From Mytilus edulis (lineage: Eukaryota): a stretch of DNA of 64,000 nt. Of the stretch, positions 1 to 64,000 are shown piece by piece. Position numbers and translations under genes: made by a program. Under the pieces are notes generated by a model. That model did not search any database. It had not been told where the DNA came from and worked only from the letters and a program-made list of their open reading frames with translations. Within the stretch, counting starts at the first letter, position 1, and each line of letters begins with the position of its first letter. Location of the stretch: NCBI RefSeq assembly GCF_963676685.1, contig NC_092355.1:30566001-30630000 (forward strand), written 5' to 3'.

Positions 1-210
1 TTAGAAAAAAAAGTTGATTTAGACCCGCGAGCCCCCTTAAATTATTTTTTAAATTTCAAAATGGACCGGAAGTCTATCTTTATTGTTGACTGTAACTGTT
101 TTAATGTAATCTTTTGGAATGTATTTTTGCAAGTATCTTGTTAACATTTGTGACAATATAGAACTAGAATTATTAGAATTATTATAATTTTTATTAAGAT
201 AAAAACTAAC

Positions 211-5172
<4,962 letters not shown>

Positions 5173-5224
5173 CTATCTTCTCAAAGCTAATAAAAAATGA
5201 ATAACGTCAATATATTGTCGAAGC

Positions 5225-5232
5225 TATTTATA
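5225..5232 (-). promoter_or_regulatory. Putative TATA box of paralog 1
   Basis: TATAAATA on the minus strand ~70 nt upstream of ATG; TATTAAATA occupies the same position in paralogs 4 and 5. Confidence 0.45.
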
Positions 5233-5704
5233 CACACATGAACAACGATGTTCTAAATACTGACGTCGAACCATGACCTATATTGTGACTTTTACTAGAT
5301 ATTCACCTCAGACGTGTATTGATGAAAGCTAGTAATACTGTATCGATATTTCTATTAAAATTATGAATATATATATATCCCCTTTATAGACTACCAAAGG
5401 TATTTAAATTTTAAATATAAACTCAAACCTAAATAAAGATTGTAGTTATGTTCTGAATTATGGCTGATGATGATATTTTATTCTTAATTGTCATTTGATA
5501 TCGATGTGTTTAATGGATTATTTTTAAGGTCAAAGTTTAGAGCATTCCAGTTATAAGTAATAGACTGTTCTATGATCTTCTATTGTGTTACAGTTTTTAG
5601 CCTTACATTTTCCCACATTGATTTGTCCTGATTTAAAACACTTTTAAAATACATACATAGCTAAATAAGAAGCAAGTCATACATTAGGATTGGTTTGCTT
5701 ATAC

Positions 5705-6232
5705 CACGGGGGGGGGGGGGGGGGGGGGGGGTGTTAACTTCCTATTATTGGGTATACGGGGATGTTCCAAAAATATGGGTCATAATTTTGCGAGATTTTA
5801 TATAAAAATGACCCTCCTTTTTAATGACATCCTATATTAAAATGCATTTACGTTTGATAACTGTATATTGATTTGGGGTATGATCTACATATCATATATA
5901 AATATGCTATTGAGAATCTTACACTATTAATGGTCAATATATAACGATAAAATATATGTGCACCAAACGATGTCAATTCATATATAAAAACTTAAGGGTA
6001 GCTGGTATATTTATGAATTATGAGTGATGCTGAGTTAGTGCTTATATAAGCAATGGGTCATAATTCAAATATTGTATATAAGTATAGGTCATTCTTTCTT
6101 AAATATTTATATAACTATAGGTACTGAATTTCAGTGAATGTTATATTAAAATGGGTACCTTTTTTGAGGCAAAAATGGCACACCCCTACCAAAAAAATAT
6201 CGAAGTTATACCCCCCCCCCTCCCCTTCCGTG
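5705..6232. mobile_element. TIR element with poly-G/poly-C ends upstream of paralog 1
   Basis: CACGG(G)n...(C)nCCGTG termini; 8-bp direct repeat GCTTATAC at 5697-5704 and 6233-6240. Confidence 0.7.
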
Positions 6233-9200
6233 GCTTATACATGTCTGTCTTTATGATAAACCCTGGAAGAAGCAACATCAGCTAAAGATTGCAAAATGTA
6301 ACAAATGGCTAAAATGAATTAGACGTACTAGTTCAGAAGCCAAATTATACACCATATATACTATGCAACATAGGCGGTCGGATTTAGCTGTTTGTGGTGT
6401 ACCAAAAGGTCCCCCCCCCCCATTTTGGGGCTACATATATTATAAATGCATTGACATTTTACAAATAACACTCCAATTGTTGACTTTCTAGCCACAGCAT
6501 CCCGCGTTTAAGAAATCCTGGATCGATAGCTGTACAGACAACTATGAATAATAGATAGACATAAGGGACTTATCATTGTTTCACCTGGGAAAAGGTGGAA
6601 GGAAAAAGGGGGAGGGGGTGGGGTGGGTTGGGTAATCGCTGATCATTTTGAAATAAAACATATAATTTTTTCTTAATCCCCCCTTAAAACATTTCTAAAA
6701 ATTGTGACCCCCTCCCTCTTTTTAAAGACATGCCAAACATTACCTTTGACACACATGATACATGTATGTCGAATACTTGAAGATTCAACAGTAAACAAAT
6801 ATTTCATTAGAGATAGAACTAATTCCGCCAATTTCAATTTATATAAAAAAACAAATGAAACCCCCTTTTCCACCAACAGAACAAAACTTGACCCACTACA
6901 TATTGACCAGCCCCCTTTTAACCAAGGTAATAAATGACAATAAGACCTTAATATGTGGTGCTTACACGTTACTGTGATCTCCTCGATACTTACTCCACAT
7001 ACATTGGTCTTATAAGCACATGTCTACATAACTCCTGGCCAACACGTAATACCGCCAAAGGAATATCCGTGCGTTAAACAATACTAACCCAAAAATTTCA
7101 AATTGCGAACAAACTGGTTTTATTCTTTGATTAGAACTCTAAACATTAAAATAGCACACGAGAAATCCCTATATAATGTAATGGCAATACACAAAACGAC
7201 GGGACATGTACATGTTTTTCTACATACATGTACACTTCCCTTTCCGTTCAATTTATTATTGAATATTGTGCTTTAATGGTCTTATTTGTGCACTTTGTGT
7301 TGCCTGTGAGCACTAGCAAAGTGTTTAACGAACATATGCAACTATTCCAGTCATAATTAGGTTCGATAACTCTGTATGTGACTGGTTTAATTATGGTTAT
7401 GTAAAATGTACTGGTTACCCAAGTAATAATTATATATAGATATTGCATCTTTGTTTCAACCCATCCGTGGTTTCCTTTCGTTGATATAAAATATTATCAT
7501 AAAATGATTTCATAAACAATCGTATAATACTAATATATATATTAAGTCTTGTCAAAATTTACATCGTGATTAGGTCACGTTGCCATGTTTGTTTTGTTTG
7601 ATCACGTTGATGACTTAATTAATGTCTCCACAATCTTGCTTTATCCTTAATTATCATACGAGTTACAATAACGTGTCATATTTAATTGCAATACAAACAG
7701 TTAAATCTTATTGAATTATTTGCATGTGTAAACTAAGTGTCGAACATCCTCTACGTTTGAAATTATCTGGTCGCCATTTTGTTATATGTAACTTCGAAAT
7801 TTTATCAAAACAAATAGCATGTATCCACTTTCACAGAGGGAAATAGTGTTTAAATATATGCTGCGCTAAGGTATTCTTCAGTTGAAAAATCACAAACTAT
7901 AATTTCCTTGTCAACTACAAATTTTACAGCGACTGTTTGTGTCATGTCAAGTACAAATTTTACAACATACAAATCATGTCACCGACGGTACGTGTACTTT
8001 AAAACTCGCTTCCCTTTCTGCATTTCCGGTCAATCAATTATTGGATATTGTGCTCTAACTGTATTATGTATGCACTTGGTGTGTCCTTTGAGCACTAACA
8101 AATTGTGTTAAACGAACTCTTAAATTGAAAATTCACACACAATAATTTTCTTGTCAACTGCTAATTTTACAGCGACAGTTTATGTCAGTTCAAGTACAAA
8201 TTTAACAACTACTGTAACAGACAAATTTTATCAGGTCCGTAAATGTCTCTATTATCATAATTTGATGCTTTCAAAATTGTTTCTTTTATCTTTTTAGTAT
8301 AATGGACAGACAATCTGAATAAATAAGACTGATATTTATGAGGGTCTGGATGGAGTGTCCTTTGATTCTTTTACAGTAACTTTGAGTCCATTTTTTCTAT
8401 TCTTATTACTGTTTGCTCATTATTCTCCTTTCTTTATGTTGGTACACCCTTAATGCAACGTTCTTTACCTTTTATTCTATTTTTCATTAGTCCCGTGTCC
8501 TCAGTTCTGATCCACTAGTCGTCTTTATTCTGTTAACTTCACCTAAACCTTTATGTATGGAAACGATAGATGTTTTATTATTATAGAATATGATTCGGAA
8601 CATAATTGGACGAAATCTAACAGTTAATGACATAAGTTCGTTCTATAATTTTATATTTTTGTTTTTTATTTACGCTGTTTTTTTTTTGGTAGTTTTTAAA
8701 ATATACGTAAAAATATTGAAAATTTCATTCGTAAATCTTTATTGTCAAAGGCAGTCAGGACAAAATATTCCCTTAATTGTTCTTATTTTTGACCGAAAAA
8801 TTAAGTTTTATCTTAATATCATTACATTTAAATTTTAATGTATCATGAATTTTTCACGACATTCCAATCATTCTACAACAGCGTCATTATGAAATAAACA
8901 AATCAAATCTCATAATCTTAAGATTTCACTGATTATCCTTTTACAAACACCAAAATCAACTTGTTACGCCAAAATTTCATGTTGTAAAATTAAAAAAAAA
9001 ATTCACGAAAAAAACTACCGACACATTACAATAATTGTAAAATGTTTTAATTGTATCATATGTTTGTACCGTTTTTTTTGTTCTTGTATAGACCTAAACA
9101 CCAGGGTATCAATTTACTTGACAGCAAAAGAGCAAAGATACAGAATTCCAAGGAAAAATTCAAAACGGGAAGTCTGGAAAAATCAAAAGCTCAAATATGC

Positions 9201-9400
9201 TTTTTGTAAAACTTCAGTTAAGATTAAGAAATGTATCTTCTTCATGTGTAAAGGGGTGTGGGTGAATAAAATAATAACGGCCTTTAAAGGAAGAATAAAA
9301 AAAAATAAGATACAGAATAGAAAATAAAAATGGCTTCTTTTTTTTTAAAAGAATACAGACATAAAGACTGCTACCCCTACTCAAATGTAAACCACTATTT

Positions 9401-9790
9401 AAGGAAGTTCGCTACTCAGTTTCAAAATAACAAGCTTGTCATAACACTAGCATATATTGATAGGGGATTAATAAAGAAAACAAAAGAATAAAAAAAAATA
9501 AAAAAAAATAGGTCAATGTGCCTGTTTTCCCGATAGTAGCCATTGACATTTTGGTGGGGAAATGTTCTCTCTTGACTAATTATAGCTTTAATATTGACAA
9601 GTTAAAGTCCTCAAAAACAGTTAAAAAATAACAGATTTAATAAGACTTTTACAGATGGCTTTTTTTTTTATACATGTTAAAGATTAATAAAAAGGAAAAT
9701 GGGGGTCAATGGGCAAATTTTTTCATGGCATTCAATTGGATAAAACCAGAGATTCAGAAAATCTGACAAAAATTCCAAAACATGACAAGA
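9401..9790. mobile_element. Kolobok-like non-autonomous element; copies at 10779-11168 and ~53300-53686
   Basis: TTAA-GGAAGTTCGC start; the second copy ends GCTAACTTCATTAA; strong mutual similarity of 9401-9790 and 10779-11168. Confidence 0.55.
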
Positions 9791-10204
9791 TAAACCAACC
9801 AACAGTCTCTCAATCAGCAAGCGCTCACATGTTCCAACAGCAAAATAGAGGCACTAGACAGGCAATATAGACGTATCGGAACGTGCACAGGACAAGTAAA
9901 TATACAATGTAGGAACAATGTACGTAAAATACTATATTGTTTTTATCCTGAAATTTAAACCCAACACTTAAAACTTTCGTTGTCAAATGTAAATCATTGT
10001 CTCTAATTTTTCAATGAAATCGACAGTTTATACGCGGACCGCAGAGAAGACCCCAAAAGTGAACTGGTTTGCAAAAAGAAAAATCCACATTACCCCGTGC
10101 GCAACATGGAAGCGGGATAGCAGGAGACTTTATTCGTACACGTACAAATAAAGCAAAACATTATTTGTATACTTGTATTTTGTACAATAGATGGCTGATT
10201 GCAA

Positions 10205-10455
10205 GATAAATTAGACGCATAGGAACAGGCACGGTACAAGTAAAATAGACGCACAGGAACAGACCCGGGACAAGAAAAATACACGAAAACTAACAGGCAC
10301 TGGACAGGCAAAATAGACGTACAGGTACAGGCATGGAACAGACAAAATAGACGTACAGGTACAGGCATGGGACAGGCAAAATAGACGTATATGGACAGAA
10401 CCGGAGCAGCAAAATAGACGTGTAGGAACAGGACCGGAACAGGCAAATAGACCGT
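10205..10455. repeat. 34-bp minisatellite (~7 units; further degenerate units at ~9830-9920)
   Basis: Unit GGACAGGCAAAATAGACGTACAGGTACAGGCATG. Confidence 0.85.
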
Positions 10456-11730
10456 ATATGACTATGCAGCGAAAGCAATAAAATGTCGTAATATGTAAGA
10501 CACAAAATGTCACAAAATTCTATAGTGATATCATTAATAACATAAAAGTTTGAAGGCTTACCCTCCCTTTGTGTCTGACATCCATCAAAGATATACAAAG
10601 AGTCGTTGGAAAACAGCGGGGATAGCATTTTACCTTAAGTTACATGATTATAATACAGAAGAAACAATGTTACCTTACATTGCATGTCTCTTTGTGCAAT
10701 TTTTAACATACAAGAAACAAGAAAAAACTTTGAAATCGGTAAAGGTTGATATGAAAAGTTTGACAAAAATTGACTTATGGAAGTTCGCTTCTCCGTTGCA
10801 AAATAACAAGCTTTTCATACTACAAGTATATATTGATACGGGATTAATAAAGGTACCAAAAGAACAAAAATAAAACATTGATCAATGTGCTTTTTTTTGA
10901 GATATAAGCCATTGAAATTTTGGCGGGAAAATGTTCTCTCTTGACTTTTCATAGCTTTATCATTGACAATTAAGTTCTCAAAAACTATTAAAAATAATAA
11001 CGATTTTATAAGACTTGAACAGATGGCTTATAATGATACATGTAAAAGATTTCTAAAAAGAAAACTGGGGGTCAATGGGCAAAAATGTTTAAGGCATTCA
11101 AATGTATAAAACCAGAGGATTCCGAAAATCTGACAAAAATTCCAAAACATGACAAGCTAACTTCATTAAAGAGCAAACGCTAAAGTTTTGATCCGATGGT
11201 GACTTTTTTGTCGACAATTTGAATACATGTACTTGCGAATTTACACTTAGTCAATTCAAAGACGTAATAAACAATATACCTGCATGTGCTACATGTACTA
11301 CTAGAGATAAGTTTGGTCGAAAATTCAGACATTTCCTCAATTGGCTACGGACATTAATTTGTTTAAAGAGTGTCTGATAGAATTATAAAGTCGATAATTG
11401 GTATGCAAATGTTAACTGCGAGACACGTTATACTAAAATTAAAATTCACTAATGTTTCAAAGGAAATGAATTGAATTCGCACTAAACCTGACCAAAGTAG
11501 TTAAGTATTATAAATCTCTCGAGAACTATTATCTACACCAGGCTTAATTTAAGTTCATTTACAAGTTAATCTAATATGTATTCGGCTTTTAATTGTTGAA
11601 TAGCTCTTAAGTTCATAATAGCGTTAAAAATGTCTCTAACAAATATTTTTTAATTTCAAATGTACTCTATAGTTATTTCTGACTGCATAATAATTACAAA
11701 CTCTTTTGTTAATAGAGAGATACACGATTC

Positions 11731-11901
11731 TACGGAAGCCGTGGAGTGCCACGGAAAAAAAATAATTACAACTTGCGCGCACAAGTTACAAGATAGTAAC
11801 TCGTGCGCGCAAGTTATGTAACTTGTGCGCACAAGATAGTAACTAACTTGTGCGCGCAAGTTGTAATTATTTTTTTTGCGTGGCACTCCAGGGCTTCCGT
11901 A
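11731..11901. mobile_element. Foldback MITE, IS3EU-like
   Basis: TACGGAAGCC...GGCTTCCGTA TIRs (~55 bp), internal short repeats, 6-bp TSD CGATTC (11725-11730, 11902-11907). Confidence 0.8.
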
Positions 11902-12155
11902 CGATTCGACACATAACTAGGATATGGTAAACTTCTAAACGTTAGAAAAGTAATTGCATTTTTTTTTAATTCTCTCTAAAGCTCGGCCTTCCTTTTTGTT
12001 TTTTTTTAAATTTCTAGTCCACTATTTTCTATCCTGTAAACAATCCCATTCAGATTATATTCTATGAAACACATATTTAAGTGAGTCTGAACGATGGTTC
12101 CCTCCTTGTGTAACCTTTTAGAGCTTTTTCTATTATATTTATTTATTTTAACCCT

Positions 12156-12965
12156 TTTAGCACACCTAGCGCGAAGGGTAAATTGAGCTTTTCTCATCAC
12201 TTGGCGTCCGTCGTTCATCGTTTGTTAACTTTTATCAAAATTTTCTACCTTAAAACTAATGCGCGAAATTTAACCAAAACCTAGCCAGTGTTATTTAATG
12301 TAAAAATATGTCCATGACCCAATCTGCCAACCAAGACGGAAGACATGGCTAAGTACAAAACATAGGGGACCCGGGTTAAATGCATTTTTTGTCTATAATG
12401 TTTAAAACCGGTTTGAATAGAGAAAGTCTAAATGTTTGAAATGTTTGGCTCTACCAATAACTCATTGAAGCCAAAACTGTCAGGCGACTACGTATAGAAG
12501 TCCTTGCCTCTAACATGACAAAGTTTACCTTTTTTTCATTTTTGCCTGATATCTTAAAAACTATAATAGATCGAGTGCGAGAAATTCTCAGTTACAAAAT
12601 GATTAGCAAGACAGTATCTACGTGGAAGTATGCATGGTCGTAATTGTAAGTCGATTCCTTATTAGAGTTGTTGCCCTTTGATGACGATTTTAACGTTTTA
12701 TTTGCGATTTTGAATCATATCTCTAATAGCTGTAATAGAAATATTGAAACTAAAATAAGCAAAAGTGATCAGCAAAGACATGAGCTACATTTAGGACAAT
12801 GTGGAGGAAATTATCTGACGACCCATTATTTGAGTTATTGCCTGTTAATGGCGACTTTAACGTTTGTTTTGCATTTTGCTTATATGGTAAACATTATAAA
12901 TTATAAATATAAATAGCATTTAAATAACATTGTTGAATATGCGCGTAGACTCGGGTGAGCGACTT
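12156..12965. mobile_element. Degenerate Helentron-associated element (different family)
   Basis: TTTTAGCACACCT...TGAGC terminal hairpin, CGTCCGTCGT microsatellite remnant, distal subterminal IR GGTGAGC. Confidence 0.5.
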
Positions 12966-13322
12966 CATCTTCAACTCTTTCTTTACTCAAATGTCGCCTT
13001 TTTCTCCATTCTGTAGATGTTTTGTCCTGTATTTTGCATTTTCTGTCCATTTCTCTCTTTTTTGTAATGTGCATCAATACCCTCAAATAGCCGCATCGAC
13101 CAAATGTTTTCAATATAATGTCTTATTCTTGATCTTTGTGAGTATATTATTATCTTTGTGTGTACATATCGCTATTTTTTTTTGTCTTTTGATAATGACT
13201 TTGTTTAAACGAAACTCTCGTCTGGTTTACAAAACTACGAACCTGAAATCTTGGATGAATATTTTTTTTCATTGATGATTAAAATAATATTACAATAAAT
13301 GAATAACACAGCTTCATCACAT

Positions 13323-13328
13323 TTTAAT
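13323..13328 (-). terminator. Putative polyadenylation signal ATTAAA of paralog 2 (conserved at ~22792, ~32713, ~42284)
   Basis: ATTAAA ~190-205 nt after the stop inside a 3'-UTR block conserved in all four complete genes. Confidence 0.4.
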
Positions 13329-13532
13329 TCAGTAAATTGCAATTTGTAAAACAGATTCAGTAAAAAGGTATTAAAGCTATAAAATAAATAAGTACAAAAC
13401 CATGTGCTATAGTTATTGTATACAATGTAAAAAGTATCAAAAGTTTTGTTCGTCTATATCTAATAATGCTGGACCATGTTTATGTACAAATAAACGAATA
13501 AATAAAGTAAAAGTTTAAAGTTGTTCCTAGAT

Positions 13533-16500
13533 TTACATTTCCGATGCCGGTCGCTTCTCCAAATATTTCTGTACATTAGCATTTGTTTTTACACTTTCGT
13601 AAAACTTTTTGACCTCCGGAAAGTCTTTGTACACGCCCTCTCCCATCTTTGGGTTACATACTAGTTTATCAAGCATGTCAAAAGCAGCCAAATCCGCAAC
13701 TGTCAACTACAAATAACAAAAAAAAAATTACATCTTGCACTTACTTTTTCCACTATTTTTAATGACAAAGCTTTTAAGGAAGACGCCATTTTGATTTTAA
13801 ATTTATCACGTAGTTAAAAAAACCTGTTTACTACAAATAACAAAAAAAAGGAGAATTACATCTAACGCTTACTTTTTCATTTTTGTTAACTATATCAAAA
13901 AGGTGTTCCGAAAGAATAGCGTAACTATACAAAGGAATACTTTTTTCCCGAAAGATTCCAAAGGCTTCCCTAAAAACATTGATGTTTGACAATTGCCATG
14001 ATTTAACTGTCTAAAGGCTTCAACTGTTCCAAAAGAACGAAGGCCGTATTGTGACCTATAGTTGTTAATATCTGTGTCATTTTAGTCTCTTGTGGAGAGT
14101 TGTCTCATTTGCAATCATACCACATCTTCCTTTTTATATTTACGATACAAACGGTTGTTTGTTATATATGTATATAATATTTTGTTCCTTTTTTTTGTAT
14201 GACGTATTGTAAAATTATTATGTTGATTTGTGTATGCCTTCAACCCCATTGGGGTACACATGTGCATTTATTCAATAAACATATAAGATTAAGTTCGACC
14301 CAAACTGCACTTAAACCGAATTGCATTACCAGCAGTCTATTGATTTGGAATCTGTCTTCATATTTAGTTCATATTGGCTCAATTGATTGAACATTATTGT
14401 TTAACGCCACTCGCAGCCCTATGATGCTTTAAATGGCTGGTACACGAAGAGAACAACTCCGACATTTGATATGAAAACCGACAATCTTATGCAATTATGA
14501 TTAGAGTCAACTGTACTTGCCATGTGCCGGATTCCAACTCACAACCTCAGCGTTGACAAGCTAGTGGTACACTATTTCAACTTTGAATTATATTTATATG
14601 TATTTATTTTTTGTGTATTTTTACTTCTGTCTGTTTTGTCATGATCGTATATTTTTAAAAACTATATTTAGTTTATATATTGATTATACATCTACCTATA
14701 TATGTTGTTAAACATTTGGTTAATAAAGAATTGAATTGAATTGAACTTCTTAAACCACTTGACCACCGACGCCTCGCATATTGGGTTGATTAATTGAATA
14801 TCTTTGCGTTTAAACTTCATGAATTTCTTTTCTTCTCTTTTTACTTTAAACCTCTGTTACCTTCGATCCCACGAGACATTTTCCACCATTTTCTTTCAGT
14901 ACCTTGCACAAATAAGTGAAAAATTGTGGTAGAACTTCTGTGCCTAACTTTTTACCAAGTTCTTCCTAAAATAGAACAAAAATGATTGAAGATAAGTAAT
15001 ATTTCTTTTTTCAAATATCTGATAAATCAATTAATCAAATAATATAAAGTACAAGAAAGTCTGTGTTTCTAATTATCGAAGGCCGTACGGTGACCTATAG
15101 TTGCTTGTATATATATATACGTTATTTGAACAAACACTTTTTGATATTTATCGCACTGACAATAACCAAGGATGTTACCTGCGATTTTTAAAAGTGTAAG
15201 GTTCCGTCCATATTTCTCCATTCAAAAGCATTGAACGTAAAAAAAAGGGGGTTCCAATTGCAACACCCGGACATATCCTTTCCAACATGGATCAGCATCT
15301 GTTTATTTTCATACAAACAAATTTAATATACTATGATTGCTATTCTTAGTGATACTAGTAATGTGGGACATTTGAAATTCTTGTAGATACATCTCATGCA
15401 TCTGTCTTGATGCTCTATATTATCAATAATTTCGTAGGGGAATTGCTCTTTATCTCTGTCTTTTTTATTTAACATTGTCATTAAAGCGGAAGGTTTGGCA
15501 TGCCACAAAAACAGGTTCAACCCACCATTTTTCCCTTAAAATGTCCTGTACAAAGTCAGGAAAATGGCCATTGTTATATTATAATAGTTCGTTTCTGTGT
15601 GTGTTACATTTTAATGTTGTGTTTCTAATGTGTCGTAGTTCTCTTATATTTGATGCGTTTCCCTCAGTTTTTGTTTGTAACCCGGATTTGTTTTGCTCAA
15701 TCAATTCATGAATTTCGAACAGAGGTATACTACTGTTGCCTTTATACATTGCGATTCACATAGGTAAATCGTTTTTGATGCCCTATATCAATAAGATTGT
15801 CGTAGGTAAATCAGTCTTAATGTCTGTCTATTTCAATGAGATTGTTGTAGCAAGATCGGTCTTAATGGAATTTTTTAAACTGTCTTTAAAATTTAGAGCA
15901 ACAGGTTCATGATAGTTCATGTAATTGATTGATTGTTGCATTGGTGATTAACGCCACCTCATGCACTATTTGTAATATCCTGGCGGTCAATTTATATTTG
16001 TGTAGTAAGCCCGAGTGCCCGTAGAAAACCATCGAACTTCATTAGGAAAACTGACATTCCTAGTTAACTAAGATTCGAGTCGCGTTCAGTATTCAAACTC
16101 ACCTTCAACATCAGTGGTACAGTAGATGACCTACTTAGACCACGTGACTACCGAGGCCCCAAATTTATTCTTGTTTGATTTAAATGTTCATTTGTTGTGT
16201 CATTGTATGGACGTATTTTATTTGTTATAATTTGTAGACAATTTACATATTTAATAAATACGAACCTTTTCAGATTCATCCTGTTTGTAATGTGATTTAA
16301 TAAATACGAATCTTTTTAGCTTCATCCTGTTCGTGATGTGATTTTATAAATACGAACCTTTTTAGCTTCATCCTGTTCGTAATTTGATTAATAAATACGA
16401 ACCTTTTTAGCTTCATCCTGTTCGTAATGTGATTTTATAAATACGAACCGTTTTAGCTTCATCCTGTTCGTAATGTGATTTAATAGATACGAACCTTTTT

Positions 16501-19500
16501 AGCTTCATCCTGTTCGTAATGTGATTTTATAGATACGAACCTTTTTAGCTCCATCCTGTTCGTAATGTGATTTAATAAATACGAACCTTTTTAGCTTCAT
16601 CCTGTTCGTAATGTGATTTTATAAATACGAACCTTTTTAGCTTCATCCTGTTCGAAATGTGATTTAACCATAGCAGTAAACACGTCCGATACAGTTTCAA
16701 TGATGACGTCACACTTTGTATTTTCCATATTATTTGAACCATACAATCCTGTTAAAATGTTAAAATGATTATAGAGAATATATGGGAGTCTGGTGGGGAT
16801 CTTCATTTTTTAAATTCTTTAAGTTTTGGCCATATTTCTCTATTTTTCATTTTTTTGTAAACTGAAAGCTGTTTGACACTTTGGTTCTCCATTTGATATT
16901 TGTGTTTATAATATTATATTGATTCAGCCAATATGATTGGTTAATTTATTAGTAGTTGGTTTTACCGCCATTTGCAGTACACATGGCTATATCGTGCCAA
17001 GACGAAGTGGTCGGAGTGATCTTAAGAGGATTTTGCATAGAAAATATAAACACATTAATTCTTAAATCCGTTGTTGGCATGATACAGGTTATGTTCTTCA
17101 CATAAATTTTATGATGATATGATACTACGGAATGTGCTGAAATCATATATGAGGAAGACATAATCTTCCAATTAATTTAATGGAAGTCTGAAGGTGGCAT
17201 ATCAGTATAGCTGCTTGTAGTACTTTTTGAATTTATGTATTGTTGTCATATTTTTGTTTTCTATTCTGACATCAAACTCGAACTTTTTTTAAAATTGAGA
17301 TTATCTGTGCGTATTGCTGTCTGTTTGTTAAGTCTACATTAGCCTAAGATATAAGGGGGGATTGAGATCTCACAAAAATTTTAAATCCCGCGGAATTATT
17401 GTGCGTGTCTTAGGCAAGGAGCTTCTAGCCTTTGCTATCTTTTATGTCCTTTTAATCTAAGTTCATTTATAATATACTTCAGAGTTTAAAGTGACGTCCA
17501 TTTCAACCGAACTAGTTCACAGTAGCCAGCTGAATCCCGTTTCCGGGTCCAGAATGTTTTCGCTGTGTTGAAAAAGCATTGGTGGCCGTGGGCTTTGAAC
17601 GACTAAAGGGCGAGGGTCCAAGCCTTTTTGAAGATAGTTTATCTTGCTTGAGAAATACCATAATACAAGAACACATTAACATTATTGGTCTGCCCTGCTT
17701 ACTTGAGTTGGAGGCTGTGCTATGACCTGTATTTGTTCATGTATTCGTGATTTAGTCTTCATTGGTATAGTCGACTCATTGGAAATCATTCCAAATCTCT
17801 TCATTTTATTGTAATTCGAGTTTAAAAATCCACAGTCGCTATAAACAGGTTTAAACTATTGAGATTGAGATATAACGTTGTTTTCTTATTCCGTTTAAAT
17901 AAAAGTGTTATTTGTATTTCAGAATTCGGCTTAGGTACACAAAACTGTTATATTTAAATATATGAAATATTATACTTTTAATTTTAGAAACAAGATGTAC
18001 TATGCATTTATGGGAAGTTAGGATAACCCCAGTCACACACTGCAAAAAACTATCAAAATGAAATATATGACAAGCACAAACAAATTGTATTATGCATTAT
18101 TATGTTAATAATATTCTTGTTTGTGCAATATAACATTAAAAAAAACAAAATAAAAAACAACAAAAAAACACAGTGAACGATTTTATCGATAAGCGATTTC
18201 CGAACCGTGATTTCAGAGACTTTAAATAAAACTTACCAAATTCACGAGCAAGGTATCGTGCAATAGCACCGGTCTGGTTAATCATTGTTTTATTATCCAC
18301 AGTCAATACAGGCATCTGACCATATGGTGTTTCTGAAATAAATCATCAACTCGAGGTTTTCAGCATTTTTTTTTTAAATTTTATTGCAATTAGCTTTGCA
18401 TGTGTTATTCATTTATATTGCTGTGAGGGTGACGATCTGATTTTTTTTGTATTTTTTTTGGCATCAACATATTTTGATTAATGCAGAAGGATATGCAGCT
18501 TTCAGTAACACATGAAAAAGTCTTTCGTTGATTTGACGTTATGACATGTACATTCATAAAAAGTTTGATTGCAATTAGTATAATTTTGACCTTTAAAGCT
18601 TAAGATTAAAAACGAGGACACCTTTAATCCCAATTACATATATGCCGTATATAAGCACTGTTATTTTATGTTTAAAAGAAATCTTGTACGAGGGTCTGTT
18701 TGAGATTATAACTGGTCGACAAAAATAGTAAAAAAAAAATTAATAAAATAAAACATTTTGATAATTTAAAAGGAATAAGTACCACAGCGAAAAATTGAAA
18801 AAAATAAAGCAGTTAGTGGAAAATAAAAACAGATTGTCTTCAAATCAAAAGAAAAGAAGGAGACAAAAAAAAATTGTTTGTTTCAGACCCTTCTGAATCG
18901 GTTAAACAACGGTTATATAATATAATATTGATACCTTATTGAATTAAATAGAAACAAAAATACATTGCGCTACTCATATACATGATAGTATCTTTAGAAT
19001 ATCGCATGTCTGTCTACGTTAACACCTGACTTAGTAAGGTATAGAACAATTATGTAAACAATAAAAATCTTATATCCTTCAATACATAAATACTATTATT
19101 TTAAACAACCAATAATTGACAGACAAAGGAACATAATTACTTATTAAAGAAGTAATATAAGCTCCCCTCCCCATTGAAGCAATCTTTAACATGTATATTT
19201 GAATTGACAGTCTGGCTTATGAATCTGCACATCAACTTTCTTCAAACATTTTATGTATCTGCTTTAATCTAGAAATTCCTAAAATGATTACATATATACT
19301 AAACAAATATATTTTTTTCTAGATAAACCCACTTGTTTGCCTTTATCATAGAGAGCTAATAAACAGCTATTGTTTAATTTTTTCCGAATATTTGTTCTCT
19401 TCTAATCAAATAAGCTATGTGAAGGTTCGGTATACAAAAAAACTAGTCCAAGGTTTTATAAACCTGTTTTCAGTTTGATTAGGTGCTTTGCACTGTACTT

Positions 19501-20231
19501 AATTTGGACATTTAAAGTATTGGAAACAGACGAGGCATGTAAACACAATGTTTATGTACCCAGTCTAAATGTTCATGTTATATTGATTCTAGAACATGAT
19601 TAAGCATGTATTAACGACAATTCATTAAATATGATACATGTAGAAACCATGTATTTATTTGTATTCCCCCCCTAATAAATCAGTTCCCTAAATATTTAAT
19701 GAACTGAAATTATATAATAATTTGTTATTAAAATCTTGTAATAATAGAAAAAGTTCTACTTGCCCTCTTCAACAATCTTCCACCACCTTAAAATAAATTT
19801 GAAATTGAGTGTGTGTCTGATTAGCAATATTAATGCATATTCAAAATTATTTAATTTCAAATAAATACCATAAATATAATTTGACCTAACATGAACCGTT
19901 GTACAGTTAATGAAACTATAATTAATCTTATCTTCATTGAGAGATGATACGGGTGTCATTTCCCAATATTTTTGTTTGGTAATTTTTCCAACTTCCACCT
20001 TATTCCCTTCTTTTCTCCATCTCCAACAACCTTACTTTTCTACACCTATATCCCACATCCCAACTATGTTTATCCCTATATCCATCTCCTCTTACTTGGT
20101 TTAAAAGCTGTCCATTTATCGCCACTTAATCTCTCATCCTCAAACTCTTTTCCAGCTGCAGCAAAAACAAGTCGAGGTAATTCTGCTCTTCCTCTAATGT
20201 CGAAGTAAGATAGCTTGAACTTAGCAGGCAT
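13533..20231 (-). CDS. GSTS: Sigma-class glutathione S-transferase, paralog 2 (208 aa)
   Basis: Exons 20096-20231, 18237-18332, 16633-16748, 14861-14965, 13533-13706 (627 nt, open, GT-AG, TAA stop). MPAKFKLSYFDIRGRAELPRLVFAAAGKEFEDERL...TPYGQMPVL...LVGSKLTVADLAAFD...YLEKRPASEM*. Confidence 0.96.
15925..16160 (-). mobile_element. Degenerate tRNA-derived V-SINE-like element; related copies at ~14386-14770, 27290-27505, 27906-28110, 35356-35480, 42980-43190, 44190-44440
   Basis: Shared TTAACGCCAC...GGCGGTCA...GAGTGCCC-G-AGAAAACC (reverse-complement V-domain) and TTCxAACTC (reverse B box). Confidence 0.55.
16254..16666. repeat. 46-bp tandem repeat (9 units) spanning the exon 3 donor of paralog 2
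   Basis: Unit ATAAATACGAACCTTTTTAGCTTCATCCTGTTCGTAATGTGATTT(T/A); the last unit overlaps the real exon end at 16633. Confidence 0.95.
17066..17595 (+). mobile_element. Older, diverged 3'-UTR fragment of the same Penelope-like family (hairpin apex deleted)
   Basis: Similarity to 26563-27110 (GTTGGCATGAT/CACxGGTTATGTTCTTC..., GAAGTCTG, GAGATCTCA, GCCAGCTGAA). Confidence 0.7.
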
Positions 20232-20439
20232 TTTGACTTAATGTTGATGTCTTGATTGCTGATGAAAATTGACAACTATCATGTATTAACTACCGAAGCT
20301 ATATCAGTATATGTGTATTTAAAACTATGTCATAAATTCTGCCTTTAACATATTCAATACATGTTCTATATGTTGACCTTATCGATCTTGATAGTTCCAA
20401 TGGCTACGCGTACGCGGTTGATATGGATTCGTACAGGTA

Positions 20440-20454
20440 ATGACTTTGCAAAAA
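20440..20454. promoter_or_regulatory. Putative ARE upstream of paralog 2
   Basis: ATGACTTTGCAAAAA = RTGACnnnGCRwwww, ~210 bp upstream of ATG, at a position comparable to the paralog 4 motif. Confidence 0.5.
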
Positions 20455-22161
20455 AAAATAGTTGAAAAGTGGAAGAAATTAAATGCAATTGATTGAAACC
20501 TGTTAATATTGCATCGCACCTTTATTTAAATAAAAAAATAAAAATAAAGTAAAATACTGAATACAATAAATAATTAATTGGGTTTGAATTGTTATAATAG
20601 CTCTTTAATTGTTCATAATTATAGTGTTTTAAATGTTCATATCAAATGTTTTGTTAATTTCATATATTATTGATAGTGATAGTTATTTTCACAATATTTC
20701 AAACTGTTTTGTTTGAATAGAAAAAAAACCCGATTTTATTTGATTGAAGAGGGATCGAAGAGGGAAAACGGACTTGACACAAGTTCAAATTTTATTAATT
20801 AACCGTCTATAATGCATGATCTAAAGCAACACTATGTCATAAACACAACAAAACAGCTTTAACTTTAATAAATAAAACTCTTTTATCTGTTTTAATATAT
20901 AACTTCAAATTGAGGAGGGCGAATGCCCTTTACGGATCCTTGTAAATCCGCAATTGGATATAACTATCAGAGTTCCTTACAAGACTGAAACGATGTGTCT
21001 AAGTTTTTCAGACTAGATGACAATTCAAACATTACCATTGAGATGTAGTGTTAGTAAAAGACGGGCAAAAGATACCATAGGGACATTCTAACTCATTGAT
21101 CGAGATAAAAGTGACAACGCCATGGCTAAAAATGAAAAAGACAAACATATAAATTATAGTACATAAGGCACAACCTTTGAAAAATAAAGACCATGCAACA
21201 CGAACCCAACTGAAAACTGGGGCTGATCTCAGGTGCTCCAAAAGGGTAAGCAGATCCTGCTCCACATGTGGCACCTGTCATGTTGCTCGTGTTATTACAA
21301 ACCCGGGTATTAGTCTTATTCGGTAGGTCACATTCATGGAAAGAGAATGTGATTGTAGTTACGACAGTAGGAATATATCCGATATTATCTGTGAAACGGA
21401 TATTCCGTAACGTTCAATCAACTCGTGATGGCGGCCGTAAAATTTAGGAAGGGATGATTTTAACTTCACCATTTGGAACTCTTGATTTCATAACTTCCTT
21501 CTGACCTACAATAATCACGAAATAGACATTTTGTTCGCCTGTCCCGAGTTGTTAGTCTTGTATTTTTTTTTAAATTTTATTCAATTTTATATGTTTTGGA
21601 GTTTACTATGACGTCTATTTTCACTGAACAAGTACTCATTTTTTTTGGGACCAGCTTAGTTCCACCCCTGTGTTCGGGATTCTCTCAATGCGTTGACGAC
21701 CCATTAGTGGCCTTCGGCTGTTATCTGCTCTTTGATTGGGTTTTTGTCTTTTTGACATATTCCCCATTTCCATTCCCAAATTTATTTTTGAAAGCAATTC
21801 CGTATTCGATCAGAGTTAGATCCAACTGGACCTTTTGTTACTCTTCAAGTGTGGGGTAAGTGTGACGTGAACAATGTTTGTGAGAAACCAGTGTATTAAC
21901 CATTGCCTATAAAACATGATCAATTGAGATAAGAAAAATGTGTTCCAGGAAAGTTGGTTTGTTTAATGTACATAATTCAAATAACTAAGGCGAGTGGAAT
22001 GAGCAACAAAGTGTTATTAGGGGTTGGATGTATGGGTCTTCATGCCATTTAGCCATCTTTATTTGTTGTGCTTATTTATTTTTATTCTTTATTTTTGCCC
22101 TTTAATCTCCTCTTCCTGTCCATTATTCTATATTCTGTAAAGCTCATATTAGTGCATTCAT

Positions 22162-22632
22162 AACAAGAATGTGTCCAAAGTTCACGGATGCCCCACTCGC
22201 ATTATCATTTTCCATGTTCAATTGACCGTGAAATTGGGAAAAAAATCTAATTTGGCCTTAAAAGTAAAAAGATCAACCAAAAGGGAACATGTGTAATTAA
22301 GTTTCAAGTTGATTGGACTTCAGCTTCATCAAAAACTACCTTGACCAAAAACTTTAACCTGAAACTCGCACTTTTAATTTCTATGTTCAGTGGACCATGA
22401 AAATGGGGTCAAAAGTTTAATTTTGTTTAACAATAAGAAAGATCATATCATAAGGAACATGTGTACTAAGTTTCAAGTTGATTGGACTTCAGCTTCATCA
22501 AAAACTACCTTGACCAAAAACTTTAACCTGAAGTGGAACGAACGGACGGACGGAAAGACTAACGGACGGACGGAAGGATGCACAGACCAGAAAACATAAT
22601 GCCCCTCTACTATCGTAGGTGGGGCATAAAAA
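22162..22632 (+). mobile_element. Helentron-associated non-autonomous element (DINE-1/pearl-like)
   Basis: AACAAGAATGTGTCC start, two tandem ~170-180-bp core repeats, ACGG microsatellite, terminal palindrome ATGCCCC...GGGGCAT then AAAAA. Confidence 0.75.
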
Positions 22633-22979
22633 TGTGTTTAAGCTAGCTTGCTCAATATTTTTATATTCGAGCGTCACTTACGAATCTTAGTTGACGTAAC
22701 GCGTGTCTAGTGTACAAAGGTATGAGCCTGGAATCTCTGAAGAGCAGTTTTATAGAATGTTATAAACAACAATATTACAGCTTCATTTTATTTTAATTTA
22801 GTAAATTGCAATTTGTAAGACAACTTCACTAAACACATAAATGTAAAAACATGTACTGTTGTATACAATGTAAATAATATTCAAGATTTGTTCACACATC
22901 TATGTTTGATAATGCTGAAACATGTAAACGTTTAAATAAATAAATATAAAAATAAATAAAAATTAGTGTGTTCGTTGAT

Positions 22980-25900
22980 TTACAAGTCCGAAGCCGGTCG
23001 CTTCTCTAAATATTTTTGTATATTAGCATTTGTTTTCACACTTTCGTAAAACTTTTTGACTGCAGCAAAGTCTTTGTACACCCCTTCACCCATCTTTGGA
23101 TTACAAGTTAGTCTATCGAGCATGTCAAAAACAGCCATATCTGCGACAGTCAACTAAAAATAATAAAAAAAGAGAGAATAACATCATGTGCTTACTTTCC
23201 CCATTTTTTTCTAATGATTTCATGAAAGTTTTCCGAAAGAATGGCATTACTATAGGAAAGGCTTCATTTGTTTTGAAAGAATGGTATAACTATACAAAAT
23301 GCTTCAACTTTTACGAAAGAATGGTATCACTATACCAAAGGCTTCAACTTTTACGAAAGAATGGTATTACTATACCAAAGGCTTCAACTTTTACGAAAGA
23401 ATGGTATTACTATACCAAAGGCTTCAAATTTTACGAAAGAATGGTATTACTATACCAAAGGCTTCAACTTTTACGAAAGAATGGTATTACTATACCAAAT
23501 GCTTTAACGTTCCCAAAATAGTGATGTTTCTATAGGAAAGGCTTCGACTTTTACGAAAGAATGGTATTTCTATACAAATTGCTCCAAAGTTTCCCAAAAA
23601 ATGGTGTTACTTTACCAAAATCTTCTATGTTTCCAAATTAATGGTGGTACTTTAACAATGGCTTCAACGTTTCCAAAATAATGGTGTTACTTTACCAAAA
23701 GCTTCTACGTTTCCAAAATAATGGTGGTACTTTAACAAAGGCTTCAGCGTTTCCCAAATAATGGTGTTACTTTACCAAAAGGCTTCAACTTTTCCGATAT
23801 TATTGTGTAAATATGCCTAATATTTCAAGACAACTGTTTGGTTAAAATGGTAAAAACTGCATAAATTATCTACTGTTAATATTTTAACGGATTTCAGCCG
23901 ATAAAGCATTTTGAATGACAAAATATTTAAGGAAGACACCATTTTGACTTCAAATTAACCACGCCATCAAGAAACTTACTTGTGGAAGTGTTATTATGAC
24001 AACACTAACCACCTATAAACATTAGGTCCGACCAGACTGTACTTAACCTTATTAGAAAACGAATTGTCAGCAGTCCATTGATTTAGGAGCTAAATATCAT
24101 CAAAACTGTCTTCATATTTAGTACCTATTTGCTTGAAAAATTGAATATAACTAAAATAATGATTTTTTATTCCATATTTGGCTTTAAAAAGTATATTGAC
24201 TTCTGGCCTCGGCGTGTATACCTTTTCAGAGGACTGACAATTTCCAGATTATATTGCCTTTTCATATGTTTGTTACCTCTGATCCTACGAGAAATTTTCC
24301 ACCATTTTCTTTCAATAACTTGCACAAATATGTGAAAAATTGAGGTAGAATCTCGGTACTGAACTTTTTAGCCAGCTCTTCCTGAAATACAGAAACAAAT
24401 TAAGTGAACAGTACAAATTTTCAAATCACTGAGAAATAAATAAATCAAATAAAAGTCCATGAAGCTCTGTAAACAGAATGGGTTTTTCTTGTTGTTGAAT
24501 GCCGTACTGTGACATAATATTGCTTATATTCACGTTATTTTAACGAACTCTTTTGAATTGTGATCTAATTGGCAATCATACCACATCTCCTTATTATCAT
24601 AAAAACTAGACAAAATATTCTAGTAGTCTCACGACTGTTATTCTCTGTGATACATTTTACTTTTAGAACGTAGATGTGTAGATGTGATTTAGATAAACGG
24701 TCCTGATGCTCTTTTTTGTTCAGATTTTCGTAGGCAAATCGGTCTTGATGCCAGTTCTCGTAGGTTAATAGGTCTTGATGCCAGTTCTCGTAGGTAAATT
24801 GGTCTTAATGCCAGTTTTCGTAGGTAAATCAGTCTTGATGCCAGTTTTCGTAGGTAAATCGGTTTTGATGCCAGTTTTAGTAGGTAAGTCAGTCTTGATG
24901 CCAGTTTTCGTAGGTAAATCTGTCTTGAAGCAAGTTCTCGTAGGCAGATTAGTCTTGATGTCAGTTCTCGTAGGTAAATCGGTCTTGCTGCCAGTTTTGT
25001 AGGTAAATTGGTTTTCATACTCTATATATAGTTGTATGATGCTGAATATTATGGAGATTCGTGTAGATATATTCATTCCTTGATACTATATACAGGGTGT
25101 TTAATTAAGTTAAAGCGCGAATACAAGATGGGGCCTACCCCAGTCAATTAACCAATATACCAGTATTTTATTGTTAGCTATCTTTCTATCTTGCAATACC
25201 GTCCATCATATCGTTCGACCCTTTTTATTCTTTTTGTTACCGATTGAATTTTGTGATTCCCCTTTTTAATTCGAAATATTACTTTTTCTTTTAAATTATT
25301 ATGTCAATACGCTCAGATTTGTATGACCACCTAAGAGACAACATGCCATCATTCAAATATTAATACATTATTCATTAATACATTGTTCAAATAAGGCTTT
25401 CGAAAATAGTGGAATTAATTACTTTTGGAGTGTCAAGAACTCGTTGGGAGTACTTGATAAATTGCATGCTTGTATTGGTGATTTTGAATCTGATCAAAGT
25501 TTTGATTTTTCTACCCTGTATACCATATTGCCTCACATTCTCATTAAGAAAAAAATCACCCACCTAATTAAATGGGCATTTAAAAAAGTCAGAATGTGAA
25601 TATATATGTTCAAACTCTTTAAGGTCATTTTTTAGTAGCAATAAACCAAAAAACTATGTCAATTGGACATGCTTTGATACAATATATGCCCTTGAATTTT
25701 TACTAGATAACATTTTTGCTCGCTTTGGAGATTCCGTATATCGTCAGGTTATCGGAATTCCAATAGGGACTAACTGTGCACCACTTATTGCGGACCTGTT
25801 TTTGTATTGCTATGAGTTACAATTTATGACAAAAATCAGCAAAGACCCATCGAAACAACATCTGATAAACAAATTTAATAATACTTTTAGATATTTGGAT

Positions 25901-28900
25901 GACATTTTGGCTCTCAATATTGACGACTTCAGTATATATACTAAAGAAACTTATCCTGTTCAACTTACTTTAAATAAAGCTAATACTAACAATGACCACT
26001 GCCCTTTCCTCGATCTTGATATCTATATCACTAACGGAAAGCTTAATACTAAAATTTATGATAAAAGAGATGATTTTCATTTCCTATCGTTAATTATCCA
26101 TTTTTAGATGGTGACGTTCCCTTGTCACCATCTTACGGTGTTTATATATCTCAACTTGTACGATTCACTCGTGTTTGTAACTATGTTTTAGATTTTAACG
26201 AGAGAAATTTATATATTACTGAAAAATTATTACACCAGGGTTTTCGATATCACAAACTAGTCAAAACATTTACTAAATTTTATCATCGGTATAAGGACAT
26301 CATTCGTAAATATAGCTCAACATGCAGACTTCTTATACGTTTAGGTATTTCACATCCATTTTTTTATGGTAATATTCTTAATAAAGCACAAAAATGTCAG
26401 TATTCACCGCAGAAACTAACAAAACCCTTAAATAGACTTATTAAGAAGGGATATAGTTACGATACTGTTGTCAGGTCATTAAAGATTGCATATTTTGGCG
26501 TTAATATTGATTCACTTATAGGGTCTTTGCATCGGAACTAAACACATTTATTTAAAAAAACAGTTGTTGGCATGACACGGGTTATGTTCTTCTCATATAT
26601 GTTATGATGGTATGATACTAAACCCCTAACGGGAAGGATTGTGCCTGATATTCATATGATGAAATCCTAATCTTTAAATCAGTTTAATTGAAGTCTGGAG
26701 CTGACATGTCAGTTAACTGCTAGTAGTCTGTTGTTATTTATGTATAATTGTCATATTGTTTATTTTCTTTGTTTTCATCTTCTGACATCAGACTTGGACT
26801 TCTCTTGAATTGAATTTTAAATGTACGTATTGTTATGCATTTACTTTTCTGCATTGGCTAGAGGTATAGGGGGAGGGTTGAGATCTCATAAACATGTTTA
26901 ACCCCGCCGCATTTTTGCGCCTGTCCCAAGTCAGGAGCCTCTGGTCTTTGTTAGTCTTGTAGTATTTTAATTTTAGTTTCTTGTGTACAATTTGGAAATT
27001 AGTATGGCGTTCATTATCACTGAACTAGTATATAATTGTTTAGGGGCCAGCTGAAGGACACCTCCGGATGCGGGAATTTCTCGTTACATTGAAGACCTGT
27101 TGCTGACCTTCTGCTGTTGTTTTTTCTATGGTCGGGTTGTTGTCTCTTTGATACATTTTCAATTTCCATTCTCAATTTTATTAATATGAATTGTTAGCCC
27201 TACCCCTGAAGTTATTTGCCATATTGGAGTCTTTATCTTATATTTAACCATGTGAGACAGGTTCATGATAGAATGTTAATCGTATTGATTTTTTTATAGT
27301 TAGTATTTAACGCCACCTTTAGCTTTATTGTCTATTATTGGCGGTCAGCCGGAGTGCCCGGTGAGAACTACGGATATTTGGTCGAAAAACTTACAATCCT
27401 AGTCAATAAAGGTTGAGGTCAAACACAACCTGCTACATGCGGGAACTCATAACATCAGCAATATAGTAGATAAACTACTATGACCATTCGGTCGCCCGAG
27501 GCCCCACATTTTATCTTACAATAAATTTGTTAATTGTTTATTTGTAATGTTCTTTTATATACATATTTTATTTGTTATTGTTTCTTATTTTGATTATAAA
27601 TACGAACCTTAATAGCTTCATCCTTTTCTAAATGTTGTTTAATGGCAGCACTGTACAGGTCAAATACAGTTTCAATGATGATGTCACACTTTGTATTTTC
27701 CATATTATTTGAACCATACAATCCTGTTAAATAGTTGAAGTGTCATGTAGAATATGTGGGTGTCTTGTGGGGATCTTTATTTCTACATTCTTTAAGTTTA
27801 AGCCATGTTTCTCTATTTTATATTTTTGTTAAACTGAAAGCTCTCAGACAATATCGGTTCTTCATTTTTAATTGTGTTTGATAAAATCACTATAAATCAG
27901 CATCTTCGATTAGTTGACTCTTTGATAGTTGATATTTCCACCTCTTTCAGTACGGTTGGTTATATCGGGGAAGCCAGGAAGGAGGTAGCCGAATTGCCCA
28001 AAAGAGAACCACCGACCTTTGTCAGTAAACATGACAGTCTTAATCAATGAGACTTGTTAAAATTGGAATCGGACTCAAAACGCCAGTGTTGACAGGCTAG
28101 TGATACAGGAAATGAACAACCAAGGGCCGACGGTCCAAGTCTCTTTGACAATACTTTATCTCGCTGGAGAGATATAATAAGAAAACATTATTATTATTGG
28201 TCTTCCCTGCTTACTTTATGGTTTGTTAGAGACCGTGCAAAGACCTGCAATTGTTCGTATACTTCTTCGTGGGTAAAGTTGACTCTTTGGAAATCATACC
28301 ACATATCTTCATTTTTATACTAATTTAAATTTTACAATCCACAGTCACTATAAATAGGATTAAGCTACATGTATTGATATAGCACATTTTTTATTCTATT
28401 TTCACTAAATGTGTTATTTTTATTTTATAATCTGGCTTAAGGTACACACAGATAAACTGTTGATATTTTGTACTGTAAATTTTAGTAGGCAACTTTTGGG
28501 ATGAACCAGATATTGTGTTGATTAGAAGATGTCTTGACCTCAGTAACACACTCAAAACAGCTAACAACACAAAAGATATAGGAAGAACTAATAACTTGTA
28601 TTACAAAATGTTTTGTTTAGAGATGTACTCGTTATTTTAAATATAAGATTTTAACGCAGAAAAAGAAAAAAAAAACCCATAGTAAACCATGTTATTGATT
28701 AGCAAATTCCGAATTGTGCTTTCGAACTTCATACAAAACTTACCAAATTCACGAGCAAGGTACCGGATAATGGCACCCGTCTGGTTTATCATTGTTTTAT
28801 TATCTACAGTTAATACAGGCATCTGACCATAAGGTGTTTCTAAAAAAGACCATCAACTTTTGTTGCAATTAACTTTACATGTGGTCTTTATCTATCTTGC

Positions 28901-30994
28901 CGTGAGGGTGTTAGCTCTGTAAGATTTGTTTTTTTTGGTACCGAGATATTTTGATTAATGGACAGGGATATGGATATGCAGCTATCAAATAATAGGAAGC
29001 GAGTCTTTAAGCAATTTGACGTTATTTTAGTATATTGCGTGACAAAGTGAAATGCATTTTATGTGATGTGGAGCAGCATCTGCTTACCCTCCATGAACAC
29101 CTTAGATCACCCCCAGTTTTTTGTGGGGTTCGTTTTGCTTAGTCTTATGGTTTTCATGTTGTGTCTTGTGAACTATTATTTGTCTGTTTGTCTTTTACTT
29201 TTTTAGCCATGGCGTTGTCAGTTTATTTTCGATCTATGAGTTTGAATGTCCCTCTGGTATCTTTCACCCCTCTTTTATGACATTCTGTACATGTACATTT
29301 ATAAATAAGTTAAGTTTGCCTATTGTTTTAATTTATGGCATTGAATTTCCGTGAATATAAACGTGGTTTGCGAGTTTGTATTTTAAAAATATAAGAATGC
29401 ACTTCGATTAATTTTTACCGTCAAAGTTAAAAATTTAAAAACTAGGACTTATGATTTGGGGATAATACATAAAGATATAGGGAATAATGAACAACTAATA
29501 GCAAATAGGGAAAATGAAAGGAAATGGCCATGGTCTTCAAATAAAAAACAATAAAAGAATACCACTCTGTTTCCAGGCCCTCCGTCAGCGGTTAAACATC
29601 TTTTATATAATATAGTATATTAATGAATACCGTATTGTGTTTAATATGAACAATTAAACATTGCATAACGTTCATAAATGATACGTGTCAATAGATACCG
29701 AATGTGTACGTTAACGCTCGATTTAGCAAAAACAATAAATAATTACGTAAACAATAGAATTCTTATATCCTTCAAAACATGAAAACTATCACTTTAAACC
29801 ACCAATCATTGGCGGAAAAGAATAATTAAGGCTAATAAAGACAGAGTAAGCTCACCTTAGAGCCACTCAGTTACATGCATTTTTGAAAAAAGACAGTATT
29901 GCACAAGAATCTGCACTTAAACTAAAATGTTTAAAACATTTAATGCACCTGATTTGATTCAGAAGTTCCTAAAATGATGACATATATACATAAGAAATTA
30001 AAATTCGCAAAATAATAAAATTTGTTTACCAATATCATAGATAGATAAAAACCGCAATTGATTTTTGTCCAAATATTTGTTTTTATTTTAAGAAATAAAT
30101 ATGTAAAGGTTAAGTATACAAAAACTTGTCCAATGGTTTTATAGACCCTCTTTTCAATTTAAAAATTTTGTAAATATATATCATGTATATGGACATTTTA
30201 AGTGTTTGAAACATACAAGGCATGTGTACACAATGTTCATGCTATATTGATTCTACGTAGAACACGATTAATCATGTATTACCGACTAATCATCAAATAT
30301 GATACATGTAGATACCCTGTTACAAATATTGTCATAACTAATTGTATTTATCACCCAAAAATAACCACCTTTTTACTCAAAACTAGGCAACATAACTGTT
30401 TTAGAATGTGCAAGTAGTAAAAATAATTCTGCCTTATAGATTTGGCACAGTTAAAGAAATAACTAGTTACTGCATGTATCTTAAACACACAACAATCAAC
30501 ACAAGGTATATATCCTCATATTCAGTTTAGATCAATACAGTGTCATATGCAAAAAAATGACATCATGATAAGTTTTCCAACATCAGCATAGTGAAAATAT
30601 GGATGAGTGTAACATTTTTTCGGGACAAACTGATTTTTCGTCTTTCTATATTGACACGTGAATCGTTTTATATATAATGAAATAAAATTGGTCTTATCTT
30701 TCTTGAGTGATGACACGGGTGTCATTCCCCAAATCTTGCTTCTTTTTTGAATATTTCCAACTTCCCACTTTTTTCCCTTCTTTTCCCCAGATCCAACAAC
30801 CCAACTTTTCTACACCCATATTCCACTACCTAAAAGCGGGTTTCCCACCTCCTCTTACTTGGTTTAAAAGCTGTCCATTTATCACCACTTATTCTATCGT
30901 CATCAAACTCTTTCCCAGCTGCAGCAAACACAAGTCTAGGTAATTCTGCTCTTCCTTTGATGTCGAAGTAAGATATTTTGAATTTAACAGGCAT
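22980..30994 (-). CDS. GSTS: Sigma-class glutathione S-transferase, paralog 3 (208 aa)
   Basis: Exons 30859-30994, 28744-28839, 27608-27723, 24277-24381, 22980-23153; open frame, GT-AG. MPVKFKISYFDIKGRAELPRL...IIETVFDLYSAAIKQHLEKDE...LTVADMAVFD...KRPASDL*. Confidence 0.95.
23230..23795. repeat. 40-bp minisatellite (~14 units) in intron 4 of paralog 3
   Basis: Unit TTACGAAAGAATGGTATTACTATACCAAAGGCTTCAACTT. Confidence 0.92.
24725..25015. repeat. 30-bp minisatellite (~10 units) in intron 3 of paralog 3
   Basis: Unit TT(T/C)TCGTAGGTAAATCGGTCTTGATGCCAG. Confidence 0.92.
25381..26541 (+). pseudogene. Reverse transcriptase pseudogene of the Penelope-like element
   Basis: Continuous RT translation requires two frameshifts (A-run at ~25585, T-run at ~26077); no start or N-terminal region. 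Confidence 0.88.
26586..26664 (+). promoter_or_regulatory. Putative type-II SECIS element in the retroelement 3' UTR
   Basis: Helix I TCATAT/ATATGA; core ATGA-T (26604) ... TGAT (26646); helix II GGTATGATACT/AGGATTGTGCC (10 of 11 pairs incl. G-U); unpaired AAA 26620-26622; apical mini-stem CCC/GGG. Confidence 0.72.
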
Positions 30995-31456
30995 TTTGAT
31001 TGTTAGTTTATATCCAAATTGCTGATGGACAATCAAAAGTATGTATTAACTATCGAAGCTGTGTATTTTACAATAAAACAATGTTCTAAATACTACCTGT
31101 AAGCCATGTTCTATATATTGACCCTATCGATATATAACTGGTATACATAAGATTTAGCTAGTTCTACTAGCTACATTAAAGAGGTCTAAATGTTTATCCA
31201 ATCGATAAATAGTTCAGACCAGACGTTCCAATTGAAAGAATCTTCCAGCAAATGAACATTTGACCAAATAATGTCATAATGTGTTGGCAAAAAAAGTAAA
31301 ATGGATGAAAATAATAAGCAAGTAATTTCAACCTCTTAATAGCAAAGATCAGATGATCTAAAAATAAATTCTCTTATCTGCATCTTTAATCAGGTCAATC
31401 AGTAAGCACAGTGTTTGTATGACGTTAACTCTTAGCGTTGTTTCATTGATAGTTAA

Positions 31457-31616
31457 ATGGAGGCAGTTAAGGCGAAACATCAGTCTGAAGATGTAAAACA
31501 TTGTTGTTATGGGACATATAACATGACACATGTGCAGTAAACACTTCGTCGATGGTAAAGGACCAACTGACATTAATTACTACCCGATGCCAGCACTGTA
31601 ACAAAATGACGAACAG
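31457..31616 (+). pseudogene. Decayed THAP zinc-finger exon (transposon relic)
   Basis: ATG-initiated MEAVKAKHQSEDVKHCCYGT, then after a deletion/frameshift MCSKHFVDGKGPTD...YPMPAL, ending at CAG|GTGAGT. Confidence 0.6.
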
Positions 31617-32190
31617 GTGAGTGAGTGTATATCAATAACCAATGGAGATCTCAGCTAGCAGTCTGGGGATTCACAAATAGACTACTTATTACTGTCACGA
31701 CAATCAGTGTTTGATATGCCACCATTTCTTAGCAAAAGAATCAAATTCACTCCAGAAGAAGAGGTAACTGTGAAAACTAAACTTATTGCTAATCCAAGAA
31801 TTCATGTAGAAAGAGTTATAACATGTCAAGAAATTTAAATTATTTAGTGGGAATATTTCTCTTTCATTGTTACCAATAGCTGATCAGATGGTTGTTGCGG
31901 TATCTTGCCTTGTCAATTTTTATGAACCACTTAAGCTTGTTAAATACTTTTGTAAACAGTTATATTTACGTGTATACGTTATTCTTATTTCGCGGCTATT
32001 CATACATACACAAATGTACTCTAGAATAAATTTGTGTACATGTACAAATATATACCTGTTTAGTTTTACTTATGATTATATTCTTTATATTTTAGCCTCC
32101 CTTGTTTCGAATCTTTATAAGTTTAGTCCATTATTGACCGTTATGTAAACGATCCCATCTAGATCTTCGTCTGTTAAACACGCATCAGAC

Positions 32191-32294
32191 ATGTCAGAGG
32201 CCGACTCTGAATGGGAATGTCAGAGGCCGACTCTGAATGGGAATGTCAGAGGCCGACTCTGAATGGGAATGTCAGAGGCCGACTCTGAATGGGA
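32191..32294. repeat. 26-bp perfect tandem repeat x4
   Basis: ATGTCAGAGGCCGACTCTGAATGGGA; single copy at the paralogous site ~42011-42032. Confidence 0.95.
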
Positions 32295-32913
32295 ATCTTC
32301 ATGTCTTTATTTTCATCTTTTTATACCATTTTTCTCTATTCTTTCTCTATTTTGACCTTTTGACCCTTATTAAATATTCCTAATATTTTAGCACCCATGG
32401 CCAAAGGTTTTCCATTCTATATTTTTTCGGCCCATTTTTCTCAATAATTACATATTTGTTTTGGCCCTTATTCTACATTTTTTTGTCCATTCTTGTCTAT
32501 TCTGTAAAGCCTATCTAGACCTTTCTATTACAGCATTGATATTAAAAAATGGAATAGAATGTCTTAGTTGTTTGTATATATGTTTGTGTATACACTCGCT
32601 CACTTTTTATAGCGTTATAATTTTTTTTATTCGAGCGTCGATCACTGCTGAGTCTTTTGCAGACGAAATGGTATAAATAATTATTTTACAATAAAAAACA
32701 GCTTCACCATATTTTAATTCAGTAAATTGCAATTTGTAAAACAGATTCAGTAAACAGATAACTATAAAATAAATAGGTACAAAAAACATGTATTATTGTA
32801 TACGATGTAAATATTCTTCAATTTTTGTTCACATACTTATGTCTGTTAATGCAGAACCATCTAAATGTTTAAATAAATAAATGAATAAAATAAAGATGAG
32901 TATGTTCCTTGAT

Positions 32914-35900
32914 TTACATGTCCGATGCCGGTCGCTTCTCTAAATATTTCTGTACATTAGCATTTGTCTTTACACTTTCATAAAACTTTTTGACTTCAGT
33001 AAAGTCTTTGTACACCCCTTCTCCCATCTTTGGATTACATGTTAGTTTATCAAGCATGTCAAAAGCAGCCATGTCTGCGACAGTCAACTGCAAAAAACAA
33101 AAAGGAGACAATTACAACTTGCGCTTACTTTTTTCCAAAAGAATATATATATATATATATGGAAGTTGTTAACGCATATTAGATCGATAAATTGAATATC
33201 ATTAAATGTCATATTTTTCGTTTATTCTCTATCAACTGTGGATTCGTTTATGCTCGTGGGTATCAATTGTCGTGGTGGATTGTAGAACACTTATGATTTC
33301 GTTGATATTTGATTTCGTGGTTTTGCAAAAATCTGCACACAACCATAGAGAAAATTGATAATTCATTGCAGATTTAAGTTAGTGGTTCAACTGTACCCAC
33401 GAAAGCAACGAAAATTGGTATCCAACGAATAATAATGAATCCACAGTAGTTACTAACAAAATATATGTTCTACTGGCCTCAATGTGTTTAACTAATCTTA
33501 GGTTTGCCAATTTTAAGATTGTTTTGCTTAATATATATATATATATATATATAAAAGTCTATAAAAAGGACCAACCAGCAAATTTACTATGTACCGGATC
33601 GTCTAGAATAGGCGATACTATGCAGATAAGGAAAAAATTATATCAGTCTAAAGATTTGCACAACGGTACTGATATAAGGTGTTATTAAACGAAAATGTTG
33701 TTATAAAATCGTGTTGACAAATATTTCGGCTCAACAAATGGCCTTCTTCTTGTGTCACAAGTTTTAACAATACTGTTTTAACAAGTTTTAACAAATATAT
33801 ATATATATATATTTGTTACCTTTGAACCAACAAGAAATTTTCCACCATTTTCTTTGAGTAACTTGCACAAATATGTGAAAAACTGGGGCAAAACTTCTGT
33901 ACTAAACTTTTTACCAAGTTCTTCCTAGATAAGAAAATAAAATGATTGAAATAAACAATTGCAATTTTGAAATTACTATCAAATAATAGCGCAAGAAATT
34001 CCATATCTGGTATCTGTTTGGTCTAATTGTTGAAAGTCGTACGGTGATCTATAATTGCTTATATCAACGTTATTTGACCGAAGTCTGTTAAAAAGTTGTC
34101 AGCTCATTTTGCAATTATACTACATCTCCTTATTTTGATATAAACCAGTCTCACGATGGTTATTCTCAGTGCTATTTGAGAACATTTGAACATTTGAGAT
34201 TCTCGTAGATAAATCTTTTCCGATGGTCTACATTATTAAGATGTTCGTAGGTAAATCGGTCTTGGTGCTCTATATTGTTGAGATTCTAGTAGGTAAATCG
34301 GTCTTGATGCTCTACATTATTGAGATTCTTGATGCTCTATATTGTTGAGATTCTAGTCGGTTAATCTGTCTTGATGCTTTATATTATTAAGATTCTCCTT
34401 GATACTCTATATTATTGAGATTATCGTAGGTAAATCGGTCTTGATGATCTATATTATTGAGATTCTCGTAGGTAAATCGGTCTTGATGATCTATATTATT
34501 GAGATTCTCGTAGGTAAATCGGTCTTGATGATCTATATTATTGAGATTCTCGTAGGTAAATCGGTCTTGATGCTCTACATTATTGAGATTCTCGTAGGTA
34601 AATCGGTCTTGATGCTCTACATTCTTGAGATTCTCGTAGGTAAATCGGTCTTGATGCTCTATATTATTGAGAATCTCGAAAGTAATCAGTTTGATGCTCT
34701 GTATTATTGCAATTTTGTCTTCGTGCTCAATATGATGTCATTACGACCAGATTGTTATGCTCATCTAAGACACAACATGCCAGCATTTCAGTATCATGAT
34801 CCTTCCAATGCTAAGCCCCATCCCTGAACATGTTTGTCATATTGGAGTTTTTATTTAAGTCTTTAGAAATGAGGGAGACAGAAAAACTGACAATTGAAGT
34901 TGAAAGCACCTTCAACTTCGTTAGACAACTCAGCTATCGATGTCCAAAATTTAATCTCACATGCATGTTAATTGTTAATTTGTTGTGCTCTTGTATATAC
35001 GTATTTATTAGTTTTTGTACGTAATTTTGCAATAAAATTGATCTACATATTAAGAAATACGTACCTTTTTAGCTTCATCCTTTTCGAAATGTAGTTTAAC
35101 CATAGCATTGAAGACGTCAAATGTAGTGTCAATGATGATGTCACACTTTGTGTTTTCCATATTATTTGAACCATACAACCCTGTTACAATAGTTAAAAAG
35201 AATAAGTAGGGAGCTGGTGGGAATCTTCATTTTAACATTCTTTAATATAAGCCATGTTTCTCTATTCTTTTTTTTTTAAACTGAAAGCACTTAGACAATA
35301 TTGGTATTTCATTTTTAATTGTGTTTTACAAAATCACTATACCATAGCCGATTCGATTGATTGATTGCTAGTTTGTATTTAACGCCACTTTCAGTATTAT
35401 TGGTTATAAAGTGGATACCAGTTTTTATTGATGGAGGGAGCCGACGTGCCCACAGAGAACCACCAACCTTCGGTAGGAAAAAACAGTCGCTTCGAAGACA
35501 GTTAATTTTGCTGAAGAGACATTTGCGGATCCAGCCATTTCTCGAAACGGGGGGTTCCAACCCCCGGAACACCATGCAACGTTCAAATAATTAAAACAAA
35601 AGGGGTACAGCTTCCGGAACAACCTCTATACCCAATGAATCCGCCCTTATTTATTCATTGGTTATCCCATGGTTTGTTGGAGGCCGTGTGATGACTTGTA
35701 ATTGTTCATATCTTTGTAAGTTGGTCTTTAAGCGTAAAGTGAACTAATTGGCAATCATACCAGAGTGGCATCTATTCATTTCTATAGTAATACTATTTGA
35801 GGATTTGGCTTATACAGGTTCACAGACGTTAACTGTTGATAAATTGTATTGTAAATATTCGTAAAAGCTGTTTCAAATAAACAAGATGTGAAATGTGTTT

Positions 35901-38528
35901 ATTGGAAATTTGCCTAACCTCAGAAACACATTTCAAGGAGCTATAAAATACAATATTGCAAGCACTAATGAATTGTATGATTAAGCATTATGTTATACAT
36001 GTACTCGTTTGTGTAATGTAAGATTACAACGCAGAAAAAAAACACCGATAAACCACAGTGAACCATTTTATCGATTAGCAATTTCCGAACAGTGCTTTCA
36101 GACTTTAATATAAACTTACCAAATTCACGGGCAAGGTATCGGGCAATGGCACCCGTCTGGTTAACCATTGTTTTATCATCTACAGTTAATACTGGCATCT
36201 GACCATATGGTGTTTCTGAAATAAATCATGAACTCATGGTTTTCAAACATTTTTTTTTCTCAATTTTATTGCAATTAGCTACACCTGTGTTATCTATTGA
36301 TATTGCTGTGAGGGTGTTAGCTGTATAATTTATTTTCTCTGTCACCAAGATATTTTGATAAATGGAGACAGATATGCAGCTTTCAACAAATACAGTGATT
36401 TGATGCTATTTTAAGACATTGCACGACAAAGTGAAACGTATTTAATGACTTTCAATACATGTACATTTATAAATACACGATGTTCATTTTGCCGTTTGCT
36501 TGAATAAATTTTGTGGCATTGCATTTCTATTTTAAAAAAAGCTGATTTGCGAGTTCTTATTTAAATCCGTTTATAAGATAGAAATTCGATTAATTTTGAT
36601 TGACCTTCAAATTTAAAGTTTAAAAACGATGACATCTTTAATCCCAATTACAAATATGCTGCGAATAAGCACGGTTATTTTAGATTTGATAGAATTTTTG
36701 TACGAGGGTCTGAATGAGAAAATAACAGGCTATAAGAAAAAAAAAAAGAAGGAAAAAACCCAATTTAACCTTAATTTTTTTTTAAATTGTTATGTGATAA
36801 TATATAAAGAATAGGTAATAATGGACAACTATCAGCAAACCTGTATTATTGGCGCAAAAAAAAAGTTTTATTTAGTCAAATGAAATATGGTTTGTTGCGC
36901 AAATGAAAGATTTGTTTTGCCACAAATGAAATGCCAATTGGCACAAAAGCAAAGCACCGAAAATAAGTTATAGATAATGTATATTTTAAGGTTTGTCTTG
37001 TCGTATAACACCCCGAGGTAAAAAGATAAAACTATTCTATGTGATAGCCTTCATCTTCGGCCTTTCCGAACTCTTAAAAATATTCTTTTCTCGATTTGGT
37101 AATTGTGAAGATCGTCTTATGATGATGGCCATAATTCTATGAAGTTTGCAGTATTGTACTGATCATTCCTAATTTTTTCGGGGTAGAGAAGGGGGTAGTT
37201 TTTTTACGGTATAATCGTTTTTCAATAAGACACAAGAACACAATGTTATTTGAATTTGAACTTTAATGTTTTATTTATTTTTTCCCTTACTGTAAAATAA
37301 ATACAAAATATTTTGTTCGTTTTCCAATCACCCTTCTGTAATAGTATTATTTTTATTAAGAATTAAGAATCAAACAATTTGATAATAAAATATATTCTCC
37401 CCCGCAAACTCCCCCCTCCCCTCAAACACACAAACAAGATATTCAACTAAACAACATAAATAGAAGTTGACCTCACATGAACCATTTTATATATATATAT
37501 ATATTATTAATTCGTATATTTTAACAAATTTGATTCGTTTAGGGATAGTCACATGTTAAACTATATTCTCGAAGGTAGAGCGAAAACGGCGGATAGCAAA
37601 AAGCATATTGACCGGCAAAAAGCATATTGCACGGTTATTTTTAGAATATCTAAAAACCGATATACTTTGTGACGTCATGTAATGAATTTCAGGATATTGT
37701 TTAACAATTTGAAACAAATGATATCGATTATTTGACGAACAAAAATCTTCAAATACATAAGATGTCCAAAAAAAGAAGTAAATGAAATAACAACTAATAT
37801 GTTATTATTGTCAAGGAGACAATGTAATATCTATAAAGTTCCAACAAACCTAAATGACGATTTTGATACAAACATGGTCGGAAATAAATAATATAACAAA
37901 TATAGCCTTTGTATGAGGTCAATACAGGATATATCGACCCAAAGAAGTATATCGACCTCAGACTTCGTCCTCAGTCAATATACTTCTTTCAGGTCAATAT
38001 ATCCTTGTATCGACCTCATACAAAGGCTGTATTTATATAATATATAATAAACTATATTTGATCTGATCTTACTGGTGTCATCTATAAATCTCGCTTTTTG
38101 TAATTTTCACTCACCCCCTCTTTTCCCAGATCCCACTGTTCTTACCCCTATATGCCCCAGTTTTTATCCCTGTTTTCCACATCCACAATTCACTTGTTTA
38201 CCCCCCCTCCCGCCTTAGTATTCCAAATTCCCTAAAACATGTCATATCTCCCCTCTTACTTGATTTAAAAGCTGTCCATTTATCGCCACCTATCCCTAAT
38301 TTTTACCCCTATATTTCCCACTTATACAGTTTTCTACCCCTTAAGTATAACAGAGGCCAACGTGTGTCATTTATCCTCTCTAAGTCTCTTACTTGGTTTA
38401 AAAGCTGTCCATTTATCGCCACCTAATCTCTCGTCCTCGAACTCTTTTCCAGCTGCAGCAAACACAAGTCGAGGTAATTCTCCTCTTCCTCTGATGTCGA
38501 AGTAAGATATTTTGAATTTAGCAGGCAT
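32914..38528 (-). CDS. GSTS: Sigma-class glutathione S-transferase, paralog 4 (208 aa)
   Basis: Exons 38393-38528, 36120-36215, 35065-35180, 33820-33924, 32914-33087; open frame, GT-AG. MPAKFKISYFDIRGRGELPRL...KRPASDM*. Confidence 0.96.
33235..33447. mobile_element. MITE with CTGTGGATTC...GAATCCACAG TIRs; partial copy from 63735
   Basis: Terminal inverted repeats visible; second copy near the window end. Confidence 0.65.
34195..34705. repeat. 42-bp minisatellite in intron 3 of paralog 4
   Basis: Unit GAGATTCTCGTAGGTAAATCGGTCTTGATGxTCTATATTATT. Confidence 0.92.
37495..38042. mobile_element. Hairpin-ended insertion in intron 1 of paralog 4
   Basis: Absent in paralog 5 intron; hairpin with ~65-bp arms at 37898-38034. 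Confidence 0.65.
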
Positions 38529-38820
38529 TTTGATTTAATGTTTATATCTTGATTGCTAATGAAAAAATGAAAAGTATATGAATTAACTACCAAAGCTATT
38601 TAATATACAGTATACTAAGACCATGTCCTAGATTTTGTCATAAATCCATATCCTATATATTGACACCATCAATATATAACTTTAAATTTGTATAAAATAA
38701 GATCTAGATAGTTCTACTGGCTACACGTAAGCAGTCAATATGTTTATTCAACGGATTAGTACAGGTCAGACGTTTCCATAGGAAGAATCTTCCAGTAAAT
38801 GACCATTTGACCCAGTAATG

Positions 38821-38840
38821 TCATAATGACTTGGCAAAAG
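38821..38840. promoter_or_regulatory. Putative antioxidant response element (ARE) upstream of paralog 4
   Basis: TCATAATGACTTGGCAAAAG matches extended consensus TMAnnRTGAYnnnGCRwwww at all but the last position; ~300 bp upstream of ATG. Confidence 0.55.
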
Positions 38841-39490
38841 CATGTAAGAGATACACATTTTAGTCTATAATTATAGATGCATCTTCTAAATCTAATACGA
38901 TGACTTGTTAGAAAGTCCGCGTATCTTTTTGTTTATAAATAAACAATAAATGACTTCATTTTATACGCATTCGCTTATTGGTGTATACCCAGCGTTACCG
39001 ATATTTTATATTGAAACAGGGTTTTATTCAAATATCGGTCGTACATTTATGTAATATAAAGAGCGAGCCAGAGATTGCTAGACTCAAGATCACTGTAAAT
39101 GAATTATTATTATACTTAGACCACTCGGCCAGATGGCCCTTTCTATAAAAGTAAACTTTACAGTCGTTTCTATAAAAAAAATCTATGTAAACTTTATAAA
39201 GCCTTCTAACTTTTGAAGACACTGGCTTCATTTTCAGAATTGAAAAAGAATTGTTGTAGCGGTACACGTTTATTTCCGATACTTTGTTGCATGACTTAAC
39301 AGTACATTAATTTTGTATTACTTGTGATTTGTTTACAAATATTCTTTGAGATCGTCAAATAAAGGACATTTTTTGTTGTTTGGAGACCTTTTTTAAGATT
39401 TGCGAATACAACTTTACATTAAACAACCATCATTTTTTCGAATTATTTACCACCTCGTATACAATTGTGGAAACCATTGACACGGTAAAT

Positions 39491-39625
39491 AATGCATGTT
39501 GGAGACTCATGCAGACAAGACAGAAATTGTGCATACATGTGTAGTAAACACTTCGTCGGTGTGGAAGGACCAACTCACATTCATCCCGATCCGATGCCTG
39601 CACTGTTACACACAATGAGAAACTG
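39491..39625 (+). pseudogene. Second copy of the decayed THAP exon
   Basis: YMCSKHFVGVEGPTHIHPDPMPALL followed by G|GTGAGT; paralogous to 31528-31620. Confidence 0.6.
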
Positions 39626-39719
39626 GTGAGTGAGTGTATATCAATCACCAATGGAGATCTCATATTTGCAGACCGGAGATTCACCATAGACGACTTATTG
39701 ATGTCACAACCAGCAGTCA

Positions 39720-41118
39720 ATATGTTCTTGTCATATATTTTATGATGGTATAATACTAAACCCCTAACGGGAAGAATTGTGCTTGATATTCATATGATTT
39801 CAACCAGTTTAATTGAGGTCTGGAGTTGACATGTCATGAACTGCTAGTAGTCCTTTGTTAATTTATGTATAATTGTCATTTTGTTTAGTTTCTTTTGTTA
39901 CCTATTCTGACATTGGACTCGGACGTCTCTTAAACTGAGTTTTAGTATGCTTACTGTTCTGCGTTTGTTTTTTTGGTCTTTGTTAGTCTTGTATGATTTT
40001 TTTATTTTAGTTTCTTGTGTATAATTCGGAGTTTAGTCATGCGCGTAGCTACGTTTACGTTAAAACGCCCGGACATACACTTGAATTTGGTAAAACAAAA
40101 TATTTTCATCTAGATATTATTAAAAGAATTGGTTAACAGTACATCAACCTTCTAAGTCTTTCTTCAATTGCTTGTAATTTGGAATAAAAATGACAAAATT
40201 GGTGTCATACATGTATTTATATATTTGTTCATTTTCTGTCAAAGTCTAAATCTACCGTGATTTCTATACTCGCATCATGCGCATCATGACGAAATTATAT
40301 ATGATGAATTTTCCCGTATTCATGGGTTTTTAAAAGGAATTTCTTGAAGTATTTACATTCTGAGGTTAAAATTTGGTACTTATAAATTATTTGTAAAACC
40401 GTGGTCAAAGTTTATGAAACTTTCTTGGAGGAAAACGCGTATAGCACAAGAATAAATTTCCATTCTGGTATCTATGATGTCGAGTTAATTTACATGATAA
40501 ATTTATAAACCTCCATATTTTGTCATGAAACTTGTGCAGAAATTAAATGAAAACATTTCTTTTGTTTAAATCCTGTAATGGACTGATAAATGAATAAACT
40601 TTTCGCGGGGAGGAATTTCAGGCGAGAGTTAGGGTTCCATTTACACACTTTAATATTGCACATGAACAACTCAGAAAATTAATCATTTCCGAGTCATGTT
40701 CATTTACGATTCTAAATAGACTATGAATAGGTTAAACATAAAAAAAGTAACCATTTTGAATCTAAAGAATGTTGTTATTGATATGAGTTTTCAATGACAG
40801 GAATGGTATGTCATTCTCGGTAATTTTAAAACTTACGGAGGCTTAGCATCCGCTCATCTACATTGGCCTGGATCCAATAGGGCCTGACCGAGGTTCGGGC
40901 GTACACTTGAAAATGACCTAGCTACGCCACTGTTAGTATGACGTCTATTATCACTGAACTAGTAACTTATTTGTTTAGGGGCCGGCTGAAAGACTCCTCC
41001 GGGTGCGGGAGTTTCTCGCTGCATTGAAGACCCATTGGTTGCCTTCGTCTGTTGTCTGCTATATGGTCGGGTTGTTGTCTCTTTGACATATTCCCCATTT
41101 CCATTCTCAATTTTACTG
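39720..41118 (+). mobile_element. 3'-UTR fragment of the same Penelope-like family (carries SECIS-like hairpin at ~39725-39798), interrupted by a DNA element
   Basis: Colinear similarity to 26583-27178, ending in CCCCATTTCCATTCTCAATTTTA. Confidence 0.8.
40038..40932. mobile_element. Non-autonomous DNA transposon nested in the Penelope-like fragment
   Basis: Imperfect TIRs CATGCGCGTAGCTA / TAGCTACGCCACTG; 5-bp TSD TTAGT (40033-40037, 40933-40937); host sequence resumes exactly after it. Confidence 0.8.
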
Positions 41119-41457
41119 TGTTAAATATACCACCAATTCTTGGCAAAAGAACCAAATTCACAAGATTTATAGAACGTGTTATTACTTATTGGGAAGATTC
41201 CTCTTTCATTGACAGCAATAGCTAATCAGATGGTTTTTTTTGGCATCCTGCCTTGCCAATGTTCAGGAACCACTTGTTAGATAATTTGTAAACATTTATG
41301 CTTACGTGTATATGTTATACTTACTACGAAGCCATTCATATATATACACACATGTACTCTACAATGCATGTGTATACATGTACTAATATATACCTGTTTA
41401 GTTTTACTCCTGATATATTCTTTATATTTTAGCCTCCCTCTTTTTCGAATCTTTATA

Positions 41458-41948
41458 TTTTTATGCCCCACCTACGATAGTAGAGGGGCATTATGTTTTC
41501 TAGTCTGTGCCTCCGTTCGTTCGTCCGTTCGTCCGTCCGTTCGTTCGTTCGTTCGTTCGTTCGTTCGTTCGTCCGACTTCAGGTTAAAGTTTTTGGTCAA
41601 GGTAGTTTTTGATGAAGTTGAAGTCCAATCCACTTGAAACTTAGTACACATGTTCCCCATGATATGATCTTTCTAATTTTAATGCCAAATTATAGTTTTG
41701 ACCCCAATTTCATGATCAACTGAACATAGAAAATGAAAGTGCGAAGTTCAGATTAAAGTTTTTGGTCAAGGTAGTTTTTGATGAAGTTAAAGTCACAACT
41801 ACTTGAAACTTAGTACACATGTTCCCTATGATATGATCTTTCTAATTTTAATTCCAAATTAAAGTTTCGACCCCAATTTCACGGTCTACTGAACATGGAA
41901 AATTATAGTGCGAATGGGGCATCCGTTTACTATGGACACATTCTTGTT
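41458..41948 (-). mobile_element. Second copy of the Helentron-associated element (opposite orientation)
   Basis: Reverse complement of 22162-22632 with (TTCG/TCCG)n microsatellite; absent from the paralogous spacer at ~32120. Confidence 0.78.
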
Positions 41949-42485
41949 TACTCTATTATTGTCTATTCTGTAAACGATCCCATCCAGATCCTGTTCTGTG
42001 AAACACACGATAGAGGCCGGCTCTGAATGGGGATCTTCATTTTTTAATTTCATCTTTTTGACCTTTATATTTTAGAACCCATGGCCAATTATTTTTTTTT
42101 TTTTTCGACCCATTATTTTTTTTAAAGCGCTATAACACTTTTTATTCGAGCGTCACTGCTGAGTGGTTTGAAATTAGACGAAACGCACAGCTAGCGTATA
42201 AAATTATACGCCTGAAATCTTTGATGAGAGATTTTTCACTGCTACATAATTAATAATATTACAATAAAACAGCTTCATCATATTTTAATTCAGAAAATTG
42301 CAATTTGTAAAACACATTCAATAAACAGATAACTATAAAAATAAAAAAAGGTACAAATAACATGTACTATTGTATACGATGTAAATAATTTCAAGTATTT
42401 GTTCACATTCTTATGTTTGTTAATGTAAAACCATGTAAAAATTTGAATAAATAAATGAAAAAAAAAAATGAGTATGTTCCTTGAT

Positions 42486-45400
42486 TTACATGTCTGCTGC
42501 CGGTCGCTTCTCTAAATATTTCTGTACATTAGCATTTGTTTTTACACTTTCGTAAAACTTTTTTACTTCAGCAAAGTCTTTGTACACGCCTTCACCCATC
42601 GTTGGGTTACATGTTAGTTTATCAAGCATGTCAAAAGCAGCCATATCCGCAACTGTCAACTACAAATAATAAAAAAGAGAGAATAATATCTTGCATTTAC
42701 TTTTTCTAATTTTTTTAAAATAATTTTAAATGACAAAGCTTCTAAGAAATATGCCATTTTAATTCAAATTAATCACGTGGTCAAAAAAGGAAACTGATTG
42801 CCAACAGTCAAAAAAAAGTAAAATCACAAAAATACTGAACTTAGAGGAAGATCAATTGGGAAAGTCCATAATCACATGGCAAAATCAAATAACAAAACGC
42901 ATAAAAAACGAATGGACAAGAACTGTCATATTCAATTGATTCAAAATCTAAATATTCTAAAATAAGACTATACTGACTAGATTGATTGTTGTTTAACGCC
43001 ACTTCAGTACCATAGAGCTATTAGACTATTTTTTGAAGGTCAGTTTTCATTGATGCAGAAACTTTCATTGATGCAGAAACTCGGAGTTCTCGGATAGAAC
43101 CATCGACCTTCAAAAGGATTACTTTCAATCCTAGTCAATTAATAATAGAGCCGCTTGTTGGATTCGAACACACACCATCAGTGTCGATAGGTCAGGGATA
43201 CGTTATTGCATAAGATCACTGGATCATGGAGGCTACATGCACATTGGCTCCAGAAATGGATTATCATTAAAACGTCACATGTTTCGTTTATTCTCTATTT
43301 AATCAAAACAAATTATATGTTCTACTGGTCCAAATGCTTTGCTTTATATATATATTTGTTACCTTCGATCCAACGAGAAACTTTCCTCCATTTTCTTTGA
43401 GTACCTTGCACAAATATGTTAAAAATTGGGGCAAAACTTCGGTACTAAACTTTTTACCAAGTTCTTCCTAGATAAACAAATACAAAGATTGAAATGAACA
43501 ATTGCAAGTTTTAAGCTACTTACTATGAAATGATGGTATAAGACAGTCTGTTAAATGTGTTTTTTCCAGTGTTGAAGGTCTTGCAGTGACGTATAATTGC
43601 TTATATCAAAGTTATTTGAACGAACTCTGTTCTCGTTTTGCACTGTATCTCCTTATTTTCATAAAAACTTGTCTTACGACGATTGTTAATCTCCGTGCTA
43701 AATGAGATCATATGAACGATATTACGATTATCGTGGATGTATCTGCCCTGGGCTGCGTTCAATATCGAAGCAGCTACGCAGTGTTACGTATATTTTGACT
43801 ATTGAACGTGTAGCTATAGACTAGTTGTTACATATATATTGATAGCAGCTACGTACGACTACGTAGCTGCTACGATATTGATCTCAACCCTGATTGATCT
43901 ACATGTACATTATTGTGAAGATTTTCGTAGGTTAATTGGTCTTGATGCTCTATATTGTTGAGATGTTCGAATGTAAATCGGTTTGAGGATCTATATTATT
44001 GAGATTTTTGTAGGTAAATTAGTCTTTATGCTCAATACGATATCAATACGACCTGATGTGTATGCCAATCTCAGACAAAACATGCTAGCATTTCAATATC
44101 TTAATCGTGTTAATGCTTAGCCCCATCCATGAACTTGTTTAGTATATTGGAGTTAGTCTTTAGAAATATAGTAATTTGTATATTATTGACTGATTGATTA
44201 ATTGATTGATGATGGTTAACGCCACATTGTAGGCTGTTCACTATACCAAAGCGGTCAATTTAATTGATGTAGGAACCATGAGTCCCCAGAGAGAACCATC
44301 AAAATTCGGTATGTAAACTGACAATCTTACTCACTTCAGATTAGAGTCAAACACACACATACAACGTCCAAGCCTAAAATTCGAACTCACCTTCAACCTC
44401 AGTGATTCAGTTATTAAACTATGAACCTTTCGAGGACCAGCATTCAATTTTGCATGTTTTGATTGTTCCTTTTTGTGTTCTTGTACATGCATGTACGTAT
44501 TTTACTTGTATTTGTAAGTTATTGTGCAATAAAGTTTACCTACATATTAAATACATTACCTTTTGTGCTTCATCCTTTTCGAAATGTAATTTAATCATAG
44601 CAGTTAAGACATCAACTGTTGTTTCAATGATGATGTCACACTTTGTATTTTCCATATTATTTGAACCATACAACCCTGTTAAATGTTGAAATAGTTTAAA
44701 AAAAATAAAAATTGAGTGAGGGATCTTCATTTCCAAATTCGTTAAGTTTAAGCCATATTTCTATATTCCTTCATTTTAGTTAAACTGACAGCTCTTAGAA
44801 AAATAAGTTTTAATTGTTTGATAAAATCGCTATACTCTCAGTATCGTTGACTATATCGTTGCGGCTAGTTTTTTTTATGGAGAGACATTATCCAACCCCT
44901 GGAACACCATGTAACGTTCAAATGATATAAACAAAAGAGGTACAACCCCGGGAACAATCTCAATCACCAATCAATCCGCTCCTATTTTTTCATTGAATAT
45001 CCACGGTGTTCTTGGAGGCCGTACGATGACCTGCTATTGTCAATATATTTGTAGTTTGGTCTTTAAGGATGAAGTTGGTTAATCTCATACAACATATATA
45101 TATCATGTATATATAGGAAGATGTGGTATGAGTGCCAATGAGACAGCTCTCCATCCAAATAAAAATTTATACAAGTAAACCATTATAGGTCAAGGTACGG
45201 CCTTAATTCAACACGGAGCCCTGGCTCCCACCAAACAACAAGCTATAAAGGGCCCCAAAATGACTAGTGTAAAACCATTCAAACTGGAAAACCAACGGTC
45301 TAATCTATATAAAAAAAAACCGAGAAACACGTATACATTACATAAACAAACGACAACTACTGTACATCAGATTCCTGACTTAGGACAGGTGCAAAAACAT

Positions 45401-48034
45401 TTCCAGCGGGATTAAACGTTTTAATGTTACCAAACCTTCTCCCTTTTTCAGAAACAATAGTATAACATCACAACATAGAAAAACACACGATAAGATATCA
45501 ATTGGAAGGATATGTTTATTTCAATACCAGTCCTTTTTTTTCGAGAATTTAACTTATACAGATGCACACACGTAAACTTATGATACTGTAAATATTCACC
45601 AAAGACCTTTACAGATGAACAAAATGTGCATGACATGTGTTAATTTGCAGTTTGCTTAACCTCAGAAACACATTGCAAAGAATTATAAAATAACATATAT
45701 AGTAAACACTAATACATTGTATTATTCTGCATTATGTTTTATATGTACTCTTTTGTGTAATATAATATTTTCATGCAGAAAAAAAATCACCGATAAACCA
45801 TTTCATCGATTAGCGTTTTTCGAACAGTGCTTTCAGACGTTAATATAAATAAATCTTACCAAATTCACGCGCAAGGTATCGGGCAATGGCACCGGTCTGG
45901 TTAATCATAGTTTTATCATCCACAGTTAATACAGGCATCTGACCATAAGGTGTTTCTGAAATAAATCATAAACTCATGTTTTTAATAATGTCAATATTTT
46001 TTTTTCTCAATTTTATTGCAAACTGTGTTATTTATTGATATTGCTGTGAGGGTGTTAGCTTGATAAAATTATCTTTTTGTCAGAGATATTTTGATTAATG
46101 AAGAAGGATATGCAGCTTTCAACAATTACAGCCAATTACATTGTCCGTGTAGGTAAAGGTAATATCTTCGGTTATCTTGCTTGCTAGGTGAACCGTGAAG
46201 TCATTATTACGTAGGGTATTGTACCTTCCTTTCGCAGTAGTCTAGTCCTACAGACAGATATATTGGTTATCTGTTGGACTAGTCTACTCTTAACGGAGGG
46301 TAGTTTACATAAATTATAATGTCCTCAGGCTTTAGCTAGCATGTAAGCTTACCAAAGATATTTCCTTTACCTACATACCCAATGCAATCGGCTATATACG
46401 AAAAAAATACGTCAATTTGATAATTGCATGACAAAGAGAAATGCATTTAATGACTACCAGTACATGTTCATTACTAAATTAGTAAATTTTGCCTTTTTTT
46501 TAAATTGTTTAACAAAAGGCAAAATTTACTAATTTAGTAATGCATTGCATTGCATTTACATGTATAACCAAACATGATTTGCGAGTTCTTAATATTTAAA
46601 GCCGTTTAAAATATTTCAAATCGATTAATTTTGATTGACCTACAAATTTAAAGTTTTAAAACGAGAACAGCTTTAAACACAATTACAAATATACCGCCGT
46701 AAGCACGATTATTTTAAATTTGAAAGAATGTTTGTACTATGGTCTAAATGAGAAAATAACAGGCTGGGAAAAAAATGAAACAATAAATAAAAAATTGCAA
46801 TTCAACCTTAAAAGAATTTGAAATAATCGAAAAGGCGGAAATAAAAAATGGTTTGTTTCGCAAATGAAAGAGGGACGAAAGATACCAAAGGGACAGTCAA
46901 ACTCATAAATCTAAAATAAACTGACAACGCCATGGCTTAAAATGAAAAAGACAAACAGACAAACAATAGCACAAATATTTATTTAAGCTTTTTCTTGTCG
47001 TATAACACCCCGATATAAAAAGGTAAAAATATATTCAATTTTGTAGTTTATCCCTTTGGCCTTTCAGAACTCTTAAACATATTCTTATCTATTTGATTAC
47101 TGTGAAGATCGTCTAATGTTGTGATGGCCGTGATTCTATGTAATTTTTAGCATGCTACCGATCATTCCCCTTTAGGTAGGGTAGGGAAAAGGGGGATGGG
47201 TAGTTTGTTTCCTGGACAAACGTCATTTATAATTTTCAATACGATTTAAGAACACAATATTATTTTGAACCTTATGTGGGTTTTTTTTTCTTACTATAAA
47301 ATAAATACAAAATATTTTGTTCGTTTACCCTTAATTACCCCTTTAAAATATTATTTTTTTTTATATCAAGAATCAAACAATTTGATAATAAAATAATTCC
47401 TCCGACCAACACCCTTCCCCACAAGATATTCCGAGTGAATCAAATAAACAACATAAATTAAAGTTGACCCATATAAACCGTTTTATATGATTATACAAAA
47501 ATATAAAATATTCGATCTGATTTTACTGGTGTCATCTTCCAAATCTTGCTGCTTTGTAATTTTAACTCCCCCCCCCCTCCCCCCGCCCCATATTCCACTG
47601 TTTTGTTTTACCCCTATATACCACAGCTTATTCTTGTTTCCTCCATCCACACTTTTTACCCCCTTAGTATTCAAAATTCCCCCAAAACGTTATTTCTTCT
47701 CTCTTACTTGGTTTAAAAGCTGTCCATTCATCGCCACCTAATATCCCGTCCTCTATTTCGAAATCTAGATTTTTTTTTGTAAGTTTGTAAACTTCCCTTC
47801 TTGTTTCCCTTCTTTACCCCAAATATAAAAAACATTAATTTTCTACACCTAATCCCACATCCCCACTATTTTTACACCCTATATCCGCCTCCTCTTACTT
47901 GGTTTAAAAGCTGTCCATTTATCGCCACTTAATCTTTCGTCCTCAAAATCTTTTCCAGCTGCAGCAAAAACAAGTCGAGGCAATTCTCCTTTTCCTCTGA
48001 TGTCGAAGTAAGATATTTTGTATTTAGCAGGCAT
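42486..48034 (-). CDS. GSTS: Sigma-class glutathione S-transferase, paralog 5 (208 aa)
   Basis: Exons 47899-48034, 45860-45955, 44560-44675, 43363-43467, 42486-42659; open frame, GT-AG. MPAKYKISYFDIRGKGELPRL...KRPAADM*. Confidence 0.95.
43751..43889. mobile_element. Small PIF/Harbinger-like MITE
   Basis: TIRs GGCTGCGTTCAATATCGAAGCAGCTACG / CGTAGCTGCTACGATATTGATCTCAACC; 3-bp TSD CTG. Confidence 0.65.
46129..46394. mobile_element. Foldback MITE (same family as 2064-2331) in intron 1 of paralog 5
   Basis: CAGCCAATTACATTG...CAATGCAATCGGCT; internal similarity to 2064-2331. Confidence 0.75.
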
Positions 48035-48214
48035 TTTGATTAAATGTCGATGTCTTGATTACAAATGAAAAAATGAAAAGTTTGTATTAACTACATGTAC
48101 ATGTACCAAAGCTATTTAATATATACTTAAACCATGTCCTAGATTATATTGATCAGTAATCCATGACCTATATAATGACACTATCGATATTTTTATAAAG
48201 TTTTTAAAACTTGT

Positions 48215-49068
48215 ATAATTAGACAATATACGTATAGTGTCTTGAAATATGAAATTTATTTGTATGAGGCTTAGAAACAGGAAAATGTGAGGTTCTACCG
48301 AGCATTTTCCCGTTTCGTGCCGAATACAAATAAATTTCATATTTCAAGACACTATACGTATATTGTTTTTATACTGAAATCGATAAAAAAAAAATAAAAA
48401 ATAATAAAAATATGAAACAAATATTATTAAAAGTGTTTGGAATTTCCCCCTTGGGGTACCATTTTGGGGTATTTCCCTATGAGCGTAGTCTAGGCGGTAA
48501 GCATTGACAATTTAAGGAATTAGAAAGGAGGGGGAGGACAGGGGGGTACCCTTCTCCCTTCTCCCACCCCTCTTCTCCTTTCTCCTACCCCCGTTCTCCT
48601 TTCTCCCATTAGAATAAAACATCTCCTTTTGAGATATTTTTTCTTGAAATATTAGAAAATTTTTTAAAAGGAGAGATATTTTATTTTTTCTCCTTTCTCC
48701 AACTTTTTCTCCTTTCTCCCAGCCTTCCTCTCCTTTCTCCTACCCCCTTTCTCCTTTCTCCCACCCCCTTTCTCCTTTCTCCTACCCCCTTTCTCCCTGT
48801 CTCCCTTACCCCTGTCCTCCCCCTCAGAAAGGGAAACTGAATTTAATTAATAACATTTGATAAACATGGTATATAAATTACCAATTTGAAGACATAACAG
48901 GTTAAAATTCATAAAAGTTTGACCATTGTTACTACACATTGTCATGGTTGTGACGTGACGTTGTAAGTAGGCGGGGCTTATAGGTGAGTTGAGGTCATTG
49001 ACGTATAAAGCTAACGTTTATACGTATAGCTTTATCTGTATAGTAAAATAGCTGATTGCAGTATAAAA
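48215..49068. mobile_element. Hairpin-ended insertion in the paralog 5 promoter, containing a nested GAG...CTC TIR element (48528-48825)
   Basis: Absent from the paralog 4 promoter. ~43-bp inverted repeat at 48223-48366; TTTTATACTG/CAGTATAAAA IR. Nested element has GAGGGGGAGGACAGGGG TIRs, CT-rich repeats and flanking AGAAAG duplication. Confidence 0.7.
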
Positions 49069-49972
49069 AGATTTAGATAGTTCTTCTGGCTACACGTTAG
49101 CGGTAGGAATGTTTATTTAACTGATTAGTACAGGTCGAACTGACGTTCCCATTGAATGAGTCTTCTAGTAAATGACCATCTGACACAATATTAGTGTCAT
49201 AATGACTTGACAAAAACATATAAGAAATAAATAGAAAGTGATCGCCAACCTTTACTCTTTCCTGTATTTTTAGCTGAAATTTCTATACTGAATATGAATA
49301 TTAAATGATATCTACATATACATCTACATTGCACGTTGAACTGTCCATCTTGATCAATACGCAATGCTTCCGGTTGGCACAAGAAATAGAGCAATTTTAT
49401 AAGATTAAGCCAAATATATTTAATGCAACTTGTAGAAAGAATAATAAAAAGAAAGAACTATAATGTAAAGGAAAGAAGGAAAGAAAGGTAGAAAGAACGA
49501 AAGGGGGAAATAATTTGCTTTTCTTTCATCCGGCCTGAACCAATCCGGCTGCCGTGGCTGAACCAGGGAAATGATCTCCACCGGGACAGCCCAGTCCGTC
49601 ATTTGACTTACTTGGCTAATGGGGTACTGAACAGACATTGGATCAAATAATCCACCACTGCCTTACATAGTGTACTTGTTTTTAAGTGAGATTACCGCCC
49701 CTCCGCTTCCTTCAGTTTTTGTCTTCCGGGTTCCTCTTATTAGCAGTTTGGACCCCGGTGTTTTTGTACGGGAGAAGTGGTGATATGGGGTTGAATTGGC
49801 CTTAATTTATTACTATTGAAATGACAAGTTTAGTCTTTCATAAAAGAAGATTCTTCTAAAGTTAAAACGGTGACGTCTTGATAGAAAGCATGAGTATAAC
49901 TGACAACAAATGACTAAATTTTAATTACAATTATACTCATGTTTTAGCATTCACTTCTTTGTGTATACCCAG

Positions 49973-50134
49973 CAGAGACGGATTTAGGAAGGGGGGCCCA
50001 GGAGGCCCGGTCCCACCCTTTTTGGGGAAAAAATTGGTTGCTTATATAGGGAATCACTGAAGCGTGACTGGAGTGGCCCCCCTCTTAAGCAGTTAGTGGG
50101 CCCCCACTTATGAAAATTTCTAGATCCGCCAGTG
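49973..50134. mobile_element. MITE with 5-bp TSD
   Basis: TIRs CAGAGACGGATTTAG / CTAGATCCGCCAGTG; TSD CCCAG; empty site visible in the paralogous sequence at 38988-38992. Confidence 0.8.
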
Positions 50135-50944
50135 CCCAGCGTCACCGTTATTTCATATTGAAACAGTATTAAAATCAAATGCCGCTCGTAAATGTATGTA
50201 GTATAAAGAGTGATGTCAACAGATTTCTAGACTTATGATCATTGTAGATGAGCAGTTATTACACATTATTTTACTTACAAAACTCGGCCAAATGACCTTT
50301 TCTATAACAGTAATTATAAACGTTTCAGGCTTTCCTCCGAAAATAGTTTTGTAAGTTTTAAAGATTTTTAAAGGCAGGACAGAGATTACAACTGACAATG
50401 CTGGACAACATTTTTCATCCTAGCCTCCTCCTCCCATTAAAAATCAAATGGAAGCTTCCTAACATGACTACAGTGCATTTTTATAGTCTTGCGCTTTGTT
50501 TACAAATATTCATTGAGATCGTCAAATAATCGATTTTTGTTTGTTTGGAGACCTTTTTATTAAGATTTACGAATACAACTTTTCATTAAACAGACATATT
50601 ATTTTAACATTTTCATACTATATAACACCTAGTATACAGTTATGAAAACAATTGATACTGTTATAAAAGATTTTCATACAATTTGGACGAAAAAAACTTT
50701 AATATGAGCATGATGAGTGCTGAAACTAAAACGGGACAAACGGAAGGACGGACGACCAAGAGTAACAATTATGCAACCATTGCCTAAAGCTATTGAATAA
50801 TATTCTATATTAGTAAACTGTTTTTGTAGTTATGAACAAATGTTTTCTCATGTGTTGCTTTGTTGAATATGGATAGTATATTGTAGTTCATCCTTAATTT
50901 AAGAGTCCGCCATAGACATACATGCATGATAATGATGAAGATGG

Positions 50945-51291
50945 ATGGCTACTTATCGTTAAGCAGCAAATAAATATGCATATTCAGGAGAAGAATATTA
51001 TGTTAATGTGATATGCATATTAACCCTGTTTTACTAGACCAACACTCTGAGCCGAATTATAACGTGCTAATTCAAGGTAACAGTCCACAGGAAGACAAGT
51101 TACCTTACTCGGACACAATATTCTGACCTCTAACCGACTAGTCTTAAAAGTTTGCTGTTACTCCTTAGTGCCACGTTCGGAGAAGCAGCAAATATCAATT
51201 TTAACGTCTTTGTTTTTATAAAGCCGCAGTCTGAATCCACAACATCTCGCAATCGAGACGAACTCGCGATACCACGAGAACACTGAGGCGG
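50945..51291 (-). mobile_element. Meta-SINE-like element; related copy at ~585-930
   Basis: CTAGACCAACAC...ACTCGGACACA-ATTCTGA...CCAGTCTT...TTACTCCT...GGAGAAGCAGCAAATATCAAT shared by both copies; reverse tRNA-like head at the right end. Confidence 0.5.
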
Positions 51292-54200
51292 TATATGCAT
51301 ATTTTCATCTCTATCCCTGGTTCTCAACTTTATAGTTACAAGGTTTTATATTATATATGGCTTCTTAGTATATTTGTTTTCTTCAAGCCAATTCGCTCCG
51401 AATATTCTCCTGAATTCAATATTTAATAAATATCATTCAAAATAAGTGACGGGTACATGTACATAAATATAAAAAGATATGATATGAGTGCCAATGAGAC
51501 AATTCTCAATTTAAGTCACAATTTATAAAAGTAAACCATTACAGGTGAAAGTACGGTCGTAAACACGGAGCCTTGGCTCACACCGATCAGCAAGCTATAA
51601 AGGGCCCCAACAATTACTAGTGTAAAACCAGTAACGTGCTTTTTGTTTTATTCCTTCGGAGCTTAAAAGTAAGTCCTTGACGAGGTGCAAAAATAACAAG
51701 ATATGGGATAATTGCCAATGAGACAACTCTCCACCAGGGACTAAATTACATATAGAAGTTAACAACTTCCGGTTACCATACAGCCTTCGATGATAATGCG
51801 TTAAACCCATACCGCTTAGTTAGCTATACTTACTTACAATGTTGACTCTGGTTTTAGAAATAACTGTATGAAAGAATCGTGGCAAAGTTCCCCTCATTTT
51901 TTTCACGAATTGCAATTTGCTAATTGGTAAGAAAATGCATTAAACAGAAACATGTAGGGCATACTGTATATACTAGTATATAATGCTGGCGTCACATATT
52001 GACGTATAGACCGGCGTGCACCAGACATACAGAGAAAATTGACAAAGTCCGTATACATTAGTTGCACGCTAGAGGAACGCTAAGTAATCGTTAAACGCGC
52101 GTTGCATAAGTTTGAAGTACGTCGAAATGCAAAGGTATACGCTTGGGGAACGCTATAACTCCAGGAAATTTTAATGCAGCTTAAACATTTTCATCCAGCT
52201 CAAGTGTGTACCAGTACGCTACACACACGCTATACATACGCTACAAGCGTGCTGAAAACGCTACAGATAAGTTTGAGACACGTTGAGAGCACGTTTTATA
52301 CGCTTCAAGATCGACTTTAACTCAAACGTATGCGGGTGTGTTTGTAACAAACACCCCATAATTAAACGTCCCAGACACGCCGAAAGCACGATGTATCGTC
52401 CCAGATACGACCGGGACGTGTCTCAAATACGTTCAAGAAACTATTTTCCTTCGTAGCGTGCATTCTATCCACGTTAGACAAACGCCAGAAATACGTTAAC
52501 ATACGTTACTTGAACGCCCGATAAACTGTTAGGTACGCTGTTCGTACGCCCAATACGCGCTTAAAGTTCGTTGTGCACACGATACAGATATGATTGACAT
52601 ATTTAATATGTAAAATTTATATAGTCTGATGTATTGTTAAGTGTATGTATTTACTCTATGAAAAAAATTCGAGTTGTAAAAAATGAAATATTGAATTCGA
52701 TTTCTTAAATTTCTTTGCACTTTAACCCTAAAAGGCAGCCATTAAAGTTTTTCCTTAAATCTTAACTTACTTTTCTATCACTTTAAATTTAGTTAATTTC
52801 GTGTACATCAGTGTTCTTGTTTTCTGCAGATATCTTACTTTGTAATATTTCATTCTGCTCAAGAAAATATATCAGGAGCGAATTGCGTAATTTTATTTAT
52901 TAACGTTGAGTTATATTTTAATATGATTAAGTTAAGAACGTATCAAATTATTGTCACACTGGTGGTTTTACTTGCACAATTATTTTTCAAATAAAGATTT
53001 AGGTGACAAAGTTAATAGGCTTATACTGAACATTGAATTAATCTTCATTATAAATTTCTAATCTGCTTTATTTATTGGATCAAATTATCGTCAAAGTCGC
53101 ATTTACTTGATAACAAAAACGTTTTGAAAATTAGCTTCATAATCTGCTCGGAAAACGTTTTCACAAGGCATTAACACATGATAGGGCATAAAAGGGATGC
53201 TATGATAATGCTATCATCTGCTCGTTTATTTGAAAAGTTATCGACTCTGATTGAATAATGCGTTTAATGTATTTTGAAGTACAAACCTTTCCTTGAGTTT
53301 CAATATAAGGTTTCAAAACACTTATAAAATGATAGTATATAAATAAAGGAATAAAAAAAATAAAATAAAAAATATTCAAGGGTCCGTTAGCTTTCGTTCG
53401 AGATATAAGCCTTTGAAAAATTGGCGGGAAATGATTCTCTCAAGACTTTTCACACATTTAACTCTGGCACCTTGTTCCTTTGAAAAACTATGAAAAAATA
53501 ACAATAATTATTGTTTTATAAGATGATCAAATATGGCGTTTAAAACTATATGTAATAGGAAAATATGGAATCGAAGCAGAGTTTAGAGGGCAATACTTTT
53601 TATGTCATTACATGGATAAAACCAGAGAAATCCGAGTATTCTTTAAAAAATTTAAAAACAAGGTTTAAAGGAACGAACATCCTTTAATAGAACTAACAAC
53701 TACAAATGCATAAAGTTTTGAAAAGTTAAAGGTGTTAAATAAACTAGAGTCGTGATGAGGTTTACGAAAAAGAGCAAAAGGGAAAAAGAAGAGAAAAAAA
53801 TGTAAACTAACTTCAAGTTTAAGAATAAAGAAAATAAGTTTACTAAGTTTTACGGACGCCATTACGAGTTGGTTTTAATACTGTCGTGAAAGATCAGTTT
53901 CACAGATGAAAGCGTTCATTTTCTTTATGTCGAAACTACAATTTTGTCCCCTTTTCCGGAACGTGGACTAACGAATTTAAATATATCAGGGTTTGTGCTA
54001 ACATTAACAATACGGCAGGTGCCACATGTGGAACAGGATCTGCTTATCTTTACGGTACACCTGGGATAATTCCCAGTGCTGGTGCGGTTTGTGTTACGCA
54101 ATCATAATTTTTCTATGTTGCTTTTTTTGTACTTATGTGTGTCTGTTTATCTGTTAATCTTTGTCTTTAATAGATTTTAATTTCGGATTGTTTATATGCG

Positions 54201-56096
54201 GGGTATCGTTTATTTATCTACAGGAAATGTTTAATCAACTTCAATGGCTATTACTTTATTTGCACTTTATTTAACTTCTAATCCAGAAGTCGTAAGAGAA
54301 CCAGCGGGGTATCATCTATTTATCTGCATGCACTGTTGAAGGAATAATAACAGCTTCATTTCCAGCAGTGTTTATAATATTTCCAATGCACAAGAGTACA
54401 ATGTAATTTAAAATGAAGATACAAACTGTGTTTAAAAAAAACTTCTTACATCATTGCCTAGCATAGCTCTCCACGTGATGCTATCATTAACCATTTTTTT
54501 TGGAATTTAATTTACCAAGTAATAGCTTAATATGTATCATACCGTTATTGATATTTTAAGAGGCGATGGATCATTTTGCGTATTTTGATAGTACAAAATG
54601 TGAACAGCGACAAGCTTCACTCGGCAAACCTCGGTAGATTCCGCTGTCCTACATCTTGTTAGATCTATCATCGAGGTGTGCCGAATGCAAAAAAAAACCC
54701 CCTTATATTTTGACATGTCACTGCCTACGTCAAGAAAGGATTTTATTTAAAACTTCTCTTTAAAGACTGTGGTTTAAAGTACTATGACAGTTTATTTGGT
54801 ATAATACTAATTAAAATAAACAACTTGTAAGAGTGCACGAACATGTTCAATAGTAAAATATTCTGTTAGATACTGTGTCTAGAGTTTATGTAAAGATAAA
54901 GTTTTTCGGGTAGTATTTCATGTTAAAGATGTATATGTTTTTTTTTTTTTGGTTTTATACATTATTACGTTTTTCTTGTTCAGGTTTTAAAACTCTGTGG
55001 ACATAAATTCATATCCAATGATTTTTTACAAGTTTTTTTTACTTATAATAAGCGTTTCAGTCGTATTAGTCTATAGAAACAAAGACTTTGTACTAGGTGA
55101 CAAAAAGATCATATTTTAGAATACGATATATGCAATTTCAATTTCTTGGATTTCAATTTCACGAAAAGTGTTTTTGAAACTTAATTTATTTTAAATGTTT
55201 CTTCAATGTTGATTAATTCATATGAGTATTATTTCGTTCTTATTAATGTCAGATAATCTGAGTACACTGCAAGTTAACATATATTCTTAACTTTGATCTG
55301 AGATCAAACTTCGTTTACACTTTTTAAATAATTCAACAGTCATTCAATAGAGAAATGACAACCGACACAGGAATAAAAAAGAAATATTAACTATCAATTC
55401 ACATGCACACATAACCTCCAATGTCGTTTCTTGAATGTTAAAAAACGTTTGAGCATTCTCAGATCGATTTAGCAAAAAATATCGATGGTTCAGCATTTCT
55501 ATACATCCAACAAAACATACACTAAGTTACTGAGTTAATTAGTGCATGCACCCAATTTTTGGGCCGGAAATATGGAGGTTTTTGGTTTAAAATATGTGCA
55601 AAATATTATATAAACAATCTTTATATCGAGTTGACTTTAATCCTCAATTGACAGAACTGGTACAATCTAATAAGTTTTGATAATGTCTACAGATATAACT
55701 TGATTGAGCAGTTGATGAAATCGAACATCGTCTAATTCATTTTCAAAACTCGTGACTATCAAAGTTGCATCTACTGACAAAATAATTGTATTCCTCATAT
55801 CAGATATGGACTGAAACGCAGCCTTTCACCTCATTTCATAATCAATGAATTTTATGTCCAGATGACATATTTTTTAGAACACTCGATTCTGACTATTACA
55901 GGCGCGTATTATTTCTCCACGAGTTTGATCTCAGATATTGAATCTAACGCAAACTTTAATCAGTCACTCATATGTGAAATGTAGGTCAAGATAATCTTAT
56001 TTTCATCAGGATTCCTTGGTTTTTCAAGGCTGATCTATGAACAAAATCTCATGAACAAAATCTCATGAACTATTACTTATACTTCCACATATAGAT

Positions 56097-56416
56097 GGGG
56101 TGTCGTTGTGTAGTGGTTAGTGTATCGGACTCCTAACACAAATGTTCCTCGTTCGATCCCCGATCCGACCCTCCCTTGACACCATTTGCGTGATCTCGAG
56201 AAACGATGATAGTCCGTCGGAAGGGGACGATAAATGGCTGACCCATGTTAAGAGAGAGTCATATATATTGCACGTAAAAGACACCCTTGCAGATTTCGAA
56301 AAAGAAAAGGATAAATCCGCTAAAAGGCAGCACTCGGACCCGCAAAGTGGAAAGGGATTAATAAAAGTTGCAAAAACTTGTTTTCCAATCCACTTAAATA
56401 CATATGTTTTAACTAG
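56097..56416 (+). mobile_element. tRNA-derived SINE with Deu/Nin-like central domain
   Basis: tRNA-like head with A box (TGTGTAGTGG) and B box (GTTCGATCCCC); central GGAAGGGGACGATAAA...TGCACGTAAAAGACACCC; flanking direct repeat ATAGATGG (56091-56098, 56417-56424). Confidence 0.7.
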
Positions 56417-56977
56417 ATAGATGGACTTTTACTTTATGATGGACAGACGAAACACTGAATCCTCCCTCGATTTCGTTTGACAAAATATATAAACCTTAAA
56501 GCAAACACAATTTCAAATTATTCCTCTCAGCAAAGTTTGAGAAATCTTAATATCCATAATGTTTTCATTTCTATTCGCTTTTTGGTGAAATTTAAAAGTA
56601 TCAACAAACAGTCATAAAAATAGGAATGTAGCTTTGTTTGATATCTAACCATGAATTCTGCTCAAAACCAATGCAAAGGGTTAACTTGAACTTATTATCA
56701 GTTATAAGAAATATTGATCATTGTTGAATGCCTCATGATGACTTGAAGATGAAGGACAACAATAAAAACGTACCATATTTGGGTTTTACCATGTATTGAT
56801 ATTAATAGTGTCTCATGTACATTTACTCTATATTCCCTTCATACTTTCATTGGGTATACGACAGACTAAAAAACTGCTTAATTCATACTACAACTAAATA
56901 TTAGAAAGCTTCAGACAGTGTAGTAAATTATTCTCTTCGTAACAACTGAGAAATCCTTTACAAAATGTATTCATTTC

Positions 56978-58312
56978 CAGTGTTCTCCCCAGAAATTTTT
57001 GAAGGCGCAAAATTCAAGGGCGCGTAACTCTTTTTTTGGGTGAAATATTGTGACACGAAAGCAATCAGTCATAAATCATGGCATGCAATATGAATAATAA
57101 GGCTTTGTGACATGTATTTAATAATGCATAGTATTTATAAATTAAAAGAATATATACATGATGATGTATGAAATGAACTGATTTCAGTTTAAAAAAAAAG
57201 TAAATAAAGTTAAAGAAAAGATCCTCCTGTTCTTTTGGGTCTTCCAGTGCTGAACAGCTTCAGAAATATCTATCTCTGTACTCTCTTCTCCTTCTAGGGA
57301 TATAGTCACAAGACAGTTTGTTATCTTATTTGATAGCCTGTTCCTCAACTCTGTCTTGATCCTCTTTAGGGTTGAAAATCCCCTTTCACAATCTAAAATA
57401 TAAATAAATTAATACCTGAATTTTTATATTTCAACTAGCAACTTAAATAAATAGTATGATAAATGAAAAGATTATGCATACTCATGTTATGATGTAAAAG
57501 ATTTTATTTAGGATATATGTATTTACCTGCAGTAGATGTAGGCAATAATAAGCCAACAGCTGATAGGCTGGACAACAGAGGAAAACCTGCTGCTAACTTG
57601 CCAGCCAATTGCTGCATGATCAAACTAGCAGATAGAGACTTGAGGCTGTCATCAGTGTTAATTGTATTCTTTAGTAGCCTCCACTCCTGGCTTAATGGCA
57701 CCAGATCCATTTTGAAGTGGTCTGAAAGGATCTGAAAAAGATATATTTTCAATTTGAAAAAATAAAATAAATGAATGGAATAAAATAATAAAGAGCCAAA
57801 CAAACTTTTAGTTGTTATACTTTGTTATATTACATAGAAGAAGTACATGTATAAAGCTATTTACCCCTATTTGCTCCCTGCCATAACCCTCAGCTTCTTC
57901 TGGATCTTCTGGAACACTGTTGGGGTCAAACACAGAAAAGCTTTCCAACAGAGAATCTGGAAACCTCTTCTCCAAATTCTCCACCACATGGTCAATGTAT
58001 GGAAAGTAGACCTAAAATGTATTTTGGAAATGTTTACATTGTGAACAATTTTATAGAACAGACATATTCAATTTACAAATCCATATTATTGGTATGTCAT
58101 ATACATGTACTTATGAATTACCTGTCTTTCAAATTTATCAAATTCCTCCTCTGTTGGACTCTTGACTTTGAAGTTTTCTTTGATTAAATCATCTATCACT
58201 TTCCTCACTGAAGCATAATGTTCCCCATGCCTTTCTTTAAATGATTGGATGGTCTTTATAGTTCCAGTCACAAGAGGTCTTACTACTGTGTAGTCTGCAT
58301 CTTTTCTCAAAT
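56978..58312 (-). mobile_element. 5'-truncated hAT DNA transposon with intron-containing transposase (ZNF862-like)
   Basis: CAGTG terminus at 56978; spliced transposase C-terminal half described in the next feature. Confidence 0.72.
57184..58310 (-). pseudogene. hAT transposase C-terminal fragment with hAT dimerization domain
   Basis: Exons ~58122-58310, 57865-58011, 57527-57731, 57184-57392 join in frame at GT-AG sites: ...YIDHVVENLEKRFPDSLLESFSVFDP...EWRLLK...FPLLSSLSAVGLLLPTSTADCERGFSTLKRIKTELRNRL... The P-x-S-T-A-x-C-E-R-x-F-S motif marks the hAT dimerization domain. Confidence 0.85.
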
Positions 58313-59421
58313 CTTGTATTTAATAACTTAATTTAGATTATTTGCCTATTTGAATCTTGACAGTGCAGATATTATAAAATTTTCAATCTCTCTTGTTGCA
58401 GTAAAAGTGCAAAGTATTAACAAACTCCAAGTGGAAATTTTAGAGGTTTGGAAATCACTTTCAGCTCCCTAGATCGTTTACGTTGAAAGTGAAGATATCT
58501 TTATTTATTATTACTTTTATAAATGATGAAAACTATATACATTATAATCAAAATAGAATATAACATGAGAAAATATCGCAAACTTTAAATCATTCCCATG
58601 TTCCAACGACGAGTTGTAAGAACATGGTACCTTGTTTATATTTCTAAAAAATAACTAAAAATAGCCTAGTTTTGGAAAACCCGAAAACCGGTCACGCATT
58701 CTGTGCATAATAAAACAATGAACATTCATTGTTATGAATATCTGGCATCTTTTTCCTATATAAAAATTAATAAAAAACGTATCTATTTCAATAACCTGAA
58801 AATTCTTATTTTCATATATCGCAGGAAATAATAATGTAGATCCGCAGAAACTCATGTGACAATCTCAAACCCATATCATATAATGGACTGGCTTAGTGCC
58901 GGCCAATAAAGAAAATAATGTACCTAATACTCAAATATCAATCAATAACTATTGTTTCTTGAAGATATCATGCCATGATATTATACTCTGTATTGTGTTA
59001 TGGTAATAAATCAGCATCACATTGCGTTATTTCATTAAATTTGAATTACGTTGAATTCTAATTATCCATTTTGGAAACGTATCAAAATATTGTCACACTG
59101 GAGGAAAATACTATTACAAATATCTGAATTGATTCTTTTTAAACGAAGATTTAGGTAACAAATTCTATCAGTTGATGTATTTAGATGACACATATAATTA
59201 ATACTAATTAAAAATGACAAATCTGCTTCATTTATTGAAACTAAATTGTCGTTTGGATCCCGCTAACATGTTTAACCCGCCACTTTATTCAAGTATGTGC
59301 CTGTCCCAAGTCAGGAGCCTGTAATTCAGTGGTTGTCGTTTGTTTTATGTGTTACATATTTGTTTTTTTTCATTTTTGCATATAAATAAGGCCGATAGTT
59401 TTCTTGTCTGAATTGTATTAC

Positions 59422-59827
59422 GTACCGATTATCAGGTTGTCTGCATGTCGATATCGTAAAATATCAGCTGCGAGACATAATATGAAGCTTTTTGTCGAGT
59501 AAGCGCAGCGAACGAGATCAAAAAGCCTTCATATTATGTCGAGCAGCTGATATTTTACAATATTAAAATGCCGATAACCTGATAATCGATTTATCGGGCT
59601 GTATTTGCGTCTTTTGGAAGTATTGTCTTAGTTTCACCAGCAACCGGAAGTTGACTTGATAAGCTCGTGTCAAACTTATCAACGTCGGTTCAAACATTAT
59701 GACGTCGCTGATATGTCCGGGTCAAAGTTATTTAGGCCAGGTCAACGTATTTGACGTCACAAAGCCGTGATATGGAGTTTTATTAAGAGTTGAGCAGATT
59801 GATATAGACAGTTGGACGACCGATAAA
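59422..59827. mobile_element. Hairpin-ended insertion nested in an interspersed repeat (59255-59985)
   Basis: Hairpin with ~65-bp arms at 59426-59588, followed by TTTATCGG...CCGATAAA inverted repeat. Confidence 0.65.
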
Positions 59828-62800
59828 TTGTCTTATTGGGGCCTTGTATAGCTGACTATTCGGGATGGGCTTTGCTCATTGTTGAAGGCCGTACGGTGAC
59901 CTATAGTTGTTAATGTCTGTGTCATGTTGGTCTCTTGTGGACAGTTGTCTCATTGTCAATCATACCACATCTTCTTTTTTATATTTACGTAATACCAAAA
60001 CTAGTTCGAAAATTAGCTGTATAATCTTTGGAAGAAACGATTCCATAAGTCATGACAGGAAATGCAAAGGACGTTTTATTGGTTTCCTTATCTGCTCATT
60101 TATTTGAATATGTATTGACCTTGAGTAAAACCCCATGATTTCTTGAATTTGAAGGATGATCCTTCTTCAAAAAGTTTAAAAGTTTATAGATTCAAAGTTT
60201 TAAATAAACGATGGTCGTGATCGGATTTACCATAACAAATGATTGACGGGTGATGGTGGGGTTCGTGTTTTTTAGTTTGTAGTTAGCTTTGATGTGCTTT
60301 GTAAACTGTTTGTTATTTGGTCTTTAACATTTTTTGCAATATACTTGTCAGTTTTCGACATTTGAGTTTAGTGGCCCTTTGGTATCTTTCGCCTCTCTAG
60401 TAAAGATGGGCAGATTTAAGTACCATTACTTGAGGAATTTTGTCAGGTAGTTTTAAGCTTTATTAAACACCACATTGCTGTAACTGCCTCAATAAACATC
60501 TACACTACTGAATTGCAGGATAGGCATTTACAGCATGTAGCAGGGTTACAATGTCTGCTAAACTCTGCTCCTTACTTTTTACGTGACATATTTATCTTCC
60601 TGAAAAGAGTTTCGAATAGAAAATGTATCTGCTTTATTCCTTTAAATTTAATTGTAAGCACCTCATATCAACCCTAGTTTTTGGTGGGTTTCATGTTGCC
60701 TAGTCTTTAGTTTTATATAGTGTGTTGTGTACTATTATCTATCTGTTTGTCTTTTTCTTCATTAGTCATTGATTACTTATTGATATAATAATACATATAA
60801 CATCATGGTACAATTTAATATGTAAACAACGTTTTCAAAAGGTTGACAAACTCCGGTAAAGGGATGCATAACGTTCGACCATGTGTTGCTCTACATAACA
60901 TGTACATATTCCTTGGGCTCTCGGTCATAAAACTTTACTCAGTACTCCGAGTACAAAATAAGTGCTCGAAACACAAAATCCAGTATTTTGATTGGTTGAT
61001 TCTTGAGTCTGAGTACAAAAATCGTATTCGAAAGTTTTATGCCGCAAATATCATGAATATAGGTTGACAGTTAACATATAGTGTACATTTATCATGTTTA
61101 TAGTCTCATGGTATTTTGCTTCTGTTGGGAGCAAACGCATTTGTCCAAACTACTTTGTACATAACAGTCCATTTGGGGTGCTCATCTTGGTCTGTGTTTC
61201 ACAGTGTTTCAGTCTTTCAATTTTATTCAAATACTAATTCAACAGTTTGGACAACAACTAAAGATACGTTTTAATATATGTCAAATTGAATGATAAATAA
61301 AATATTTGTATAGTGATTAAAAATATAAAAAAAATGATATTGTTCTTGTCAGGAAACCACCAAAAATTGTGCATTGGTTTAAGATATAAATCTGATCCAA
61401 TAAAAGTCAAGAGAGAGAAAAAAAATCGCTAATACAAAAATATCATTGTTTGATCATTATTCAAGAATGATAAACACATTTGTATAAAACAGAAAACCTT
61501 GCAAGACAAGAGGGAAGTCGATGAATTGGATTATAGTACGAACAAATTATTCAACTGATTTAATTCAATCTCAAAGCGCGATTGCTTGATATTTGAAGCA
61601 AAAGGAACGGGATATTACAGAATGACTTCAATGAAATAAATACAATAAAAAATAATGTTCATGCTTAACCGGGATTAATGAAAGTAGAGATAGTTATAAT
61701 GTTTCGGCTGTTTGTACAAAAATGATAAACTGTCATGAAAGAAACATAAATATTGCATTAGCATGATCTAATAAATAAACTAACAATTCAATATCTCTTT
61801 TGAATGATTAATTCTTGTTTTACCCTTATATATAATAGACATAGGAAGATGTGGTGTGAGTGCCAATGAAACAACTCTCCATCCAAATAACAATTTATAA
61901 AAGTAAACCATTACTGCGAGTGCAAACATGATAAACTGTCATTACTGAAGTATGAAGATTGCATTCACATGATTTCACTAAAAAGCTAGCAATCAAATAT
62001 CTCTTTAGAACATGTTGAATGACCAATTCTTATTCTTGAGTTTATTTAACATGATCACGTTTTTGTCAAGTTATAGTGTCTAAAAATATTACTCGATAGT
62101 TTATTATGATGTAAGTACAGTTTATCCGGATATATGGTACATTATTATACTTCCTGTAAGAAAGGTATTCTATATTAAAATTGGTCTAGTTTTGCATACA
62201 TGTAGTGTTAAAAAGAAATATATAGCGTTAACTGCACATTTTGAAAAGAGTATGCATTGCTGTTGCTATAGACTATTGACGTGCACGTCAATCATTGTTT
62301 GATTTCACGTTCAAAGGCTTGGCGTAGTTGGTTTGACAGACAAGTGGGTTGAACTATAAGCCTGATCATATGTGCGCTTGAAATTACGATGTTATAAACC
62401 ACTAATTAAAGTCGCCTAATGACTAAAGCGTAGTCTGCAAAACATGTATATCAAGAAACAGAGTTAAAATCAATCATTTCGTTTCGACTAAAAACATACT
62501 ATTGAATCAATTCCTTTGTTAATCTTTCTAGTAGCCAAGAAGACAAAATCAAGTCTCTAAGACAGCATATATATATATAAATATAGAACCGAGCCCGTCC
62601 CCAGAACAAACCTCATCCAAAAATGTTTATATTTTCCAGAATCTGAACACATGTTGGTGGGACAAGTTCTAAGAGATAATTATCCTTTTAACTGTACTAG
62701 AAATACAAAATTTTCCAAGAAACACGAAAAGTTTGTGAATTCGCCGTTTCAGAATCGAAAGCATTCTGGGTAATATTTTCAAAAGGGTATACCAGAGCGT

Positions 62801-64000
62801 CTTGATTGATTAAAAACGTCCTAAATAATTGAAATTCAACCAATGACGTGACGGTATTTTCATTTTGGGGTACGAACAATAAAATTACCCATAGTCCTTT
62901 TGATTCTGAAACGGCCAATTGGATCATAGTTCGATCAAATTGAGTAAATTTTAGTTTTATTTCAATACATGATTGTGTTATATATTTAGCAATAATAAAC
63001 CGGATAGTACAGAGTTATTAGTTTTATCACATTTATTGAAAGACATTTACCAATGATGAAAGTGTTAAAAGAAAAGAAGACGACGTTATAACGCTTCAGT
63101 TCTATATATCCTTCGATAGTGATCCGATCAATGTTCTTTAAATATATGATCAGTAACTATAAACAAAAAGCATCTCCTGTGGAAATTAATATTTTTTATT
63201 TTTGTAACATGATTCTTTATTCACCAATACAAATATATTATATTACAAATTCAATTATTAATAATTTCTATATTTCAGAAAAAGACATATTTCAATTACA
63301 TTAGGATTTCGATCATGATTATGTTTCTTAAAATGTAACTTTAATGTTGATGTCATCTTTGTAGGTTTTTTTTATCGCATGTAATAGATAACTTTGATAG
63401 TTTGTTTTCAAAAAATATGTTACGATTGGCAATTTCGGAATCTAAAGGACTATGAATAATTTAATCGTCCGAACCCTTCATTAAAATAGCGTCATGTTAG
63501 TGGTAAAATGTCAATTGTTTATGACGTTGTTAACAAATCACGACGTTTTAGTGTACACTTTTGAAATTATTTCCCAGATTCTGAAGCGGAGAGTTGCTAC
63601 AATACTAATGACAAAACTATCAACAGTATATGTGTGTATACATCTTTACTATGTTTTTGTTTAATCTATGATACGTCTGGTCTATCATTAATTTTAAATG
63701 CGAGAAGTTTCATACATGAATATTTATAACATATACTGTGGATTCATTTATTTTCGTGGGTATCAATTTTCGTGGATAGAGAAAAAAAGACGTTTCGTGG
63801 TATACGTAAATTCGTGGATCGCTGATTACAACAACAAAAAAATTAGATACGTAATTCGTGGATTTCTTTTTGATTTAGGAGATCATATAACCTCCTTGGT
63901 TTGATCAATAATAAAACAAAACAAAAAAAGAAGGAATTCATTGAAAAAGTTTTGAATTGTCAAAATCCTCGCTTGGTAATTTTAGGGTAAAGTGTTCATT

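What the first reader, a model, noticed from the sequence alone, without database searches (positions are those of the whole stretch)
25366..27178. Retrotransposon with a SECIS element in its 3' UTR: candidate selenoprotein-encoding Naiad-type family
Seen: a Penelope-like RT whose ORF stops after the thumb region with no C-terminal endonuclease and with a long insert between motifs A and B. About 60 nt after the stop lies a hairpin with every eukaryotic SECIS hallmark: helix I, AUGA...GA kink-turn core, 11-bp helix II, unpaired AAA and a type-II mini-stem (26586-26664). Established: Naiad Penelope-like elements have an N-terminal GIY-YIG domain and a C-terminal RT with an insertion-in-fingers domain, and some Naiads in spiders and clams encode selenocysteines. 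Inference: full-length members of this family recode UGA as Sec, tying retrotransposition to selenium supply. This copy lacks the N-terminal half and I see no in-frame UGA in the retained RT, so Sec codons cannot be shown here.
Basis: partly seen in the sequence, partly recalled or inferred. Interest (0 to 1): 0.88.

Follow-up and report, generated by a model that had tools for sequence, protein, structure and literature searches.

The report
Dead selenoprotein-coding Naiad retrotransposon copy
This is a broken, 5'-truncated copy of a mussel retrotransposon family whose full-length members use four UGA codons for selenocysteine and carry the required SECIS hairpin in the 3' UTR; such elements were known from clams and spiders, so this adds mussels.

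Summary
Window 25376-27182 (+) is the 3' 1.8 kb of a ~3.95 kb Penelope-like Naiad element. It has the RT C-terminal part (aa 615-1002, two frameshifts), a TAA stop, and 52 nt later a SECIS-like hairpin (Rfam SECIS_1 31.7 bits, just under the 35-bit cut-off).

Full-length copies in the same genome carry an N-terminal GIY-YIG nuclease, a C-terminal RT and four shared in-frame TGA codons. All four align to near-invariant cysteines of Naiad homologues. The host has tRNA-Sec genes.

In 80 related metagenome contigs, TGA recurs only at five Cys columns, and terminators in complete frames are always TAA or TAG. A generic SECIS model hits 12 of 18 TGA-bearing contigs and 0 of 19 Cys-only ones. The hairpin shows compensatory changes in 15 of 20 pairs.

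This window copy is dead, although its SECIS matches the commonest form among the copies read. Selenoprotein-coding Naiads were described in 2021 (clams, spiders). Mussels, a type-II-like SECIS and a fifth Sec site in relatives are extensions, not a new principle. The scan had already noted this family elsewhere in this genome. Sec insertion itself is untested.

The parts
25376..27182 (+). 5'-truncated, decayed copy of a ~3.95 kb Naiad-type Penelope-like retrotransposon (3' 1.8 kb only)
   Evidence: Homology limits to 30 other copies at 93-97% identity. Longer copies run further 5'.
25375..26538 (+). RT C-terminal coding remnant, aa 615-1002 of the family ORF, in three frame pieces (25375-25587, 25580-26083, 26074-26538), so two frameshifts
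   Evidence: tblastn of the family ORF against the window and translations. Motifs FDFSTLYT (A), IGIPIGTNCAP (B), RYLDD (C) and FLDLD are visible.
26539..26541 (+). TAA terminator of the family ORF
   Evidence: TAA in most of the 46 matches covering this site; exceptions are 3 TAT and 2 TGA rows, some rows being the same copy fetched twice. Complete frames in metagenome relatives end in TAA or TAG, never TGA.
26594..26658 (+). SECIS element, type-II-like: helix I, AUGA 26604-26607, 10-bp helix II, AAA 26620-26622, mini-stem, GA 26647-26648
   Evidence: Rfam SECIS_1 31.7 bits over the full model. Own model R1 63 bits at 26590-26664. Matches the commonest form among the family copies read. Covariation across relatives.
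26659..27182 (+). Remaining 3' UTR and tail of the element; this end is shared by most copies
   Evidence: Copies end at about 27180-27196 in window coordinates; 3' junctions. The tail is also shared with related fragments at 21549-21789 and 40933-41115.

Best explanation
Window 25376-27182 is a dead-on-arrival, 5'-truncated insertion of a young, high-copy Naiad Penelope-like retrotransposon of a mussel-like bivalve genome. The family's single ~1002-codon ORF runs N-terminal GIY-YIG endonuclease, CxC linker, then RT. It contains four UGA codons that replace conserved cysteines: the second Cys of the CX4CxxC finger (aa 55), the Cys before GIY (aa 86), the first Cys of the CCHH finger (aa 97), and the Cys eight residues after DKA (aa 522). 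The hairpin 52 nt after the TAA stop is a eukaryotic SECIS. Inferred mechanism: in the element's mRNA the SECIS recruits SBP2, eEFSec and Sec-tRNA(Sec), so all four UGAs are read as selenocysteine and the full EN-RT selenoprotein is made. Without Sec decoding, translation would stop at codon 55. Target-primed reverse transcription from the 3' end often aborts. This leaves truncated copies like this one, which keep the SECIS and tail but cannot encode anything. Shown here: the architecture, the conserved TGAs at Cys columns, a frame kept through them, SECIS covariation and its association with TGA, host tRNA-Sec genes, and RNA-seq reads laid over the family at 92% likeness or more. Not shown: actual Sec insertion and its dependence on selenium.
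For: Family structure. There are 788-1390 first-look candidates per probe, and the scored copies are 91-100% identical to the probes. Full-length copies are ~3.95 kb with upstream partial tandem tails, i.e. pLTRs.

TGA sites. TGA is present at aa 55 in 6 of 9 unique copies, aa 86 in 9 of 9, aa 97 in 9 of 9 and aa 522 in 21 of 22. Private stops are TAA, TAG or CGA>TGA. The four sites align to Cys in 22/24, 27/28, 28/29 and 39/40 aligned full-length homologues. Those homologues carry an N-terminal Pfam GIY-YIG and a C-terminal RVT_1.

Metagenome relatives. Complete frames contain only TGA as internal stops (2-6 of them) and end in TAA or TAG, while Cys-only controls have none. The recurrent stop columns 55, 86, 97, 385 and 522 hold 85 TGA and no TAA or TAG.

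SECIS. The generic Rfam SECIS_1 model hits the + strand just 3' of the ORF in 12 of 18 TGA-bearing contigs and 0 of 19 Cys-only contigs of equal total length, Fisher p = 1e-5. RNAalifold recovers the SECIS fold from a plain MAFFT alignment. 15 of 20 pairs show compensatory change, 89.9% of cells pair against 36-52% when slid, and 0 of 500 shuffles reach this. AUGA (UUGA in one of the 12), AAA and GA are otherwise invariant.

Host and expression. tRNA-Sec scores 77-79.6 bits in five copies, and ARAGORN calls tRNA-SeC(tca). RNA-seq reads cover the whole element.

Precedent. Craig et al. 2021 (PMC8557442) report UGAs at the same sites in clam Naiads.
Against: No experiment shows Sec insertion. 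The Rfam score is below the gathering cut-off (31.7 against 35), and at that score chance hits are expected genome-wide (E 0.025 per 64 kb). SECISearch3 could not be run. aa 55 is TTA or TAA in 3 of 9 copies. None of the six full-length genomic copies read is fully intact. The RNA-seq coverage could come from read-through transcripts or DNA carry-over; depth rises steeply toward the 3' tail, and a sense-strand bias appears in only one of three libraries. The window copy itself is non-functional.
Confidence: 0.88

Rival explanations
1. The TGAs are real stops or are read through by near-cognate tRNAs (Trp, Cys, Arg). The element would then make separate or low-level products, and the hairpin would be a conserved 3' UTR structure with another role, such as template recognition by the RT, that only resembles a SECIS.
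For: No direct evidence of Sec insertion exists. The Rfam score is sub-threshold. The 3' UTR structures of retrotransposons are often conserved for RT recognition.
Against: Every recurrent internal stop is TGA and sits on a Cys column (85 TGA, 0 TAA or TAG). Terminators are never TGA. The invariant nucleotides are exactly the SECIS core, AUGA, AAA and GA. Cys-only Naiads lack any SECIS_1 hit (0 of 19), although they too need template recognition.
Confidence: 0.07
2. The hairpin and the TGAs are chance products of decay in an AT-rich dead repeat, with no recoding.
For: The folding energy is not better than shuffles (z = -1.31). The window copy is degraded. Chance SECIS_1 hits of about 32 bits are expected at roughly one per few Mb.
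Against: The same TGAs and the same hairpin occur in lineages of 45-99% aa identity with intact frames. Covariation is strong. The association with TGA has p = 1e-5.
Confidence: 0.01
3. This particular copy's SECIS has been taken over by a host gene and works at this locus, for example in a host 3' UTR.
For: Its SECIS matches the commonest form among the family copies read. Craig et al. proposed such donation as a route to new selenoproteins.
Against: No host ORF with an in-frame TGA was seen upstream. The flank is tandem repeat and other repeats. More than 150 equally good copies are spread over all chromosomes, so there is no reason to single this one out. Gene context and locus-specific expression were not tested.
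Confidence: 0.02

Closest known systems
Selenoprotein-encoding Naiads of clams (Naiad_Mmer from Mercenaria mercenaria, Naiad_Scon from Sinonovacula constricta), Craig et al. 2021, Mol Biol Evol 38:5005 (PMC8557442)
   Same: N-terminal GIY-YIG plus C-terminal RT in one ORF, with pLTRs and frequent 5' truncation. Three UGA sites are the same as in clams: the Cys before GIY-YIG, the first Cys of the CCHH finger, and the Cys eight residues after DKA. A SECIS follows a TAA or TAG terminator in the 3' UTR. The hosts are bivalves.
   Different: The host is a mussel-like genome, which the paper does not list as carrying Sec Naiads; the mussel Naiads it mentions have a 5-aa insert in the CX2-5CxxC finger that is absent here. 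There is a fourth UGA at the second Cys of CX4CxxC, a finger the paper reports as Sec-bearing only in spiders. The SECIS has a covarying mini-stem (type-II-like), whereas the paper reports type I. It starts 52 nt after the stop rather than 1-21 nt. The clam sequences themselves could not be aligned here.
Selenoprotein-encoding Naiads of spiders (Naiad_Smim, Naiad_Sdum from Stegodyphus), same paper
   Same: Multiple UGAs at conserved Cys, including the CX2-5CxxC finger, the pre-GIY Cys and DKA+8, with a 3' UTR SECIS.
   Different: Spiders use the first Cys, or the first and second, of the finger and not the CCHH Cys. The paper infers an origin independent of the clams. No spider sequence was available for comparison.
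Canonical eukaryotic SECIS (Rfam RF00031), as in SelP or GPx mRNAs
   Same: AUGA and GA kink-turn core, ~10-bp helix II, unpaired AAA, mini-stem, and a position in the 3' UTR downstream of in-frame UGAs. One SECIS serves several UGAs, as in SelP.
   Different: It is carried by a mobile element and copied more than 150 times (probably more than 1000) around the genome. Its score is slightly below Rfam's gathering threshold.

Membership tests
Naiad clade of Penelope-like elements | Single ORF with N-terminal GIY-YIG endonuclease and C-terminal RT (permuted order) | tested here: met
   Full-length copies read ...SIIYLLT[TGA]NKPGCGIQYVGET... near the N-terminus and have RT motifs at aa 560-860. 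Homologues carry Pfam GIY-YIG N-terminally and RVT_1 C-terminally. The window copy keeps only the RT C-terminal part.
Naiad clade of Penelope-like elements | CX2-5CxxC finger upstream of GIY-YIG, and CCHH cysteines inside it | tested here: met
   C-HAKK-[TGA]-LT-C, and T[TGA]NKPGC. These columns are Cys in homologues. The two His of CCHH were not examined.
Naiad clade of Penelope-like elements | CxC motif in the linker, and DKA motif | tested here: met
   TSCNCSNSEY and PADKAANN in the translation. The first CxC Cys is TGA in 15 related contigs.
Naiad clade of Penelope-like elements | Insertion-in-fingers domain between RT motifs A and B | tested here: inconclusive
   About 80 residues lie between FDFSTLYT and IGIPMGT, which fits an IFD. 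No structural or profile test was run.
Naiad clade of Penelope-like elements | pLTR (partial tandem) organisation and frequent 5' truncation | tested here: met
   Four of six full-length copies have an upstream partial 3' tail plus a conserved 46-nt junction. 5' ends vary while the 3' end is common.
Naiad clade of Penelope-like elements | No canonical hammerhead ribozyme | tested here: met
   No hammerhead family appeared at E <= 1-10 in the window region or in three full-length loci.
Naiad clade of Penelope-like elements | RT phylogeny placing it with named Naiads and apart from Chlamys, Neptune and Poseidon | not tested
   No named reference sequences were available from the tools. The tree holds only unnamed metagenome relatives.
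Eukaryotic SECIS element | AUGA...GA non-Watson-Crick quartet, helix II of about 9-12 bp, and unpaired AAR | tested here: met
   Rfam alignment. AUGA (UUGA in one of the 12), AAA and GA are otherwise invariant in 12 aligned relatives.
Eukaryotic SECIS element | Reaches the curated Rfam RF00031 gathering score | tested here: not met
   31.7 bits against 35. Relatives score 26.6-33.1 bits.
Eukaryotic SECIS element | Structure conserved by compensatory change, and found only with in-frame UGA genes | tested here: met
   15 of 20 pairs with compensatory change and 0 of 500 shuffles. 12 of 18 against 0 of 19 contigs.
Eukaryotic SECIS element | SECISearch3 grade; SBP2 binding; supports Sec insertion | not testable with these tools
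   There is no SECISearch3 here and no bench work.
Selenoprotein gene | In-frame UGA aligned to Cys in homologues, with the coding frame conserved downstream | tested here: met
Selenoprotein gene | Host has Sec decoding machinery | tested here: met
   Five tRNA-Sec genes score 77-79.6 bits, and ARAGORN calls tRNA-SeC(tca). SBP2, eEFSec and SPS were not searched.

The most novel reading that the evidence does not exclude
Two readings go beyond the 2021 description. First, Sec-coding Naiads form one large, old clade. All 32 rows with TGA at aa 522 fall in one well-supported clade of 39 rows. Its members share a homologous, covarying SECIS, carry 1-6 Sec codons, show repeated Sec/Cys exchange, and have a fifth Sec site in the CxC motif. 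Second, because each 5'-truncated insertion carries an intact SECIS to a new place, the element may make its own transposition depend on selenium supply. It may also seed host 3' UTRs with ready-made SECIS elements from which new selenoproteins could arise.
Probability: 0.2. Interest if true: 0.7.

Novelty: new member of a known kind. Interest (0 to 1): 0.45.

Why it matters
Selenoprotein-coding transposons have been reported from only four families, in two clams and two spiders. This finding shows the same recoding in a high-copy mussel family. Through the metagenome relatives it also shows that the trait belongs to a broad clade, with a covarying SECIS and a variable number of Sec codons. 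For annotation, Naiad ORFs in bivalves should not be called pseudogenes because of TGA. For selenoprotein prediction, genome-wide SECIS scans in these species will be swamped by hundreds of transposon-borne SECIS copies. It also gives a concrete set of dispersed, intact SECIS elements with which to test whether transposons donate SECIS elements to host genes.

Tried and rejected
- Pfam on the window's three ORF pieces and on two intact pieces of full-length copies gave nothing significant (RVT_1 13.9 bits). The RT identity rests on motifs and on homologues instead.
- The folding energy of the hairpin against shuffles was uninformative (z = -1.31).
- Within-family comparison of about 40 SECIS copies says nothing about selection, because the copies are young and as conserved as their flanks.
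- A third related tail at window 17032-17463 lacks the apical 14 nt of the SECIS, so it was not used as a covariation partner.
- The first MAFFT run on all 150 hits timed out and was redone on 41 long hits.
- Read laying listed only 40 of 465 variant places, so the letters read at the four TGA sites in RNA could not be checked.
- The clam and spider Sec-Naiad sequences of the paper were not compared, because they would have had to be typed in.
Full report
**What is in the window**

The region 25376-27182 (+) matches at least 30 other places of the same genome at 93-97% identity. All share a common 3' end near 27182 and have variable 5' ends. That is the signature of target-primed reverse transcription with 5' truncation.

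The window copy encodes only aa 615-1002 of the family ORF. The coding remnant lies in three frame pieces, which means two frameshifts. It ends at TAA 26539-26541. RT motifs A (FDFSTLYT), B (IGIPIGTNCAP), C (RYLDD) and FLDLD are visible. About 80 residues lie between A and B, and no endonuclease follows the RT.

Rfam SECIS_1 matches 26594-26658 (+) over the whole model at 31.7 bits. The cut-off is 35. E is 0.0018 in 4.5 kb and 0.025 in the window. The match shows:
- helix I;
- AUGA at 26604-26607;
- a 10-bp helix II with one A.G mismatch;
- AAA at 26620-26622;
- a CCC/GGG mini-stem;
- GA at 26647-26648.

The MFE fold agrees, but its energy is not exceptional.

**The full-length family**

Other copies extend 5' of the window copy's end. 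Six full-length copies of ~3.95 kb were fetched. Four of them are preceded by a partial 3' tail of another copy plus a conserved 46-nt junction, which is a pLTR arrangement.

The ORF is about 1002 codons. It opens with a CX4CxxC finger and a GIY-YIG domain, continues through a CxC linker (TSCNCS) and the DKA motif, and ends with the RT.

Four in-frame TGAs are shared among the copies:

| Site | Context | Unique copies with TGA |
|---|---|---|
| aa 55 | CHAKK[TGA]LTC | 6 of 9 |
| aa 86 | DIT[TGA]KTNSIIY | 9 of 9 |
| aa 97 | YLLT[TGA]NKPGC | 9 of 9 |
| aa 522 | DKAANNIIIV[TGA]RK | 21 of 22 |

Private stops are TAA, TAG or CGA>TGA, and the terminator is TAA. No hammerhead ribozyme was found.

**The TGAs sit on cysteines**

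A profile-free HMMER search with the 480-aa RT piece found 25,999 relatives at E <= 0.001. In an alignment with the 41 hits of at least 820 aa, the four sites are Cys in 22/24, 27/28, 28/29 and 39/40 aligned sequences. Those homologues carry Pfam GIY-YIG at the N-terminus and RVT_1 at the C-terminus. One named relative comes from the pearl oyster Pinctada imbricata; the others come from marine metagenomes.

**Independent lineages**

The search for related loci returned 80 metagenome contigs at 28-99% aa identity. The number of Sec codons at the four sites is graded:
- contigs at 93-99% identity (the same family) and some at 45-62% have TGA at all four sites;
- others have three, two or one;
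- most contigs at or below 44% identity have Cys at the covered sites; L131 (33%) and L137 (43%) are exceptions with TGA at aa 522.

Complete frames contain only TGA as internal stops (2-6 of them) and always end in TAA or TAG. Five Cys-only controls have no internal stop.

Across all contigs, the recurrent stop columns are our aa 55, 86, 97, 385 and 522. They hold 7, 14, 16, 15 and 33 TGA and no TAA or TAG. Column 385 is the first Cys of the CxC motif. It is Cys in the mussel family. The passages of Craig et al. read here do not list it among the Sec sites.

In an RT tree, all 32 rows with TGA at aa 522 fall in one clade of 39 rows (SH-aLRT 99). Four rows inside that clade, in three lineages (L068, L072, and L082 with L098), have Cys at aa 522. 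Of these, L072 still carries TGA at column 385.

**The SECIS is real**

The generic Rfam model was run at the same threshold on equal amounts of sequence. It finds a SECIS_1 match on the + strand just 3' of the ORF in 12 of 18 TGA-bearing contigs and in 0 of 19 Cys-only contigs. Fisher p = 1e-5.

A plain MAFFT alignment of 12 such hairpins keeps AUGA (UUGA in one of the 12), AAA and GA invariant. RNAalifold predicts the SECIS fold on its own. On that alignment:
- 89.9% of cells pair, against 36-52% when the partners are slid;
- 15 of 20 pairs show changes on both sides;
- 0 of 500 shuffles reach the observed values.

The larger model-fitted set of 25 distinct rows gives the same picture.

A covariance model built from these hairpins finds further instances in TGA-bearing contigs. 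It finds weak ones in the close relatives that have Cys at aa 522. In the host genome all 150 candidates that were scored matched at 52-70 bits, and they lie on all chromosomes. The window copy's SECIS matches the commonest form among the family copies read.

**Host and expression**

The genome has five tRNA-Sec genes at 77-79.6 bits. ARAGORN calls one of them tRNA-SeC with anticodon tca.

RNA-seq raw reads from three runs with the same species label cover the whole element. Depth is about 10-100 over the ORF and above 1000 at the tail. One library shows a 4-6-fold strand bias over the 5' half of the ORF, which would indicate sense RNA in a usual stranded library. The other two libraries show no bias. 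This shows that RNA-library reads of 92% likeness or more lie over the family. It does not show that autonomous full-length mRNAs are made.

**Mechanism**

Inferred: the SECIS in the element's own 3' UTR directs Sec insertion at four UGAs lying 1.5-2.9 kb upstream. This yields an EN-RT selenoprotein with Sec in both zinc-finger-like motifs, before GIY-YIG and after DKA. Failure to decode would terminate translation at codon 55. Retrotransposition then spreads the SECIS with every truncated copy.

The window copy lacks the promoter end, the nuclease and the first 614 codons, and it is frameshifted. It is therefore inert.

**Comparison with what is known**

Craig et al. 2021 (PMC8557442) described exactly this kind of element in two clams and two spiders. 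Those families have three or four UGAs at the pre-GIY Cys, at DKA+8, at the first CCHH Cys (clams) or in the CX2-5CxxC finger (spiders). Their type I SECIS lies 1-21 nt after the stop.

The mussel family has the three clam sites plus the second Cys of the finger. Its SECIS has a mini-stem and lies 52 nt after the stop. The paper mentions mussel Naiads only as Cys-bearing, with a 5-aa insert in the finger that is absent here.

Literature searches found no later report. The scan itself had already noted this family elsewhere in this genome, and the second SECIS in this window.

**Verdict**

This is a new member of a known kind, and the window copy is a dead relic. Sec insertion and selenium dependence remain to be shown.

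**Limits**

- SECISearch3 and named Naiad references were unavailable.

Noticed in passing
window 39732-39796 (+), within fragments 39721-40037 and 40933-41115: A second SECIS (Rfam 32.1 bits; R1 68.1 bits) sits in an 82-86% identical tail fragment that starts only about 10 nt 5' of the hairpin. Its three substitutions in helix II keep or improve pairing (G.U>A-U, G-C>G.U). A ~900-nt insertion splits the tail.
   Followed up: partly
window 17032-17463 (+) and 21549-21789: More distant tails of related elements, 71-73% identical. The copy at 17032 keeps AUGA and GA but lacks the 14 nt that hold the AAA and the mini-stem.
   Followed up: partly
L069, L072-L075, L077-L080, L087, L089, L094, L097, L131, L137 (metagenome contigs): A fifth recurrent Sec site: the first Cys of the Naiad CxC motif (our aa 385, Cys in the mussel family) is TGA in 15 related contigs. 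The passages of Craig et al. 2021 read here do not list it among the Sec sites.
   Followed up: partly
L068, L072, L082, L098 (metagenome contigs): Close relatives (58-80% aa) inside the Sec clade have Cys (TGT/TGC) at DKA+8 yet keep a weak SECIS-like match. L072 still has TGA at the CxC site. This suggests Sec-to-Cys reversal site by site.
   Followed up: partly
L057, L058, L059, L061 (full-length genomic copies), just 5' of the element start: A conserved 46-nt stretch (TTTTACAGAGTTTGTC...GTAGAGTG) joins the upstream partial tail to the 5' end. It is unclear whether it belongs to the 3' or the 5' end of the unit.
   Followed up: no
window 24700-25010 and 23096-23535: Tandem repeats lie just upstream of the insertion. 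One is a ~30-nt unit (ggtcttgatgccagttttcgtaggtaaatc). The other is a longer unit giving repeated ORF peptides (LLRKNGITIPKASTFTKEWYYYTKGFNFYERMV).
   Followed up: no
G000 C7:74.8-75.4 Mb; C1:49149863; C10:14401393-14442259: Four identical tRNA-Sec genes are spread over 0.56 Mb of C7, with one more on C1. Separately, C10 holds a tandem array of at least 40 units with a ~895-nt period, each scoring just under the tRNA-Sec cut-off (45.9 bits).
   Followed up: no
P0015 (1105 aa homologue): A Naiad EN-RT protein with a C-terminal ubiquitin hydrolase (UCH) match. It is probably a chimeric gene model.
   Followed up: no
window 59439-59574: A long palindromic hairpin matches several plant and animal miRNA families on both strands, well under their cut-offs (42.5 bits against 86). 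It is probably a MITE-like inverted repeat.
   Followed up: no
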